A stretch of 62,192 nucleotides of DNA, counting the filler, from an uncultured virus (IMG/VR IMGVR_UViG_2049941000_000870) (lineage: Duplodnaviria; Heunggongvirae; Uroviricota; Caudoviricetes). It is 18 parts of one record of this genome, joined end to end, with 100 filler letters (N's around TTAATTAATTAA, not from the genome) between each part and the next. Parts side by side here need not be neighbours in the genome. Positions count along the whole stretch, not along the records: positions 31,764 to 33,506 come from IMGVR_UViG_2049941000_000870; 17 more parts are not named here. One strand, written 5' to 3'. The position numbers and the translations under genes are program-made. How positions within the stretch are numbered: position 1 is the stretch's first letter; each line of letters opens with the position of its first letter. This document shows positions 1 through 62,192 of the stretch, piece by piece. Below the pieces are notes generated by a model. It did no database searches, was not told the origin of the DNA, and was given only the letters and a program-made list of their open reading frames with translations.

Positions 1-563
1 TCAAATCAAATTTTCAAGACAATACTTGATAGCGGCTTCACAGACTTCCTCAGGTGAGCTGAAACCTTTGGGCGTTAAAGTCTCGTCTTCAACAAGCGCA
101 CATATTTCCTTGATGCAGGATTCGCCCGTCTCTGTGTTCGATATGCAAGCATAATAATCGGGATGAAAATCTTCGTGTTTTTCTATGTAACCGTTTTCAA
201 GCAGCCATATAGTTGTGTCACATATTGTTTCAATTGCGGTTTCGTATGTGAATTCAGTTGAAACATCTTTACTGAACATTGTCTGTCCATCGAAATCCCT
301 CTCATTGTCATTCTGTTTTATGCTTCCCGAATATCTGGCCATCCATCTCAACGGATATTTGTACCTTGGAGACAACTCAAAATTAAAACATGCATGATAC
401 AACAGCGAACTGTTTCTTTTCCCAACAAGTTTAGGAATCAGTTCAAGCAGTGTACCGAGCGACCAACATGGATACGCCTTTGTCATTGGTTCATAAATCG
501 GACTTACATATAAAGCCTTAAAATATTTTTCTAATTGAGTGACTCGATGAACGAGTCGCACAC
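1..563 (-). CDS. Hypothetical phage protein(s), partial
   Basis: Open frame with AYPCWSLGTLLELIP motif, truncated by gap. Confidence 0.5.
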
Positions 564-2459
564 NNNNNNNNNNNNNNNNNNNNNNNNNNNNNNNNNNNNN
601 NNNNNNNNNNNNNNNNNNNNNNNNNNNNNNNNNNNNNNNNNNNNNNNNNNNNNNNNNNNNNNNNNNNNNNNNNNNNNNNNNNNNNNNNNNNNNNNNNNNN
701 NNNNNNNNNNNNNNNNNNNNNNNNNNNNNNNNNNNNNNNNNNNNNNNNNNNNNNNNNNNNNNNNNNNNNNNNNNNNNNNNNNNNNNNNNNNNNNNNNNNN
801 NNNNNNNNNNNNNNNNNNNNNNNNNNNNNNNNNNNNNNNNNNNNNNNNNNNNNNNNNNNNNNNNNNNNNNNNNNNNNNNNNNNNNNNNNNNNNNNNNNNN
901 NNNNNNNNNNNNNNNNNNNNNNNNNNNNNNNNNNNNNNNNNNNNNNNNNNNNNNNNNNNNNNNNNNNNNNNNNNNNNNNNNNNNNNNNNNNNNNNNNNNN
1001 NNNNNNNNNNGATGGGCGTTGAGCCAATCAATAAGTCTTGAAGCATCATCTTCAAATACAACTTCTACGATTGGCGTAAATACTTGATATTGTTTTTTCT
1101 CTTCCTCCGTCATGTTGGACATCGGTCGGAGGTAAGGCTTTATTTTTGTTATTTTATTATAATGGAAAGCGTCAAGAAGCACATCACNNNNNNNNNNTTC
1201 CTCCTTTAGCTGCCTGATAAGTTCGTCACTTAAAGCGATAGACAGTCTTGCAATATTTTCGTCGGTATTGTTCTCAAAATATTGGTCTCTTGCTATTAGA
1301 GTACACATAACACTTTTAGCGGTCTCCCTTCTGAATGTCTCCCAGTCGAAGGTATTGTCGTCCGACTCTTCTATGATTGTCCACTCTCCGTCATTTGTGC
1401 TGGATATGCAAAGCAGACCTTCACTGTTTATATAGCNNNNNNNNNNNNNNNNNNNNNNNNNNNNNNNNNNNNNNNNNNNNNNNNNNNNNNNNNNNNNNNN
1501 NNNNNNNNNNNNNNNNNNNNNNNNNNNNNNNNNNNNNNNNNNNNNNNNNNNNNNNNNNNNNNNNNNNNNNNNNNNNNNNNNNNNNNNNNNNNNNNNNNNN
1601 NNNNNNNNNNNNNNNNNNNNNNNNNNNNNNNNNNNNNNNNNNNNNNNNNNNNNNNNNNNNNNNNNNNNNNNNNNNNNNNNNNNNNNNNNNNNNNNNNNNN
1701 NNNNNNNNNNNNNNNNNNNNNNNNNNNNNNNNNNNNNNNNNNNNNNNNNNNNNNNNNNNNNNNNNNNNNNNNNNNNNNNNNNNNNNNNNNNNNNNNNNNN
1801 NNNNNNNNNNNNNNNNNNNNNNNNNNNNNNNNNNNNNNNNNNNNNNNNNNNNNNNNNNNNNNNNNNNNNNNNNNNNNNNNNNNNNNNNNNNNNNNNNNNN
1901 NNNNNNNNNNNNNNNNNNNNNNNNNNNNNNNNNNNNNNNNNNNNNNNNNNNNNNNNNNNNNNNNNNNNNNNNNNNNNNNNNNNNNNNNNNNNNNNNNNNN
2001 NNNNNNNNNNNNNNNNNNNNNNNNNNNNNNNNNNNNNNNNNNNNNNNNNNNNNNNNNNNNNNNNNNNNNNNNNNNNNNNNNNNNNNNNNNNNNNNNNNNN
2101 NNNNNNNNNNNNNNNNNNNNNNNNNNNNNNNNNNNNNNNNNNNNNNNNNNNNNNNNNNNNNNNNNNNNNNNNNNNNNNNNNNNCCAAGCGCCATAATCAT
2201 TCCTCCATCGCTTTTCTGAAAGCATTTAAATCGACCACACATGTTTCTTTACCTGTTCTTGGGTGTATGATTGTACAATTCTTTTTAAGCCACTCGCACG
2301 CCTTCTCAATCGTTTGCTGTTTTATTATTTCAGCTTCGTTCTGTTTTTTGAAAAAATTAGCCAATTCCTCGCCTCCTTCCTAATTATAGACTAAATAAAC
2401 ATTTCTTATGTCTTANNNNNNNNNNNNNNNNNNNNNNNNNNNNNNNNNNNNNNNNNNNN

Positions 2460-2471
2460 TTAATTAATTAA
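2460..2471. other. Artificial scaffold linker TTAATTAATTAA (representative copy; recurs many times flanked by N runs)
   Basis: Identical 12-mer always embedded in N runs, e.g. 5107, 9642, 20442, 21766, 26939, 33551, 41747, 53980. Confidence 0.95.
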
Positions 2472-2704
2472 NNNNNNNNNNNNNNNNNNNNNNNNNNNNN
2501 NNNNNNNNNNNNNNNATTTAGAGTATACTCGGCAAGCAAGTAATCAGGAGTGTTTAATTCTGTGTCTATTCCAAGAAGATTGTATAATACTTCTAATCTT
2601 GTAAGGAGTATTTCTCTTTTTTTTGAATCTATTACACCATACAGCAATGGAGACACATTTCTGTTTTTTAAGTTAATTTCATTATCCATATCTTTGTTAT
2701 TATG

Positions 2705-3127
2705 TTACATAACCACGTCCATCTCGTACCCGCACAGTCTCAACAGCTGCTGGAACTGATGCACATACTTGACATCGCAACGACCTATTGTGTCATAATC
2801 CTCGTTGTCAACATGAACATACCAGTAGCCGTCACCGCTGTTGTTCACATCGGTAATTTGTATGCGCTTGTCATCGCTCTCAAAGAGCAAATTAGGTTCC
2901 AAGTAGTCATAATCAACTTTTTTGAAGCCGTTCTTCTCAAAGAACTCTTCGGTCAGCGGTATCGGCTCAAGGTCTCTACCAAGACATGGCTTACAACTGC
3001 AATTCAAATATTGGTCGCCATATTCATCGTGTCCGTGAACAAAAAAATCGTATGGCGTAATACAAATATTTTCCTTGTGGAATGTATTGTACACCCAATC
3101 TCCAATCATCAATTCGTCTGGTTTCAT
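2705..3127 (-). CDS. Hypothetical phage protein (MIGDWV...LEPIPLTEEFFEKNGF...YVHQFQ type)
   Basis: Complete 140 aa ORF. Confidence 0.65.
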   Translation of the reverse strand: MKPDELMIGDWVYNTFHKENICITPYDFFVHGHDEYGDQYLNCSCKPCLGRDLEPIPLTEEFFEKNGFKKVDYDYLEPNLLFESDDKRIQITDVNNSGDGYWYVHVDNEDYDTIGRCDVKYVHQFQQLLRLCGYEMDVVM

Positions 3128-3360
3128 TTTTCCTCGTTTTTTGGTGTTTCTTTGTGTTCTTTTTTGTACATTCCTTCTAGTGCTTCCAATGCCAACCCCA
3201 TTGGAATCAAGCCACGATAATCAAACATGTTCTTATTAAGCCAATCTTGCAAACATGACATGAAATGGCAGCATGTTTCTGGTTTCACCAGCCAATCGTC
3301 AATCATGTGGTCGGATAAATTCAAAAATGTTTCTTNNNNNNNNNNNNNNNNNNNNNNNNG

Positions 3361-4091
3361 GATTTATTTTGTAGCCGTCTTCGTGTATGTACTCGGTCAC
3401 GGCTTTGTTGAAATCCTCGAAAGTCGGGTAATGTTCTTTCCTGACTTTGTAGATGCAGCAGTCTGACACGTCCCAGTCGAGCCACACCATATAGTAATGC
3501 CTGAAATCGCGCTCGTCGTATCCTGTGACAATCACGTCGTCTATGCAGTATTTCCTGTAATTCGTGTGTATCCAGTCCTTGTCTGGGACCTCTTCCAGTG
3601 CCTTTATGTTGTCGAAATAAGGTTTCAGGCTGGGGTCGGAATCTGGAAGGTGGCTCGTGTACGAGTCGAGGTGCTCGTCCAAGGAGTACCTCGCTATCAT
3701 ATAGCAGGTCTTTTTGTCAAGCGTGTTGAGGAAGCCCTCCGCGAACACATGGTTGAGATAGACATATCCGAAATCTGGTTTCATGTTGGTCAGGTCCTCG
3801 CAGGTCGGGAACTCCACAATTTCAAGTATATCCGACAGCTTTTCAAGCGGGGAGTCCTGTTTCTGGGATTCGCTTTCTGGTGTGCCTGACTTTCCTTCTG
3901 GAAGCAAATCGTGAACAGCCCCCACCCAGCCGCATTCGCATCTGACCGTGTTCCTGTCCTTGTATTCTTTTGCTTTTGACAGGTTTGGGATGAACCCGAC
4001 AAGGCTCGACAGGTGCTTTCCACCCCCGCATTGCGGGCAGACCCTGTGTTCCTTCCCGTAATCCGAAAAAAAATCGTCGATGTTTGTGTAT
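3361..4091 (-). CDS. Hypothetical protein with N-terminal Zn-ribbon, partial
   Basis: CPQC...CECGW followed by an acidic domain in one frame. Confidence 0.5.
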
Positions 4092-5410
4092 NNNNNNNNN
4101 NNNNNNNNNNNNNNNNNNNNNNNNNNNNNNNNNNNNNNNNNNNNNNNNNNNNNNNNNNNNNNNNNNNNNNNNNNNNNNNNNNNNNNNNNNNNNNNNNNNN
4201 NNNNNNNNNNNNNNNNNNNNNNNNNNNNNNNNNNNNNNNNNNNNNNNNNNNNNNNNNNNNNNNNNNNNNNNNNNNNNNNNNNNNNNNNNNNNNNNNNNNN
4301 NNNNNNNNNNNNNNNNNNNNNNNNNNNNNNNNNNNNNNNNNNNNNNNNNNNNNNNNNNNNNNNNNNNNNNNNNNNNNNNNNNNNNNNNNNNNNNNNNNNN
4401 NNNNNNNNNNNNNNNNNNNNNNNNNNNNNNNNNNNNNNNNNNNNNNNNNNNNNNNNNNNNNNNNNNNNNNNNNNNNNNNNNNNNNNNNNNNNNNNNNNNN
4501 NNNNNNNNNNNNNNNNNNNNNNNNNNNNNNNNNNNNNNNNNNNNNNNNNNNNNNNNNNNNNNNNNNNNNNNNNNNNNNNNNNNNNNNNNNNNNNNNNNNN
4601 NNNNNNNNNNNNNNNNNNNNNNNNNNNNNNNNNNNNNNNNNNNNNNNNNNNNNNNNNNNNNNNNNNNNNNNNNNNNNNNNNNNNNNNNNNNNNNNNNNNN
4701 NNNNNNNNNNNNNNNNNNNNNNNNNNNNNNNNNNNNNNNNNNNNAATTTTGGTAATTGCCTATGTTTTTCTTTAACCATTTGCACGCTTTGCCAATCATC
4801 GTTTTGTCAGCCCATTTTGCACCTTCGATGAAACAATTACATTCTAATGGCGATGAACCAATGGCATATCTACTATATGCAACCTGTTTCATTTGTTCTT
4901 TTCTTTTCATATCAATAACAAATTATTTATTTAATAGAATCATTGGAACACGGACAATCAGGGTTGTGGACAATACCACAACGACCGCCATGCGAGGCGA
5001 TAATGTCAAACTGGATATAGTCGTGACCCTTGTATTTGAACTCTTTGACAGACCCCACCTTTNNNNNNNNNNNNNNNNNNNNNNNNNNNNNNNNNNNNNN
5101 NNNNNNTTAATTAATTAANNNNNNNNNNNNNNNNNNNNNNNNNNNNNNNNNNNNNNNNNNNNAAGGCTACGAGCTGGATTCAAGGATAGCCGACATAAAC
5201 AAGAAAAAGGCGGACAACAAGAAGGCGAAACTCATCGCCGCATTCGTCTTCAGGACCGACGGGAAGACCGAGCTAACGCTGACATCGCACCAGGACGTGC
5301 TGGACAGGCTCTACCTGAGGAACACGGACCCAGAATGGGGGGCCAGCAGGTACGGGACCGTGTCCAAGATTGTCTATTCCAGGGACCCGAACCTCATAGA
5401 NNNNNNNNNN

Positions 5411-6798
5411 TCTTCGGCAAGTACGACTTCATCGGCGACTACAAACACACGGTCATGTTCCCCGAGGACGGGTTAAACGAGTCACTCATCAGGGAGCAGT
5501 CGTTCAACGACATGTTCGAGGACATATACTGCGACTACGGCGAGGAAGCGCTTTTATGGGAATTCCTTGACGACAAGGAACATGGCGTGAAAACCAAGAA
5601 ATGGGACCTGATTCCAGCACAGCAGTACGGAACATTACTGCAAAGGTACATGTCGGCGCCTACGCCAGAGGCCGCGAGGATTCCAGCCAGTGTGGTCGAC
5701 GGATGGTTCAGGACGGTCGTCAGGAACGCACTGGCCATACAGCACATAACGGCGTTCGCTGGACATTCCAGTTGGTTTCCTTCGGATGCATGCGAGAATG
5801 TGTTCGGCGAAGACAAGGACTGGGATTACGGCGATGCATGGCGATACCTGGAGGAAATAGGCTTCTACGACTGGTGCAAGTTGCCAGACGGAAGCGATGC
5901 GTGGAGCGACTACGGGCTCGAGCCGATATTCAGACTGCTCCGAACATACGATTCGTCAGACGACCCGAGCGAGACGCTCCTTCTAATAAACAGGGTTCTG
6001 GACATAACGCACTGCAGGGGCGACCTTGCGTCGGCGTTCATCGAGGGCGGCTCAAGGACATGCTCCCAGATATCTGGAATATTGCGTGAAAGTTACGGAG
6101 ACGGAAACCAGGAAAACGTCGGGTACCATGGAGGCGACCTCGGAAAGTCCGAACACTTCGCCTCTTACGCCACATCGAACAGGGGGACTGGGCATTTCGG
6201 CACAGGGACCTATTTTGTCGGGGACGAGAAACAACTGAATACGGGAAGCTACAAGGACAGGCCGAGGCACAAGGTTGACTTCTCACCGTACAACCTGGTG
6301 AAAATCACGGACTTCAGGACTGGCCTCACATTCCACGACGCCCTCATGGATGTCAACAACAAGTTCTTCCAGCAGTTCGTGCATGAAGGGAAGGTTGACA
6401 AGAAGGGGCTTCTTGAGGACTGCAAAGTGATTGCCGTGTTCCTGTTCAAGGATTTCGAGGACCTGGACGACCTGCGGGACAAGACCAAAATCGTCTACAA
6501 CAAAGTCATGGAGTTGTATGAGGAGTATCTTCCTGAATATCATAGGGTTGTCAACTACGGTAAATCGGACAGAAGGACGATTTCAACTGAACTGATTTCC
6601 TCGTTCGGTTATGACGGTGTGGACTGCCGCTCGTGCCCAGACATGGACAACACGATGTTCGGCAGCGTGATATATAATCTGAAAGACAACACAAACAAAC
6701 TGATGGAGAGAAAGAACGACAAGGGCGGGAACGTGCCCGAGAAATGCACGAAATGCGGCGGCAAGGTCGCCGTGCAGATAAAAGGCGAGCCAGTGTAG
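5411..6798 (+). CDS. Multidomain phage protein with ADP-ribosyltransferase-like (ART-PolyVal-type) C-terminal domain
   Basis: GYHGG...GHFGTGTYF...GYDGV motif pattern. Confidence 0.55.
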
Positions 6799-6849
6799 CC
6801 ACACCATATANNNNNNNNNNTAATCCGCGAGTCGAACGAAAAGCGCAAG

Positions 6850-7176
6850 ATGGCCAACAGGATATACAAGGCGACGCGGGAGCTGACCTCGCACAGCTAC
6901 AGCGACGACGCATGGCAGGGCGTCTCGGCCGTGTGCTCAGCCATAGAGGATATCGGTTACGACGTTGAGCTGACTGTCAGGGACGGCGGATACAGGAACT
7001 CGCTTGGCGGAAACACACTGCACACTGGCCGTCCAGACGTGTCGTACTGGAAGGAATACCTCCTCACCATAACCTCGCCAGACGGTACGGCTGTCAACGG
7101 GCACCTAAACTGCCACGCGGCTGGAAGCGTGGGAGACCCGTTCGACAGGTACGACATGTCACTTGTGCTGTACTAG
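6850..7176 (+). CDS. Hypothetical protein
   Basis: Complete 108 aa ORF. Confidence 0.6.
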   Translation: MANRIYKATRELTSHSYSDDAWQGVSAVCSAIEDIGYDVELTVRDGGYRNSLGGNTLHTGRPDVSYWKEYLLTITSPDGTAVNGHLNCHAAGSVGDPFDRYDMSLVLY

Positions 7177-7266
7177 CCGAAAACACATTCCTCCAAAAAA
7201 AAAAGAATATCGGGTAAAGAAACAAATCTCCACCCAATATTTTATTGTATATCAATAAGTTATAAT

Positions 7267-7925
7267 CTAATTGCAGTCATACATGTACAGGCGTCCGTCG
7301 ATGAGCATGAAGTACAGCGGGTCGTTCCCGCGCCTGTCCAGCACCCATACGCCATAGTCGTCGGCTTGCAGGCTCTGGTATTTCCTGCCCACCTTCACCC
7401 TGGCCAGTGTCCTGTCGTATTCGTCGGTGACGGCGAAATAAGTGTCGCCAGTGTAGGCTTCCCTGTACAGGGAGAAGACCATGTTGTCCGCTATGATATA
7501 GTCGATGAGGATGTTTGAAGGTGTCCATGTGTTGACCCTGGCTATGAGAACTGGCCTGTCAAGGTATCCGTACCTGTGCATGTACCCCCAGTATCCGTGC
7601 CATATCATACCTCCGTACACCCAGTCAATCCCCTTGTGGTACCGCATGTGTATCGGCCTGTGGTGAATCGGGTGGTGCATCGGAGGCCTAGGATGGAAAC
7701 CATGCGGCACTGGCCTGACATGGCCGAACGACGGCCCGCCTGGGTGTCCGTTCCACTCGCCTGGATGCCCGTCGCCTGGCTTGTCTGGATGCGCCCCCTG
7801 GTTATATCCCCTCTTGTCGGTGTCTGGCTGGCGCGCCTGTCCCTCGCGCGGCTTTTCTGGCACCTTGTACCCGTCTGGCATGTCCGACCTCCTGTCCGAA
7901 GCCTGCGGCTGCGCGGCTGGCCTTG
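7267..7925 (-). CDS. Pro/His/Gly-rich protein, C-terminal part (possibly continuing from 10100-10456)
   Basis: Low-complexity linker followed by an aromatic globular domain. Confidence 0.55.
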
Positions 7926-8926
7926 NNNNNNNNNNCCATGCCAGTATCTGTATTGACATCGTGAACACACCCTGTCATAATGGTGAATAACGCTAAAAAC
8001 AATAACTTTTTCATGTCTCTCACAAATTACAAAAATACAACATCCTTGAACTCTTCTTTATTTTGGCTATAGCGTAAATGTTTCGACTACGATGCCGTAN
8101 NNNNNNNNNATATTGTCATTGCTTAACCTGTTATGTACCCCCCCAATTCAAATTCCTGGGGGATGAATCAATACCTTCAACTGACAGTGACTCCATTAAC
8201 TTTGTTTCCAACACCGCTGACCTGTCAAGCATGAAATCTCTCGCTTCCCGGACGGACATCCCCTTCACTTCTGGATATATGTCACATATGTCCGTGAGAG
8301 TGTCGTAGAATGAAGCAGCCCTTGCCTGGTTCATGAAGTCTTCCTTTATCAAATAGAAATCACTTTTATCCATCGTCTTTGTTTTTATGCTTGTTATTCT
8401 ACATACCATAAACTCTTGGTATCTGCTTCTTGGCATCGTCAAGCGATGAATTTTCGTCAATAGTGGCAATATGTTCCCAACCGAACACAAACCANNNNNN
8501 NNNNNNNNNNNNNNNNNNNNNNNNNNNNNNNNNNNNNNNNNNNNNNNNNNNNNNNNNNNNNNNNNNNNNNNNNNNNNNNNNNNNNNNNNNNNNNNNNNNN
8601 NNNNNNNNNNNNNNNNNNNNNNNNNNNNNNNNNNNNNNNNNNNNNNNNNNNNNNNNNNNNNNNNNNNNNNNNNNNNNNNNNNNNNNNNNNNNNNNNNNNN
8701 NNNNNNNNNNNNNNNNNNNNNNNNNNNNNNNNNNNNNNNNNNNNNNNNNNNNNNNNNNNNNNNNNNNNNNNNNNNNNNNNNNNNNNNNNNNNNNNNNNNN
8801 NNNNNNNNNNNNNNNNNNNNNNNNNNNNNNNNNNNNNNNNNNNNNNNNNNNNNNNNNNNNNNNNNNNNNNNNNNNNNNNNNNNNNNNNNNNNNNNNNNNN
8901 NNNNNNNNNNNNNNNNNNNNNNNNNN

Positions 8927-9190
8927 AGGTTCTCCCGTATACACGGGATGGAAAACGATGGGTCACGAGGGACAACTTTGTCGCGACGTGCCGTCCGACA
9001 ATCCAGATGAACGGAAACTATTCTGGGACGGAGTACTCGCTGCTGTCCACACTCGTGCACGAAATGTGCCACTATGCTACTGACATGGACGGGATATTCC
9101 CAGCCAGGCACCACGGGCCCCAGTTCATGCGGTGGGCTTATGTTGTGTCGGAACGCTCTGGCGGGATATTTTCAGGCGCTCGTCGTATCC
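8927..9190 (+). CDS. SprT-like zinc metalloprotease, fragment
   Basis: STLVHEMCHY...RHHGPQFMRW. Confidence 0.75.
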
Positions 9191-9200
9191 NNNNNNNNNN

Positions 9201-9544
9201 CCGTATTGCATGGCAAGCCTGGTCTGGAACGACGACTGGCAGGTCCTGGACAGCTGTGTCAATATCCTGTCGCGAAGGCCCTCGATGTCCTCGATACCCT
9301 TGTAGAAGTTGCAGGCGCGGCACGAAGGCATAAGATTGTCAATGTTGTCAATGGAGCCATCGGATATCATCTGGCCAGCCATGTCCCTCTCCTCCTTCGG
9401 CCCGTATACAGCCCTCGCATAAGCCGTAACATGGTCAACCTGCATGTCCTTCAGTTCGATTTCCTTTCCGCAGTATGCGCAATGACCGTTGTATTTGGCA
9501 TAGACCTCAGCCCTTTTCTCCTTGCTTAGCCTGTTCCGTTTCAT
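9201..9544 (-). CDS. HNH endonuclease, partial
   Basis: CAYCG...VDH...NLMPSCRACN. Confidence 0.85.
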
Positions 9545-9697
9545 TGTCGTAATTTCTTTCTATTTCATACACACCGTAATCATCCCTATAAAGCTTGNNN
9601 NNNNNNNNNNNNNNNNNNNNNNNNNNNNNNNNNNNNNNNNNTTAATTAATTAANNNNNNNNNNNNNNNNNNNNNNNNNNNNNNNNNNNNNNNNNNNN

Positions 9698-10028
9698 AGC
9701 TTTCATCCGAAGCGAGCCACAGTGCAGGCCACAGCTTCCTTCCGTACGGAAGCCTCATGTCCCATTCGAAGGTCCCGTACTTGAACTCCTTGGTCGACCT
9801 GACCGAGGCGCGGCCCCACGGCTTGGTAATCTCGTTGCCGTTGTCGTCGATGAACGTCCTGGGTTTCTTGTTTATTTTCAGTATGAGCGTGCCGTCCTCG
9901 GTTATCTCATATGCCTCCTGGTCGAACCAGGTGATAGGGTCCAGCGGGTGCGTCTCACCCCACAGCGGCCTGGCAATCCAGTCGTATCCGCACCAGTTGA
10001 ATGTCTTTATTCCGTGCCATTCTCCCAT
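9698..10028 (-). CDS. Glycoside hydrolase family 16-like, N-terminal part
   Basis: FKYGTFEWDMRLP...LWPALWL, the motif that precedes the GH16 catalytic ExDxxE (which falls in the gap). Confidence 0.7.
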
Positions 10029-10099
10029 TTTGGTTTTAGTTTTTTTTTTGTTTATTGCCTTGTGTTTTAACGTTGTCCGTTGTATTATANNNNNNNNNN

Positions 10100-10456
10100 C
10101 GAGTAGTCTGGCCTGCTGGACTCGGCCCTTGTCACCGTGCCGTCTGGGTGCCTGGTTACCGTGACGGTCTTCGACGGATGTGCCGACGGCCTCTGGGGCT
10201 GGCTTTGCGGAGGCCGCCTGGTTGACGGCTGGGCCGTTGCCGAAGGTCTCGGCTGCTGCGTCCTGGACACGCTGGTCTGGGTCCTTCCGTACTGGGCCGA
10301 CGGCTGGGTCCTTGCAGGCATGGCCTGCCTTGAAACCGATGCGCCGCCCTGCCTTGAGGTTTGCGTCCTTGTCGGCTGCTGCGTTCCTCCGACCCTCTGG
10401 GCCGACGCCGCCAAAACCGCTGCGACTGTGATTATTGTAAGTATGAACCTTCTCAT
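10100..10456 (-). CDS. Signal-peptide, S/T/Q/P-rich protein, N-terminal part
   Basis: MRRFILTIITVAAVLAASAQ signal peptide. Confidence 0.6.
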
Positions 10457-10916
10457 CTTTCCCGTGTTTTTAATTCGCTATATCAGATAGACCTCTGGTT
10501 GCGTCCGAAATTTAAGCCATTAACCCAAAACTAGCGTTCGGCCCGCCGATTCTGACGTCATCCTCTGGCACACCGTCGTCAAGTCCTCTTATGCTGGCTA
10601 TCACAATGTCCTGCACTGCGTCCCACGCCTCGGCGTATGTCACCTCCTGTCTCATTATGAGGTTGCACAGTGCCTTGAATTGTCTCGGCACTGCAATCCG
10701 TTTTTCCGTTTTTCCATTCATATGTCAGCTGTTTTTGTTCTCGTTCATGTCACTGTCCCAGCAGTAGCTGCCAGCCTCGCAGTCATAGCACAAGCGGCAG
10801 CACCCGACAAGCGACTCATGGTATTCCGCCGTCACGCAGGGCCCTGCCGTAACGGTCTGGACCCAGTTGTCCTGGCCTTCAGTCGGCGCGCTGTATGTCG
10901 TGTTCCACATGCTGTC

Positions 10917-11275
10917 CTACCTTGAAGCTTTGTTATTCCCTTCCAGTGGTGTGTATTTGAAGTTCCTCACGGCCATCTCGATGCCGTTGTGCATGTACTC
11001 GTCGTACATTTCGTCCGTGAACCCTTTCTGCGGCCCTGTCGACATTATCGGGTGCATGGACACCATGTTCATGTGCCTTATGGCCTCCGCGTTCGTGTAC
11101 CTGTTCACCTTGTGGTTGTTGTACCATATGTCGATGTAGTCTGGGGTCCAGACAACCTTGTAGTGGTCGAAGTTCCTTCCACCCTTGAGCCACCAGCGCA
11201 GAGTGTTGAACTTCGGCTCGTCTTTATGTTCACCGTTCTTGCTGTCACAATTTCCAGACCAATGTATTGTCGGGT
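10917..11275 (-). CDS. GH16-like, C-terminal part (misplaced contig)
   Basis: TIHW...FDHYKVVWTPDYIDIWYNN. Confidence 0.65.
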
Positions 11276-11285
11276 NNNNNNNNNN

Positions 11286-12911
11286 TTCGGACATCACCTG
11301 GTTGTAGACATCGCCGCAGCCGACCAGTTCGGCAAGCTGCCGCCCGCTTATCTGGCCTGGGGCAAACAATGCCTCTGTCATGTTTTCGTTGAGTGCCCCA
11401 GCGTCCGAACCAGAGGCCCTGGCCATTATCCACATGTATATTGTGTTGGCCAGTTTGGCCACCGTGTCGAACACGGCGATTGCATTGTCCTTGTCAAGGC
11501 CCCATATACCGACATAGTTGATGTTTGTCTTCATGTTGTAGCCCAGGAATTTCATCACAATCCAGGCGCACAGCTCGGCCTGCTGCTCGACCTTACCCCT
11601 TCCTTCGGACGTTCCGACGAAATATTGCGCCATATCCTCGTTTTTCGATTTTAGATAGGTCTGGTGGAGAAGCTCATGCGAGAACTCGTGTATCATCGTG
11701 TTCAGCATTCCAGCGTTTTTCCTGGCTCCGCCGAGCAGGTCTATACTGCCAGATTTCGACACACCCCTGGCGCCTCCGAGGTCGTCCACGTAGTTTATGG
11801 CGACCCCGCTGTCCTCGATGACCGACCTCATGGCTTCTATGTACCTCACTGTGCCGTCGGTCTCGTCCTCGTCGCTGAACCATTGGATGTTGTCCGTGTT
11901 CGGGTTTCCTACAAGGTCCTCTTTTCCGTCCATCTGGGTTGTGAACCTGTAGTCGAAGAAGTTCGGCATGAGCTCGAATGATGATGGTTTTGTCCTCCTC
12001 ATAAGGACCTTTAGTTCGTCGCGCTCGCCTGGGTACAGTTCGCTCTCGCTTTTCCTCTTGGCTTTGAGGTATCTGGCTTTCACAGCTTCCTGTTCATCCC
12101 TCGTGTAGGCCCGTTTGCCCTTCGGGACCCACATCCATATGGACGGAGCGTCTGGCTGGATGTCCCTGTTCATGTCACGCCACCTGCTCCTTGACTTGAC
12201 CATGGTGGCCTCTGGGTCCTGAATCCATATCAGGATTGAGTTGCCCCAGGAATAGTTGTAGCCCTGTGCCCTCTTGAATTTGACAATCGGGCTGATTAGA
12301 CGCTCGAATTCCTCGCTGCTGACACATGACACAAGCTCTTCCTTGAACCTCTTAAGTCTTTCCTCCACTTCCTCGGAACTGCCGACCATCGGCTGGTTTG
12401 CGGTGTCCGTCCTTGTAACTTCGCTGCCGCCAGCCCCGTGTATTTCGGATATGAGCCTGTCTATTATGGCNNNNNNNNNNNNNNNNNNNNNNNNNNNNNN
12501 NNNNNNNNNNNNNNNNNNNNNNNNNNNNNNNNNNNNNNNNNNNNNNNNNNNNNNNNNNNNNNNNNNNNNNNNNNNNNNNNNNNNNNNNNNNNNNNNNNNN
12601 NNNNNNNNNNNNNNNNNNNNNNNNNNNNNNNNNNCCTTGTCATAATCGGTTTCATCCTTTGTTACGGTTCTTAAATATTCGATGCACGGACCTATATAGT
12701 TCCTGTAAACAGAGTCGTCACGGCCGACAAACCAGCCCCACGCCCTTATACTGTTCAACCATACGCCCTTGTATTTGTTTTTGATTACGTCTTTATACGG
12801 GAAGGTGTTCTCGGATTCCTGCGGGTCTATGTACGCGATGTCTATAAGGGTTCCGTCTCTCTTCCTGAACTTTCCGTTTTTAATCCTGAAGCTTTCGGCA
12901 AGCAATTCCAT
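11286..12911 (-). CDS. ArdC-like ssDNA-binding domain plus HExxH zincin metallopeptidase (gapped)
   Basis: YSWGNSILIWIQDPEAT..W; TMIHEFSHELLH...EQQAE. Confidence 0.75.
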
Positions 12912-12953
12912 TATGCAGCTTTATACATTGTTATTAATAATAAATATTGTTAA

Positions 12954-14741
<1,788 letters not shown>

Positions 14742-14751
14742 NNNNNNNNNN

Positions 14752-15446
14752 TCAGTGCCGTATGGTAGTCCCATACGATTTCATCCACTTCTGGCTTGGT
14801 CTTCGCCCCGTAAATCCTGTTGAAAACCGTGTTGTGCAAATCGGCGTCCCTGACATTGTACATACCAGTGAGCAGCAGAATGGCGTTAAGCTTCAAGTTC
14901 TCCAGCTCCAGGCTTTTGATTTTCCCCACAGCCTCATGGTACGGGATGTCCGTCGTGCCGTCACCAATATCGTAAATCTCCATTGCCTTTTCGTTCCACC
15001 AAAGCCCGTTTTCACCAAGCCTGTCCAGGAACGCAGCCCTCTCATCAACAGTCGCCCACCTGTAATCCAGCTGGCATATTGTTATACACGACCCGTCAGC
15101 TCGGTACGCCATCGCCGTGTCGTCTTTCGTTATGACCATTGTTTCCGATTTATCGTCCATACTGGTTATGAAATGCCCGAAACCGAACAGCCCTAACTGC
15201 CAGGCGTTCCAGGTCTTGTTGAACTTACTCGGAAACAGTAAGCGCTCACCGTCTGGAACATACTTTCCGTACTTGTCAAACCTTATTCTCGGTTTATGGC
15301 CGAACTGGGGCTCGACTTCGATTATGTCACGTTCCCCGACATCGTCATGCACGCCGACAAGATTCACATACCCGACCATCGGGGAATAGAGCAGTGTCCC
15401 GACTGGCGCGTTCCTTAGAATTTCCGCTAGTACATTTCGTCCGTGA
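14752..15446 (-). CDS. Hypothetical phage protein, partial
   Basis: Open frame EILRNAPVGTLLYSP...LLFPSK. Confidence 0.55.
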
Positions 15447-15456
15447 NNNNNNNNNN

Positions 15457-16406
15457 CATTGCCTTGCCCTCCAGAAAAAGTACTACGGAATGTATGGCAA
15501 GTATATAGGCGGAAACAGGATGAAGACACACTTCGCCAAGAGGTACAAGATGCAGAACCTCCATTCGCAAAGTGTGCAGGAGGTTATAGAACGTCTCGAC
15601 TCAGCATACCAGAGGTTCTTCGCCCGCAAGTCCAAGAGACCCCCGAAATTCAAGAGGTTCTCGGACATGTCGTCAGTCGTGTTCAAGCAAGGAGGCTTCA
15701 AACTGAATGGCAACAAGCTGACAATAAACAAGTTAAAAACAACGTTCAAGTTCTCACTGAGCCGTCCGCTCAAAGGGGACGTGAAGCGGCTGTCGGTGAA
15801 GCGCTCGCCGCTGGGCGACTACTACATCTGCGTCGTCACCGACGCCGAGGCCAAACGATACGGAAAGACACACGATGGTGCATCCGTTGGCATCGACTTC
15901 GGCCTGAAAACCTATCTCACACTCTCCGACGGGCAGGCGGTCGAGAACCCGCAGTTCCTTAAACGGAACCTCACATCATTGAGAAAGGCATCCAGAAAGC
16001 TGAGCAACGCAAAGCGTGGCTCGAACAACAGAATACGGAAACGCATGGACCTTGACAGATGCCATGAAAAGGTTGTGAATTCACGAACCGACTGGCAGTG
16101 GAAACTCGCCCATGCGATATGCCGCTCATATGACAACATATTCGTCGAGGACCTTGTCCTGACTGGAATGTCGAGACGCTGGGGCAGGGAGATGGGCGAC
16201 CTGGCGCACGGAAGGTTCGTGGAAATCCTCGGAATGGTTGCATCGAAATACGGATGCAACCTGCACAAGGTTGACAGGTTCTACCCGTCAAGCAAAACCT
16301 GCGAGTGCGGGTTTGTCAATGAGAACCTGTCGCTGAAGGACAGGGAGTGGGTCTGCCCGCATTGCGGAAGGACAAACGACAGGGACTTGAATGCTGCAAG
16401 AAATAT
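15457..16406 (+). CDS. tnpB: RNA-guided endonuclease TnpB (IS200/IS605), partial
   Basis: RuvC motifs GIDFG, VEDL, DRDLNAA; Zn finger CECG...CPHC. Confidence 0.92.
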
Positions 16407-16506
16407 NNNNNNNNNNNNNNNNNNNNNNNNNNNNNNNNNNNNNNNNNNNNNNNNNNNNNNNNNNNNNNNNNNNNNNNNNNNNNNNNNNNNNNNNNNNNNN
16501 NNNNNN

Positions 16507-16762
16507 GCACAAGATTGACAGGTTCTACCCGTCAAGCAAAACTTGTGAATGTGGGTTTGTCAATGAGAACCTGTCGCTGATGGACAGGGAGTGGGTCTGT
16601 CCGCATTGCGGAAGGACAAACGACAGGGACTTGAATGCTGCAAGAAATATACTTCGTCGGGGCATCGACGAATTGGCGAGTGCAAAAGCTGATGGCGTCA
16701 ACGCCATCAGCGTGCATGTTTAAGCCAAGAATCCCGCGAATTCATTCGCGGGAGTATGTCAA
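16507..16762 (+). mobile_element. tnpB: Second TnpB 3' end with IS605 right end and omegaRNA region
   Basis: Near-identical to 16262-16406; hairpins GCTGATGGCGT/ACGCCATCAGC and TCCCGCGAAT/ATTCGCGGGA; terminal TCAA at 16759-16762. Confidence 0.8.
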
Positions 16763-16801
16763 GAACTCGCACATCTTGCTGACGTATGTCCNNNNNNNNN
16801 N

Positions 16802-17237
16802 GAAGCTCGACATCGGTTATCTCGGCCCAGTCGACATCGACCACCCAAATCGCTCGGTTCGAGCCGCACGCGCCATCCACGGAATCGAAAATCTTGTACG
16901 GCTTGGCATAGTTCTCGCAGGCTATCCTGTCGGCGAACTCCTTGAGGCAGGCTATCGTGCATTTCCTGAACGACTTTCTGGACGGGTTCACATACACCCT
17001 GGCGTTGTGCCTGTCGGCGANNNNNNNNNNGTCTACCAGGTCGTCCTTTAACCTGAACAGCTGGCCTTCGCTTTGCAGATAAAGTGTCTTCAGTATGCGC
17101 GAGCTCGTCTCCATGTCTGGATTCTCCTTGCGCCTCTTTATGACCTGGAGCATGTAGAAGTCGTCGTCGCTGTCGAATTTCAGAATGTCGTTGATTTTCG
17201 TGAAATGGTCTATCATGACAAGTGATGTTGTTTGCAT
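16802..17237 (-). CDS. Hypothetical phage protein (gapped)
   Basis: FYMLQVIKRRKENP...RVYVNP...WVVDVD. Confidence 0.55.
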
Positions 17238-17238
17238 A

Positions 17239-17251
17239 TAATATACAAAAA
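17239..17251 (-). promoter_or_regulatory. Repeated upstream motif TTTTTGTATATTA (also 17739, 21604, 28373, 40237)
   Basis: Five exact copies, intergenic and oriented toward minus-strand genes. Confidence 0.6.
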
Positions 17252-17270
17252 AGAATATGGTGTTGAATTT

Positions 17271-17737
17271 TCAGTACAGCCAGTCTGGGGCTTCCGTCGC
17301 AATGCCTTTTCCGATAAGCCCCCTGTGGTCGAAGTGTCTGGCGTTCAGCCAGTCCGTAACCCTTACGGCGTTCGGAACGGCAACCATGTCGCATTTCTGT
17401 CGGTCGGAGCCAGCCAGGAGTTTGTCAATGTCGACTGACACCACATGGCAGTCGCGGCAAAGTTCGCCCTTCTCCTCGTCGGTCATGGACCCCATCGGCC
17501 TGAGGTATGGTTTGAACCTTTCCACATCCGAATAATCCCCGCTACAGAAGAAATCAATGTCACAACCGATGCCAGTGACAGTGCTGCCGCCGTNNNNNNN
17601 NNNGTCAGAAACAGCTTGTCAAGCTTCCTGCTCATAGACCCATCGTATTGCACATGCAACCCGTACGGCAATCCTTCGCACAAACATTTGATTAACAGTA
17701 TTTTATCTTCTTTCGTCATAATAAGTGCCGTTTGCAT
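17271..17737 (-). CDS. Phage protein of KPYLRPM...DWLN..FDxRGLI family (paralog fragments at about 1011-1187 and 3124-3335)
   Basis: Shared motifs among three loci. Confidence 0.55.
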
Positions 17738-17746
17738 ATAATATAC

Positions 17747-17777
17747 AAAAAAAAGGCACGCCTGTTTCGACGTGCCT
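17747..17777 (-). terminator. Rho-independent terminator downstream of tRNA-Ser
   Basis: AGGCACG/CGTGCCT stem followed by a U-tract on the minus strand. Confidence 0.6.
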
Positions 17778-17812
17778 GGAAAAATATCGGAGCTGAAAGT
17801 GTGTTCAATTTG

Positions 17813-17899
17813 CGGAGAGGGTGGGATTCGAACCCACGTGGGCGTTACCACCCAATCGGTTTTCGAGACCGACGCCTTCAGCCGCTCGGCCACCTCTCC
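17813..17899 (-). tRNA. tRNA-Ser(CGA)
   Basis: Cloverleaf, loop CT-CGA-AA, long variable arm, G73. Confidence 0.95.
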
Positions 17900-18615
17900 G
17901 TTTTTTTTTTTATTTTCAATATTTCAAATAATCCTGTCTGTTTTTTGTCCTTATACTTTGTCCTCCGCCACAAAAGGTGCTTTTGAATTAATCCAAAATT
18001 GTTATTNNNNNNNNNNGCATGGCACAATTCCTTCAACGGCTCGACAGCCTCGGTAGGCACGACAAAAGTGTCATACCATGTCCCGCAATCCGCCCTTCCG
18101 AGCACGAAATCGTCGAGCGCGGTCTTGCCGTATTTCGACGCGAACTTTGTCGAGAATTCAGTCATTCTGTTTATGAAGTTCTTGAACGCGTACTGGATGA
18201 AAGGTATCTCATACCATGTCATGTGGATTGTCGACAGTTCTGGAAACCTGACTTCGGAATATTCGGTCGCGAGCTGCGCGGCCACTTCCCTGCCAAGTCG
18301 CAGTTTTTCCGCACAGTCGTGGCACAGGCCGTCCTTCTCGAACCTCGGGCACTCCTCGCCAGTACGTCCGCATCCAGCGCACCTCTGTTTTCCCTTGTAT
18401 AAATTACTCATAATCCTCCCTTTCACTGAACGCAAGTTCTACGTTGTTGAAAAAATCATCATTTAATTTTGAAGTGTATCTGCTCATGGTACCGTCTATG
18501 AAAACATTGAACTTGTGCCTGTTGGCGATGAATTTGTCGGTAAGNNNNNNNNNNTCAGTACCAAGCTCCTTATTTAAAAACAAAAGTCTTTCTTTATCAT
18601 TCATTTTTATTGATG

Positions 18616-20397
18616 TTAATCCAATATTGTAATTTTCCTGCACCTTATCTTCCCTCCTTCATGCACTACACGGCCAACATCCTCGTATTTCACCTTCACC
18701 TTCACGACAAGCTCGTCACAGTATCCTTTCGCCTTTTCTTCTGTCCATACGGACAAGCCGAATGAATCTTCGTCAGGTGAACAGTCGCAGAACGCTTCGT
18801 ATACCTCTCCTGGAAAGTAACGGTATTGGAAGTTGTAGTTCGAGTATCTGTCGGAGCGTATTCCTTTGTATGCGATGAAGTAATCGTCATGGCGCTCGTA
18901 CAGGCCAGTGGCCTCGACTTGCGCTTTCAAAAACCCAGTGTCCTTGTAGGCCCAGTTGTCCATTATTGACATGTGGTTTAGTTCATTGTAGAACTCGCGT
19001 ATGAAGTCCTCGGACAGTTTCTGATATTTTGAAATATAATCCCAGTCAACCCTGTCTTGAAACTCACGTATGAAGTCCTCGGAAAGTTTCTGGTATTNNN
19101 NNNNNNNNNNNNNNNNNNNNNNNNNNNNNNNNNNNNNNNNNNNNNNNNNNNNNNNNNNNNNNNNNNNNNNNNNNNNNNNNNNNNNNNNNNNNNNNNNNNN
19201 NNNNNNNNNNNNNNNNNNNNNNNNNNNNNNNNNNNNNNNNNNNNNNNNNNNNNNNNNNNNNNNNNNNNNNNNNNNNNNNNNNNNNNNNNNNNNNNNNNNN
19301 NNNNNNNNNNNNNNNNNNNNNNNNNNNNNNNNNNNNNNNNNNNNNNNNNNNNNNNNNNNNNNNNNNNNNNNNNNNNNNNNNNNNNNNNNNNNNNNNNNNN
19401 NNNNNNNNNNNNNNNNNNNNNNNNNNNNNNNNNNNNNNNNNNNNNNNNNNNNNNNNNNNNNNNNNNNNNNNNNNNNNNNNNNNNNNNNNNNNNNNNNNNN
19501 NNNNNNNNNNNNNNNNNNNNNNNNNNNNNNNNNNNNNNNNNNNNNNNNNNNNNNNNNNNNNNNNNNNNNNNNNNNNNNNNNNNNNNNNNNNNNNNNNNNN
19601 TCCCTCCTTCATACACAACACGTCCGACATCCTCGTATTTGACTTTCACCTTCACGACAAGCTCGTTGCAGTAATCCCTTGCATTGTCCTCCGTCCACAC
19701 GGACAACCCGAATGAATTTTCAATATCGGAACAGTCGCAGAAAGCCTCGTATGTCTCGCCTGGAAGGTAACGATATTTAAAGTTGTAGTTCGAGTATCTG
19801 TCGGAGCGTATTCCCTTGTACGCAATGAAGTAATCGTCATGGCACTCGTACAGTCCAGTGGCCTCGACTTGGCGTTTCAAAAAATCAGCGTCTTTGTAAA
19901 TCCAGTTGTCCCGTATTGAATCGTGGTTTAGTTCATTATAGAATTCTCGGATGAATTCATCTGACAGCTTCTGGTGTTTTGAAATACAAGACCAGTCGAC
20001 CCTGTCTTGAAACTCACGTATGAAGTCCTCTGAGAGCTTCTGGTATTTTGAAACGCAATACCNNNNNNNNNNTGCGGATGAAGTCCTCGGAGAGCTTTTG
20101 AAACATTGAAATGTCATACCAATCGACATCATCCTGAAATTCGCGTATGAAGTCCTCGGACAATTTCTGGTATTGTGAAACCCGACACCAACTCACCTTG
20201 TCCTTGAACTCGCGGATAAAGTCCTCGGAGAGTTTCTGGTGCTCTGAAACATACTCCCAGTCAACCCTGTCTTGAAACTCGCGTATGAAGTCCTCCGACA
20301 GTTTTTGGTATACTGAAATGTACTCCCAGACAACCCTGTCTTGAAACTCACGTATGAAGTCCTCGGAGAGCTTTTGAAACATTGAAATGTCATACCA
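18616..20397 (-). CDS. Two paralogous (or allelic) tryptophan-repeat proteins with 24-aa repeats QKLSEDFIREFQDRVDW
   Basis: 72-bp tandem repeats; duplicated C-terminal domain at 18616-18960 and 19601-19910. Confidence 0.75.
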
Positions 20398-20587
20398 NNN
20401 NNNNNNNNNNNNNNNNNNNNNNNNNNNNNNNNNNNNNNNNNTTAATTAATTAANNNNNNNNNNNNNNNNNNNNNNNNNNNNNNNNNNNNNNNNNNNNTTC
20501 CTGAGCTCTTTCTCGACCCAGTCTATCGCCTCGTAAAGGTCTTTCCCGTTCTTCTCGAACCATTCGTCGTTCCAGTAATGCATAATT

Positions 20588-20935
20588 TTATTTCAAACCA
20601 GTTTCTTTTGCTTTTTCTTTGTAGTATTTTTTCAGTTCCTTAAGGAATCTGTTCATTGTCCTTCTTGTCGGCCTCTTGTTCTCATATTCGTAGCACGGCT
20701 GACCCCACATATTCATCAACGTGCCGAATTTCAGCCAACCTTCCCATCTCTCACAGTCCCAGAACTCATACCTGGACAGGTCACCGAATTCGACCTCCGT
20801 GAACAACTTCCCCTGGTGCAGCACTTTTCTGATGCCGTACTTGAGACACTCCTTAAGCTCCTTGTTAAGCTTCCAGTCGATTACGCAGAGGAAACTCTGA
20901 AAAAACGGTATTCTGTTGTTAGATATTTCTTTCAT
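20588..20935 (-). CDS. Hypothetical protein
   Basis: Complete ORF in a tightly packed run. Confidence 0.55.
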   Translation of the reverse strand: MKEISNNRIPFFQSFLCVIDWKLNKELKECLKYGIRKVLHQGKLFTEVEFGDLSRYEFWDCERWEGWLKFGTLMNMWGQPCYEYENKRPTRRTMNRFLKELKKYYKEKAKETGLK

Positions 20936-20940
20936 GGGCG

Positions 20941-21327
20941 TTAATCTTTATTTTCTGAAACGTATTTCCAATCTTCAACAACATATTTCTTGCTCAAGTA
21001 CCGCCTATCCCTTTTTGCTAACGTTAAAACGGCATTCAACAAACAAAGTAACAACGAATCACCTCTAACATCATTCCATGTGGCTTTAACGCAAGCCCCT
21101 TCAATAAACCACCAAGGTGTTGTGCAATGCCATTCACGCATACCATGGTCCCACCATATTTGTATTTCGACCCAACACTCATCCCTTGTCTTCTTGCTGC
21201 CTTCCTTCCACTGTTTAGGAAGCATATCCAACAAGTCGGTGACATCGTATTTCTTCTTGAGTATCTTTATTCCATAATCCTTAAGAAGACCCATTTCAAA
21301 TTCGTCAAGATATTTTCTCTCAGCCAT
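20941..21327 (-). CDS. Hypothetical protein
   Basis: Complete ORF. Confidence 0.55.
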   Translation of the reverse strand: MAERKYLDEFEMGLLKDYGIKILKKKYDVTDLLDMLPKQWKEGSKKTRDECWVEIQIWWDHGMREWHCTTPWWFIEGACVKATWNDVRGDSLLLCLLNAVLTLAKRDRRYLSKKYVVEDWKYVSENKD

Positions 21328-22060
21328 GTTATTCCTCCTTTGTTTTCTTATACACCTGCCTCTCATTGAGTTCCCGCACTGTTATCTCGCCGCTGTTCAG
21401 CTGTGCCAGCAGGTTCCTTCCGCGCTTCACGCCTTCGTTATATATCTCCTCGCGCTCCATGTCAAGCTCCTTCATCAGGTCCCTGCGCATATTGTCCTCC
21501 TTTGTGCGGACTTCAATCATCTTGTCCTGTATGGCCTTGCAAAGCTCCTTCAACGGTTTGACCGAATCCGTCGGGACGGCGAANNNNNNNNNNCCTGTAC
21601 CTGTAATATACAAAAAATGCTGGACAGTGGAAAACTATTCACCGTCCAGCTCTATGTCCACCCATCTCTTGCACGCTTTAAACGAATAATCGTGACCGAA
21701 ACCGCAGCCGTTTTCGTCAACNNNNNNNNNNNNNNNNNNNNNNNNNNNNNNNNNNNNNNNNNNNNTTAATTAATTAANNNNNNNNNNNNNNNNNNNNNNN
21801 NNNNNNNNNNNNNNNNNNNNNCAGCCACGAATTCTATTTCGTTGTCTGTGTCGTAATCGTGGAGCCCATTTACGTCTACATTTACGAGCGTTCCAAACCA
21901 CAAACAGCCGTCACCTTTAAAAGTACCGCAAGCTGGGCCTGACCGATGAGTCGGTTTTACAGCCAATATACCATCGAATTTCACTTTTCTTTGCAAATCA
22001 ACCGAAAAATACATCCGCTCTGCATCCAAAGAATAGTATTTATCAAATTTTATATCTGTG

Positions 22061-22468
22061 TCAGTCATCTTGCCAGGTTTTATAGCATCCGTCATAATCC
22101 TTGTCCGTGCCGAGTAGCGAGCCTGTCTCGTAGTTATACGGAACACAATACTTATACCTATAGCCGTTAAGGCATACATAGTTCTTCGGATGGTTCAGGT
22201 TGATGAAACCGAACAGTGACGGAACCCAAAGGTCATCCTTTTCGTCACGTACAAGAACCTGCTGGAACGGTTTAAGTTTCAACGGCGAATAGGGAATCTT
22301 CTCAATATCATCCTGATATTTGAACGATATGAACAGCACGACAGTCTCGTCTGGACCGTATGCGACTTTCTGGACATAATATCCGCTCGGGCTTATCGCG
22401 GTTATGTCATACTCAACCCCCTCGTACCTGATTCGGTCGTTCTCTTTGAATCTGGTTTGGTCTTCCAT
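22061..22468 (-). CDS. Hypothetical protein (LKPFQQVLVRD...W type)
   Basis: ORF starting MEDQ directly after the upstream stop. Confidence 0.55.
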   Translation of the reverse strand: MEDQTRFKENDRIRYEGVEYDITAISPSGYYVQKVAYGPDETVVLFISFKYQDDIEKIPYSPLKLKPFQQVLVRDEKDDLWVPSLFGFINLNHPKNYVCLNGYRYKYCVPYNYETGSLLGTDKDYDGCYKTWQDD

Positions 22469-22469
22469 A

Positions 22470-23183
22470 CTATCTGATATTTGTTGTGTCTGATGTATTC
22501 CGTATGTGTATGCAACACGGTCTTCCGAGTTTGATTGTGTCGCCAACATGATACAGTGTGTTTGTCCTGAAATGCACTTCATTGTTTGGCCCAAAACGGT
22601 CCAGGCCCTTTATGGTAACCGTGTATGTATACGCATTTGTCTTTTTGTATTCAACACACATGACTATTCCGTTTTCGTCTTCGAGCGTATGTGTGCAGGA
22701 GCACATTGGGACAGCGGCCAGTGCAACAAAAGCAAGCAGGAAAAGCTTTCTCAACAGCTTTTTCCACCACGGAAGGTTGTCCTCGTACCTTCGTGTCATG
22801 ATATCGTTGTATGCCATGGCAATGTCTGCGGTTGTCACTTTGGCTTCTTCAAGGAGTTTCTCATCCAACGGAGGGCAGCTCTCAATTTTCTGGCAACCTT
22901 GGATTCGGCCACCTAGGATTCCGACCCCTTCGTCTTTCTTCTCCGTAGGCTCTTCTGGTTTTATCGGGTTGCCGTAGATATCAACTTCCTCAAGCATAAA
23001 CATGTTTTTACAATCTGGACAGTCACAGTACCTGAATTTCCTGATTTCATGCCCCTCCATAACCATCAAGATTGGCGTCGCAATCGTATACGTATCCGAC
23101 CTGTCAGCAATGAATTCGCACCCGCAGTTATGGCATTTTACTTCATATTTCTGTTTTACTTCGCCGTGTTTGATTATTTCCAT
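22470..23183 (-). CDS. Zn-ribbon and membrane-segment protein
   Basis: CHNC...CPDC and a hydrophobic stretch LFLLAFVALAAVPMCSC. Confidence 0.55.
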   Translation of the reverse strand: MEIIKHGEVKQKYEVKCHNCGCEFIADRSDTYTIATPILMVMEGHEIRKFRYCDCPDCKNMFMLEEVDIYGNPIKPEEPTEKKDEGVGILGGRIQGCQKIESCPPLDEKLLEEAKVTTADIAMAYNDIMTRRYEDNLPWWKKLLRKLFLLAFVALAAVPMCSCTHTLEDENGIVMCVEYKKTNAYTYTVTIKGLDRFGPNNEVHFRTNTLYHVGDTIKLGRPCCIHIRNTSDTTNIR

Positions 23184-24134
23184 TTGATATTAAAAATTGT
23201 TTGTTAAAATAGATTCATATGTTTTACCACCATATCCCGTTAAAGTGTTTCGCGAACAGAACCCTTCCGTTTTCAGCCCGTTGCACAAGGGAATCAAACT
23301 CCGCCATTTTCTCNNNNNNNNNNGTTTGTCGTTGTCTTTTTCTCTCATCATCTCCCTTGTCCATCCGCTGTCGATTCTCCAATATATGAAGTCACATAAT
23401 TTCTCTTTCAGACGGTTGAACCATTCTATCTTCGATACACGATACGGCGGTCTTAGATACTTGTTAGGGCCATATAATAGTTGGGTGAGGCTTCCGTCCC
23501 ACCAGCACAGGTACTCATCCCTGTATGTGCCGTATTTCTCCTTTCCGCAGACACGGATTCTGTNNNNNNNNNNNNNNNNNNNNNNNNNNNNNNNNNNNNN
23601 NNNNNNNNNNNNNNNNNNNNNNNNNNNNNNNNNNNNNNNNNNNNNNNNNNNNNNNNNNNNNNNNNNNNNNNNNNNNNNNNNNNNNNNNNNNNNNNNNNNN
23701 NNNNNNNNNNNNNNNNNNNNNNNNNNNNNNNNNNNNNNNNNNNNNNNNNNNNNNNNNNNNNNNNNNNNNNNNNNNNNNNNNNNNNNNNNNNNNNNNNNNN
23801 NNNNNNNNNNNNNNNNNNNNNNNNNNNNNNNNNNNNNNNNNNNNNNNNNNNNNNNNNNNNNNNNNNNNNNNNNNNNNNNNNNNNNNNNNNNNNNNNNNNN
23901 NNNNNNNNNNNNNNNNNNNNNNNNNNNNNNNNNNNNNNNNNNNNNNNNNNNNNNNNNNNNNNNNNNNNNNNNNNNNNNNNNNNNNNNNNNNNNNNNNNNN
24001 NNNNNNNNNNNNNNNNNNNNNNNNNNNNNNNNNNNNNNNNNNNNNNNNNNNNNNNNNNNNNNNNNNNNNNNNNNNNNNNNNNNNNNNNNNNNNNNNNNNN
24101 NNNNNNNNNNNNNNNNNNNNNNNNNNNNNNNNNN

Positions 24135-24176
24135 GATGTGCTCTAAGCTTTCGCAAACCAACTGAGCTACGAGCGC
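24135..24176 (-). tRNA. tRNA 5' fragment with enlarged D-loop (anticodon in gap)
   Basis: GCGCTCG-TA-GCTC...GAGC. Confidence 0.7.
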
Positions 24177-24195
24177 TGTTCATGCTGTTTGACAG

Positions 24196-24269
24196 GGTGG
24201 ATGGTGGGACTCGAACCCACGACTCACGGAACCACAATCCGTTGTTCTGCCAACTGAACTACATCCACC
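24196..24269 (-). tRNA. tRNA-His(GTG)
   Basis: G-1/C73, loop TT-GTG-GT. Confidence 0.95.
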
Positions 24270-24293
24270 ATATTACACTTTGGATAATTTTCG

Positions 24294-24369
24294 TGGCTCC
24301 GATGGGACTCGAACCCATACGCCCTTACGGGCAAGGGATTTTAAGCCCCTCGCGTCTACCAGTTCCGCC
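24294..24369 (-). tRNA. tRNA-Leu(TAA), 5' end in gap
   Basis: Loop CT-TAA-AA, variable arm, A73. Confidence 0.92.
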
Positions 24370-24464
24370 NNNNNNNNNNTGGGTAAGGGACCAGACCCGA
24401 CCTAATCGCCCCGACGCTCGGCTACATCCGTAAACACCCGACCAAGACAGTGGCCTGTTTTACC

Positions 24465-24880
24465 AGGTTTGAGGTGGAAGTGTGTCCATGCACGGCTTTC
24501 CCTTTTTAATAACGCCTCCCTTTCGGGGGACCGAGTGCCTTTGCACGGCAGTCCTATAATCCACGTCAGTGGTACCGCGCAAGCATTGCATTCTGTCGGA
24601 CAGCCTCTTTCAACAATTTATCGCTTCGGCTCCGTCTTGCATCGCCACACAGTTGCCTGTAGTGTGAGGCAGCTGACGCTGTGTGGACCGTACTCTCTTC
24701 CAAGTTATAGGCGGTAATGCTTCGAGCAGATTGCATAGCAAGGAATACTTATATCGGCTTTACGCCCTTCTGGCCTTGCCAGGTTGCTATCGGGAACGCT
24801 TCCTTGCCATGAGCGCTGCCGAGACACGTCCCGACGGCCCGATGCGGTTGCCCGTATATCATTTCAGGGCGGTTTTGTTG
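24465..24880 (-). ncRNA. Candidate large structured RNA
   Basis: Many nested helices and no credible ORF, inside the tRNA array; strand assumed from neighbours. Confidence 0.45.
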
Positions 24881-24883
24881 TCC

Positions 24884-24991
24884 GTGCCAGATAAAAACAG
24901 CCTTCAGCCCAAGAAAACTTTTAAAGAGGCAGCTGTTCTGTGGATTGCCTATGGGAATTGTGCTGTGCTTTTCTTGGTTCAGTCTGGCTAC
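24884..24991 (-). ncRNA. Conserved pseudoknot motif, copy 1
   Basis: Shared with the interior of 32920-33114, with a compensatory base-pair change. Confidence 0.7.
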
Positions 24992-25001
24992 GAACCTTTA
25001 G

Positions 25002-25084
25002 TAGCGGGTGAGGGACTCGAACCCCCGAGGCGTTGTGCAGTGGGTTATGAGCCCACCCCGATGACCATCTTCGGACAACCCGCA
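25002..25084 (-). tRNA. Initiator-type tRNA-Met(CAT) with long variable region
   Basis: 1:72 mismatch, GGG/CCC in anticodon stem, loop CT-CAT-AA. Confidence 0.85.
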
Positions 25085-25096
25085 ATGCTGTTCTTG

Positions 25097-25169
25097 AGCG
25101 GCAGACGGGACTTGGACCCGCGACTTCGGACTTGGAAGGACCGCGCTCTACCAACTGAGCTACTGCCGC
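25097..25169 (-). tRNA. tRNA-Gly(TCC)
   Basis: Loop CT-TCC-AA, T73; T-loop TCCAAGT. Confidence 0.88.
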
Positions 25170-25170
25170 G

Positions 25171-25318
25171 TAAGCACGGGGGTCAGGTCCCCCGCGGACC
25201 TCTTGCTGTCCAGCCCTGGGCTAGGCGGCAAGACCAATGTAAGAATTGTTCTCGTTTATTCCTACTCACTGCAGTCTACTCATCTCATACTCAACCGCCG
25301 TCAAAACCAAACGAGCCC
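25171..25318 (-). ncRNA. ssrA: tmRNA coding piece (split or permuted tmRNA), tag ENNSYIGLAA*
   Basis: 5' GGGCTCG-TTTGG-TTTT-GAC; AATAAAC before the resume codon; tag frame 25253-25221; terminal pseudoknot. Confidence 0.75.
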
Positions 25319-25646
25319 ATAAATGCAAGAGACGAATCTCATATTAAGTTTTCGTCTCTGTAACTGTCCCGACATCCTGGTCAGGCAGCTCAGTGGAGGC
25401 GGGGCTCGAACCCGCTCACCTGGCCGTGCGCTGGCACGCGCCGCACTCACGGTTTATCCGTCCCCACGAACTGGCTTTGGACTATGTACATCTTGCCTTC
25501 AAGAGGCCAGCCGCTCTCATACTCGCCGACAGACGTTTGCAACCGAACTGTCAGCTTTCCTGTTGGGACTTCCCAGATGCCACCCGAATCGTGACACCAT
25601 TGTCGTTTCTTTCAAAAACAAGGGGCGTGATTTGAANNNNNNNNNN

Positions 25647-26335
25647 GCTGATTCCTGCCACACTATGTTACCATAGCCAAACAAGTGGAACCGACTTGTG
25701 AAATGCCCCTCAATTCATGAGACACCTCCTTGGGAGTCGAACCCAAGAGCTAAATGTTTGTTGTGGTCTGGACTGTCTCTTTGCCATATTGAAATTCTTG
25801 CAAGGCAAAACTTACTTATATAACCCTTTCTTTATTTTTCCGTTCTTGTCCTACGGCTTAAGCTATTCACCATAGGGGAGCGCAGTACTATTTCAACTGA
25901 AATACTTAGATTAATTTCATAAGTTTTAAATTTCAACTTAGACACCACCCGTTCAGTCTCTACACGATTATGAGTGTTATCCATACCAAACTTCTCTTTC
26001 AAAGATGTAGAGGAAGTAACTACTCAATTTCGCTCGGCATAGTCCTACACATTATTGGTTAGTGTTTCACTTGATGTGCCAGGGTGATATTTACCCACCT
26101 CCCATGGTTGGCGAAGGCGTCTGTGTGAATACAGATTAGCCCGCTTTCTAAACACACCAACTAAGGATTTCCACCGAATTTAGGCGGAGGATTGGGAACA
26201 GCACGGGAAATTAAGATACTCCGCGATTTGTATCACCCTGTTGCTTTTATTACCAATCCACCACTATGGGGTTTCCCGCCATAGCGCACAATTTTACTAT
26301 GAGTCAGCCGCTCTAACCATCTGAGCTAAGGGACC
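25647..26335 (-). tRNA. tRNA-Ile(CAT, lysidine-type) interrupted by a group I intron; 3' end lost in gap
   Basis: 5' exon 26335-26299 GGTCCCT...GCTGA-CT-CAT; 3' exon AA-TCAGC 25653-25647. Confidence 0.85.
25654..26298 (-). ncRNA. Group I intron (IC3-like), 645 nt, position 36/37
   Basis: P1 CAU/GUG with U.G; P 26161-26184, Q 26026-26045, R 25948-25969, S 25770-25782; terminal G. Confidence 0.9.
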
Positions 26336-26475
26336 TGACCAGGGTTTATATTACCGACAGCCCCTGCACTGCCCGCCGACACATACGGTTCGGTGTTGGG
26401 TGGTGGCAACCTCTCGGCTGCACCCAAGAATGGTACGTTCCAGGCTAATCGCTAGCATTTCACCTGGCTTTGTTT

Positions 26476-26530
26476 TGGCGGAGGGTGTAGGATTCGAACC
26501 TACGGGGGCTGTGACACCCCAACGGTTTTC
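26476..26530 (-). tRNA. 3' exon of tRNA-Ser (probably TGA)
   Basis: GAAA-ACCGT, long variable arm, T-arm, G73-CCA. Confidence 0.8.
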
Positions 26531-26691
26531 CTTGCCACACTATGTTACCATAGCCAAACAAAAGCAGAGGGATTTAACTTATACTGCTCAACTTCCTTTT
26601 AATTTAATTTTCTTTGTTTGTTGTGGTCTGGACTGTCTCTTTACCATATTGAAATTCTTGCAAGATATAGTTTTCACCGAACGGATTCCTT
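26531..26691 (-). ncRNA. Group I intron 3' part (P8', S, P9, omegaG)
   Basis: Near-identical S and P9 blocks to intron 25654-26298. Confidence 0.85.
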
Positions 26692-26703
26692 NNNNNNNNN
26701 NTG

Positions 26704-26777
26704 TGGACCCGCTGGGATTCGAACCCAGGCTAAGGGCTTGCAAAGCCCCCGTGCTAACCAACTATCACTACGGGCCC
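26704..26777 (-). tRNA. tRNA-Ala(TGC)
   Basis: G3.U70, A73, loop TT-TGC-AA. Confidence 0.92.
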
Positions 26778-27197
26778 GTGTGCCAGCTCTTCCATCGGAC
26801 GACTGTGCTGGCGACCCAATCCGCCGATTTCCGTACATTTCCAAGTATTTCGGCAACTTCCAGCCGCTCGCACGGACTGGTTATAGGTCAGTGANNNNNN
26901 NNNNNNNNNNNNNNNNNNNNNNNNNNNNNNNNNNNNNNTTAATTAATTAANNNNNNNNNNNNNNNNNNNNNNNNNNNNNNNNNNNNNNNNNNNNGGCATC
27001 CTCTATGATGGAACGCAAAGAGCTTTCATCAAGCGAGATTATCATATTTTAAGGTTTTATTGATTATTCTTTTTTGTTATATATCTGCCTCTTGGGGTTA
27101 TATACTTTCTTATTTCTTCGTAAANNNNNNNNNNNNNNNNNNNNNNNNNNNNNNNNNNNNNNNNNNNNNNNNNNNNNNNNNNNNNNNNNNNNNNNNN

Positions 27198-27474
27198 TTA
27201 GAAACTTTACATTTGTGTTGTTATTTTTATTCTTTCCACAGAAATTGTCTGTTTGAGTATGGCAATTCGGGCATAAAATTTGTAAATTTTCAATTCTGTT
27301 GTCGTTATGGTTTCCGTTAATATGATGTAATTGCAACTTAAGCGGGTTGCCATTCCACTCACTAATGCCGCATACTTCACATTTATATTCCTTTAATTTA
27401 CTATAAAGTAAACGTTTAATTGTGTTATGGTTGGCTCTATGTGTTTCATTTGCAAAATACTCTTCGTCAGACAA
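27198..27474 (-). CDS. HNH endonuclease, partial
   Basis: CEVCG...LQLHHINGNHNDNRIENLQILCPNCH. Confidence 0.85.
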
Positions 27475-28396
27475 TGCTGTGTATTGGTTACGGTTTGTAG
27501 CCTCCCAGGGANNNNNNNNNNGTCGTCAAGGTTCCACAACTCCAAATCGGAATAGCCTCTCCTTTTTTTCTGGAACCACCACCTTAGGCTGTTCATGATG
27601 TTCTCGACTTTGTATTTGATTCTCATTTCATTTAATTTTTTTCCAATATTTGTAATGNNNNNNNNNNNNNNNNNNNNNNNNNNNNNNNNNNNNNNNNNNN
27701 NNNNNNNNNNNNNNNNNNNNNNNNNNNNNNNNNNNNNNNNNNNNNNNNNNNNNNNNNNNNNNNNNNNNNNNNNNNNNNNNNNNNNNNNNNNNNNNATATA
27801 AACCAGAAATGGCTGTAATCTTCATCGAAAACCGCTTTTATGAAATCCGTGTTGATTCTTTTCGACAGGTATTCTTCAACCCATTCGCTTGGATATGTCC
27901 TTATGAGTCCTTCGTCCAATTCGTTGTTGTCGGCCATCCGCTCAAACATAGGTTTGAAACACCTTATCGGNNNNNNNNNNNNNNNNNNNNNNNNNNNNNN
28001 NNNNNNNNNNNNNNTTAATTAATTAANNNNNNNNNNNNNNNNNNNNNNNNNNNNNNNNNNNNNNNNNNNNTGTTGCTGGTACTTGGATTGTTCCAAAATG
28101 GGCTGTTGACAGATTATATTTTTCAATTATTTTGCGTATTTTTTTATAATATCCTTCAACACCTCTTAAACCAAGCATTGTACATACTTGNNNNNNNNNN
28201 CACGACGGTGTCCGCGTTCCTGCATACGCCTCTGTAGGTCTTGCCGACGACCAGTTCGCTCTTCGGTATCGGGATATAATTGCCCGAGTTCAGGCTGTGC
28301 TCCGACTCGTAAATCCTTTTGTTCCAATCCAGTTCTTCCTGTTCCATGACAAATTGTGTTCAATGTTGTTGTTAATATACAAAAAAATGTATCCTG

Positions 28397-29209
28397 TCAA
28401 AACCTAAGTCCATGCTTTGACATCTTATCCTTCTGGACCTTTGACACGACTCTCGCTATTTTCTTGGCAAACGCCCTGATTTTCTTCCCGACCATGTTAC
28501 TTGTATATCCGAACTTGCGTATGGCTTCATTGAATTCACATGTGTCTCCGATTTCACTGTACACGGACACCATTTCGTCATAAAGCCTTGCACATTCGGT
28601 GTCTTTCATGACATCAAGCCTGAAAGGGCCTGGAATTGACATCAGATATGCATACATACCGTTCACAAAACCGTCCTGTTCGCTCCTGACACACCCGTAC
28701 AGCAGTCTTCCGACTTTCTGTTCGAACCTGTCACCGAAACGCATCATGGTCACAATTTCCGCATATGCCGACGAATCGTTGAACCTTTCTCCAGACATCA
28801 CCTGCTGGTATATATGCTCCAACTCGTGCTGTATCCCGTCCCTTGTCTGGCTGACCTGAAGCCTGCCTTTGACGGACACCGCGTTGATGAACATGAAGGC
28901 CGACCCGCTGTCGGTCATCACGCTTGACGCATCCTGGCTGGTTCCGAATGTTTCGGCAATGTCCGCATCTTCCGCGTCATAGTCCGTGCATGAATACGAC
29001 ACATACACATTGGTATCCATGAACCTGAAAGTGAACGCGCCTTCCTGTACGGACCACCAGTTGCCCTTCCTTTTGTTTTGAGTATTTGAAGAAATGTCGT
29101 TCACAAGCATGTTATAGACCTCTTCGGCTTTGTCGGCAATATCCCTGGATATGCCGAGCTCTTCCGTTATTAGTTTTCTCAAGGCTGATTCGTTAAGCTC
29201 AAACTTCAT
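28397..29209 (-). CDS. Hypothetical protein with HExxH motif
   Basis: MKFELNE...IQHELEH...SEQDG. Confidence 0.6.
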   Translation of the reverse strand: MKFELNESALRKLITEELGISRDIADKAEEVYNMLVNDISSNTQNKRKGNWWSVQEGAFTFRFMDTNVYVSYSCTDYDAEDADIAETFGTSQDASSVMTDSGSAFMFINAVSVKGRLQVSQTRDGIQHELEHIYQQVMSGERFNDSSAYAEIVTMMRFGDRFEQKVGRLLYGCVRSEQDGFVNGMYAYLMSIPGPFRLDVMKDTECARLYDEMVSVYSEIGDTCEFNEAIRKFGYTSNMVGKKIRAFAKKIARVVSKVQKDKMSKHGLRF

Positions 29210-29338
29210 GTTGTCGAAAAACAGTTTGTTATTTTNNNNNNNNNNGATATCAAACATTATGTGCCATATGACGCATATCCGTGCTTTGGTTCGTTTGTAG
29301 CCTCCCAGGGACTCGAACCTGTTACCAACCCTTTCACG

Positions 29339-29413
29339 TGCGTCTGGCTGGACTTGAACCAGCGGCCCCCACATTATCAGTGTGGTGCTCTGACCAAACT
29401 GAGCTACAGACGC
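29339..29413 (-). tRNA. tRNA-Ile(GAT)
   Basis: Loop CT-GAT-AA, cloverleaf. Confidence 0.93.
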
Positions 29414-29423
29414 ATATATTGCA

Positions 29424-29934
29424 TCAAACTTTACTTACATTGAAATCCTTTATGAAAACTATGTTTTTAGGGGGTATGTTTTCATATGTGAAAAACGCGT
29501 CGCTTCCTGGCATATTCATGTCCGTGTAAAATTTCACATCTTCCAGTCCGTCTGATTTTATGCCGAACAGTGAATAAAAACCATCATTCAGTTTGTTCGT
29601 GTTTTTGTCATAAAGCTCACAGGCGAGCTCACATACGTCTTTCTTGCCAGAAGACGTTGCCCGCACCAAGTACACCCTGTCTGGGTATTTCAGGAAGTTG
29701 TTCTTTGTTTTGGGTACCAAACCGTATTTCAATATCTTTTCCTTAAAATGAATAGGGGCCACGTGATAGAACATTATGTCGCTGAACCCGAGCGAAAGCT
29801 CGCTGCCTTTGAAATATTCGTCGAACTTCGGTTCGAACTGAAGGTAAACACCTTCCTTCACGTTGTCCTCTACGGCACAATAGTACCCGAAACTGTCCAT
29901 CTTCTTAATCAGAGAGTCAATGGACTTTGAACCT
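29424..29934 (-). CDS. ADP-ribosyltransferase-fold (Tpt1/DarT-like) protein, partial
   Basis: FYHVAP....KILKYGLVPK...YPDRVYL; paralog of 35263-35716. Confidence 0.55.
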
Positions 29935-30347
29935 NNNNNNNNNNTTCTTGTATTCCTTCCGCCTGAAGGCCATTTCGTACAAGGACGACCTGTGCCTGGA
30001 AACAGCGGACTCGGCGACGGCCGAAATATCGCTTCGGCCAGACACATACTNNNNNNNNNNNNNNNNNNNNNNNNNNNNNNNNNNNNNNNNNNNNNNNNNN
30101 NNNNNNNNNNNNNNNNNNNNNNNNNNNNNNNNNNNNNNNNNNNNNNNNNNNNNNNNNNNNNNNNNNNNNNNNNNNNNNNNNNNNNNNNNNNNNNNNNNNN
30201 NNNNNNNNNNNNNNNNNNNNNNNNNNNNNNNNNNNNNNNNNNNNNNNNNNNNNNNNNNNNNNNNNNNNNNNNNNNNNNNNNNNNNNNNNNNNNNNNNNNN
30301 NNNNNNNNNNNNNNNNNNNNNNNNNNTCCAAAATTCAAAAACATTTG

Positions 30348-30420
30348 TCGAGTACCCGTGTGCCGCCCACGGTATCTCTTGCTCCCAAAGCAAGCGGATT
30401 AGCTGTCTTCCTCGTACTCG
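30348..30420 (-). tRNA. Non-canonical tRNA-Pro(TGG)
   Basis: Perfect stems, loop TT-TGG-GA, C1-G72/A73; atypical D and T loops. Confidence 0.8.
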
Positions 30421-30539
30421 AACTGGCACACATACATTCCACTATCGCGCTTTTGCCCTCAAACGGCAACCTGCGCTAACTTCCCCCGCTTGCCTTTCGG
30501 TATCGGCGGGTGTTTCCTTCTGTGTGTCGATAAGTTACG

Positions 30540-30612
30540 TGGACCTGACGGTATTCGAAACCGTGACCTCGACATTGCGGATGTCGCGCTCTGCCAGCTG
30601 AGCTACAGGCCC
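30540..30612 (-). tRNA. tRNA-Ala(CGC) with C33
   Basis: G3.U70, loop TC-CGC-AA. Confidence 0.85.
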
Positions 30613-30671
30613 GCATCTGGGCGGAGGCGCGCTTTGGCTCCCCGCCCTTATTTTTCAAAACACTTTCTCTC

Positions 30672-30690
30672 CAGTATGTCAAAGAACATC
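30672..30690 (-). promoter_or_regulatory. boxA-like antitermination element (also 32393-32410 and 25608-25621)
   Basis: TGTTCTTTGACATACTG and TGTTCTTTGAAAGATTG just after tRNA 3' ends. Confidence 0.6.
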
Positions 30691-30696
30691 GTTTTG

Positions 30697-30770
30697 CGGG
30701 CCATGCGGGACTCGAACCCGCGGTCTCCACCGTGACAGGGTGGCATCCACTCCAACTGGACTGATGGCCC
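30697..30770 (-). tRNA. tRNA-Asp(GTC)
   Basis: Loop CT-GTC-AC, G73. Confidence 0.92.
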
Positions 30771-30897
30771 GTTTTCTTTTGTAGCGGGAGGGGGGCCNNN
30801 NNNNNNNNNNNNNNNNNNNNNNNNNNNNNNNNNNNNNNNNNTTAATTAATTAANNNNNNNNNNNNNNNNNNNNNNNNNNNNNNNNNNNNNNNNNNNN

Positions 30898-30923
30898 TGC
30901 TCTACCAACTGAGCTACCGTCCC
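30898..30923 (-). tRNA. tRNA 5' fragment (identity in gap)
   Basis: GGGACGG-TA-GCTCAGTTGGTAGAGCA. Confidence 0.7.
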
Positions 30924-31763
30924 GTGTTTTTGATTATTTCAGTTCCTGTTTCGCCAGGAGTCTCTTCAGCAGCTCGTTCTGCTCCCTTAGGAGCCTGATT
31001 TCCTCGCTGTCGCCAGGCTTCTGTTCAGGCAGCGGTTTGTGTACAATCTCCACCCTTCCGCCGTCGACCACGCGCATCTGGTCGCTCCTGTCCATAATCT
31101 CCGCCGCGTGCGCCGCGCGCCCGCCAGCCATGAAGGTCCGTGTAAAATTTCACATCNNNNNNNNNNACCTATACCCAAATGTTATTGTTTAGATTGTTTC
31201 AACATAATTGTCCAACGCTTCTATCACACCGTTCGCGACAAGCGGTATCAGGGTGTTGAACGAGTCTATGCAATCGCTTATGACCTGCAGAGANNNNNNN
31301 NNNCCGCCTTCCATCTCTGGAATATGACTTCGGACTCGCGCCTGATGTGCTCGTTCATTTCGTCATTGTTGTCCATAATCTTTGTGTTTTAATGTCTTTT
31401 TGTTTGGGTAGTCGGACTCGGACCGACAGGACTGTCGGAACGCGGGACCATTGCGGGCTGCACCCCGCTGGACCGCTGTAACCGACAGCCCCCNNNNNNN
31501 NNNTCCAAAGGCGTGTTCGGACCCTTGATGTTGTACCTTGCAACCGTGAGGAGATAACCCTTCAGTTCGTCCTTCCAGTGCTCTTTCAACCCGTTCGGAC
31601 CGCCGCATATCGTGCAGTGCCGCACAAGGCACCAGTTCTCGATGATTTGCTGGGACAGGTTGTNNNNNNNNNNNNNNNNNNNNNNNNNNNNNNNNNNNNN
31701 NNNNNNNTTAATTAATTAANNNNNNNNNNNNNNNNNNNNNNNNNNNNNNNNNNNNNNNNNNNN

Positions 31764-31887
31764 TCGCGTTTGACAGCGCCCTGCACGGGCCGCACCACTC
31801 CGCGCCGAACTTGACGCAGTTCACCGTGTCTGAAGAGGACACGAACTCGTTGAATTCCGTTTCTGTGGAAAGTTTCCTGATTTCCAT
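31764..31887 (-). CDS. Thioredoxin, partial
   Basis: FGAEWCGPC. Confidence 0.85.
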
Positions 31888-31921
31888 TTGCACTTGTTTT
31901 TTTTTGTTGTTGATAAACAGT

Positions 31922-32119
31922 CTACTCAAAAAGCGCCCTGTATGGCTTGATTTTCTCCGTCGCCGACTCCATGAGCAGCCTGACCGCGTAGGAAGTCGTG
32001 CCCAGCATCTCGGCAATCTCCCTGTTCGACAGCTCGTCAGTCCCCCCGAAGCCGTATTTCATGGCCAGCACGGCGGCCTCGTCGTCCGTCAGCTCCTCGG
32101 ATATCACCCTGTGCAGCGC
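31922..32119 (-). CDS. Sigma70 region 4 fragment (C-terminus of 33906-34628)
   Basis: LTDDEAAVLAMKYG...SNREIAEMLG. Confidence 0.7.
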   Translation of the reverse strand, partial: ALHRVISEELTDDEAAVLAMKYGFGGTDELSNREIAEMLGTTSYAVRLLMESATEKIKPYRALFE

Positions 32120-32129
32120 NNNNNNNNNN

Positions 32130-32387
32130 CGTCCTTATTTAATACAGACGCTATCTGCTTTATTTGGGGATTTCATTTAGGTCTTAAAAACTTATTTTCG
32201 CTCGGTGTAGTCCTTATGCATTATTGTTTAGCATTATCTAGGAAAATAAGTAATTGGGCGGCTATGTTCTTCTCTCCTTTTAAAGAGCCGTTCTTTTCTT
32301 TCCCAATTACTAAGGATTTCCACCGAATTTAGGGGATTCTGCACAGGGATTTCTCGCCCGTGCATTTTCATGTGCCAGTCACTTCCC
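32130..32387 (-). ncRNA. Group I intron-like 5' half (P2, P3, P, Q) with non-tRNA 5' flank
   Basis: 24-nt identity with the P block of intron 1; Q at 32195-32213; P2 with bulged C and GAAA loop. Confidence 0.8.
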
Positions 32388-32421
32388 GTTTTTCAATCTT
32401 TCAAAGAACATTTTTTTTTCA

Positions 32422-32493
32422 GTGTGACGATGGGACTCGAACCCATATCCCCGCACAATGTGCAGTGTGCTTAACCATTTACACTACGCCACT
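32422..32493 (-). tRNA. tRNA-like gene with 5-nt anticodon loop (possible pseudo-tRNA)
   Basis: Normal D and T arms; CTGCA-CATTG-TGCGG; A1.A72 mismatch. Confidence 0.65.
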
Positions 32494-32578
32494 GAAGCCC
32501 TCTGGTGTGCAACCCAGACATCTGGCCGCGGCTTGCACGCCTCGGCGGACGGTTCGGGCTTTTGAGATAAACCTACAC

Positions 32579-32888
32579 TATTTTATTATTGATAGTTTTT
32601 TTTTCTTATTTAATCTACCATAGTTTTCTGTCATTGCATGGTGATTCGGACATAATACTTGTAAATTATTAATATCATTATTAAAACAATCACCGTCAAT
32701 ATGGTGAATCTGCAATATGTCGTAGTGTGTATATGGGTTGGTTTCGTTGAACCCACAAATATCACACTTATGGTCATGTAAATCTAGTAGATACTTTCTG
32801 ACATATCCACTAATCTGGCCAAATTTATCACACCCACAAATTTCACCTTTCAGCCATTTTTGAACATTTGTTTTATATTCAAAGTCTT
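32579..32888 (-). CDS. HNH endonuclease, 5'-truncated (absent from ORF track)
   Basis: Manual translation: KCDICG...LQIHHIDGDCFNNDINNLQVLCPNHH. Confidence 0.8.
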
Positions 32889-32919
32889 NNNNNNNNNNGA
32901 GGGGATACGCCCCAGTTTT

Positions 32920-33114
32920 GTGAAGAACCGAGGATTCGAACCTCGGAGTGTCGTGTGTTCCGCAACAACAGCCTTCAGCACAAGAAAACTTTTAAAGAGG
33001 CAGCTGTTCTGTTTTTCATATGAACCGACGGACCAATTTCAGCTTAAAATCCGTTGACTATGCTTTTCTTGTTTCAGTCGGAACAATGCGACACACCATA
33101 CTTTCTTTTCTTCA
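32920..33114 (-). ncRNA. tRNA-like RNA (acceptor stem plus T-arm) enclosing the pseudoknot motif, copy 2
   Basis: TGAAGAA/TTCTTCA, CCGAGG-TTCGAAT-CCTCGG, GTGTCG/CGACAC, TGTTCCG/CGGAACA. Confidence 0.7.
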
Positions 33115-33119
33115 ACCAG

Positions 33120-33192
33120 AGCGGGAGAGGGGATTCGAACCCCCGACCTTCTGCATGGCAAGCAGACGCTCTGCCAACTGAGCTACTCCCGC
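33120..33192 (-). tRNA. tRNA-Gly(GCC)
   Basis: Loop TT-GCC-AT, T73. Confidence 0.95.
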
Positions 33193-33196
33193 GACT

Positions 33197-33506
33197 GAAA
33201 GCGACCGACCGCACGACAAAGCCACACTATGTTACCATAGCCAACTTATCCTCTGTAACTGCTATTTAGTTTGTATTACTCGACCCTTTCTTTTCTTTCA
33301 TACAACATCAAGTTACATATTTCCGAGTAAATTGTTGTGGTCTGGACTGTCTCTTTGCCATATTGGAACTCTTGCAAGATGGTTTNNNNNNNNNNTTCAT
33401 ACCTACAACTTCCTACACCCGAGTAGTCCTCTGAATCTTGATGGTAATATATTCTCAAACCAATTCCGACTTAGGCATCTCCCGTTCAGTCTCTACACGA
33501 TTATAA
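33197..33506 (-). ncRNA. Group I intron-like 3' half (R, P8, S, P9) with non-tRNA 3' flank
   Basis: R 33481-33503, S 33344-33356, P9 33221-33244; candidate omegaG at 33217. Confidence 0.8.
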
Positions 33507-33606
33507 NNNNNNNNNNNNNNNNNNNNNNNNNNNNNNNNNNNNNNNNNNNNTTAATTAATTAANNNNNNNNNNNNNNNNNNNNNNNNNNNNNNNNNNNNNN
33601 NNNNNN

Positions 33607-33895
33607 CCTGGTGCAGCCCGTGATGCAGTCCACGATGCCGACTTCGGTCACGCACATCAAGTCGGCCGTGTTCGGTATCGGGCTGAACATGTCGTTCCGT
33701 TTCACGGAGACCACGACAATCAGGTTTCCGTCCGCCCCGTTCGGGTCCTGGGACTCGCATCCCTTGCCCCTCAGCGTTATGGCGTACCCGTCCCTGATTT
33801 CGGGCGGGATGTCGAAACTGACGGTCTCTGTTTCGGTGACCAGGCCGCTTCCGCCGCACTTCTTGCACGGGTCGGACACCACATATCCAGTACCG
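33607..33895 (-). CDS. dnaJ: DnaJ fragment (end of Zn finger and C-domain)
   Basis: PCKKCGGSG...IPP...LRGKG...GNLIV. Confidence 0.85.
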
Positions 33896-33905
33896 NNNNN
33901 NNNNN

Positions 33906-34628
33906 CTGGGTGTCCAGCCTGCCGACGATGTCATCCTCCTCGCCGTATTCGGTCCTCGGCTTGTCGTCATCGTCGTCGTCCGACGGCCTGTTTCCCGACT
34001 GCGGGGCGTCAATCGGGAGAATCTGTATCTCCTCCAGGTCCTTTGGGTTTCGCAGGCTTATCCCCATCTCGTTGAACAGCACCATGAGCTCCTCGCAGGA
34101 CGGCTCCCTGCCGTACTTCTTGACGAACAGCTCCCTGAACCTGGTGTCGTTGCCGAACGTCTTGCTCCTGTTGTTGCGCTGTATGAGCTCGTTGTTCTGG
34201 AGGAATTCGTACATGTACTTGACAATCCAGCTGTTCGCGTACGACAGGAACTTCACCTTCCTGCTCGGGTCGAACCTGTCGAGGGCCACGCACATGCCGT
34301 AGTTCCCCTCCTGGATTAAGTCCATGAACACGTCCGAGCCTATCGGGCAGTGCCTTTGGGCGAACATGACGATGAAGGCCTGGTGGCTCTTGATGAGGAT
34401 GTCTCTGAGCTTCTCCGAGTCTGGGTCCCCAGCCTTTATCCTGGCGATGATTTCCTGCTCCTCGGCGGTGTCTATCGCCCTGAAACCCCTGGCCCTCTCC
34501 AGGAAGCTGGCCGTGCACAGGTCGCCGTCCATGTCGAACCTGTACCCCTTGCCATTCTTCCCTATGAGCTGCTCGCTCCTGAATTTGTGCCTCTTTCCCA
34601 TAAGTATTTGGTTTTTAGTATTTTGCAT
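33906..34628 (-). CDS. Phage sigma70-family RNA polymerase sigma factor
   Basis: DLIQEGNYG...RFDPSRKVKFLSYANSWI; GREPS. Confidence 0.88.
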
Positions 34629-34677
34629 TATATTGTTATATCAGTCTGCGTGATGCTACACCATAGTATACGGTAAA

Positions 34678-35232
34678 TCACTTCTTTTGTTTCAGTATAA
34701 CCGTGCTTCTGTTGCCCTCGTCCCTGGGCATGCTCTCCGCCACCGCGTAGTCCGACACCATCAGCATGAACTCGTAGAGAGCCATCTTGGACTTCTCGAG
34801 CCTCTCGACTTCCCTGCGCTTCATCCTGAGGACGACCTTGACCTTGTCGCCGTTCCCGACGAACTCCTTCACCTTCCTGGCCTTCACCTCCATGTCGTTC
34901 TTTCCGATGTTCGCGGTAAGCTGAATCTCCTTCAGCTCCTGCGGGGCCTGCCTGTTCTCCTTGGCCTTCTTCTTCCTGTCGTACAGCCACTTTCCGTAGT
35001 CGGCCATAAGCACCACTGGGGGCTTCGCCGACGCCTGTATCTCAATCAGGTCCAGGCCAGCGTTTTCAGCCCGAATCCTGGCCGCCTCCATGGTGACTAT
35101 GTGCGACGTCCTTGTGCCGTCCTCCTGGTCGACGAGCAGCCTGACTTCCCCGTCGTACCTTATCCCGTCGTTTGTCCTCGGCTCGTCTATTCTCTGGCCA
35201 GAGCCCATTGCCTTTGCGTTTTTCTTAGCCAT
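34678..35232 (-). CDS. infC: Translation initiation factor IF-3
   Basis: GLDLIEI...PPVV.MADYGK, LKEIQL, GDKVKV. Confidence 0.92.
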   Translation of the reverse strand: MAKKNAKAMGSGQRIDEPRTNDGIRYDGEVRLLVDQEDGTRTSHIVTMEAARIRAENAGLDLIEIQASAKPPVVLMADYGKWLYDRKKKAKENRQAPQELKEIQLTANIGKNDMEVKARKVKEFVGNGDKVKVVLRMKRREVERLEKSKMALYEFMLMVSDYAVAESMPRDEGNRSTVILKQKK

Positions 35233-35262
35233 CGGCTGGTTTTTGGTTCTTATTGTATGTAT

Positions 35263-36106
35263 TTACTGCAATTCTGTGACCGCTTTTATTGCATGTGGCG
35301 GTATGTTGTCGTATGTGAAAACCGAATTCGGTGCGGTCGGGTCCATGAAAAACCTCACATGGGACGGCAGTTTTCCGATTTCAATCGACAGTATTGTGTA
35401 TTCATTGTCGTCAAACAGCACTTTTCCACCTCTTTCATCCTGTATTTTCTTGAGAAGCCCGATACTTTGCCCAGACAGGTTTCTTACCATATACACCCTT
35501 GGCGGGTACTTGAACGCCGTGTTCTTCGTTTTAGGCTCAAGGCCTTTCTCCAGGATTCTTCCGACGAACACCGACGGTGCCGCATGATACAGGAAATCGC
35601 ATTTTTCGAATACAGTGTCCGTGACTTCATTTGCGAACTTCGGCTCGAAAACCATTACAATATACATTCCGACCGATGTCTTCGGCTGGCTTTCAAAATA
35701 CCCGCAGGTCCTCATTNNNNNNNNNNGTCCGCTTTATTTCACCGATTTCATCGGAAGACCATGACCAGTCCACGGCTATCACGATTATGTCGGTGGATAC
35801 GTCGCCGTCGGTCACTTTCTGCACACTGACCTGTCTTTCTGGCAGGCAGAATTTCCTGCATATGATGCCCTTGACCGTTTCCGCGTCGTATGTGCTTATC
35901 AACCCCTCGTTGATTGTTTGTGCCTGGGACAAGTCCCTTCTGATATAATTTTCTGTAAAAAACCTGTCCAAATCTGGTGCTTCGTCTGCAATTTCAAACC
36001 TGCCTTTCCTGGCCTTCTCGGCAAGCTCGGCCTTTACCATGTCGGATACGATTCCGACAAGTCCGTCTTTTGAAATCCTGATGCGTTTTTTCTTTCTATT
36101 GCCCAT
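35263..36106 (-). CDS. Protein with C-terminal ART-fold domain (10-N gap inside)
   Basis: LYHAAP....RILEKGLEPK...YPPRVYM; N-part EGLISTY shared with fragment near 27800-27950. Confidence 0.55.
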
Positions 36107-36113
36107 ATTGAAT

Positions 36114-36698
36114 CTAATGTCTCAGATAATGTTCCTTCACAATCTCGTCCTTCCTGGCCACCAGCTCGTAATAGGTCTTCCAGTCGCCCTTCCTGGCGTA
36201 TTCGTTGAACGTCTGGTACACGGCCTTTATCTCGTCTCGCTTGCGCATCTGCTCGTAGTCGTACACCGTCAGGTCCAGGTCTGGCGTGGCCCTTTCGATT
36301 ATCTCCAGGCACCTGTCCCTGTCCCCGTTTCCGTCGAACCTGCTGGTCCCCAGGAGTGTCGTCGCGACCCTTTTGCCCCTGAACTCCGTGTTGGCGCTCG
36401 CGAGGCAGTTCTCCAGTGCCTCGTATGACAGGAACACCCTTTCCGAGTGCGGGTATGCGCATATGTACATCAGCGACACCGTGGGCTTGCCCTCTATGGT
36501 GAGCCTCTTCCCGAGCTTCCTCAGGTCCGCGTAGTTCGTGGCCTGGTTGGCCTCCTCCAGACCCATCCCTGGATATTTGACCACCATCTTGGACTGTATG
36601 CCCTGTGTGAGCATGTTGTATATGCTGGTCCCGACAAGTATGACCTCGTATTCGTCGGTGTGCCATATCAAGTCCTCGCCTTTGACTGTCCCCATCAT
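36114..36698 (-). CDS. Macrodomain-like (Poa1p/DarG-type) protein
   Basis: GEDL...ILVG...GI...KYP...YEALENCL...LG spacing; signature residues degenerate. Confidence 0.55.
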   Translation of the reverse strand: MMGTVKGEDLIWHTDEYEVILVGTSIYNMLTQGIQSKMVVKYPGMGLEEANQATNYADLRKLGKRLTIEGKPTVSLMYICAYPHSERVFLSYEALENCLASANTEFRGKRVATTLLGTSRFDGNGDRDRCLEIIERATPDLDLTVYDYEQMRKRDEIKAVYQTFNEYARKGDWKTYYELVARKDEIVKEHYLRH

Positions 36699-36889
36699 AC
36701 CTTGAAGTGTTTCATTTTGGACAGTTTCTCAAGCGCCTTCCGCTCGTCCTTGTCAAGCGACCCTGGCATCACCTGGCTTATGTACACGACCATGTTGCCG
36801 TACCCTCCGCGGCCTTTCGGCATGCCAGCCCCTGGCACCACGACAGAGGAACCCTCCTTGGCGCCAGCTGGAATTTCAATCCTCGCCTT
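36695..36889 (-). CDS. dnaJ: DnaJ C-terminus
   Basis: IEIPAG...VPGAGMP...GNMVVYI...PGSLDKDERKALEKL; stop overlaps the macrodomain ATG. Confidence 0.8.
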   Translation of the reverse strand, partial: KARIEIPAGAKEGSSVVVPGAGMPKGRGGYGNMVVYISQVMPGSLDKDERKALEKLSKMKHFKV

Positions 36890-36989
36890 NNNNNNNNNNN
36901 NNNNNNNNNNNNNNNNNNNNNNNNNNNNNNNNNTTAATTAATTAANNNNNNNNNNNNNNNNNNNNNNNNNNNNNNNNNNNNNNNNNNNN

Positions 36990-38025
36990 CTGGCTTTGCG
37001 TGCCCTGGCCGTACATTTTGGCGGAAATGCCGTACATGCGCTCCTGCACTTCCTTCTCAAGGGCGTCCAGCCCGCTGTAGTCCTTCTTCGACTTCATGTC
37101 CTCGACGTCATTCTTCTTCCCTTCGAAAAACGCCTTGTCTTCGTCCGTGAGCGTGCCTTCCTTTTCGGAGGCGGTCTCAAGGAATTTGTCTATGGAGAAC
37201 GACAGGCCCTCGGCCCTGTTCGCCTTCGCGAGCTCCTCCTCGGCCTTCCTGTCCTCCTCGGCGTGCTCCTCGGCCTCGGCCTTCATCCTTTCGATGTCCT
37301 CGTCCGATATGCTTGTCTTGGACTCTATGGTGACGTGCTGCTCCTTGCCAGTGGCCTTGTCCCTGGCTGTCACCGACAGTATGCCGCTCGCGTCTATGTC
37401 GAACGTGACCTCAATCTGCGGGACGCCCCTCCTGGCTGGCAGTATCCCGTCCAGGTTGAACACGCCGATTGTCTTGTTGTCTTTGGCCAGTGGCCTGCAG
37501 CCCTGCAGCACCCTTATGGTCACCGCGGTCTGGTTGTCCACGGCCGTCGTGAAGGTCTCGGTGCGCCTGGTCGGTATTGTGGTGTTGGCCTCAATCATCT
37601 TGGTCATCACCTCGCCCATGGTCTCGATTCCGAGGTTCAGCGGGGTGACGTCGAGCAGCAGCATGGCGTTCTCGGCACCCTCGCCGCCGACGCTCACGTT
37701 GGCCTGTATCGCGGCCCCGAGCGCCACCGCCTCGTCTGGGTTCACGCTCTTGTTCAGTTCGGTCCTGAACTCGTTCTTAAGAGCCTCCTGGATTGCCAGC
37801 GACCTTGACTGTCCTCCGACAAGCAGTATGTATGACAGTTTGTCATATGACAAATCGGCAGCCTTCATAGCCTCCACGCCGCATGCGACGATTCTCTTCA
37901 CAATACCCTCGCACATGGAGTCCATCTTGGCCCTGGTCAGCGACTTGACGAAATGCACTGGCACGCCGTCGGACACCGTGATGTACGGCAGGTTGACCTC
38001 TGTGGTGGTGGCTGTCGACAGCTCG
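36990..38025 (-). CDS. dnaK: DnaK C-terminal half
   Basis: VNPDEAVALGAAIQA, LLLDVTPL, GVPQIEVTFDID. Confidence 0.95.
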
Positions 38026-39018
38026 NNNNNNNNNNNNNNNNNNNNNNNNNNNNNNNNNNNNNNNNNNNNNNNNNNNNNNNNNNNNNNNNNNNNNNNNNNN
38101 NNNNNNNNNNNNNNNNNNNNNNNNNNNNNNNNNNNNNNNNNNNNNNNNNNNNNNNNNNNNNNNNNNNNNNNNNNNNNNNNNNNNNNNNNNNNNNNNNNNN
38201 NNNNNNNNNNNNNNNNNNNNNNNNNNNNNNNNNNNNNNNNNNNNNNNNNNNNNNNNNNNNNNNNNNNNNNNNNNNNNNNNNNNNNNNNNNNNNNNNNNNN
38301 NNNNNNNNNNNNNNNNNNNNNNNNNNNNNNNNNNNNNNNNNNNNNNNNNNNNNNNNNNNNNNNNNNNNNNNNNNNNNNNNNNNNNNNNNNNNNNNNNNNN
38401 NNNNNNNNNNNNNNNNNNNNNNNNNNNNNNNNNNNNNNNNNNNNNNNNNNNNNNNNNNNNNNNNNNNNNNNNNNNNNNNNNNNNNNNNNNNNNNNNNNNN
38501 NNNNNNNNNNNNNNNNNNNNNNNNNNNNNNNNNNNNNNNNNNNNNNNNNNNNNNNNNNNNNNNNNNNNNNNNNNNNNNNNNNNNNNNNNNNNNNNNNNNN
38601 NNNNNNNNNNNNNNNNNNNNNNNNNNNNNNNNNNNNNNNNNNNNNNNNNNNNNNNNNNNNNNNNNNNNNNNNNNNNNNNNNNNNNNNNNNNNNNNNNNNN
38701 NNNNNNNNNNNNNNNNNNNNNNNNNNNNNNNNNNNNNNNNNNNNNNNNNNNNNNNNNNNNNNNNNNNNNNNNNNNNNNNNNNNNNNNNNNNNNNNNNNNN
38801 NNNNNNNNNNNNNNNNNNNNNNNNNNNNNNNNNNNNNNNNNNNNNNNNNNNNNNNNNNNNNNNNNNNNNNNNNNNNNNNNNNNNNNNNNNNNNNNNNNNN
38901 NNNNNNNNNNNNNNNNNNNNNNNNNNNNNNNNNNNNNNNNNNNNNNNNNNNNNNNNNNNNNNNNNNNNNNNNNNNNNNNNNNNNNNNNNNNNNNNNNNNN
39001 NNNNNNNNNNNNNNNNNN

Positions 39019-39413
39019 GCATGGACAAGGTCCTCGCCATACTTGGAATAACCGTCGCCAGTGATGCATATCGCTGGCTTGCCGATGACAATCTTCATGG
39101 TGCCAGTGTTGTCGTTTTCGATTGTCTGCACGTTAACAAGGGCGTCCTCGATGACAAGCTCCCTGTAGTCTGGCTTGCCAGTGTCTGGACGCATCCTGTC
39201 GAAAATCTCCTCGTTCACCGTGATGAGGATTGAATCCGTCATCTTTGAGAGATACTCCTCGTAAGCGTTTGTTTTCTTGATTTTGATTAGTTCCTTCTGT
39301 GACTCGTCGGACAGGATGTTCCATGAGATAAGTCGGAACAAATCGGTTTTGTTGTTGATGATATCTTCGATGAAATCGGTGATATCCTCCGATGTTGCAT
39401 GTAATTTTGACAT
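39019..39413 (-). CDS. Hypothetical phage protein, partial
   Basis: Open frame from MSKL. Confidence 0.5.
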
Positions 39414-39470
39414 AAATTAAACTGTTTTTTTTTTTAATTGTTGATTTTGTTGAACTTCTTNNNNNNNNNN

Positions 39471-40009
39471 AGGCGCAGGTACAGGCCGACGAAGCTCAGG
39501 AACCAGAAGAGGCGCCAGAACGCCAGGTACTGGAAGAGGCGCAGGGCCAGGATTGACGCCGAGCGCAAGAGGAACGGCGACATACACGGCCATTTCAGGG
39601 TCGTGCTGTTCAGGGACAGGGTGCAGGTCGGCGAGCTGAGGTACTCCAAGTGGCTGTCGAGGGCCAGGAAGGTCTTCGACGACTATGTCAGGGAGCACAA
39701 CGAGGGGGTGATATGCGAGAAGCGGTGCACCAGGTCGAACGGGAGCGGGACCGTGACGGAGTTCACCGACGAGGTCCTGCTGCTCAGGCTTGTGGACCCG
39801 TCGGAGGATGACGGGATACGTTCGTTCAGGGATGCCGACGGGATGTTCACCGACCACATGGTGGCCAACAACAGGAAGTACGCCATAATAGCGAAGAGCC
39901 CAGTCTACACACCCGAGACGTTCCAGGTCTACGGGTACAGCCCGATGAACGGCAGGAAGACTGGCAGGTGGATATACGACGAATACCTGGCGCCAGCCTC
40001 TGGCAGGCA
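39471..40009 (+). CDS. Basic hypothetical protein, partial
   Basis: Open frame, Arg/Lys-rich. Confidence 0.55.
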
Positions 40010-40019
40010 NNNNNNNNNN

Positions 40020-40203
40020 CCTCCTTGCCGTTGAAGAGCCATACAAGGCACTGGATTAGCGCGACAAGCGCTGGTATTCCCGTCCAGAAGAACAGTATCC
40101 CGAGGACGCCGAGGACGGTCTGTTTCACATAGAAGTGCTGGATTCCAAGCCAGCCGCCTATAATCGCGATGAACACCGCGTTCCAAAACTTGATTCCATT
40201 CAT
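40020..40203 (-). CDS. TM2-domain membrane protein
   Basis: GGWLGIQHFY...FFWTGIP. Confidence 0.8.
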
Positions 40204-40363
40204 TTGGATGAATTTTTTTTGTCGTTATTCAGTGTATAATATACAAAAATCCTGGACGGTTGAAAAAAACTTGCGTTTTGCCTGGAAAACGGCCATATTG
40301 TCTTCCATGGAAGACAATGTTTCGGAAAACACAACGGACCTGGCCCCGTGGCTNNNNNNNNNN

Positions 40364-41100
40364 CGCTGCATGGCCATGGGGTCCTTGGATAGGTCGACTC
40401 CGTTGTCAGCCTTGCACTCGTCGACAATCCACTGGGATATCGCGTTGTCGAAGTCCGCGCCTCCGAGGAACACGTCGCCCTTCGAAGCCTTGATTTCGAC
40501 GACACCGTCCGCAATCTCGCACACCGAGAAGTCGGTCGTGCCCTGGCCGATGTCGGCCACCATGATTACCGCGTCCGTGTTGACGTCGATGTTCGAGGCC
40601 ATAATCGCCGCGGTCGGCTCGTTTATCACCCTGTGGACCGTGAGTCCAGCGATTGTGCCAGCGTTCTTCGTGGCCTGCCTTGCCGCGTCGTCGAACCACG
40701 CTGGGCATGTGATTACGGCGTCGGTGACCTCGGTTCCGATATAATCCTCGGCGGTCTTCTTCATCTTCGCGAGCACCATGGCGGAAATCTCCTCTGGGGA
40801 ATAGTCCCTGCCTTCGATGTTCACGCGCGGATTTCCGTTGGCGTCTGGATGGATGTCGTATGTCATCTTGTCGAGTATGCCCTGCTTCTCGGCCTGGTCG
40901 TAGGTTACGCCCATGAGCCTCTTGATGTTGTACACCGTGTTCTTCACGTTCATGACCCTCTGGCGCTTGGCCGACTCGCCGACCTTTCGCTCGCCGTCCT
41001 TGAACGACACGATTGAAGGCGTCGTCCTCTGGCCTTCCGAATTCACGACCACAACGGGCTTCCCGCCCTCCATTGTCGCCACGCAACTGAACCCAGTTCC
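40364..41100 (-). CDS. dnaK: DnaK N-terminal ATPase part
   Basis: NSEGQRTTPS, AVITCPAWF, INEPTAA, LGGADFD. Confidence 0.95.
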
Positions 41101-41420
41101 NNNNNNNNNNNNNNNNNNNNNNNNNNNNNNNNNNNNNNNNNNNNNNNNNNNNNNNNNNNNNNNNNNNNNNNNNNNNNNNNNNNNNNNNNNNNNNNNNNNN
41201 NNNNNNNNNNNNNNNNNNNNNNNNNNNNNNNNNNNNNNNNNNNNNNNNNNNNNNNNNNNNNNNNNNNNNNNNNNNNNNNNNNNNNNNNNNNNNNNNNNNN
41301 NNNNNNNNNNNNNNNNNNNNNNNNNNNNNNNNNNNNNNNCAAAGCGTACGCCAAAGTTTCAAAAGCCAAGAGGCAGCCTGTCGGCAAGTCGTCGTACTTG
41401 AAAAGCCGCACTATGCGTCA

Positions 41421-41436
41421 TGCAAAGACCGTGCCA
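41421..41436 (-). promoter_or_regulatory. Sigma54-type -24/-12 promoter
   Basis: TGGCAC-GGTCT-TTGCA, pointing toward dnaK across a gap. Confidence 0.55.
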
Positions 41437-41476
41437 AACTTTTCAAAACCAATAACCGAGCAAAACGAATACAGCC

Positions 41477-41602
41477 ATGGCATGTAACTGCAGCAGCAAG
41501 AAGCTGACGGTCAAGTCCAAGCCTGTGATACACAAGTCACCCAAACGGACTTCTGGCGAGAACAGGCCGTCCAGAAGGATAATCAGAAGGACAAGCCGCT
41601 AG
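41477..41602 (+). CDS. Small basic protein (41 aa) MACNCSSKK...RRIIRRTSR
   Basis: ATG to TAG, manual translation. Confidence 0.45.
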   Translation: MACNCSSKKLTVKSKPVIHKSPKRTSGENRPSRRIIRRTSR

Positions 41603-42206
41603 GCCTGCCCTTCTTTTTTTTCCCTTCCCTTCAGCCACTCCTGGCGCTCCGCCTCAAGCCTTCGGTAGGTATCCTCTATCTCCGACGGTGCCGCATGATA
41701 CANNNNNNNNNNNNNNNNNNNNNNNNNNNNNNNNNNNNNNNNNNNNTTAATTAATTAANNNNNNNNNNNNNNNNNNNNNNNNNNNNNNNNNNNNNNNNNN
41801 NNAAACATATAAACAACATCATCAACATTTGTCAGTGTGATGTTTGAATAATCCCACAATCTCCAATTTGTCTTGTTTCCTTCCGATATGTAAATCAACG
41901 GTTTTGTCGTGCCAGTATTGGTACCGTTGTGTTGCATCCCAATCGTTGTACTGGCTGAAACCGCTTTAAATTCAAGGCATTTGTCAAATGTCGGGTCCTT
42001 GCATGTTATAGTGTCACCGTAATACATATCAGTCATACCAATCGTACATCCAGAACCAAACCCGACAACATTGTCCCCAAGAAACACACACCTGAAATTA
42101 TTCGCATCATTTGTCATTATTTCAAGTGTATCCTGTAACCCTATCGTTATTTCTGAAGTTTGGCCATTGGATAAGGTCTGTACCGAATCATTGTTANNNN
42201 NNNNNN

Positions 42207-42647
42207 GGCACGGGTGGGATTCCATCATCTGGGCGTATCCGACCCTCGTGACCTTTGTCTCCATTCCGCTTCCGTGGCAGTGCGGGCACATGGACGACTT
42301 GCCGTCCGCGCTTCCGCTCCCGCCGCAGTCTGGGCATCGGACCTGCCTGCTGTACCTCACCTTCTTGGACGCACCTCGGTAGACGTCCTCGAGCGTGCAC
42401 TCGACCCGAATCTTCATGTCGCTTCCAGGCGCGGCCTGCGGGGCCCTGGTTCCGCCGAAATTGCCGAAACCGCCCATGCCGCCGAACCCCATGTCCTCCA
42501 TGTGCCTGCGCATGAACTCGCTGATGTCGTCCATGCCCCCGAAACCTGGGTCAGCCGAGCCGCCGACAGTGCCGTACATGTCGTACTGGGACCGCTTCTG
42601 CGGGTCGGACAGAACGGAATAGGCCTCGTTGACCTCCTTGAACCTGT
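42207..42647 (-). CDS. dnaJ: DnaJ fragment (J-domain end, G/F region, Zn finger)
   Basis: FKEVNEAYSVLSD, CxxCxGxG repeats. Confidence 0.92.
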
Positions 42648-43847
42648 NNNNNNNNNNNNNNNNNNNNNNNNNNNNNNNNNNNNNNNNNNNNNNNNNNNNN
42701 NNNNNNNNNNNNNNNNNNNNNNNNNNNNNNNNNNNNNNNNNNNNNNNNNNNNNNNNNNNNNNNNNNNNNNNNNNNNNNNNNNNNNNNNNNNNNNNNNNNN
42801 NNNNNNNNNNNNNNNNNNNNNNNNNNNNNNNNNNNNNNNNNNNNNNNNNNNNNNNNNNNNNNNNNNNNNNNNNNNNNNNNNNNNNNNNNNNNNNNNNNNN
42901 NNNNNNNNNNNNNNNNNNNNNNNNNNNNNNNNNNNNNNNNNNNNNNNNNNNNNNNNNNNNNNNNNNNNNNNNNNNNNNNNNNNNNNNNNNNNNNNNNNNN
43001 NNNNNNNNNNNNNNNNNNNNNNNNNNNNNNNNNNNNNNNNNNNNNNNNNNNNNNNNNNNNNNNNNNNNNNNNNNNNNNNNNNNNNNNNNNNNNNNNNNNN
43101 NNNNNNNNNNNNNNNNNNNNNNNNNNNNNNNNNNNNNNNNATATTGATAACAATAATACGCAAGAGTGGTAGCTGGCAGCTCTGGCGCGGTTGCCAAGCC
43201 TGTACATCCATAGAACATTTGATAATAGCACTGAGTTTCCATTGTCGTCGCTGGCAACTCTGGCGCCGTTGCCAAACCTGTACACCCTCTGAACATATTA
43301 GAATAGCACTGGGCTGCAAGTGTCGTCGCTGGCAACTCTGGCGCCGTTGTCAAACTCGTGCATCCATTGAACATATGTTGATAACAATAACCTGCAAGCG
43401 TCGTCGCTGGCAACTCTGGCGCTGTGGTAAGCTTAGTACTCAAAAATAACCGATAAAATGCAAAAGGTTTTAAAACGTCGTCATCCCCAATTACATTGAT
43501 GAGTGAATTTACACTTCCACTTAATAAAACGTTTTTATCTGTGGTAAAACAACTGTAATTTGAAGTACTGTTTGANNNNNNNNNNNNNNNNNNNNNNNNN
43601 NNNNNNNNNNNNNNNNNNNTTAATTAATTAANNNNNNNNNNNNNNNNNNNNNNNNNNNNNNNNNNNNNNNNNNNNACCATAGCAATCTGATTCAACAGCT
43701 GATAACGTTATTGTTTTGGTTTCAGAATCAGTTACATACCACCACTGTGGTACACCGTTAACATTATAAGGTATTTCAGTTCCTTGTGGTTTTATAAAAA
43801 CGCCACTACTNNNNNNNNNNCCAGACGAGGGGTAGGGCCGAAAGGGA

Positions 43848-43885
43848 AAAGGCGGTGAGTTTTTGATTCACCGCCTTCTTTTTTT
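43848..43885. terminator. Bidirectional rho-independent terminator
   Basis: AAAAGGCGGTGA...TCACCGCCTTCTTTTTT. Confidence 0.65.
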
Positions 43886-43904
43886 CCGTTGGCTTTGATG
43901 CCGC

Positions 43905-44537
43905 CTATTCGCCAGCCTGCTGCGTGGTGAACTCTGGCATCTGGGGGTATCCGTCCGTCACATCGAACCCATCCACCGACTCGACGGTCTCGAGCGCCCT
44001 GACCTGCACCCTGTGCTGGGAGGTCACGTTGTAGCAGTCCGTGGCGTACATCTCGAGCGTGGCCAGCATGTACCTTGCGGTCTGGATGGGGAGGGTGACG
44101 TGGATGTCCCCGAACCATATGTCCAGCTCGGTCCTTCCGAGAAGCGTGGCCGACTCTATGGTGTTCCTGAGACTGGCCCTGGTCTCCCTGTCGAGCCACA
44201 TCAGGTTCCCGTCGAGTCTGAAGCCGTTCACGTTCGGGGAGCTGTCGTATGACTCTATCGCCCTGAGCTTGGACGCCTTGGCCTCGGCCAGCTCGTCGAT
44301 TGTCCCTGGCTCCTGGGGCTCCTGGTATGGCTCCTCCTGGCCTGGTTCGTAGGGGGTCGGCTCCTCTGGCTCTGGGGTTACAGGCCACTCGGACTCTGGA
44401 AGCTCCCTGTAGTTCTCTGGGTTGTCGTACATTCCGAGGATAATCTCGTACCCGTAGAGGGTCATGTTCTGGTTGGCGAGGAAATAGCCCTCGTCGGCTG
44501 TTATGACCGTGTAGTTGTTGCGTCTTTCGGTTGTCAT
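43905..44537 (-). CDS. DUF4376-like phage tail-associated protein
   Basis: IESYDSSPNVNGF...WLDRETR...LEMYA..CYNVT..H. Confidence 0.7.
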   Translation of the reverse strand: MTTERRNNYTVITADEGYFLANQNMTLYGYEIILGMYDNPENYRELPESEWPVTPEPEEPTPYEPGQEEPYQEPQEPGTIDELAEAKASKLRAIESYDSSPNVNGFRLDGNLMWLDRETRASLRNTIESATLLGRTELDIWFGDIHVTLPIQTARYMLATLEMYATDCYNVTSQHRVQVRALETVESVDGFDVTDGYPQMPEFTTQQAGE

Positions 44538-45965
44538 TTCGGTGTGTGTTTTATATTGCTGTGTTATTTTGATTCTTCTTTGCTATAATTTCAGTTACAC
44601 ATTTACAATGGTCCAATTGTTTGGGATTCCGCTGGTTCCAGAGTCTATTGATGTGCCACTTGGTTTTACGAATGTACCAGTGGAGGCGACATTCTGGACC
44701 CAGTTGGTTGCATAACTCGTATTCCAAGACGTTGCGCCGACCTTGATATAATTAAGGCTTGTGCATCCTTGGAACATTTGTTGATAACAACCACTTGCAA
44801 GCGTCGTGGCTGGCAGCTCTGGCGCCGTTGCCAGGCTTGTACATCCCTGGAACATTTGTTGATAACACTGAGTTGCATTTGTTAGATTCGTCGCTGGCAG
44901 CTCTGGCGCGGTTGTCAAGCCTGTACANNNNNNNNNNNNNNNNNNNNNNNNNNNNNNNNNNNNNNNNNNNNTTAATTAATTAANNNNNNNNNNNNNNNNN
45001 NNNNNNNNNNNNNNNNNNNNNNNNNNNGCCAAAATAACAACTATTTGCATTTGTTAGATTCGTCGCTGGCAGAGATGGCGCCGTTGTCAGGTTTGTACAT
45101 CCTTGGAACATACAAATATAGCAACTACTTGCAAGTGCCGTCGCTGGCAACTCTAACGGAGCCGTCGCCAGACCTGTACATCCTTGGAACATGTTTTGAT
45201 AACACTGAGTTGCAAGCGTCGTCGCTGGCAGCTCTGGTGCCGTTGCCAGGCTGGTGCATCCGTAGAACATATTTGAATAGCAATATTGGGTCAATGCCGT
45301 CGCTGGCAACTCTGGCGCCGATGTCAGGTTTGCGCAGTTGTTAAACAATTTGTAAAAACAATAGTCATCCTGTATAACAGTTGAATTAACAGAACTGTCC
45401 AAAAGCGACATGATGTTTCCGCCACACCTAACTTTTTTGTTGAACGGGATGAAATATGCATATATATTTGTATTGTTTTGAAACCTGTTCTCTGACGTGG
45501 CTCTCAAAAAAACAAAATCACCTTTTTTTGGCAACGTTATAAGCGTGAAATCGTCAAACACACCACGTGTTGCACTGGCCCATTCATGCCATGATATGCC
45601 GTCAGTTGAGTATTGGAGAGTTATGTTTGAATTTGAAGGCGTCCTTAATCTGATTTGGATATTGTCCTCCTCAGCCTGGAAANNNNNNNNNNCATGTAGT
45701 TTTTATCGGAAGTCGGTTTTTCAATAATTCTTTCGCTAAAAGGTGCTGTGTTCCCGTGTATCAGTTTGTTGTTGAAAACTAACATATATGTTTGTGTTTG
45801 TGTTTTTATATACCTTCAACAGTCCAGTTGTTTGGAATTCCGCTGGCACCACTTGTGATTGTTATACCGCTTGGCTTTACAAAAGTACCAGTTGAGGCGA
45901 CATTAGCAACCCAATTACTTGCGTATGAAGTATTCCATGACGTGGCACCGACTTTNNNNNNNNNN

Positions 45966-46734
45966 CCCGTCGTAGTAGACGATGTACATGCCAGCGGGTA
46001 TCTGGTAGTTTGTGCTGCTCGCCGCCGCGCCGTTAATCCAGAGCTGGGCGTTAGGGCCGACGGTATCGCCGTTTCTGTTGAAAACCTCGAAATACCTCAG
46101 ATTGGCCGCAATGGCCGAATTGTAATTCTGCTGGAAATCGACGAACAGGTATGAATTGGCTGAAATGGCGGCGTAAAGCTTGTCGCAATGCCCCGTCATC
46201 GTATGGGCGCCATAATAATCGCCCACATGCACGATGTTCGCCCCGTATGTGTCCAGGTTCGGCGTGTCCGACAGGTCGCTGTAGCTTCCGCTGAACGCCA
46301 CGTCCGCAAGGTCCAGGTACTTGTTGTCGATTTTCTTGACAGTGCAGTAGTTCCCGTAGACGAGCTCGAACGTCGGAGGTGTGCTGCCGAACTCGCTGGT
46401 GAGCGTGACCATGTAATGGTCCCCGTCACTGTCAATATACAGGCCCCACCCTTCGCCAGTGTCGGTGGAGGATGACGAACCGTTCTGGAATATCTCTGTA
46501 AGATACTCTATATTGCCATAGAATTGGTTGTCTGTATCCAGTTCGACCTCGACCGTTCCGCCGATTACCATCTTGGAAGGCGGGTTGCTGTCATTGTCGA
46601 AGTCGTGGTAGAAATACGACATCAGCACACCCCCGCTAGGGTTCGTGCTGTCGTGTCCAGTTATATTATAGAGTTCGGTTTCAACTGGCACACGGCTTTC
46701 GAAGCATATATCCCCGAACGGCCTTTCCTTCAGG
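45966..46734 (-). CDS. Tail fibre-like fragment
   Basis: LADVAFSGSYSDLSDTP motif. Confidence 0.55.
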
Positions 46735-48028
46735 NNNNNNNNNNGCGATATAATCGGTTGAATTGGTTGTTGTGATGGTTATTCCTTGAGGGTGGGTCAA
46801 AGCAACCTGTCTGGTCTGGTCGTTTGCAAGGGTGTAGGAAACACCATCAACCGAATATGAAAAACCGTATGTGTTCGGTCCACTTGCGGACAATGTAACG
46901 GTTTGTGAAAACACATCCGTGTTCCATCCAGTCGGAACACCACTTGCGTTTGATGTTGGAATATTTGCAAGATTTGACGGTTTGTATAATGTGCCAGCAC
47001 TTGCGACATTATAAAGCCAATTTGTAAAATATGAAGTGGTCCATGATGAAACATTTGGTGTACAAGCGCTTGTTAAGTTGGTACAGCCATAATACATTTG
47101 AGCACAACATGAACTATTCAATGTTCTTGCTTTTTGTAAGTCACTACCACTTGTCAAATTTGTACATCCATAGAACATTTGTTGATAACAACCACTTGCA
47201 AGCGTCGTCGCTGGCAGCTCTGGCGCCGTTGCCAGGCTTGTACATTCTCGGAACATTTGATAATAACAATTACTCACATTTGTTAGATTCGTCGCTGGCA
47301 ACTCTGGCGCCGTTGCCAAACTTGTACATCCATAGAACATGCTATGATAACAACCACTTGAAAGCGTTGTCGCTGGCAGCTCTGGCGCCGTTCCCAAACT
47401 CGTGCATCCACTGAACATTTGTTGATAACAATAACTTGAAAGCGTCGTCGCTGGCAACTCTGGCGCCGTTGCCAGGCTTGTACATCCATNNNNNNNNNNN
47501 NNNNNNNNNNNNNNNNNNNNNNNNNNNNNNNNNTTAATTAATTAANNNNNNNNNNNNNNNNNNNNNNNNNNNNNNNNNNNNNNNNNNNNCGTTCTGCCAT
47601 TCCTGCAGGCTTCCAATTGCAATGCTGCTGATTTCAACAGAATCAGCCAAACCACTTACTTCGGCCAATATCTCGTTTTTCCACCCGTTCAGCTCTGAAA
47701 TGGCGTCCGCGTTCGTCGTGGCCATATGCGTGACATCGGCCATGCTTCCGATGAGGAAACCTACACTTCCGACGGTTATGTTGTAATCGCTTGAAAGGTC
47801 GTTGATTGCGTTGTGGTTGGCACTCACTGAGCCGACAATATCGCTTATACTGGCGACTGTTATATCGTAATTACTTGACAATGTGTCAATTGCGTCAGCA
47901 TTTGCGTTGACTGACCCCATTATGTCGCTTATGCTGCCGACTGTCGTGGTGTGCCAGTCATTCAACGTCCCGACTGAAGCCGTGAGGCCTTCAATCTGCT
48001 CGGCGTGTGTCTGCGAAGNNNNNNNNNN

Positions 48029-49547
48029 GGCGGGCCCGTCTTTCGTTTTCAAACGGGTTCAAGCGCAACGGACTGAGGACTATCCTCCCTTCGCCAGCCG
48101 AGCACGACAACCATTCTGGGACATCCGACACATGGAGTGCCGACTCCGACACGGCCTCGGCCGTGCCTGTGTCTGAAACCCTCACGTAACGGCATTCCTG
48201 GATATCTATGACGGTATCCGAGCCGTNNNNNNNNNNCACGCCAGACAGCGTGATTCTGCCGCGCATGTCCTCTTCGGAAACCTGCTCTATCACCAGTTTC
48301 CTTTTAAGTTTGCTTTCGTCGAACGGTATTCCGACCGACTTGCACCATTCCTTGTAACTTTTTATATCCGAATGGGTTATGGTTATGGTGCCTGACTTAC
48401 CCTCTGGTATGTGGAGTATGTAGTCCCTGTAGGTCCCGCTGATGTTCCAGACGTTGTCCACATCCTTGGGCATGCCAGAGACTTTCACCCCGCACGAACC
48501 GCCGTATGATGTTATGTACACATCACATGACTGGTTTTCAGTGTAGTGCGTGTACGGTACCGCCACATGTTCTGGGCACTCAACCCTCAGGTCGGTGAAC
48601 CCGTGCTGGACAACTGTCATAGATATGGTGTTTCCGACCCTGTCCGACAGCGTGACCACCGCCTCCCTGTCCTTGAAGCCAGGGTTGCGGTCCGTTTCGA
48701 TTACGGCTGAAGAAGGCCCAGCGGACACACGGAGCCATTCGTCGGAACACGACGCGGACACTGGAAGGTTCTGGCGGTTAACATTGTACCCCTGTACATG
48801 GCTTCCGCCTTCGTATCCGAATTCTATTGTCTTCGCACTGGCCATTTCATCTGTTTTTCTAGTCGTCCAGCGAGAAACNNNNNNNNNNTGCCTGTACGAT
48901 ACCCTCACCCTGGCCGTGGACCTTGGGCTGTTCCTGTGGGCGAGAACCACGTCGTAGTACATGTCGTCCGCACTGGGTATCTTGCCGTAATTGGTTATCG
49001 ACAGTTTCGACGGACTGGTCTTGGCGACCTTGAGCCCGCCGTCATAGGGTGTCACCCTGTACGGAAGGTTTTCGGAGGCCCTTGAATATTCAAGGACCCC
49101 TCTCACCATATAATCCTCGGTCCCTCCGACGCACTCGACGTCAATTTCCTCCGTCTCGCTGTCCTGGTCGTTCTGGCCGTACAGTGTGCTGAACACAACC
49201 TCGGGAGACTCCTCGCCGTCCCTGGACACGGACACGGTGTATGTCGGAGCGGACTGCATGAATATGACCGTGACATGCCTGTCGGCGTCCAGGTTGTGGG
49301 TTAGCTTCACCATGCCGAACCTGTCCGACGGGGAAGTGTTCTCCGCTATGGACATGGTGATGTAGTTCCTCACCCTGTCGACGGTAATCCAGTCCACTGA
49401 AACCTCCATGGTGTAGTGGTTTATCGAGGAGCTTCCGTCGACAAACACGGTCATATGGTGCTCCTGGCGCCCGCAGTCGACATTTATGGTGTTGACTGGG
49501 GCGTCAAGAAGCGTTCCGTTGTCATATTCAGTCCAGATACGTGCCAA
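48029..49547 (-). CDS. BACON-like Ig-domain protein(s) (gapped)
   Basis: Repeated DW/EW...N....R...V/I...Q pattern. Confidence 0.65.
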
Positions 49548-49561
49548 AACGTGGTGTTGTG

Positions 49562-51446
49562 TTAGGAGTTAGGCTCTATATTGAGTATCATGTCGTCGAC
49601 ATCTGCAAACTGTATCGTCATATTTCTATAGTCGAGGCAGTACAATTTTGCGTTCTCACTGAGTTGCAGTTGCTCGAACAGTGCTATGAAGTCTTTCGGA
49701 TTGTCGAACGTGGTTGACAGGACAACTACGTCACCGTTCTCGGAGGAGTCGTGCATGTCCATGGTGTCGACATAATACACTGGGTACATGCCGTCCCTTG
49801 CTATAACGAGAACCCTGTTCTGCAGGTCGTCCGTTGTGAACTCACTGGAATCACCGAGCGGCTTCCAGTTCTCGGCGTCTATTGTGAACAGGCCGTTTGA
49901 ATAGTCTTCGCGAAGGTCTGTCCCGATGCTTGTGTATGTGCAGTAATATGCGTTCACGGTAGTCACCGCGCCAAACCCTAACGCTTTCCTGGCTGTAAGT
50001 TCTGGGGTCCCTTCGAACAGTGCCGCGTACATGACCTCGTCGTCGGCCCTGAAAGTGTATGACGGCTCCTTGGTGACCACACCATCAGTCACATCGGAGA
50101 TTTCAGAAGCGCCTCCGCCAATGTAGGTCGGTGTGTCGGTTATGATTTTGCCGTTGCTGTCGACCATATACCATCCCATGAACGAACAGCCTTCCTTTTC
50201 AGCCGCCTTTATCGTGACCATGTCGGCGAAACCAGCTTCAACCAAAGGGTTGTATGAAATCTTGGAGTTGTATTCCTCGGTGTGTCCGACCGTGATTGTC
50301 GTTGTACCGTAGTTGGATGCTGGAACGTCGTTCCCGTCGTCGACTGTCAGGGTTGACTCGTCCAAACCGATTGTGACAGGCAGTGCGTATATCGCACAGG
50401 TTCCGACTGTCACGATGTTGCCGAGCAGCACAGAACCTCCGTTGACTGGTGAATTGTCCATGAGCATTTCGCCGTTGCTGTACCATGCGATTGTGCCGAG
50501 TGTGCCGAATGCGTCCACATAGTCGGTCGACAGCTTGTAGTCTGAGAGCCTTGTGACATACTTGTAGTTGGTCGGAACAACCACGGAACACTCGGCCGAA
50601 CGGGGCTCGCTGCCATATATCACGAAGTTGCACGTGGACTGCAGCTGGTTTATTGTGGTCGATATGGTGTTCGCCACGATGTTCTCTATGGCCTCTGTGC
50701 TCACCTTGACAGCCATTTCGTTAATCTGCGTGCCCAGCTCGACCTGTTTTGAATTCAGCTCGGCTATGCTTCCGAGGATGAATCCGTTCGGGTCGGTCAT
50801 GCTCCCGATTGTCGTCTCCATTGCACTTATCTTGATGTTCTGGGTGCTGATTGTTTCGAGTATATCGTTGATTGTGGTGAGAACCAGCGCGTCCAGACTG
50901 CCTTGTACATCCGAAATGTCGCTATGGTTCTGTGCCGTCGCACTGTTTATTTCCGCAATACTGGCGATAAGCGGTATGGTCGGGTCGCTCATCTCCTTGA
51001 GCCCCTGGATGTCGTCCGAATTGGCCTTTGTGGCGGAATCGATTTCGATTATGCTGCTTATGACTGGGTTGTTCTGGTCGTGGTTAGTCAGACTGTTTAT
51101 GAAATTTGTGTTGCTCACAACCTGGTAGTCCAGTTCCTCTATGCTTCCGAGAACGGCACTCACGCTTCCGATGACAATATCCTGCCATTGCTGCAGGTCG
51201 TATATTGCGTTTGTGCTCATGTTCACTTCGGCGTTCAGGCTTCCGATGTTGATGCTTGCCTCGTTCTTCCATTCCTCAAGTCCGTCTATCGTCTGTTTGG
51301 TCGCCTCCAAAGCAGTCTCAAGGCTTCCGATATTTGCGATTACTGGGTTTGTTTCATCACCTTCTGTCAACTGGTCGATGAATTGTGAATTGGCGTCCGT
51401 CTGCTCCTGCAGTGTCTCTATACTCCCGAGCGCAATTGTAATGCTC
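49562..51446 (-). CDS. Coiled-coil virion/tail protein with Flg_new-like domain, C-terminal part
   Basis: Heptad-like IGS repeats then FMGWY...YTF...YAALF. Confidence 0.65.
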
Positions 51447-51546
51447 NNNNNNNNNNNNNNNNNNNNNNNNNNNNNNNNNNNNNNNNNNNNTTAATTAATT
51501 AANNNNNNNNNNNNNNNNNNNNNNNNNNNNNNNNNNNNNNNNNNNN

Positions 51547-54500
51547 TTCATCGGCCGAACCGACGCCGTCCGCATGCACAAACACACTGACACCGTCTAT
51601 ATCGACACGCATTGTGTTCTCGAGAAGGGATTCCGACAGTTCGTTTGTTGACGGGTGCACATTCTCCGTCAGGATTGACAGGTCGTGGATACCGACAGTC
51701 GCAACGGCCCTGTCGTCGGAAAGCGACATCGGCGTCCCTTCGAATATCGCGGTGAACTGGTATTCGGTCGGAAGCGTGACATCGACAAGCCTTGACGCGG
51801 ATGTGTTTCCGTCCGACCACATGAGGAACCTGGCCCCGTTGTTCTGGCCCTCGGTTGCCTTGACAAAGCAGTAGCCGTGCCCAGTTTCGTCTATCGTAAT
51901 GTACGACGGATTGTCAAGCTGCACGGTTTCGTCTATCTGCATGATGAACCTCTGGCTGTTCTCGGCGCCAGTGTTCGTTATGGCCTGTATCGTGTCTATC
52001 GTGTTGTTCGTCCTGGCCGTTACTGGATAGTATTCCTCGAGCTCGCCGTATGCGGACTCGTTGTACAGATACGCCCTGTCTGGGAGCATGTGCTGGTTGT
52101 TGCCAGACACCGCCTCGCCAGTGACCGCGTTCGCGTACATCCATCCGTAGATTCCGACCGTAGAACCGTTGAACGACGTGGCGATGTTTCCAGCGTGGTT
52201 CAGCCTCCTTCCGACCTTGACCTTGGCCTTCACGTCACCTTCGGTGGCGAACCAGGCCTTGTACGACAAATCCTCACCCATGCTTGTCGGTATGTCCGCA
52301 AGTATCGGGCCCCTTGAACTGGAACCGTCTGTCCAGCAGTAGAACATGCCGCCCTGGGTGTTCACATTGGCTGTGAGCGTGATGAACTTGACTACATTCG
52401 GGTCGAACTCGAACCCGTCCTGTGTGAGTTGCACGACATTGCTGTGCTCAAGGTTCGGATTGAGCGTGTAGTCCCCGTTCGAATCCAGTGTGCCGACTGT
52501 CATGGCGTACAGGTTGGGGCGCCTTGCCCTGACATACTTGCAGGTGACGGCAACCGTGCCAGACGGTGTTCCGCTGCCAGAGTTTGTCGCAAGGTGCAGC
52601 CTGCAGTAGTATTCGTCGCGTTTCCTGTAGACCGCCCTGAATATATAGCCGTCGGCGGAAACTGGGTTCTCGCTGTCGGTTGCGTCCTGCGGTATATACT
52701 CGGTGTCGAGCCTGAAGCTCGGATTTATGGAAGTGTAGGTTTCCGTGGCGTTCTCTATCTCGGACATTCCGTCATCCTCCCATTTCATCGGGACCACCTC
52801 CCATCTGTCGAACTCATACCTGTCACTGTAGAGGTCCGATATCGTCGTGTTCAGTTTCACGATTGTACCCTGGAAGGCCTCGAAGTGTGTGCCGTCCATG
52901 CAGTCGTAGTGGACGTCTCCCATGACCGAACCGTTGTCGAACATGGAGAAGCTGTCCCTCACGATGTGGGTGTAGAGGTCTGAATGTTCATAGTCGTCGT
53001 AATCCGATTCACATGGTGTGTATGTGTACAAGGCCCCGAATCCGTCACCTCTGACCGTTATCATATACCAGTTCCTGGCCTTCACCTTGTCCTTGTCGGA
53101 AAGCCCAGTCTCGTCCGCGCCTGGCGTGTATACAAACTGCAGGTGGCCGCTTCCGTCAGATGACAGCATGTTGCTGGCGAGCGACGGGTCGGTGTTCCAC
53201 GTGCCGTTCGGGAACCATGTGGCGAAATGGTCCTGGGTCCACTCCCTGGTATCGGAAACGGCGTTGTTTCCGAGCCACCTCCAGACTTTCCTCCAGCTGA
53301 CGTTGGAATAGCTGCAATACGGTGAATGGGTTTCATTCCGTGTGAAATAGCTCGCATACGCGCGGTCCCAGTCCTCTGGTTTCTCGTTGTCCTGGTCAAG
53401 CGCGTCCTGCACCTTCATGTAGCCGCCCATGTCGTCGCCTCCGTCGAGGTCGGNNNNNNNNNNATTCGTTGAATTTAGATATGGCGTCGTCAGCCGCGTC
53501 TTTCTTCGCGGTGTCCGTTATGTCGGCATATGCCGTCACGGTCGTCGTCGTGCCGATTACGGTGTTCACTGTCCCAGTGGCCATCTCGTTCGCACCGACG
53601 GAAATCCATACTGGCCATAGCTCGTTGTTGTCGGCTGTTGGCTCGTAGTAGTTTTTGAAAATCGGGGCTGTGCGGGACGGGGACTCGCTCCATCCGCAAA
53701 GCAGGTACCCTTCCCTTGCCACCATGTTGTAGTTGGGGAGGGTGACCTGGTCGAACCCCAGGTCGAACCCGTCCTCTGGATAACTGTATTCTATGGTGTT
53801 GTTGGACACGTTGAGCATCCCGTCGAACACGCTGTTGCTCACCTGACCTTCAGCCAGATTGAGTGTCAATATCGTTACATTTGCCATTTTGGTGTATGTT
53901 TGGTTTTTACGTTATTCCTTATTTCGTTATCTCAANNNNNNNNNNNNNNNNNNNNNNNNNNNNNNNNNNNNNNNNNNNNTTAATTAATTAANNNNNNNNN
54001 NNNNNNNNNNNNNNNNNNNNNNNNNNNNNNNNNNNCGTCGGCCTTGTAGTATCCGTTTTTGAAGTCAACGGCCACCGCATCCCTGTTCATATACTGGGCG
54101 TAGAACGTAACCTCCCTGTTCGTGATGTTGTGTGTGTCGCACAGGTCAGCGAGGTTCACCGACTGCCCGACCTGGTACGCCGTGTCCCCTATGACGAGTG
54201 CCCCGCTGTCGGTATATCCGAAATGCCAGCCCTCGAAGAGCTGCGGAACGGTCTGTCCGTCATAGGTCTCGGTCGGGGCGTCGAACTCGCTCTTCGAGAG
54301 GGAGTAGAACTTCGACACGGTCTGGACATCGGCCTGTGCTCCGCCGACGCCGTTCACGGTCTCGAACTTGACCGTGTAAATGTCAAGCAGGTCCGCATCC
54401 TCGAAATGCAGCTCGACTGGGTCTGAGTTAGGAATTGGGGCCACGACGTATTCCTTGGCCTTGCCCTCGTCGGTGATGAAGGCGACCCTCTTGCCGATGA

Positions 54501-56719
54501 AGAACTGCTTCATATCAGTGAGCATCTGCTCAGCTAAAGCTTTCTGGTAGTCGAGCCTGGTGTTGTATACAGGGACATCCTGTTCATTGTAATTCCACGT
54601 ACCTTCTGGACCTGGGTCCCCATCGATTGACTGGGTTGGCCTTATTATTATGTTTTCATCCTCATCCTCATAGCTGAATGAAAGTATCCCTTCATTTTCT
54701 GGGACATCATATGGCCCGTATAGATAATCTAAAGTGAAACCAGATTCATTTGTATTGAAATAACTTTGTGATATACCAGTTGGCTTAGCCAACGAAGCAA
54801 AAGCTGTGTCAATATTATAATTCCTAATCATTTGTTTGTTTATAAAAAATTATTATTCATTCTCAACAATAAACTTAACGGTTGTTGGGGTGTTGTCATC
54901 CAAAGACATAAAATACCCTTGAAGAGTTTCACCATTGTAGGTGAATCCAGTAGTCATAGTGCCGTCTGACGATGAATATGGTAATCCATGTGTGCAGTTN
55001 NNNNNNNNNATTGTCTTGTCAAACTCATTTCCAATTGCATCATAAAAATGGACAGAATTTACATTCACTTTATATCCCTGAGGCAATAACACAGAATATC
55101 CTTTTGTATCGTTATTTGTGTTTCGTGGAATCGTTATTGTATTTTCCTGCCCTGGAGTACAAACGTATTGTGAACTCGTTATAGTCCCGTTGTCTATACG
55201 GTCTTGCATTGTTGAAGCGTACTTCTTCGTTCCGCTTAGCCCGACAACCTCAACCTGGTCAGGCTGGAGCTGTTCGAAGTTGGCCACATACTCACCGCTT
55301 GAAGTTGCTGTGAATGAATATGCCGCGCTGATTGAAACCACGTTACCGCCTTTCGTCCAGTTAACGAATGAATATCCAGTTGACGCCGACGCCGTGAGTG
55401 TCACCGTAGAGCCGTGGGTATACGTTCCGCCGCCGTTGGCCGTGCCGCTTCCGTTAGGTGACACGGTTGTGGTTATCTGGTACTGGTTGGGCTGTTTGAC
55501 TGGGTACATGTCCTCGGAATCGCTGAACGTGTAGTTCACGTCCTTCGGGGTCGTCTCGCCGAACACCGCCCATCCGTTTATGGTGTATCCAGTCTCGCTG
55601 TAGCTGGCCACGGCCTGTGTCTCGGAAATCACAGTTCCGAGCGTTGTGGACTGTGGCGGAATNNNNNNNNNNNNNNNNNNNNNNNNNNNNNNNNNNNNNN
55701 NNNNNNNNNNNNNNNNNNNNNNNNNNNNNNNNNNNNNNNNNNNNNNNNNNNNNNNNNNNNNNNNNNNNNNNNNNNNNNNNNNNNNNNNNNNNNNNCCAGT
55801 TCTCGTTTCCAGTCGTCGGAACGTACTCAAGAATGACATTGACCCCTGGCGCGATATACTGCTGGGCCTGCGCCGTCGTGTAGGCCTGTCCGTCCACCGC
55901 TATCCTGAACGTGCCGTGCGGCTCCGACGGGAACCTTATACCGAGCTTGTACAGGGTGTCCTCGATGCATCCGATGACAAGGTCCCTGGACACGTTGGCT
56001 ATGGTCGCCGTGTAAGGGTTGGTCCCCTCCGTGACGTCGTCGTTCTCGTTGAAGCCAGTCCAGGCGTTGAAGGCTTTGTCCTGCGCATTGTTTATATAAG
56101 TGAACACCAGCGTGGAGCCTGCGTTGACGGACTGCCCGCTTGAAATCGCGGAACCGCCCTGGAGCTCGCATGATATGGTGTTCGTGTCGAACGTCACCGT
56201 GTATGTGACGGCACCGCTCCATATGGCGTAGAAAGTGGTGATGTCGTCGGTGAGCGCCACTTCCGCGTTAGGCTCGTAGTCGGCCGAGGTGTTGTTGGAC
56301 ATGCCCCATCCCTCGAAACCGCCCTGGCCGCTTGGCTGGACAAACGTGCACTCTGGAAGCTTCACATACCCGTCCTCGTCGCTGAGGATTGAGTTCATGT
56401 GCCCAGNNNNNNNNNNCCTGGCTATCTTCATCCATGACGGGAGGCCAGAGACCTCTGGCATTTTCGGGACAAGGTTTGAATCCTCTATCCCGTCCTTGAA
56501 CCAGTATTCGCTGACATGGCCCTGGGAATTGAGGATTCCGACAGTCATTCCGACGTAACGTTGAATATACACATCCCCAAATTCTGGGTCTGTTGTTGTT
56601 GCAGTGGTGGTTAATGCACTATTCAAATCATTATAAGGCCCATACCACCAATCCAATGGTGCGTTTGGACTTGCACTATATTTAAGTGTTCTGTTTAATT
56701 CATTAGGTGTTTGTGGCAT
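51547..56719 (-). CDS. Cluster of gapped virion proteins with InlB B-repeat/Flg_new-like domains
   Basis: Repeated GYxFxxW...Y.A.F motifs in several long ORFs. Confidence 0.6.
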
Positions 56720-57088
56720 ACCTGTATATTCATATATTTGTTATTGTATTGTAAATGTAGCTGATTGATATCCANNNNNNNNNNGGTGTTGCCAGGTTCC
56801 ATTTCGCCTTCAATCTCGAACTTGTGGCCTGCCTGGCAGTATCTCGTTGTTGACATATCTGATAGTATTTTTATTTTATATAAATAGCGAGCGGCCTGAA
56901 GTTCTTCCGTCTGAACCTCAGGCCGCATATGTGCCAGAAACCGACAGCATCACGCGCCTACGGCGCCAGTCACTATGAGTTTCGNNNNNNNNNNNNNNNN
57001 NNNNNNNNNNNNNNNNNNNNNNNNNNNNNNNNNNNNNNNNNNNNNNNNNNNNNNNNNNNNNNNNNNNNNNNNNNNNNNNNNNNNNNNN

Positions 57089-60000
57089 CAGCTGACGCGA
57101 AATTCGCGGTGAATGAAGCGTCGCTAACTACTGTGAACGTGTATACGGGATTGGTTGTTACAACCTGTGAACCGTTTGTCCAGTTGGTGAATGTATACCC
57201 AGAATTGGCCGTGGCCCTTATCGTCGCGCTGGCTCCGTCGTCATACTGCCCTCCGCCAGTGACGGTTCCTCCGCTGGAAGGGTTCGGTGTGACTGTTACG
57301 GTGTACTTCTCCGTAGGCGTAGGAGGGTCTGGGGACGGCGAGCTTCCGCTGAACTTAGCTGTGTATGTCACACCGCACTCGTCTATCTGTATAGTCCTAG
57401 TGTCGGTATGTCCGCNNNNNNNNNNNNNNNNNNNNNNNNNNNNNNNNNNNNNNNNNNNNNNNNNNNNNNNNNNNNNNNNNNNNNNNNNNNNNNNNNNNNN
57501 NNNNNNNNNNNNNNNNNNNNNNNNNNNNNNNNNNNNNNNNNNNNNNNNNNNNNNNNNNNNNNNNNNNNNNNNNNNNNNNNNNNNNNNNNNNNNNNNNNNN
57601 NNNNNNNNNNNNNNNNNNNNNNNNNNNNNNNNNNNNNNNNNNNNNNNNNNNNNNNNNNNNNNNNNNNNNNNNNNNNNNNNNNNNNNNNNNNNNNNNNNNN
57701 NNNNNNNNNNNNNNNNNNNNNNNNNNNNNNNNNNNNNNNNNNNNNNNNNNNNNNNNNNNNNNNNNNNNNNNNNNNNNNNNNNNNNNNNNNNNNNNNNNNN
57801 NNNNNNNNNNNNNNNNNNNNNNNNNNNNNNNNNNNNNNNNNNNNNNNNNNNNNNNNNNNNNNNNNNNNNNNNNNNNNNNNNNNNNNNNNNNNNNNNNNNN
57901 NNNNNNNNNNNNNNNNNNNNNNNNNNNNNNNNNNNNNNNNNNNNNNNNNNNNNNNNNNNNNNNNNNNNNNNNNNNNNNNNNNNNNNNNNNNNNNNNNNNN
58001 NNNNNNNNNNNNNNNNNNNNNNNNNNNNNNNNNNNNNNNNNNNNNNNNNNNNNNNNNNNNNNNNNNNNNNNNNNNNNNNNNNNNNNNNNNNNNNNNNNNN
58101 NNNNNNNNNNNNNNNNNNNNNNNNNNNNNNNNNNNNNNNNNNNNNNNNNNNNNNNNNNNNNNNNNNNNNNNNNNNNNNNNNNNNNNNNNNNNNNNNNNNN
58201 NNNNNNNNNNNNNNNNNNNNNNNNNNNNNNNNNNNNNNNNNNNNNNNNNNNNNNNNNNNNNNNNNNNNNNNNNNNNNNNNNNNNNNNNNNNNNNNNNNNN
58301 NNNNNNNNNNNNNNNNNNNNNNNNNNNNNNNNNNNNNNNNNNNNNNNNNNNNNNNNNNNNNNNNNNNNNNNNNNNNNNNNNNNNNNNNNNNNNNNNNNNC
58401 TCCGTCGCCGACCTCACATGCGAATTTCACACACTCGCCCTCTGGCTTGAATCCTACAAGCACCAGAATCGTCGTGCTGGCTATCACCTGCAGAAGGTAC
58501 TTTATGATTACGTCCATGAAGTACCTACGATAATCTTCAGAATCTATATTGTTCTTGATAATCAATAACTTGCGCGGCTCGTAATACCTTTCCCCACAAT
58601 TGAACGTCACGCAGTCCTCGGTGTCGTCTGAACAATTCAGGTTCACAACGTCGTCGTCCATCGGGTCGCCGTGGACCAGGTTCTTTATCTTCTCCCCGCA
58701 GTGCTCGGCGACTTCATACCTGAACTGGTCGGCCACCCTGCACATGGAATAGTCGTAGAACCCATAGTTCTCGGCCGCATACCTTAGAGGCTTCTCCAGA
58801 TACCGCCTGTATTCCGCACCGAGGTCGTACAATCCGAACCCGACATGCGGGTTGTTGCCTATGTTGTCTGGCATGATGGAGTCCAGGTACCTGGCCAACT
58901 TCCAGTCCTCATAGGTTACGCCGAACATCAGCTCCCTGACTGGCTCGCCGTCCCCATCGGTCTCGTTGCAGTAATCGTCGAACTCCTGCAGGTCCGACAC
59001 GTCGATGCCAACTGGGACATTCCTCCAGCTCGAGAACAGGTTCGGGTAGAACGGGTCGGTCAGCTTGAAGAAATGCGACACTGTGTTCGGTATCGTCTCG
59101 ACATATTCAGACAGGTCCGAAAGGTCCATGACATAATATATCTGCTTGCCCTTCACATCGTACACGTTCACTGTCATAAGCTCGCCGACCTTCTGGACGA
59201 CTTCCATATACGGGACCGTCTCAAGATAGTCGTATTCCTGTCTTGAAAGCTGGGATATGATGCATGGCTCGTCGGCCATCTTCCCCCATCCCCCGTTGGT
59301 CTCGAACTGGACGTTGCCGTCGTAGAGCTTAAGCTGGCTGAAATACGGGACCAGCACATGCTGGTTTCCGATATAGACATCCTTCAGCGGGGCACCAGAA
59401 AACTCGTCGTCTGGATAGTTCCGCCTGATGTTCTTCTCGCCAGTGACATACTTGCAGAACTCACCGACTGTCAGGTCGCCCCTCAGGTCGTAGCACCCGT
59501 CGTCGAACATCACATGTTCTGGGCATGTGTCGTTCAATTCGTAGTGCATGAATTCAAGATACGATTCAAGTGTGGGATAGTCCTCGAAGTGCTGGTATTC
59601 AGTGTCGGCGTCTGGGTCATCGTTAGGCTGGTAGAACCAGAACACATCGTCCCTCCTCTTCGGTTCCACGGAGTAATACCTCTCCTCGACCGTATAGTCG
59701 TCATCGCCTATTCCGAACAGGCCCATTACCATGTCTATGCAGTGCCTGGTGCCCTTTGTCCTGAAAACCTGCCCAGCGCTTAACACAAGTCTCCGCATGA
59801 AATCGTTGTCGACCGTGTTCTGGTCGACATACTCTGGGTTCGACGTGTCGTACCACGGACTGTGGTTCAGTGCGGTTCCGTACCTTCCCTCCTGTTTCGG
59901 GACTGTCAATGCATACTGTCCGAGCGTCAGGTTCATGTTGTCGAACTCCTTGGTCGAGAACACCTCCCACCCGAGAAGCTCGGCCTTGTCCGACACCTCG

Positions 60001-61388
60001 GCGTGCCCGATGTTGAAGACACCGTCATACGTGACCCTGTTCTTGAGCGATATTCCATCAATATAGCGCTTGATGTCGTCATAGTACCTGCCCATGACCC
60101 TGAGCATGCCCTGCATCCTGGTCCCGCCGAGAACGTTCTCAGCTTCCTCGCCGTCGGCGTATTCCCTGGTGTAGGTCCAGTCGAAGTTCTTTATGGCCTC
60201 GTGGGTCATGTTCTCCCACAGGTTGTCACACCACAGTGTGTCCAGCGTGGTCGCCAGACTGTTGAGCCTGGAAAGGTAGTTGAAATACGCGATGGTGTCT
60301 ATGTCAATACAATATCCCGTTGAAGGCCACGTATACCGCCTTTCGGAATACTGCCATCTTGCGTCAAGTTCAGATTCCCTGAACGGTGTGATGAACCTGA
60401 CTGAATACCTGGGCTCGGTCACCCTTGACAGAAGCTGTGCTTCAAGTCCCTGCAAGCCAGCGAAATATTTCTCGATGAGCGTGTCGTCTGGACGGATTTC
60501 CATATTTGCCATGTCGGTAACCCACACGGTTTCCCTGCCATGCTGTATACACCATATGTGCCCGAATTGCGTCTGCCCAGACCCTCCGCCGTTCGACACC
60601 GTTATCCTGCACGGGGTCTTTCCGTCGTCGGCCACAAGCGTCATCTCGCACGGGCGAGGCCCGTCGCTTGCCGAGAACGTGATTTCACATATCACATCGT
60701 AGTCGTCAACGCATTCGGTGTACGGCCTGGTCCACACGTTCCATGACCCTATCGCACCCCCGTTGCACAGGTATAGCTGCCATGACAACGGAAGGCTGCG
60801 CATCCTGTTGTCGTTCGGACCGAGGACTGGGTCCTGTGTCGACAGGTCTATGTTGAACGGGTTCCTGACCGCCCAGAGCCCGTTGTACGGGTCGTTTCCC
60901 CATGTCAGGGTGAAATTGCCGTTATCGTCGGACGAAACCGAGTCAAGCACAAGCCACTCGCCGTCCGTCTCGTCATACCGCTGCAGCCTTGCATTCTCGG
61001 AATACACCCTTCCAGGAAACTCGCGTATAATCTTCTCCACGGTGGCCCTGACCAGTTCGGCGGCCGAGCCGTAGTACGCATAGTCCCTCAGGTCGTTGCT
61101 AGGGCTCAGTATCGTCGTGTCGTTGACTTTTCCGTTTATGTTCGGGTCGATGTTGTCCAGCGTGTACGGCTCGCTCCATTCGCCAGTGAAGTTGCGTTTC
61201 TGGAGTCCAGCCGTGTTGTTGTCAGTGAAAAGGAAGTTTCCGTCGGAATAAATCTTCTTCTTTCCAGGCTCGATGACATGCCTCTCGCCGAGCGTGGACC
61301 AGTCGCGCTCGAATATGGTCCCGCCGTTCACTGTAGTGTGAACCTTCCTTAGTATGTAGTTGCTGTATGACTTGCTATATCTGGCCAT
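57089..61388 (-). CDS. Very large putative virion structural protein (gapped)
   Basis: About 1000 aa uninterrupted frame; DYAYYGSA, VFRTKGTRHCI. Confidence 0.7.
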
Positions 61389-61391
61389 GCG

Positions 61392-62192
61392 CTAGTTCCT
61401 CATGTCCTCTATGTTGAGGCTCCTGTCTATGTTTCCTGTCTTGTTTAGCTTGACCTCGGCTATGTTCTTCTTGTTGTAGTTGTCCTTGACAGTGGAGAAC
61501 TCGAACTGCCTGTAAATCTCGCCGTCGAAATTGTATGTTGTCAGCCTGCCGTTCTCAAGGTTCCTGAGCTGCTCGCCCTCGAGCATGTAGCTTATCGTCT
61601 CGATGTCGTGGTCGGCCACCTCTATCTCGATGCAGACTGGGTCGAACTTGGTGTTCTTTATCACAATCCTCTGGTTCGGGACCCCGATGTAGGGTATTGC
61701 ATTGCTCTTGAACGACGGGGCTGCGGAAGGTGTCAGTGTTATGAAGCACAGCGAACCGCTTGCGTTGTAGGCGTATGCCGTTGACGACGAGTTGGACGAC
61801 GCCGTGTTCTGGGACACTGGCTGGCAGTACCCGCAGCTTGTTATCAGCCTGTGGTATTCCTGTCTCACTACCGTGCCCTCCGAATTGTCGTAGTCGAAAT
61901 ACTCGACCCTGTACCCAGTAAGGTTGTCGTCGGCGAAAAGCTGCCTGTATTCTGGCGTCTCGTTCATGTCTATGACAATGCCGCGTATGTCTGGATATGC
62001 AGACAAGGACCCGACGTCCCTGATTGTGCACTTGAATTCCTTCGGCACAATGTATACGGTGTAAAAGCCCTTGTTTCCGAAAATGGAGACTGGCAGTTTC
62101 AGGTTGTACATGCCAGGCAGCCTCCTGTCGTCCCCGACAGAGGGTTCCTCGAGCACCGCGCGCTCCAGCACGCTTGGCACGTTGTCTATCTT
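61392..62192 (-). CDS. Putative virion structural protein, 5'-truncated
   Basis: Open frame to the window edge. Confidence 0.65.
   Translation of the reverse strand, partial: KIDNVPSVLERAVLEEPSVGDDRRLPGMYNLKLPVSIFGNKGFYTVYIVPKEFKCTIRDVGSLSAYPDIRGIVIDMNETPEYRQLFADDNLTGYRVEYFDYDNSEGTVVRQEYHRLITSCGYCQPVSQNTASSNSSSTAYAYNASGSLCFITLTPSAAPSFKSNAIPYIGVPNQRIVIKNTKFDPVCIEIEVADHDIETISYMLEGEQLRNLENGRLTTYNFDGEIYRQFEFSTVKDNYNKKNIAEVKLNKTGNIDRSLNIEDMRN

Follow-up and report, generated by a model that had tools for sequence, protein, structure and literature searches.

A Permuted Phage tmRNA Coding Piece That Has Probably Lost Its Acceptor Piece by Deletion

The window, which is the whole stretch of 62,192 nucleotides of DNA analysed here, carries what is probably the coding piece of a permuted two-piece phage tmRNA whose acceptor piece was deleted, and which has probably become a pseudogene recently. 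The probability assigned to this reading is roughly 0.6. Judged by sequence comparison, members of the gene family are circularly permuted and have their acceptor piece ahead of the coding piece. The acceptor end therefore belongs upstream, and the apparent half of a tmRNA requires no new class of RNA. The kind is already known, and the locus is an additional, defective member of it.

Two-piece tmRNAs are made from a single precursor, which is cut by RNase P, receives CCA, is charged by AlaRS and is delivered by SmpB for the tagging of proteins for proteolysis. The sequence-only reading of the same DNA had proposed a minimal form of such an RNA, with its acceptor piece located upstream or supplied in trans. 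The two-piece form with an upstream acceptor stands for the gene family, in which three loci from viral contigs (L208, L258 and L138) pass the permuted tmRNA model RF04321, but no fitting acceptor is present at this locus. A working RNA at this locus is not supported, as the visible window has no CGAG(T/C)CC-A beside a T-arm and the T-arm found upstream misfits.

Genomic Setting of the Locus

The DNA comes from a bovine-gut sample. The window is a gappy scaffold with 103 runs of N, which make up 9,394 of its 62,192 bases (about 15%). The tmRNA locus is contained in a gap-free stretch (24380-25636), where every string quoted in the sequence-only reading was found in place on the minus strand. 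An independent contig of the source sample (X3 record 11) corroborates the sequence, being equal to 25120-25636 with 0 differences. The adjoining gap of 10 N (25637-25646) conceals at least 173 bases, as contigs of the source sample and of run X5 extend about 173 nt past 25636.

The open reading frames of the window include DnaK, DnaJ, a sigma-70-type factor, thymidylate synthase, an HNH endonuclease, a transposase and BACON-domain proteins, with many further frames lacking a family match. No phage structural proteins were identified among the window ORFs, and a Pfam scan of 54 of them found no SmpB. The context and the viral contigs that hold homologs point to a phage replicon, and a large phage of a Bacteroidota host can reasonably be supposed. 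The transposase ORF (15457-16404, plus strand; phrog_506, E 8e-84) lies in a window that is otherwise read on the minus strand. At least ten tRNA genes are present, one of which directly follows the locus:

25096 to 25169, minus strand: tRNA-Gly(UCC), 64.7 bits, directly downstream of the coding piece and followed by tRNA-Met

Neither the tRNA-Gly nor the tRNA-Met genes of the window encode CCA. The adjacency of the coding piece and tRNA-Gly is kept in a contig of another bovine-gut run (X6 record 22), and in the viral loci L208 and L251 a tRNA likewise stands right after the coding piece. The T-loop of this tRNA-Gly reads TCCAAGT, with C in place of the near-universal U55.

Other observations concern the RNA genes nearby. 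A tRNA-Met(CAT) with a 543-nt intervening sequence in the anticodon loop is called at 25723-26334 (minus strand; ARAGORN -i, -ps90), and the intervening sequence gave no match to the Rfam group I intron model at the thresholds used. A second GGTCCGAGTCC motif is located at 31414-31424 (minus). T-loop motifs also occur outside the called tRNAs, at 26475-26530, 29309-29319 and 32932-32942 (all minus), with the motif in the 26490 region followed by ACCCTCC-G-CCA; they could be relics, or halves of tRNA genes that are split or contain introns. Two repeat modules are each present in three copies, one of 50 nt (90-100% alike; 25755-25804, 26615-26664 and 33329-33378) and one of 29 nt with a CTATG-GTAA-CATAG hairpin (25656-25684, 26533-26561 and 33220-33248). 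They appear in the same order each time, upstream of RNA genes. Further repeats (24893-24941 with 32964-33012, and 24963-24984 with 33058-33079) lie downstream, flanking both tRNA-Gly genes. The modules look like duplicated ends of transcription units.

Structure of the Coding Piece and Its Spacer

The coding piece and the spacer preceding it are composed of the following elements:

25170 to 25318, minus strand: mRNA-like coding piece of the permuted tmRNA; G1 is at 25318, and the last base adjoins tRNA-Gly
25295 to 25318, minus strand: 5′ half of the tRNA-like domain, with acceptor 5′ strand GGGCTCG, D-loop analogue TTTGGTTTTGAC and GGCGG
25221 to 25253, minus strand: tag frame ENNSYIGLAA-stop (GAG AAC AAT TCT TAC ATT GGT CTT GCC GCC TAG)
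25201 to 25233, minus strand: predicted P5-like hairpin TCTTGC/GCAAGA (MFE fold), enclosing the tag end and the stop codon
25176 to 25200, minus strand: 3′ hairpin GCGGGGG/CCCCCGT with loop ACCTGA, preceded by an invariant GGTCC
25328 to 25390, minus strand: structured spacer with hairpins H1 (25390-25362) and H2 (25359-25328, loop AACTTAATATGAGA)

The 5′ tRNA-like half reads GGGCTCG TTTGG TTTT GAC GGCGG (25318-25295), and its D-loop analogue is invariant across the window, L208 and L258. The resume context GGAATAAAC stands directly 5′ of the tag codon GAG, with AATAAAC preceding the frame. The resume codon starts at nucleotide 66 of the coding piece, in agreement with the earlier estimate of about 65 nt from the 5′ end. 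ARAGORN reads the tag ENNSYIGLAA-stop once its thresholds are lowered. The low-threshold ARAGORN calls were rejected as artefacts, all of them being composites that borrow the T-arm of tRNA-Met or other stretches. At default settings ARAGORN calls no tmRNA at the locus, and neither does Rfam at gathering score.

The segment formed by the spacer and the coding piece (25392-25171) folds with a z-score of -3.84, while the sequence upstream of it (25636-25390) folds no better than its shuffles (z -0.73). In the alignment of the window with L208 and L258, 91.4% of the cells are paired and 7 pairs are changed on both sides. Such counts rest on three sequences; none of 500 shuffles reaches them and slid registers come nowhere near either. 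Of the two spacer hairpins, H1 has 93.9% of its cells paired and 1 compensatory pair; H2 has 100% of its cells paired, 2 compensatory pairs and a loop that hardly varies. The P5-like hairpin is suggested by the sequence and the MFE fold, the alignment being poor in that region. A P2-like helix in cis (GGCG/CTGC) was considered and dropped, with only 50% of the alignment cells paired.

The 3′ end of the coding piece had earlier been read as a pseudoknot of two helices. One of them, GCGGGGG/CCCCCGT, is backed by the alignment: all cells of its 7 pairs are paired, and 4 of the 7 are changed on both sides among the three sequences. The other, AGGTCC/GGACCT (within 25201-25176), never varies and overlaps the first, so that a pseudoknot is possible only. 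A U-run follows the same 3′ hairpin in L258 and L138, resembling a terminator, and the hairpin may be a terminator as much as half a pseudoknot. The tag is confirmed to lack a T-arm and an acceptor 3′ strand downstream of it, tRNA-Gly beginning 6 nt past the 3′ hairpin. In the one RNA run inspected (X17), no contig falls on 25171-25318, which is uninformative either way.

A 10-mer, GAGTATGAGA, occurs twice on the minus strand (25283-25292 and 25515-25524), 232 nt apart and each time after G(A/T)CGGCG. The coding piece contains one copy, and the second precedes the tRNA-like element described below; blastn found no wider similarity around them. A self-blast of the window gave no significant second copy of 25636-25171.

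Relatives with an Intact Acceptor Piece

The closest homologs of the locus are L208 and L258, which are located in IMG/VR viral contigs of 110 and 115 kb. The window matches both of them over 25400-25171 (blastn, E 1.26e-20), a value at which the resemblance of the spacer and coding piece is not chance. The alignment spans the whole unit from CTCCAC on, from the spacer hairpins through the 3′ hairpin. It comprises the two spacer hairpins, the 5′ tRNA-like half, a purine-rich stretch, AATAAA, the tag frame, GGTCC and the 7-bp hairpin. The loop of H2 reads AACTTAA(T/C)ATGAGA throughout, and is near-invariant. The frame ending in LAA-stop is kept as well, as HNTTFRLAA-stop in L208 and HKTTVRLAA-stop in L258. 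Conservation of the tag frame, whose absence in homologs the sequence-only reading had named as a refuting result, is borne out: the RLAA-stop end is common to the two relatives and their last three tag codons differ synonymously.

Both relatives carry the part that the window lacks. Their acceptor piece reads ..GGATGTTTGGAC GAGGG GTTCGATT CCCTC TACCTCC A C, and its acceptor strand forms 7 of 7 pairs with GGGGGTA. A third relative, L138, was found in a 56-kb viral contig through a pattern requiring a short distance from GAC to AATAAA. In this locus GGAC GAGGG TTCGATC CCCTC CACCTCC A C is followed after 92 nt by GGGGGTG ACG TGGTTTTGAC, and further downstream by the tag ASLQTERMAA-stop and a terminator. 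In all three loci, GGAC, the T-arm, the 7-nt acceptor strand and A-C stand 78-92 nt before the coding piece. Their RF04321 scores are 62.1 (L208), 57.5 (L258) and 58.8 bits (L138), at a cut-off of 47; the clade models RF01849-51 remain below cut-off on L208 and L258. ARAGORN -m calls no tmRNA in L138 or L258, and in L208 it calls a permuted tmRNA, but with the tag in another frame (VRAEPNPPFMLL, then stop).

Searches for closer kin gave little. The window proteins of 997 aa and 635 aa have no match in the records of L208, L258, L138 and L251, which are fragment records and silent on kinship. Two neighbouring proteins (22473-23189 and 28400-29233) have no relatives in IMG/VR, where exact and degenerate patterns of the window also gave 0 matches. 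A 16-mer occurs there in at least 113 loci, none of them tmRNA-like by eye among the matches listed. Against GenBank phages, blastn matches the tRNA-Gly part only (63 records).

The Permuted Family in Viral Contigs

A pattern consisting of CTCCAC, a distance of 64-94 nt, GGG, 6-7 nt and TGGTTTTGAC retrieved 110 viral loci from IMG/VR. In 96 of these loci the strand before A-C forms 7 of 7 pairs with the 5′-terminal 7 nt of the coding piece, and five more (L198, L206, L235, L286 and L271) are fully complementary after correction of the register by eye. Permuted genes thus total about 101 of the 110, the remaining 9 looking like chance matches. Twelve types of fully complementary strands are found, such as ATGCTCC/GGGGCAT, CAGCTCC/GGGGCTG and CACGTCC/GGGCGTG. 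As 57 loci belong to one clade, these are not 101 independent cases. The RF04321 model passes 19 of 20 family loci tested, some of which also match cyanobacterial or betaproteobacterial clade models. An in-frame (A/V)A-stop is present, by a simple rule, in 52 of 65 distinct coding pieces of the family. A scan of genomes gave 54 loci, of which one (L183) is a one-piece tmRNA and the others are chance.

The acceptor stem of four loci (L197, L249, L270 and L288) is complementary, but AT-rich sequence with a final G takes the place of the 5′ half of their T-arm. Such sequence may belong to a group I intron located in the T-loop region of these permuted genes; introns of this type in tmRNA genes are reported in PMC11915505.

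The Upstream tRNA-Like Element Is Probably Not a Fitting Acceptor Piece

At the place where the relatives carry their acceptor piece, the window has another element:

25392 to 25468, minus strand: self-contained tRNA-like element, CGTGGGG .. T-arm GCGGG TTCGAGC CCCGC (25415-25399) .. CTCCACT

Upstream of its spacer the window reads GGTGA GCGGG TTCGAGC CCCGC CTCC A C. The 3′ strand CTCCAC(T) that follows the T-arm complements (C)GTGGGG about 70 nt upstream, giving the geometry of a 5-bp T-stem and a 7-position acceptor, and in the MFE fold the element (25468-25392) is closed by its own 6-bp helix, GTGGGG/CTCCAC. It is not recognised as a tRNA, with ARAGORN calling it only at -ps60, and its best Rfam match is Tymo_tRNA-like at 23.3 bits, below cut-off. 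No homolog of the element was found in any fetched locus. It is probably not the fitting acceptor piece. The T-arm with CTCC-A-C does lie 74 nt before G1, within the 64-94 nt range of the family, but it closes on its own 5′ strand and is without GGAC. Compared with L208, the window is without the 14 nt bearing P2a and GGAC, and without the 3 nt between the T-stem and CTCC.

The pairing that remains is short. Between GGGCTCG and CTCC the contiguous pairs are G1-C, G2-C and G3-U, followed by mismatches at C4 and U5; CGCCTCC and GGGCTCG can pair at 5 of 7 positions, only if the T-stem opens. In family locus L271 (GGGCGTG/CACGTCC), whose coding piece starts with GGGC, the partner strand carries the matching G, which makes CGAGTCC the expected partner in the window. 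No partner for P2a was found in 25636-25393, where the best duplex (-24.4 kcal/mol) is weaker than the shuffle mean (-28.0) and 271 of 300 shuffles are as good or better. GGAC, present in 86 of 110 family loci, is absent before the upstream T-arm.

It is conceivable, at rather long odds, that the T-arm at 25415-25393 serves as a shortened acceptor in a working two-piece tmRNA, with a helix of 3-4 bp stacked on the T-stem, G3-U70 and A73. AlaRS charges very short helices that carry G3-U70. The distance of CTCC-A-C from G1 fits this proposal, as do the presence of G1-C, G2-C, G3-U and A73, the undecayed coding piece, and the same 9-nt geometry in a further locus (L127, below) where GGGGGTG and CACCTCC can pair 7 of 7. 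Against it stand the mismatch of C4 with C69, the need to open the T-stem for positions 5-7, the engagement of the 3′ strand in the helix with GTGGGG, and the lack of both GGAC and P2a. The 7 acceptor pairs are moreover kept in all 101 real family loci, and RF04321 leaves the two parts of the window unjoined.

RF04321 is the only tmRNA-type match at E up to 10, scoring 10.9 bits (E 7.9; cut-off 47 bits, nothing at gathering score) on the tag region only; it does not join the upstream T-arm and the coding piece. The one-piece model RF00023 has no match. The partner strand that the sequence-only reading proposed to search for is missing from the visible window, where CGAGYCCA has 3 matches against 3.35 expected and none is acceptor-like: one arises from the 5′ end of the coding piece read as its complement, and no T-arm adjoins the other two.

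An acceptor piece acting in trans, from a masked or unassembled part of the genome or from a co-infecting relative, is about as doubtful as the shortened acceptor. The 9,394 masked bases, among them the gap at 25637-25646 with its at least 173 concealed bases, leave room for such a piece, and the coding piece is intact. In 101 of 101 real family loci, on the other side, the acceptor piece stands directly before the spacer; the CGAGYCCA matches in the visible window are no more frequent than expected, with none beside a T-arm, and there is no second RF04321 match in the window.

The Probable Deletion Junction in Other Bovine-Gut Runs

The point at which the tRNA-like element meets the spacer was compared in contigs of four runs:

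25391 to 25397, minus strand: junction TCCACTG, covering part of CTCC-A-C, the end motif of the acceptor piece in the family

In the source sample, the contig is of the short type and shows 0 differences from the window. Two independent bovine-gut runs of other studies contain relatives (X5 record 18, 754 nt, and X6 record 22, 869 nt), with 6-21 differences per piece. These contigs follow the window over 25636-25391, continue with 149-150 unaligned bases and resume at 25397, which amounts to about 156 extra bases with TCCACTG repeated. The extra bases are known from their length and flanking repeats only. The motif TCCACTG fits both the expected end of an acceptor piece (CGAG-TCC-A-CTG) and the end of the tRNA-like element (CTCCACT-G). 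An antisense ORF (25323-25634), compared with a protein collection with the relatives' extra bases in view, gave no match.

A local deletion from an ordinary one-piece gene had been named in the sequence-only reading as a result that would count against it. The part about a deletion agrees with the extra bases of the relatives at the junction, but the ordinary gene is permuted rather than one-piece. The extra bases could instead stem from an insertion that duplicated a 7-nt target, without being an acceptor piece, and the event might then have run in the other direction.

One-Piece tmRNAs and the L127 Chimera

A degenerate pattern of the 5′ tRNA-like half retrieved 22 loci from metagenome contigs, among which neither the phage of the window nor a close relative was found. 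Five of them (L114, L120, L124, L125 and L131) are starts of one-piece tmRNAs. Two, L114 and L124, are complete, with the tags GEESYALAA and GENTYALAA, respectively, and score 152 bits with RF00023. The 17-mer TTTGGTTTTGACGGCGG of the coding piece is identical in these two tmRNAs and in L127.

The resemblance raises the possibility that the phage acquired a 3′-truncated fragment of a one-piece tmRNA from its host. The first 24 nt of the coding piece are like those of L114 and L124, and its tag is like GEESYALAA and GENTYALAA. The homology to the permuted L208 and L258 extends over the entire unit and takes in the upstream spacer, however, and the resume codon is at nucleotide 66 as in these loci, versus 96-97 in L124 and L114. 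The homology of the spacer and coding piece indicates that the locus is not a truncated one-piece gene, and acquisition of a host fragment is the least probable of the explanations weighed, to be given hardly any credit.

Two further loci of this set, L127 and L129, are 99.9% identical and have a mini coding piece preceded by a tRNA-like gene. In L127 (2410-2488, minus strand) this gene resembles tRNA-Ala(UGC), scoring 46.6 bits with the Rfam tRNA model, and a 3-nt deletion shortens its acceptor 3′ strand. This strand pairs 7 of 7 with the tmRNA coding piece, compared with 4 of 7 with its own 5′ strand. The CACCTCC A C end complements GGGGGTG 7 of 7, and RF04321 gives 17.4 bits, below cut-off. 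A LuxS-like ORF, named by eye, follows the coding piece of L127. The locus looks like a chimera formed at a shared CCACCT, and like an independent event of the same type as that in the window. L127 and L129 resemble the window in the T-arm followed by only CTCC-A-C (3 nt short), the hairpin spacer, the mini coding piece, the 17-mer and AATAAA. They differ in that the 7-nt CACCTCC of L127 fully complements GGGGGTG, whereas the window reaches 5 of 7 by opening the T-stem.

Proposed Mechanism and Fate of the Short Allele

By analogy with known two-piece tmRNAs, intact relatives would produce a single transcript consisting of the acceptor piece, a structured spacer of 64-94 nt and the coding piece. 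The acceptor piece has the order P2a, GGAC, T-arm, 7-nt acceptor 3′ strand and A-C. The precursor would be cut at G1 by RNase P, the acceptor end trimmed and CCA added, and the two pieces would then pair through the acceptor stem and P2a. Such an RNA could be charged by AlaRS through G3-U70 and delivered to stalled ribosomes by the SmpB of the host, with a tag ending in LAA added for proteolysis. The 3′ end of the coding piece would be defined by the 5′ processing of tRNA-Gly. The processing of two-piece tmRNAs is summarised in the sections of PMC9004378 and PMC11915505 on which this account draws.

In the window allele, about 156 nt lying between two TCCACTG repeats would have been deleted, so that the acceptor piece was lost and the tRNA-like element came to adjoin the spacer. 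With no fitting acceptor piece the tmRNA could not be charged in cis, and unless it is served by a partner in trans the gene has probably become a pseudogene recently. The coding piece itself is undecayed, with the tag frame, G1-G3, the D-loop analogue and the hairpins all intact, which fits either a very recent loss or continued use.

Continued use in some form is a minor prospect, though somewhat better than that of any single route to it. The orphan coding piece would then act through a 9-bp mini-helix with G3-U70, with an acceptor in trans, or as a decoy of SmpB. The window and L127 share an odd geometry of 9 nt from the T-loop to A73, which might be functional in both rather than having arisen twice by accident, and the L127 chimera might likewise use a mini-helix. 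The decoy would be a tmRNA mimic without an acceptor, kept for itself, that captures host SmpB by means of its D-loop analogue and so weakens host trans-translation. Partial phage tmRNAs are able to interfere and the 5′ tRNA-like half is perfectly preserved here, but a tag frame with its LAA end would be needless in a decoy and the short allele is seen in the source sample only; this version is very improbable. The deletion of the acceptor piece from a permuted gene is kept as the preferred reading.

The locus and L127 point to natural decay or remodelling of permuted tmRNA genes through recombination between tRNA-like repeats in tRNA arrays. If the orphan coding piece proved active, it would test the minimum tRNA-like domain for trans-translation. 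The searches also matter for annotation: a group of phage permuted tmRNAs that RF04321 detects is overlooked or wrongly read by ARAGORN, and one pattern recovered about 101 permuted genes in IMG/VR.

Comparison with Known Systems

Permuted tmRNAs of the RF04321 type (tmRNA_permuted) are described, in the extracts of PMC11915505 and PMC9004378 used here, from Alphaproteobacteria, Betaproteobacteria, Cyanobacteria and phages. The former includes the RF04321 model and 79 bacteriophage sequences, and the latter counts, in the excerpt concerned, 53 two-piece forms among 133 unique phage tmRNAs found by ARAGORN, 50 of them marine or aquatic. The occurrence of tmRNAs in huge phages is noted in a passage of PMC7162821.

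The intact relatives L208, L258 and L138 agree with RF04321 in the order of acceptor, spacer and coding piece, the 7-bp stem, G3-U70, A73, the GAC D-loop analogue, P2a and the (L/V/M)AA end of the tag. The window shares with the model the homologous spacer and coding piece, G1-G3, the GAC-ending D-loop analogue and the conserved Ala-Ala tag end. It differs in the missing fitting acceptor and P2a, the resume codon at nucleotide 66, the lack of an evident PK1, the single 3′ hairpin and the structured, conserved spacer. The window, L208 and L258 may form a phage lineage not described before, in which permuted tmRNAs with few pseudoknots and a conserved structured spacer arose from the one-piece type of L114 and L124.

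The ssrA gene of phage Melnitz is similar to the locus in being a phage-borne permuted gene located among tRNA genes. Forms of the Melnitz type are mostly marine or aquatic, whereas the window comes from the bovine gut and its tag resembles those of L114 and L124. The known phage two-piece set was found by ARAGORN, in contrast to L138, L258 and L208, which this program misses or misreads. The one-piece tmRNAs of the RF00023 type (L114 and L124) are like the window in the identical 17-mer and in the tag, ENNSYIGLAA being close to GENTYALAA and GEESYALAA. They are unlike it in possessing PK1-PK4 and, after the tag, the T-arm and acceptor strand that are absent in the window.

Follow-up and report, generated by a model that had tools for sequence, protein, structure and literature searches.

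The intron of the Azoarcus pre-tRNA-Ile(CAU) is the structural reference for IC3 introns of tRNA genes, and permuted intron-exon (PIE) constructs are engineered to make circular RNA. Bacterial IC3 introns in tRNA anticodon loops comprise the classical Leu, Arg, fMet and Ile2 classes, to which 17 have been added (10.1101/2020.01.27.920355), and the Leu.3Cg class is marked by a C at -1 (Williams 2020, 10.1101/2020.01.27.920355). For phages, a 2014 review (PMC3984707) places all of the introns then known in protein-coding genes, and the same review (Hausner, Hafez and Edgell 2014, PMC3984707) describes the pairing of a free-standing homing endonuclease with a group I intron lacking an ORF as 'collaborative' or trans homing.

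The locus studied here lies in the window, by which we mean the whole analysed stretch of 62,192 nucleotides (filler included) of an uncultured virus, which is a chain of 104 tiny pieces. The intron has in common with the bacterial IC3 tRNA introns the P2-P9 core with its P3/P7 pseudoknot, and its relatives, like the bacterial introns, form a 3-bp P1 from a guide that abuts P2; it differs from the bacterial introns in its non-tRNA setting, the lack of a guide triplet, a deviant 3' tail, its length of ~550 nt with large peripheral insertions and the lack of a match to RF00028. Introns of phage tRNA genes in IMG/VR contigs (L001-L025) have conserved blocks 80-97% identical to it and share all helices, L008 being the closest relative among them; they depart from it in exon context and at the two intron ends. 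Introns of the Leu.3Cg class, like L008, L016 and L025, combine a non-canonical P1 with an otherwise intact tRNA intron and retain the guide, whereas the present intron has no guide in register. Only the printed order of its halves is like that of PIE constructs; the DNA itself is not permuted.

The initial annotation had placed the 3' half ahead of the 5' half, suggesting a natural permuted (circularising) intron-exon layout, and had flagged the order as doubtful at 32889-32898. The printed order holds for the text of the window but not for the underlying DNA, and the doubt was well placed, the sequences on either side of that gap running on into different letters in re-assembled contigs. These contigs (k=31) came from four runs, all of one sample that is probably the source of the window, and the re-assembly is independent in method while sharing the underlying data. 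Position 32130 was joined directly to 33506 via the identical 13 letters in 4/4 runs (depth 7.7-29), a joint that goes back 1377 relative to the window, and by our own reading the last three of these letters supply G-C, U-A and U.G pairs to P6. A single contig of 1469 nt spanned 32888->32130 and then 33506->33336, the gap at 33386-33395 was closed by contigs with 7 extra letters in three of the four runs, and no base differences or indels were found over 32130-32888 in any run. RNA runs X17-X20 contained only 0.04-0.05 of the sampled words. The true order is almost certainly 32888->32130, 33506->33396, 33385->32899, and linear; the locus is a normal linear intron of ~550 nt that was cut into three pieces and shuffled by assembly, and its permuted order is an assembly artefact. 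In the corrected DNA the HNH gene is followed by the pseudo-tRNA and, after a spacer of 50 nt, by the intron between the 5' and 3' strands of the flank helix, with tRNA-Gly(GCC) last (Table 1).

Because the contigs join 32130 to 33506 and bridge the next gap, a permuted or circularising layout is not supported. A true permuted, circular or tandem arrangement with both orders existing would agree with the deposited scaffold order and with a stretch of 27 nt, located in the 519 nt lying upstream of the HNH piece, that matches the start of tRNA-Gly (joint 32888->33166, with a side of <30, often a repeat). It is nonetheless exceedingly improbable, given that this match covers 27 nt only with the remainder unmatched, that piece ends 32888 and 32899 continue into different letters, that none of the re-assembled contigs of the four runs joins 32899 to 32888, and that the same linear order of intron blocks is shown by each of the 25 viral-contig relatives and by the tRNA(CAU) intron of the window itself. 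A small circle or tandem repeat was rejected because the piece ends diverge.

Within piece 33385->32899, the presumed link of the first 50 nt to the distal part is supported by the original contig and by flank complementarity. The 34-nt stretch 33365-33332 of this piece is identical in a sister intron, and k=31 contigs, which cannot phase a 34-nt repeat, stop inside it; the joints 33244->33332 and 33241->33335 derive from sister copies. Such contig ends and joints, together with the P3 C.A mismatch between pieces, would also be expected if the halves were two different introns misjoined via the shared stretch, which we hold to be very improbable; the repeat is traversed by the original 487-nt contig, the two flanks pair with each other, the sister introns own tRNA exons on the matching sides, and the P3 partner lies on a piece that is contig-joined to the 5' half.

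Table 1. Features of the intron locus, in positions of the window.
Feature	Position	Strand	Basis or remark
HNH homing-endonuclease gene, free-standing, 3' part	32579..32888	-	open 5' end, runs into 10-N gap
Pseudo-tRNA, called Asn 'ATT', shortened anticodon loop	32422..32493	-	RF00005 38.9 bits; ARAGORN
U-rich spacer stretch ending UUU, possible alternative 5' splice site (displaced P1)	32403..32410	-	inference only
Flank helix 5' strand, GGAAGUGACUGGCAC, then AU (32371-32370)	32372..32386	-	duplex with 33214-33197
Intron segment 1	32130..32369	-	family alignment, pair counts
Short A-rich leader of segment 1, no guide triplet	directly before P2	-	family alignment
P2	32364-32340	-	intron segment 1
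P3 5' strand	32336-32331	-	intron segment 1
P4 5' strand	32327-32321	-	intron segment 1
P5 with extension	32316-32211	-	intron segment 1
P4 3' strand	32207-32201	-	intron segment 1
P6 5' strand	from 32194	-	intron segment 1
Intron segment 2	33396..33506	-	joined to 32130 via 13 letters, 4/4 runs
P6 3' strand, end part	within 33396..33506	-	intron segment 2
P7 5' strand	33491-33487	-	intron segment 2
P3 3' strand	33483-33478	-	intron segment 2
P8 5' strands	33477-33462	-	intron segment 2
Intron segment 3	33217..33385	-	gap 33386-33395 bridged by contigs; family alignment
P8 3' strands	33370-33356	-	intron segment 3
P7 3' strand	33349-33345	-	intron segment 3
P9	33340-33222	-	intron segment 3
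Deviant tail CUUUG, candidate terminal G at 33217	33221-33217	-	intron segment 3
Flank helix 3' strand, GUGCGGUCGGUCGCUUUC, preceded by UC (33216-33215)	33197..33214	-	duplex with 32386-32372
tRNA-Gly(GCC), begins 4 nt past flank helix	33119..33192	-	RF00005 72.1 bits; ARAGORN
Weak tRNA-like hairpin	~32923-32975	-	sequence scan
10-N scaffold gap	32889..32898	.	flanks not true neighbours; loose ends at 32888 and 32899

Read in the corrected order, 32369->32130 followed by 33506->33396 and 33385->33217 matched block by block the complete intron in the window's tRNA(CAU) gene (26296->25650) and likewise introns in viral contigs (a family of 25 viral-contig loci), in agreement with the earlier assignment of both halves to the group I family of the tRNA introns. 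We are highly confident that this is an IC3-like group I intron of a family that splits phage tRNA genes and whose core motifs presumably resemble those of the Azoarcus intron. Fifteen of the 19 extracted viral loci were tRNAs split within the anticodon loop; the tRNA anticodons of family members were CAU, UAA, UCU, GUA and CGU, position -1 being U (or C) and the introns ending in G. Across 18 relatives the family fold had 96.5% of cells paired and 29/75 pairs changed on both sides (three of these double changes in P7), a level of pairing that was reached by 0 of 500 shuffles and compared with at most 45.5% in slid controls.

Within the core of the present intron, 67 of 70 pairs were formed and three broken (0-3 broken in relatives), and 3 of 117 invariant columns were altered (0-9 in relatives). 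Two invariant pairs had turned to C.A, and the P3 strands, UCCCCU (32336-32331) and GGGAGA (33483-33478), were compatible with one C.A mismatch, as first noted. The P7 described as intact proved to have five of five pairs standard, among them the G-C pair kept in 18/18 relatives; the P7 pair that would bind guanosine is assigned by likeness to known introns. G-C pairs specific to this locus in P5a and P8 were each paired across, with the P8 stretch 33470-33462/33370-33362 straddling the gap at 33386-33395, and P2 had 10 pairs and was stronger than that of relatives (G-C in place of G.U). The catalytic core from P2 to P9, including the P3/P7 pseudoknot, is intact, no less than in the relatives.

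The search with Rfam RF00028 that the initial annotation had proposed gave no match on the region (E<=10) or the window (E<=1), nor on L001-L004 or three whole viral records, while control genomes did give matches; RF00028 misses the whole phage tRNA-intron family. In 50,697 phage records searched by blastn, the 5' piece had no match and the 3' piece matched at tRNA-Gly only (<=18% of the query among the 20 listed records), with no record reaching 80% query coverage. The 5' junction, the guide-less 5' end and the P5 stretch specific to this locus had no exact matches in viral contigs or in metagenome contigs, the repeated spacer element had none in viral contigs, and two conserved family patterns had none in genomes of 185,579 species. 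A scan with the 18-nt 3' flank found one GC-rich viral contig (L026), which has no tRNA or intron there and was treated as a chance match. Only one guide-less locus of this kind was found across the viral, metagenome and genome collections, the relatives with odd contexts being L014 (non-tRNA) and L017 (a truncated tRNA that has an HNH gene upstream).

The oddities of the intron are confined to its two ends and its non-tRNA setting. In 19 of 20 relatives P2 is immediately preceded by a G-N-N guide triplet, the 20th carrying a shifted GAAG, and guide and exon end match as GUG:CAU, GAG:CUU, GCA:UGU, GGA:UCU and GGU:ACU, with CUC pairing with GAG in L008, L016 and L025 (tRNA-Thr CGU). AAA was found at the guide position of the present intron, whose 5' end is nearest to the L008 type and differs by exactly the missing triplet. 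As had been reported, the canonical U.G P1 is missing: it is absent in the family register, and only pairings that are out of register or compete with P2 can be drawn. At the other end the tail, CUUUG with a candidate terminal G at 33217, departs from the family's Y-A-R-G by the change of the invariant A to U. In ten members (two more being unclear), P10 was seen by eye: nucleotides just 5' of the guide pair with the 3' exon over its first 2-4 nt.

The complementarity of the flanks described initially was substantiated. The flank helix has 15 bp, and its duplex (32386-32372/33214-33197) had an energy of -21.8 kcal/mol, which was matched by 24 of 2000 shuffles and 11 of 3369 genomic 30-mers. 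That neither flank is a tRNA exon was also upheld: ARAGORN, allowing introns up to 900 nt and also with a lowered threshold, called no split tRNA around the re-ordered intron and found only the pseudo-tRNA and tRNA-Gly there, and in control searches default-threshold settings called a split tRNA in 15 of 19 family loci. The intron therefore very probably, on this sequence evidence, sits outside any recognisable tRNA, in a spacer hairpin between tRNA genes. A layout with the HNH gene and pseudo-tRNA inside the P1 loop and an upstream tRNA as 5' exon was discarded, as no tRNA 3' half lies in the 3' flank and no split tRNA was called.

Splicing from a tiny hairpin exon between ...GCACAU and UCGUGC..., as the initial annotation envisaged, would pair CAU with AUG, with a U-A at the cleavage site, and would leave a hairpin RNA of 15 bp closed by a 4-nt loop. 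CAU is indeed the exon end of the family's tRNA(CAU) members, the joined flanks fold as a single hairpin (-20.1 kcal/mol), and they resemble the anticodon arm of the pseudo-tRNA (local alignment score 31, reached by 23 of 2000 shuffles). However, such pairing competes with P2, since the U and G of AUG already form the first two pairs of P2, which is stronger here than in relatives; the cleavage site lacks a wobble, and C-G in place of U.G inactivates the Tetrahymena intron (10.1101/2020.01.27.920355); and homology with L003 and L008 puts the intron start two nucleotides earlier. We regard this reading as quite unlikely. The flanks were also considered as a tRNA shorn of its D and T arms, for which the one point is the weak likeness to the pseudo-tRNA anticodon arm, a hint that they might derive from such a tRNA.

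A working canonical intron with its 5' splice site 33 nt upstream, after the UUU at 32403, appears unlikely, if less so. A weak U.G-containing P1 can be drawn there between UUU (32405-32403) and GAA (32369-32367), two nucleotides off the family register and with G32369 forming the wobble; L1 would end in what was taken for the 5' flank, whose pairing with the 3' exon over 15 bp would act as a very long P10 and align the 3' splice site, and the predicted product would be ...GUUCUUU ligated to UCGUGCGG.... The core is intact, the flank helix occupies exactly the position of P10 in relatives and is stronger than chance, and L1 varies from 7 to ~35 nt among them, but this P1 would consist of a U.G and two A-U pairs with zero G-C and lie 2 nt off P2, which the guide abuts in all 20 relatives. 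The supposed P10, moreover, is mismatched at both positions adjacent to the splice sites (U/U, A/C), the 3' tail lacks the family Y-A-R-G, and no relatives or covariation in viral and metagenome contigs support the arrangement.

The change of both ends around an intact core, the compensatory pairs specific to this locus and the significant terminal helix could instead speak for a repurposed ribozyme, in which the core is kept for a stable structured RNA or for hydrolytic or branching chemistry as in GIR1, and the helix substitutes for P1/P10 and clamps the two ends. This is a single locus, though; the viral, metagenome and genome collections gave no relative that shares its ends, all of the compensatory changes may have arisen before the guide was lost, and two invariant pairs are now C.A, so that repurposing seems very unlikely to us.

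The neighbours named initially (tRNA-Gly, a tRNA-like RNA, the HNH gene and the pseudo-tRNA) were all present. The HNH ORF spans 32579-32886 and matched the PHROGs HNH endonuclease phrog_10822 (E 6.4e-14), its match to Pfam HNH_3 (E 0.0011) being below the cut-off, and a paralogue lies at 27241-27396 in the window. In the corrected order the gene is upstream of the intron, which has no ORF and starts ~210 nt downstream. This arrangement of an ORF-less intron ~210 nt past a phage-type HNH gene resembles collaborative homing as the review describes it, and the pairing recurs in L017, where an HNH relative lies upstream of the intron within the truncated tRNA; the likeness comes from gene adjacency, not from insertion-site cutting, and the HNH gene is incomplete in the window. 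Promoter-like and terminator-like sites occurred at chance level, with none near the intron. Most of the 28 large ORFs had no Pfam or PHROG match, those that could be named being Hsp70, a sigma-70 region and TnpB, and neither phage records nor viral contigs yielded a relative of a 997-aa ORF.

With some reserve, we favour the explanation that a mobile intron of phage tRNA genes has left a stranded copy here, in a spacer hairpin that is no tRNA and lies beside a free-standing HNH gene. A mobile copy would have inserted into the tRNA array at a spacer that could be dispensed with or at a degenerate tRNA-like hairpin, perhaps with the neighbouring free-standing HNH endonuclease or via reverse splicing into an exposed CAU. 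The guide triplet would then have been lost at the insertion site, since this site imposes no selection for splicing. The intron may be co-transcribed with the tRNA array and released by tRNA processing, after which it would splice poorly or not at all; as judged from its ends, the chances that splicing is crippled are about even. The draft assembly would have broken the intron at repeats common to the sister introns, and the scaffolder would have misplaced the pieces.

A core without any decay fits a very recent loss of the guide and equally an RNA that is still under selection. The flank helix is above chance strength, and a pure dead-copy model leaves it unexplained. That the guide-less ribozyme is still functional, with the 15-bp helix replacing P1/P10 either as an extreme P10 beside a displaced 3-bp P1 or as a non-splicing clamp, is conceivable but improbable.

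Circular permutation in a natural group I intron would have been remarkable, and recognising the artefact spares bench work. The intron belongs to a sizeable family in phage-encoded tRNA genes that goes undetected by RF00028, and a guide-less copy with an intact core in the spacer of a tRNA array is a natural test of the need for P1 in IC3-type ribozymes. If the helix did replace the guide, the RNA would be a natural group I molecule whose ends are set by a long terminal helix and not by a guide abutting P2.

The scaffold of the target intron (31764-33506) is made up of four pieces, p0 to p3 (table), in a window of 62,192 bases that is no contiguous genome stretch: its 104 sequence pieces have between them 10-N gaps, N44-TTAATTAATTAA-N44 linkers or longer runs of N. 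Read along the minus strand, p1 holds first the end of an AT-rich HNH endonuclease ORF, then a pseudo-tRNA, 50 nt of spacer, GGAAGUGACUGGCAC-AU and the 5' part of the intron; the 3' part consists of p3 and the start of p2 and is followed by UC-GUGCGGUCGGUCGCUUUC, then 4 nt, then tRNA-Gly(GCC). Both intron parts, the flanks, tRNA-Gly, the HNH gene and the pseudo-tRNA had been described in the initial annotation, and all were found in place. Elsewhere in the window a TnpB/IS605 OrfB-like ORF and an Hsp70 gene in two halves were recognised, and most other large ORFs gave no Pfam or PHROG matches, so that the replicon may be a huge phage or a bacterium.

The two intron parts had been read as a permuted, circularising layout, with some doubt about the assembled order, and contigs were re-assembled from four sequencing runs of a single bovine-gut sample (the probable source of the window) and aligned to the scaffold. 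In all four runs position 33506 joined back to 32130 with an identical 13 letters between, and a single 1469-nt contig ran from p1 through these letters and p3 into p2, of which it covered the first 50 nt; over p1 the contigs matched the scaffold without a base difference or indel. The gap at 33386-33395 is really 17 nt, and ends 32888 and 32899, adjacent in the scaffold, continue into different sequence, as does end 32119. Because of these joints, the bridged gap and the diverging ends, the true order is p1, p3, p2, which is the block order of every relative. The predicted fold agrees with this order: the 13 letters end in three that add G-C, U-A and U.G pairs to P6, P8 forms its own G-C pairs across p3 and p2, and P3 joins p1 to p3 with a single C.A mismatch, the strands being compatible as first claimed. 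The permuted layout is an assembly artefact and not a real feature, and the doubt about it was justified; a true permutation is scarcely credible. In the re-assembled contigs the sigma-factor-like p0 is not next to 32130, and one extra T follows 31896, inside a homopolymer, in three of the four runs.

Mis-scaffolding was likely caused by a 34-nt stretch of the target identical to a sister intron, a repeated 49-nt spacer element, and a second copy, 27 nt long, of the beginning of tRNA-Gly, which lies upstream of the HNH piece. The two copies of the spacer element (95.9% identical; no match in viral contigs) sit downstream of two different tRNA genes; the element can be folded as a hairpin and breaks assembly. 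As contigs built with k=31 cannot phase the 34-nt repeat, the link to distal p2 is supported by the original contig and by flank complementarity; a chimera across this repeat is highly improbable.

Positions of features in the window
Feature	Position	Strand	Length	Remark
Piece p3	33506->33396	minus	111 nt	
Piece p2	33385->32899	minus	487 nt	
Piece p1	32888->32130	minus	759 nt	
Piece p0	32119->31764	minus		sigma-factor-like
HNH ORF	32579-32886			beside target
HNH paralogue	27241-27396			AT-rich fragment
tRNA(CAU) intron	26296->25650			complete
Second intron	26690->26534			3' part
T-arm-like hairpin	25729-25747	minus		inside P9 of tRNA(CAU) intron
Spacer element, two copies	24893-24941; 32964-33012		49 nt	
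TnpB/IS605 OrfB-like ORF	15457-16404			
Hsp70 gene, two halves	36990-38024; 40366-41100			

The target pieces are plainly homologous to the complete intron of the window's own tRNA(CAU) gene and the 3' part of a second intron. Scanned for exact copies of the conserved P9 motif, viral contigs yielded four loci, and a degenerate P8/P7/P9 pattern yielded 21, these four among them. When the 19 extractable loci were run through ARAGORN with introns allowed, 15 were called as tRNAs split in the anticodon loop (Met/Ile-CAU, Leu-UAA, Arg-UCU, Tyr-GUA and Thr-CGU); the introns of the family, of ~450-650 nt, lie in phage-encoded tRNA genes of at least these five anticodons. Of the four relatives not called, L010 is a tRNA missed by the tool, L013 is cut by a contig end, L014 carries its intron outside any tRNA, in what looks like protein-coding sequence, and L017 has it in a truncated tRNA, without D arm and 5' strand of the anticodon stem, that directly follows an HNH gene and a duplicated T-arm fragment. 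T-arm-like hairpins (a stem, then a TTCGAnT-type loop) occur in peripheral loops of several members, as in P6 of the relative L007 and P9 of L014.

Rfam searches of the target returned only tRNAs, with Intron_gpI absent at the gathering score, and the RF00028 search that had been proposed gave no match, with E allowed up to 10 for the region and up to 1 for the whole window. Nor did RF00028 match four loci of relatives or three viral records searched in full, though it did match the control genomes; it misses the family because the Rfam group I seeds were all non-bacterial (Williams preprint, bioRxiv 10.1101/2020.01.27.920355). Two conserved family patterns had 0 matches in representative genomes of 185,579 species.

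The fold was examined in an alignment of 18 distinct relatives on which P2, P3, P4, P5, P5a, P6, P7, P8 and P9 were imposed, P7 as pseudoknotted with P3. Standard pairs filled 96.5% of cells, against at most 45.5% in slid controls, both-side changes occurred in 29/75 pairs, and 0/500 shuffles reached any observed pairing measure; in P7, three pairs showed double changes. The guide covaries with the exon (GUG:CAU, GAG:CUU, GCA:UGU, GGA:UCU, GGU:ACU), which ends in U or, in the Thr type, in C; the guide triplet abuts P2 in every case. These features and a terminal G ahead of the 3' exon make up the group I signature. The core motifs presumably resemble those of the Azoarcus intron. In the three tRNA-Thr(CGU) genes (L008, L016, L025) the intron pairs CUC with GAG, so that position -1 holds C and not U, an arrangement shared with the Leu.3Cg class; P7 of L016 and L025 has two mismatches.

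Once re-ordered, the target intron is ~550 nt long (240+13+111+17+169). It breaks three of 70 well-supported pairs (relatives, 0-3) and differs at three of 117 invariant columns (relatives, 0-9), and its core is by these counts as good as any relative's. Directly before P2, 19 of 20 other rows carry G-N-N and the 20th GAAG, and the target has AAA, so that the canonical U.G P1 is absent, as originally noted; relative to the closest type, L008, precisely the guide triplet is missing. The 3' tail is CUUUG versus Y-A-R-G in the family. The context is not a tRNA: ARAGORN called no split tRNA around the re-ordered target, in line with the claim that neither flank is a tRNA exon. The flanks do pair as described (-21.8 kcal/mol, reached by 24/2000 shuffles and 11/3369 genomic 30-mers). 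Joined, they resemble the anticodon arm of the neighbouring pseudo-tRNA (score reached by 23/2000 shuffles), a likeness that may be taken as a hint only.

Splicing from such a hairpin exon, as first suggested with CAU/AUG as P1, is quite improbable, since this P1 takes the first two pairs of the strong P2 and has U-A as the pair at which cleavage would occur. The 5' splice site might instead have moved to UUU at 32403, in which case GAA (32369-32367) would form a displaced P1 containing a U.G wobble, and the flank helix, which lies where relatives carry a 2-4-bp P10, would be a 15-bp P10; the weakness of this P1 and its shift of 2 nt from the register speak against the model, which we regard as unlikely. 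That the target is a repurposed ribozyme is very improbable.

The best reading overall is that the target is probably a copy of a mobile phage tRNA intron that became stranded, and for its history and loss of splicing we infer the following. The copy would have inserted into the tRNA array, at a degenerate tRNA-like hairpin or a dispensable spacer, beside a free-standing HNH gene, and would have lost its guide there because nothing at the site selects for splicing. As no promoter or terminator signal stands out at the locus, its RNA would be made together with the array, and may be released by tRNA processing. The HNH gene matches phrog_10822 (E 6e-14), its paralogue in the window shares 46% identity over 56 residues with it, and a relative lies upstream of the L017 intron.

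The target is a defective-looking further example of an already known kind. IC3 is the subgroup assigned to bacterial tRNA introns, of which 21 classes, including a C(-1) class, have been described (Williams preprint, bioRxiv 10.1101/2020.01.27.920355). Our literature search, over texts available in part, turned up no work describing group I introns in the tRNA genes of phages, and a 2014 review places all phage introns then known in protein genes (PMC3984707). By that account no phage tRNA introns were known; the family occupies phage tRNA genes of at least five anticodons, with its guide re-tuned to each exon, and is missed by RF00028.

Follow-up and report, generated by a model that had tools for sequence, protein, structure and literature searches.

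A structured RNA motif of an uncatalogued family, present in two copies directly behind tRNA genes of a large uncultured phage and in one of them set within a tRNA-shaped frame

Small stable RNAs encoded in the tRNA clusters of phages have been known since the 1970s. Among them are RNAC and RNAD of phage T4, also called species 1 RNA and species 2 RNA, and passages in two publications state that their roles are unknown (PMC3014915; PMC9697503). According to the T4 record, the genes rnaD and rnaC follow a tRNA-Arg at spacings of 1 and 6 nt, are 119-139 nt in length, lie head-to-tail and lack an anticodon. rnaC ends in a 5-bp T-arm with the loop UUCGAAU, its ends pair with each other, and the cluster also holds the homing endonuclease gene segB. 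Neither RNA has an Rfam family.

RNAs that borrow the shape of a tRNA are found in other settings as well. In tmRNA, an acceptor stem and a T-arm occur together with a D-analogue that has no stem, a long helix takes the position of the anticodon stem, and the alanine identity pair is G3-U70. MALAT1 has mascRNA at its 3' end, and in laboratory tRNA scaffolds the anticodon stem is where an RNA of interest is inserted; in such vehicles a tRNA-shaped minihelix leads tRNA enzymes to cut out and stabilise unrelated RNA, with the cargo in the anticodon arm. Group I introns, which possess a conserved catalytic core and measure about 200 nt or more, may likewise form a large insert at the anticodon position of a tRNA. 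We describe here a motif of an uncultured phage whose RNA structure is real and under selection and which belongs to no catalogued family; it represents an old, unexplained kind of RNA in a new form. The novelty lies in the insert, a discrete module found also by itself, with no tRNA frame around it, which is not known for T4 RNAC and RNAD.

The window, meaning the whole stretch of 62,192 nt that was analysed, is made of 18 contigs of a short-read assembly with many gaps, chained by artificial linkers, and is not one molecule. Each of the 17 linkers between the 18 pieces reads 44 N, TTAATTAATTAA and 44 N, and the 10-N runs within pieces behave as scaffold gaps, for example the one at 32889-32898 beside the HNH gene behind copy 2. 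Copy 1 of the motif lies in the piece 21822-26894 and copy 2 in the piece 31764-33506. Both probably belong to one genome, a likely rather than a proven assignment, because mobile-element families are common to the pieces and all pieces have the same orientation. The gene content is that of a large phage and includes IF3, a sigma-70-like factor, DnaK and DnaJ-like proteins, thymidylate synthase, and BACON and leucine-rich-repeat proteins. Nearly all large ORFs are on the minus strand, as are all 10 of the tRNAs called by ARAGORN. The public runs that best match the window are bovine gut metagenomes of one sample, possibly the source; the runs that contain 0.91 of the words all come from this sample, and the continuity of the frame described below rests on a single assembly.

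The motif was brought out by a repeat search of the window as two loci that share two blocks (Table 1). The longer block (family D8; 24893-24941 and 32964-33012) spans 49 nt with 47/49 positions identical (96%), and its last 46 nt contain one mismatch between the copies. The shorter one (family D14; 24963-24984 and 33058-33079) spans 22 nt with 20/22 identical (91%). The spacer between them, of about 25 nt in copy 1 and about 50 nt in copy 2, is unalignable. The initial annotation, which had described a 46-nt block with one mismatch, a second block of about 20 nt and a differing spacer, was therefore correct on the repeat. A 26-nt core pattern with up to three mismatches allowed matched at the two copies only within the window, and 0 of 100 shuffles matched. 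When the window was searched with filters off using a covariance model (R1) built from the two copy cores, both copies were recovered with the scores given in Table 1, and the next best hit reached 12.4 bits (E 0.83). The longest match of the spacers elsewhere in the window is 11 nt, which is the chance level for a guide-like match. The blocks are represented by two sequences only, possibly of one genome, and their likeness could be maintained by gene conversion or reflect a recent duplication.

The motif had been put forward as unrecognised, and it is so in Rfam 15, where none of the 4227 families reaches its gathering threshold on it; the rows obtained at E up to 10 are at chance level (ZEB2_AS1_2, 12.8 bits; snoZ182, 15.8 bits; mascRNA, 17 bits). 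Searches of phage, metagenome and genome collections brought no relative to light. Five exact or degenerate DNA patterns of motif or frame found 0 loci each in IMG/VR, one pattern had 0 matches in JGI metagenome contigs, and two patterns had 0 matches in GTDB genome contigs. When the motif was compared by blastn with 50,697 GenBank phage records, 22 of them were returned, each through a short match at chance level (best E 1), and blastn of the T-arm/acceptor part of copy 2 gave T-arm-level matches only. The neighbouring IF3 protein, used as bait, led to 11 candidate stretches in IMG/VR and 122 in JGI metagenomes, with 0 relatives in either set. The covariance model proposed by the initial annotation finds the two copies in the window and no relative in nine related IMG/VR records (four with the common intron block and five with HNH relatives), where the best E was 0.37-0.5 and, with filters off, the best score was 16.7 bits in AT-rich, unconvincing alignments. 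A literature search retrieved no description of the motif or of a motif-bearing tRNA frame.

Table 1. Positions of the motif copies, their helices and the neighbouring genes in the window
Feature	Positions	Strand	Basis or remark
Motif core, copy 2	32963..33078	minus	alignment; R1, 147.7 bits; pair counts
P1, copy 2	33072-33064 with 32988-32980	minus	alignment; pair counts
Variable spacer, copy 2	33060-33011	minus	alignment
Conserved 3' block, copy 2	33012-32964	minus	alignment
Candidate pseudoknot strands, copy 2	33008-33002 and 32973-32967	minus	alignment
Copy 1, motif on an 11-bp closing stem, without tRNA frame	24880..24995	minus	R1, 112.9 bits; flank-helix statistics
P0, copy 1	24988-24984 with 24890-24886	minus	read from sequence
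P0 extension, copy 1	24995-24990 with 24885-24880	minus	read from sequence
P1, copy 1	24977-24969 with 24917-24909	minus	read from sequence
tRNA(CAU), 84 nt, long variable region, directly upstream of copy 1	25001..25084	minus	ARAGORN; Rfam tRNA, 40.5 bits
Copy 2, tRNA-shaped RNA of about 195 nt (predicted)	32920..33114	minus	starts 4-5 nt after tRNA-Gly(GCC)
Acceptor stem, 5' strand UGAAGAA	33108..33114, pairs with 32921-32927	minus	7 Watson-Crick pairs
D-region, 13 nt, without stem, contains GG	33095..33107	minus	no D-stem drawable
T-arm, 6 bp (CCGAGG/CCUCGG), loop UUCGAAU, abuts acceptor 3' strand 32921-32927	32928..32946	minus	
Long arm replacing the anticodon arm, carries the motif	32948..33094	minus	
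Long-arm helix GUGUCG/CGACAC	33094-33089 with 32953-32948		
Long-arm helix P0, UGUUCCG/CGGAACA	33085-33079 with 32962-32956		
tRNA-Gly(GCC), directly upstream of copy 2	33119..33192	minus	ARAGORN; Rfam tRNA, 72.1 bits
HNH endonuclease gene downstream of copy 2	32581..32886	minus	translation; N-terminus lost in the 10-N gap 32889-32898

Both copies have the same order of elements on the minus strand, namely a closing helix P0, ACUGAA, the helix P1 with its interior, and an invariant GCUGAAGGCUGUU behind P1. P1 is a 9-bp purine/pyrimidine helix formed by (A/C)CAAGAAAA with UUUUCUUG(U/G), and its interior consists of GCA, the variable spacer and an invariant CAGAACAGCUGCCUCUUUAAAAG. All nine pairs are standard in each copy (18/18 cells), and the sole two differences within the strands compensate each other, giving A-U in one copy and C-G in the other where the 8-bp stem has its base, as had been noticed from the sequence at the outset together with the CUGAA found on both sides of the stem. 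The strands of P0 are unrelated in sequence between the copies and yet pair in both, as GCCAG/CUGGC in copy 1 and as the 7-bp helix of Table 1 in copy 2. P0 and P1 are Watson-Crick paired on both strands, and the P0 extension of copy 1 (GUUCGU/ACGGAC) needs a U-G pair that corresponds to a C-A mismatch on the plus strand. Judged from the sequence, the transcribed strand is most likely the minus strand, because it carries all ARAGORN tRNAs, because the T-loop UUCGAAU of copy 2 is correct only there, and because of the U-G pair in the P0 extension; the initial annotation had not noticed this strand.

Chance formation of P0 was estimated from 200000 random flank pairs taken from the window, in which Watson-Crick helices abutting the motif were counted. 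Helices of at least 7 bp arose in 0.00069 (0.069%) and those of at least 5 bp in 0.0084 (0.84%) of the pairs, so that the observation of closing stems that differ and nevertheless pair stands against chances of 0.07% for copy 2 and 0.8% for copy 1. Two unrelated closing helices at such low chance are therefore strong evidence for selection on pairing and, together with the compensatory pair of P1, they argue for it. A shuffle control of the P1 covariation, in which 262 of 500 shuffles reach the observed value, involves two sequences and cannot reach significance. The whole frame of copy 2 folds at -55.7 kcal/mol (z -2.28; 5/200 shuffles as good), copy 1 has a z of -0.99, and the interior of P1 is unremarkable, with z between -0.73 and +1.03 on either strand. 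A hairpin in the spacer, which is not significant on either strand, was dropped.

Two further features of the conserved block had been pointed out initially. The complementarity of AACAGC in the loop to GCUGUU outside it is real; the pseudoknot that these strands would form is at chance level, since an equally good 6-bp Watson-Crick helix is obtained in 695/5000 shuffles of copy 2 and 1118/5000 of copy 1, and it stays hypothetical because both strands are invariant and give no support by covariation. The peptide TEQLPL* does read on the minus strand in both copies, but its frame has a stop two codons upstream in copy 2 and no start codon in 24 codons in copy 1. A small peptide or coding role of the motif was dropped for want of a usable frame in either copy, and the reading frame, already suspected of being a coincidence, is a by-product of nucleotide conservation.

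Each copy is found directly behind a tRNA gene, the gap between the tRNA and the copy being 4-5 nt; copy 1 begins 5 nt past the 84-nt tRNA(CAU) and is followed by about 500 nt without an ORF. A consensus scan showed no promoter-like or terminator-like site between tRNA and motif or near the copies. The frame of copy 2 is as initially described, with a 7-bp acceptor stem, a T-arm, no D-stem and a long arm instead of the anticodon arm. The two helices of the long arm are separated by a small internal loop, the variable region is reduced to one nucleotide, C32920 is the would-be discriminator, CCA is not encoded, and the T-loop consensus fits the minus strand only. The frame is called neither by ARAGORN (default, -ps90 and -ps80, introns of 0-700 nt) nor by the Rfam tRNA and tmRNA models. 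Reading by hand, we found no cut point in the arm that leaves a canonical anticodon loop (U33, purine at 37). A tRNA, with or without an intron, was ruled out for copy 2, as there is no D-stem and no 7-nt anticodon loop after removal of the insert.

The closest known counterparts of the two loci, which the initial annotation had not named, are T4 RNAC and RNAD, likewise non-coding RNAs located directly behind a tRNA, on the tRNA strand and with a homing endonuclease in the cluster; they share with the motif the lack of an Rfam family. rnaC and copy 2 have the same T-loop UUCGAAU, paired ends and no anticodon, whereas copy 1 is without a tRNA-like part. The frame of copy 2 differs in its cleaner 7-bp acceptor stem and its single long arm. 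There is no likeness in sequence or model: within the T4 tRNA region the score of R1 does not exceed 8.9 bits, and this value is reached outside rnaC and rnaD. Compared with mascRNA and tRNA scaffolds, which are eukaryotic or engineered, copy 2 would be a natural phage gene with a predicted processing of this kind, and the Rfam mascRNA alignment on it is weak (17 bits, E 0.97) and confined to T-arm and acceptor.

The reading that we prefer, and to which we give about an even chance, is that both loci are a structured non-coding RNA module which tRNA-processing enzymes bring to maturity and which is alike in kind to T4 RNAC and RNAD. Transcription of the module, its processing, its stability and any binding function are what we infer. 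The two loci would encode one family of small structured RNA module on the minus strand, consisting of P0 and P1 with invariant unpaired stretches around and inside P1 and a spacer that is free to vary. The module would be made within the phage tRNA transcripts and cut out of them by host enzymes of tRNA maturation. Processing of the 3' end of tRNA(CAU) five bases upstream could yield the 5' end of copy 1. For copy 2, the minihelix of acceptor and T-arm may supply RNase P cleavage and 3'-end/CCA processing as well as stability, and the long arm would present the motif as a working head. The invariant unpaired stretches are a putative binding surface, and we favour a partner that is a protein or ribosome-associated, for which the RNA would serve as decoy or regulator, over a small ligand or self-cleavage. 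The insert forms a discrete module whose pairing is under selection and which is also found alone, so that it appears to be the functional part and the frame its vehicle. Both objects are small enough to be tested, the module (about 110 nt) for its binding partners and the frame (about 195 nt) for RNase P cleavage and CCA processing.

It is possible, though we consider it unlikely, that the motif is a self-contained RNA head, free or carried on a natural tRNA scaffold, which captures a host factor in trans and may be stabilised by a triplex. The target might be a protein of translation, RNA repair or defence that surveys RNAs of tRNA shape, and the triplex would place the pyrimidines of CUCUUU in the groove of the purine-rich P1. 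Capture of a host factor on a tRNA scaffold would, if true, assign a function for the first time to the tRNA look-alikes without an anticodon, a class known since T4 RNAC, and phages would have invented the tRNA-scaffold trick now used in the laboratory.

The neighbourhood suggests another, similarly doubtful explanation, according to which the motif is the cargo or a remnant of mobile DNA and not a gene selected for the function of its RNA. As a small insertion module it would have entered once a tRNA gene, with destruction of the anticodon and D arms (copy 2), and once a spacer (copy 1), perhaps moving together with the neighbouring HNH homing endonuclease or with local group-I-like introns. 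The RNA island is indeed crowded with group-I-like introns, HNH genes and tRNA fragments. It contains two HNH genes, one just downstream of copy 2 and its paralogue at 27064-27474 (found by tblastn, matching Pfam HNH), and a two-block module (families D6 and D7) that is present three times, besides further intron blocks (D9 and D10). No HNH remnant is detected behind copy 1 by tblastn. The D6/D7 module ends, in alignments with IMG/VR relatives, exactly at the 3' half of tRNA-Met or tRNA-Leu genes and is therefore the 3' end of group-I-like tRNA introns, which in these relatives interrupt the anticodon loops; ARAGORN with introns allowed also reports a tRNA-Met(CAU) with a 543-nt intron in the island. 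The CUGAA on either side of the inverted repeat CAAGAAAA/UUUUCUUG resembles a target duplication around terminal repeats, and contigs from other samples match fully over tRNA-Gly and depart from the window exactly at the start of the frame.

Several observations speak against an origin as mobile DNA. The interior of the repeat varies and the sequence outside it is conserved, which is the opposite of an insertion element, and the frame keeps an intact 7-bp acceptor stem and 13-bp arm, which would be lost from a dead tRNA gene. Cutting the arm restores a canonical anticodon loop at no point, and ARAGORN makes no call with introns up to 700 nt. The closest homologue of the HNH protein (62% identity, with a longer N-terminus; IMG/VR locus L010) follows a plain tRNA-Pro where the motif is absent. 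The insert of copy 2 occupies the position of a group I intron, and genuine ones are present in the same island; at about 130 nt it is, however, far below the size of such introns, it shares no intron core blocks with those of the island, and its exons rebuild no tRNA. It was ruled out as a group I intron by this size, by the lack of an Intron_gpI match at E up to 10 in Rfam scans, which also missed the evident group-I-like introns of the island, and by the lack of any repeat family shared with the local introns.

A new small self-cleaving ribozyme or ligand-binding aptamer, with a core made of P1, the invariant junction strands and a tertiary contact, seems to us quite improbable. Cores of ribozymes and riboswitches show such a pattern, in which a covarying helix is surrounded by invariant unpaired nucleotides and adjoined by a freely varying spacer, and the tertiary contact could be the pseudoknot or the pyrimidine stretch CUCUUU lying along the groove of P1, which is rich in purines. 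Speculatively, a pyrimidine-purine-pyrimidine triplex could form there, as CUCUUU, a 5-nt turn and UUUUCUUG are arranged in mirror fashion opposite AAGAAAA. No ribozyme or riboswitch of Rfam 15 matches at E up to 10, however, the tertiary contacts are putative, with the pseudoknot at chance level, and neither copy occupies a typical 5' leader, copy 1 being followed by its stretch without an ORF.

We regard as very unlikely that the repeat is a protein-binding or recombination site of inverted repeats acting at the level of DNA, a duplicate without function, or an assembly artefact. As P0 and P1 are Watson-Crick paired on both strands, a cruciform or a hairpin in single-strand DNA would fit them equally well, but the geometry of T-arm and acceptor is strand-specific and RNA-like, and the compensatory pair and the two unrelated closing helices count against a mere DNA site or duplicate. 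An artefact is conceivable in a window stitched from 18 short-read contigs with many gaps; the conserved block 32967-33017 is, however, also covered by contigs of three runs from three other studies, two of DNA and one filed as RNA, and is therefore not a private assembly error. The signal of the RNA-filed run comes from contigs, which can hold DNA, and gives neither strand nor ends. The flanks 32899-32966 and 33018-33102 have no contig cover in 4 runs, a gap in cover that proves nothing. Over tRNA-Gly and the intron end (33118-33244), contigs of two of the three runs that cover the block match the window with 0 differences; they continue into unlike sequence, with their loose ends at 33119, where the frame of copy 2 begins. 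The frame is therefore not fixed at that site, and the block occurs elsewhere.

That copy 2 is a degenerate or specialised tmRNA-like molecule, for instance a decoy for the tmRNA partner protein SmpB, is exceedingly improbable: the outline of a tRNA-like domain (7-bp acceptor, stemless D-region with GG, long helix for the anticodon stem, T-arm), which the initial annotation had called tmRNA-like, is present, but the third acceptor pair is A33112-U32923 (A3-U70) and not G3-U70, so that the alanine identity element is absent as had been stated, the only reading frame shared by the copies is closed two codons upstream in copy 2, the RNA of about 195 nt has neither a tag frame nor the usual series of pseudoknots, copy 1 is without any tRNA-like domain, and recognition fails, with ARAGORN silent and beta_tmRNA, the best of the Rfam tmRNA models, reaching 7.1 bits (gathering score 84) through the T-arm alone. 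Copy 2 was ruled out as a tmRNA on these grounds. The stretch 24380-24880, considered for a resemblance to RNase P RNA or tmRNA, gave nothing in Rfam at E up to 10, and no claim is made for it. The same bin does hold a tmRNA-like tag region, which counts in favour of a tmRNA-like molecule: ARAGORN at a relaxed threshold reports the tag ENNSYIGLAA* within 25001-25416, and the Rfam model tmRNA_permuted aligns to this tag only, at 10.9 bits.

Three copies of a two-block module, in which blocks of 50 nt and 29 nt flank a variable middle, are found in the window. In four IMG/VR phage contigs this module ends exactly where the 3' half of a tRNA-Met or tRNA-Leu begins, which identifies it as the 3' terminus of group-I-like introns in tRNA genes. 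These introns received no call from Rfam. The blocks of the module also reach the highest depth, up to 4592, among contigs from a public run filed as RNA that were compared with the window. Upstream of these intron end modules there are two more families of repeats, with identities of 88% and 100%, that look like pieces of the intron core. With introns allowed, ARAGORN reports a tRNA-Met(CAU) interrupted by a 543-nt intron.

Features discussed here, with positions along the whole stretch
Feature	Positions	Strand	Remark
Two-block module, copy	33220-33248 with 33329-33378	minus	
Two-block module, copy	26533-26561 with 26615-26664	minus	
Two-block module, copy	25656-25684 with 25755-25804	minus	
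Repeat family	25929-25971 and 33462-33504	minus	88% identical
Repeat family	26160-26184 and 32309-32333	minus	100% identical
Intron-bearing tRNA-Met(CAU)	25723-26334		ARAGORN
'tRNA-Asn(att)'	32422-32493	minus	ARAGORN
84-nt tRNA	25001-25084	minus	
'Permuted tmRNA'	25001-25416	minus	ARAGORN
tmRNA-like tag	~25211-25243	minus	ENNSYIGLAA*
T-arm-like element	25385-25420		
Stretch behind motif copy 1	24380-24880	minus	~500 nt
HNH endonuclease genes	27064-27474, 32581-32886	minus	
Sigma-factor-like ORF, C-terminal end	31920-32119	minus	region-4-like sequence
Linkers 1-6	2416-2515, 5063-5162, 9598-9697, 20398-20497, 21722-21821, 26895-26994		
Linkers 7-12	27971-28070, 30798-30897, 31664-31763, 33507-33606, 36890-36989, 41703-41802		
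Linkers 13-17	43576-43675, 44928-45027, 47490-47589, 51447-51546, 53936-54035		

The tRNA named 'tRNA-Asn(att)' by ARAGORN scores 38.9 bits in Rfam and carries CAU within a non-canonical anticodon loop. It is followed by the second copy of the 100% repeat, at the same distance as in the intron-bearing tRNA-Met. It may represent the 5' half of a tRNA(CAU) joined to a hairpin of the intron which resembles a T-arm. Another tRNA displays a Met-type anticodon loop, CUCAUAA, but its variable region of ~13 nt and its overall length of 84 nt are unusual for a CAU tRNA.

ARAGORN had to be run at a relaxed threshold to call a 'permuted tmRNA', a span that takes in two tRNAs. It contains a tmRNA-like tag, and the Rfam tmRNA_permuted model scores 10.9 bits with the tag alone aligned; a T-arm-like element lies at 25385-25420. 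The stretch between motif copy 1, the structured RNA element directly behind the 84-nt tRNA, and tRNA-Leu(UAA) lacks an open frame longer than ~100 codons in all six frames. Neither Rfam, with E values up to 10 allowed, nor blastn against GenBank phages matched it, and its folding energy is ordinary.

Eighteen pieces make up the window, joined by 17 artificial linkers, each of which reads 44 N, TTAATTAATTAA and 44 N. Numerous runs of 10 N, which behave like scaffold gaps, occur as well, and the N of the window total 9394. Neighbourhood across linkers or gaps is no evidence of true adjacency. An ORF resembling a sigma factor is represented by its C-terminal end, which is preceded by an intron-like stretch and follows a 10-N gap; either an intron or the assembly may have split this gene. 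The tRNA island, the region with the tRNAs and both motif copies, contains a pair of HNH endonuclease paralogues that share 46% identity across 56 residues and are comparable to the homing endonuclease gene segB inside the tRNA cluster of T4.
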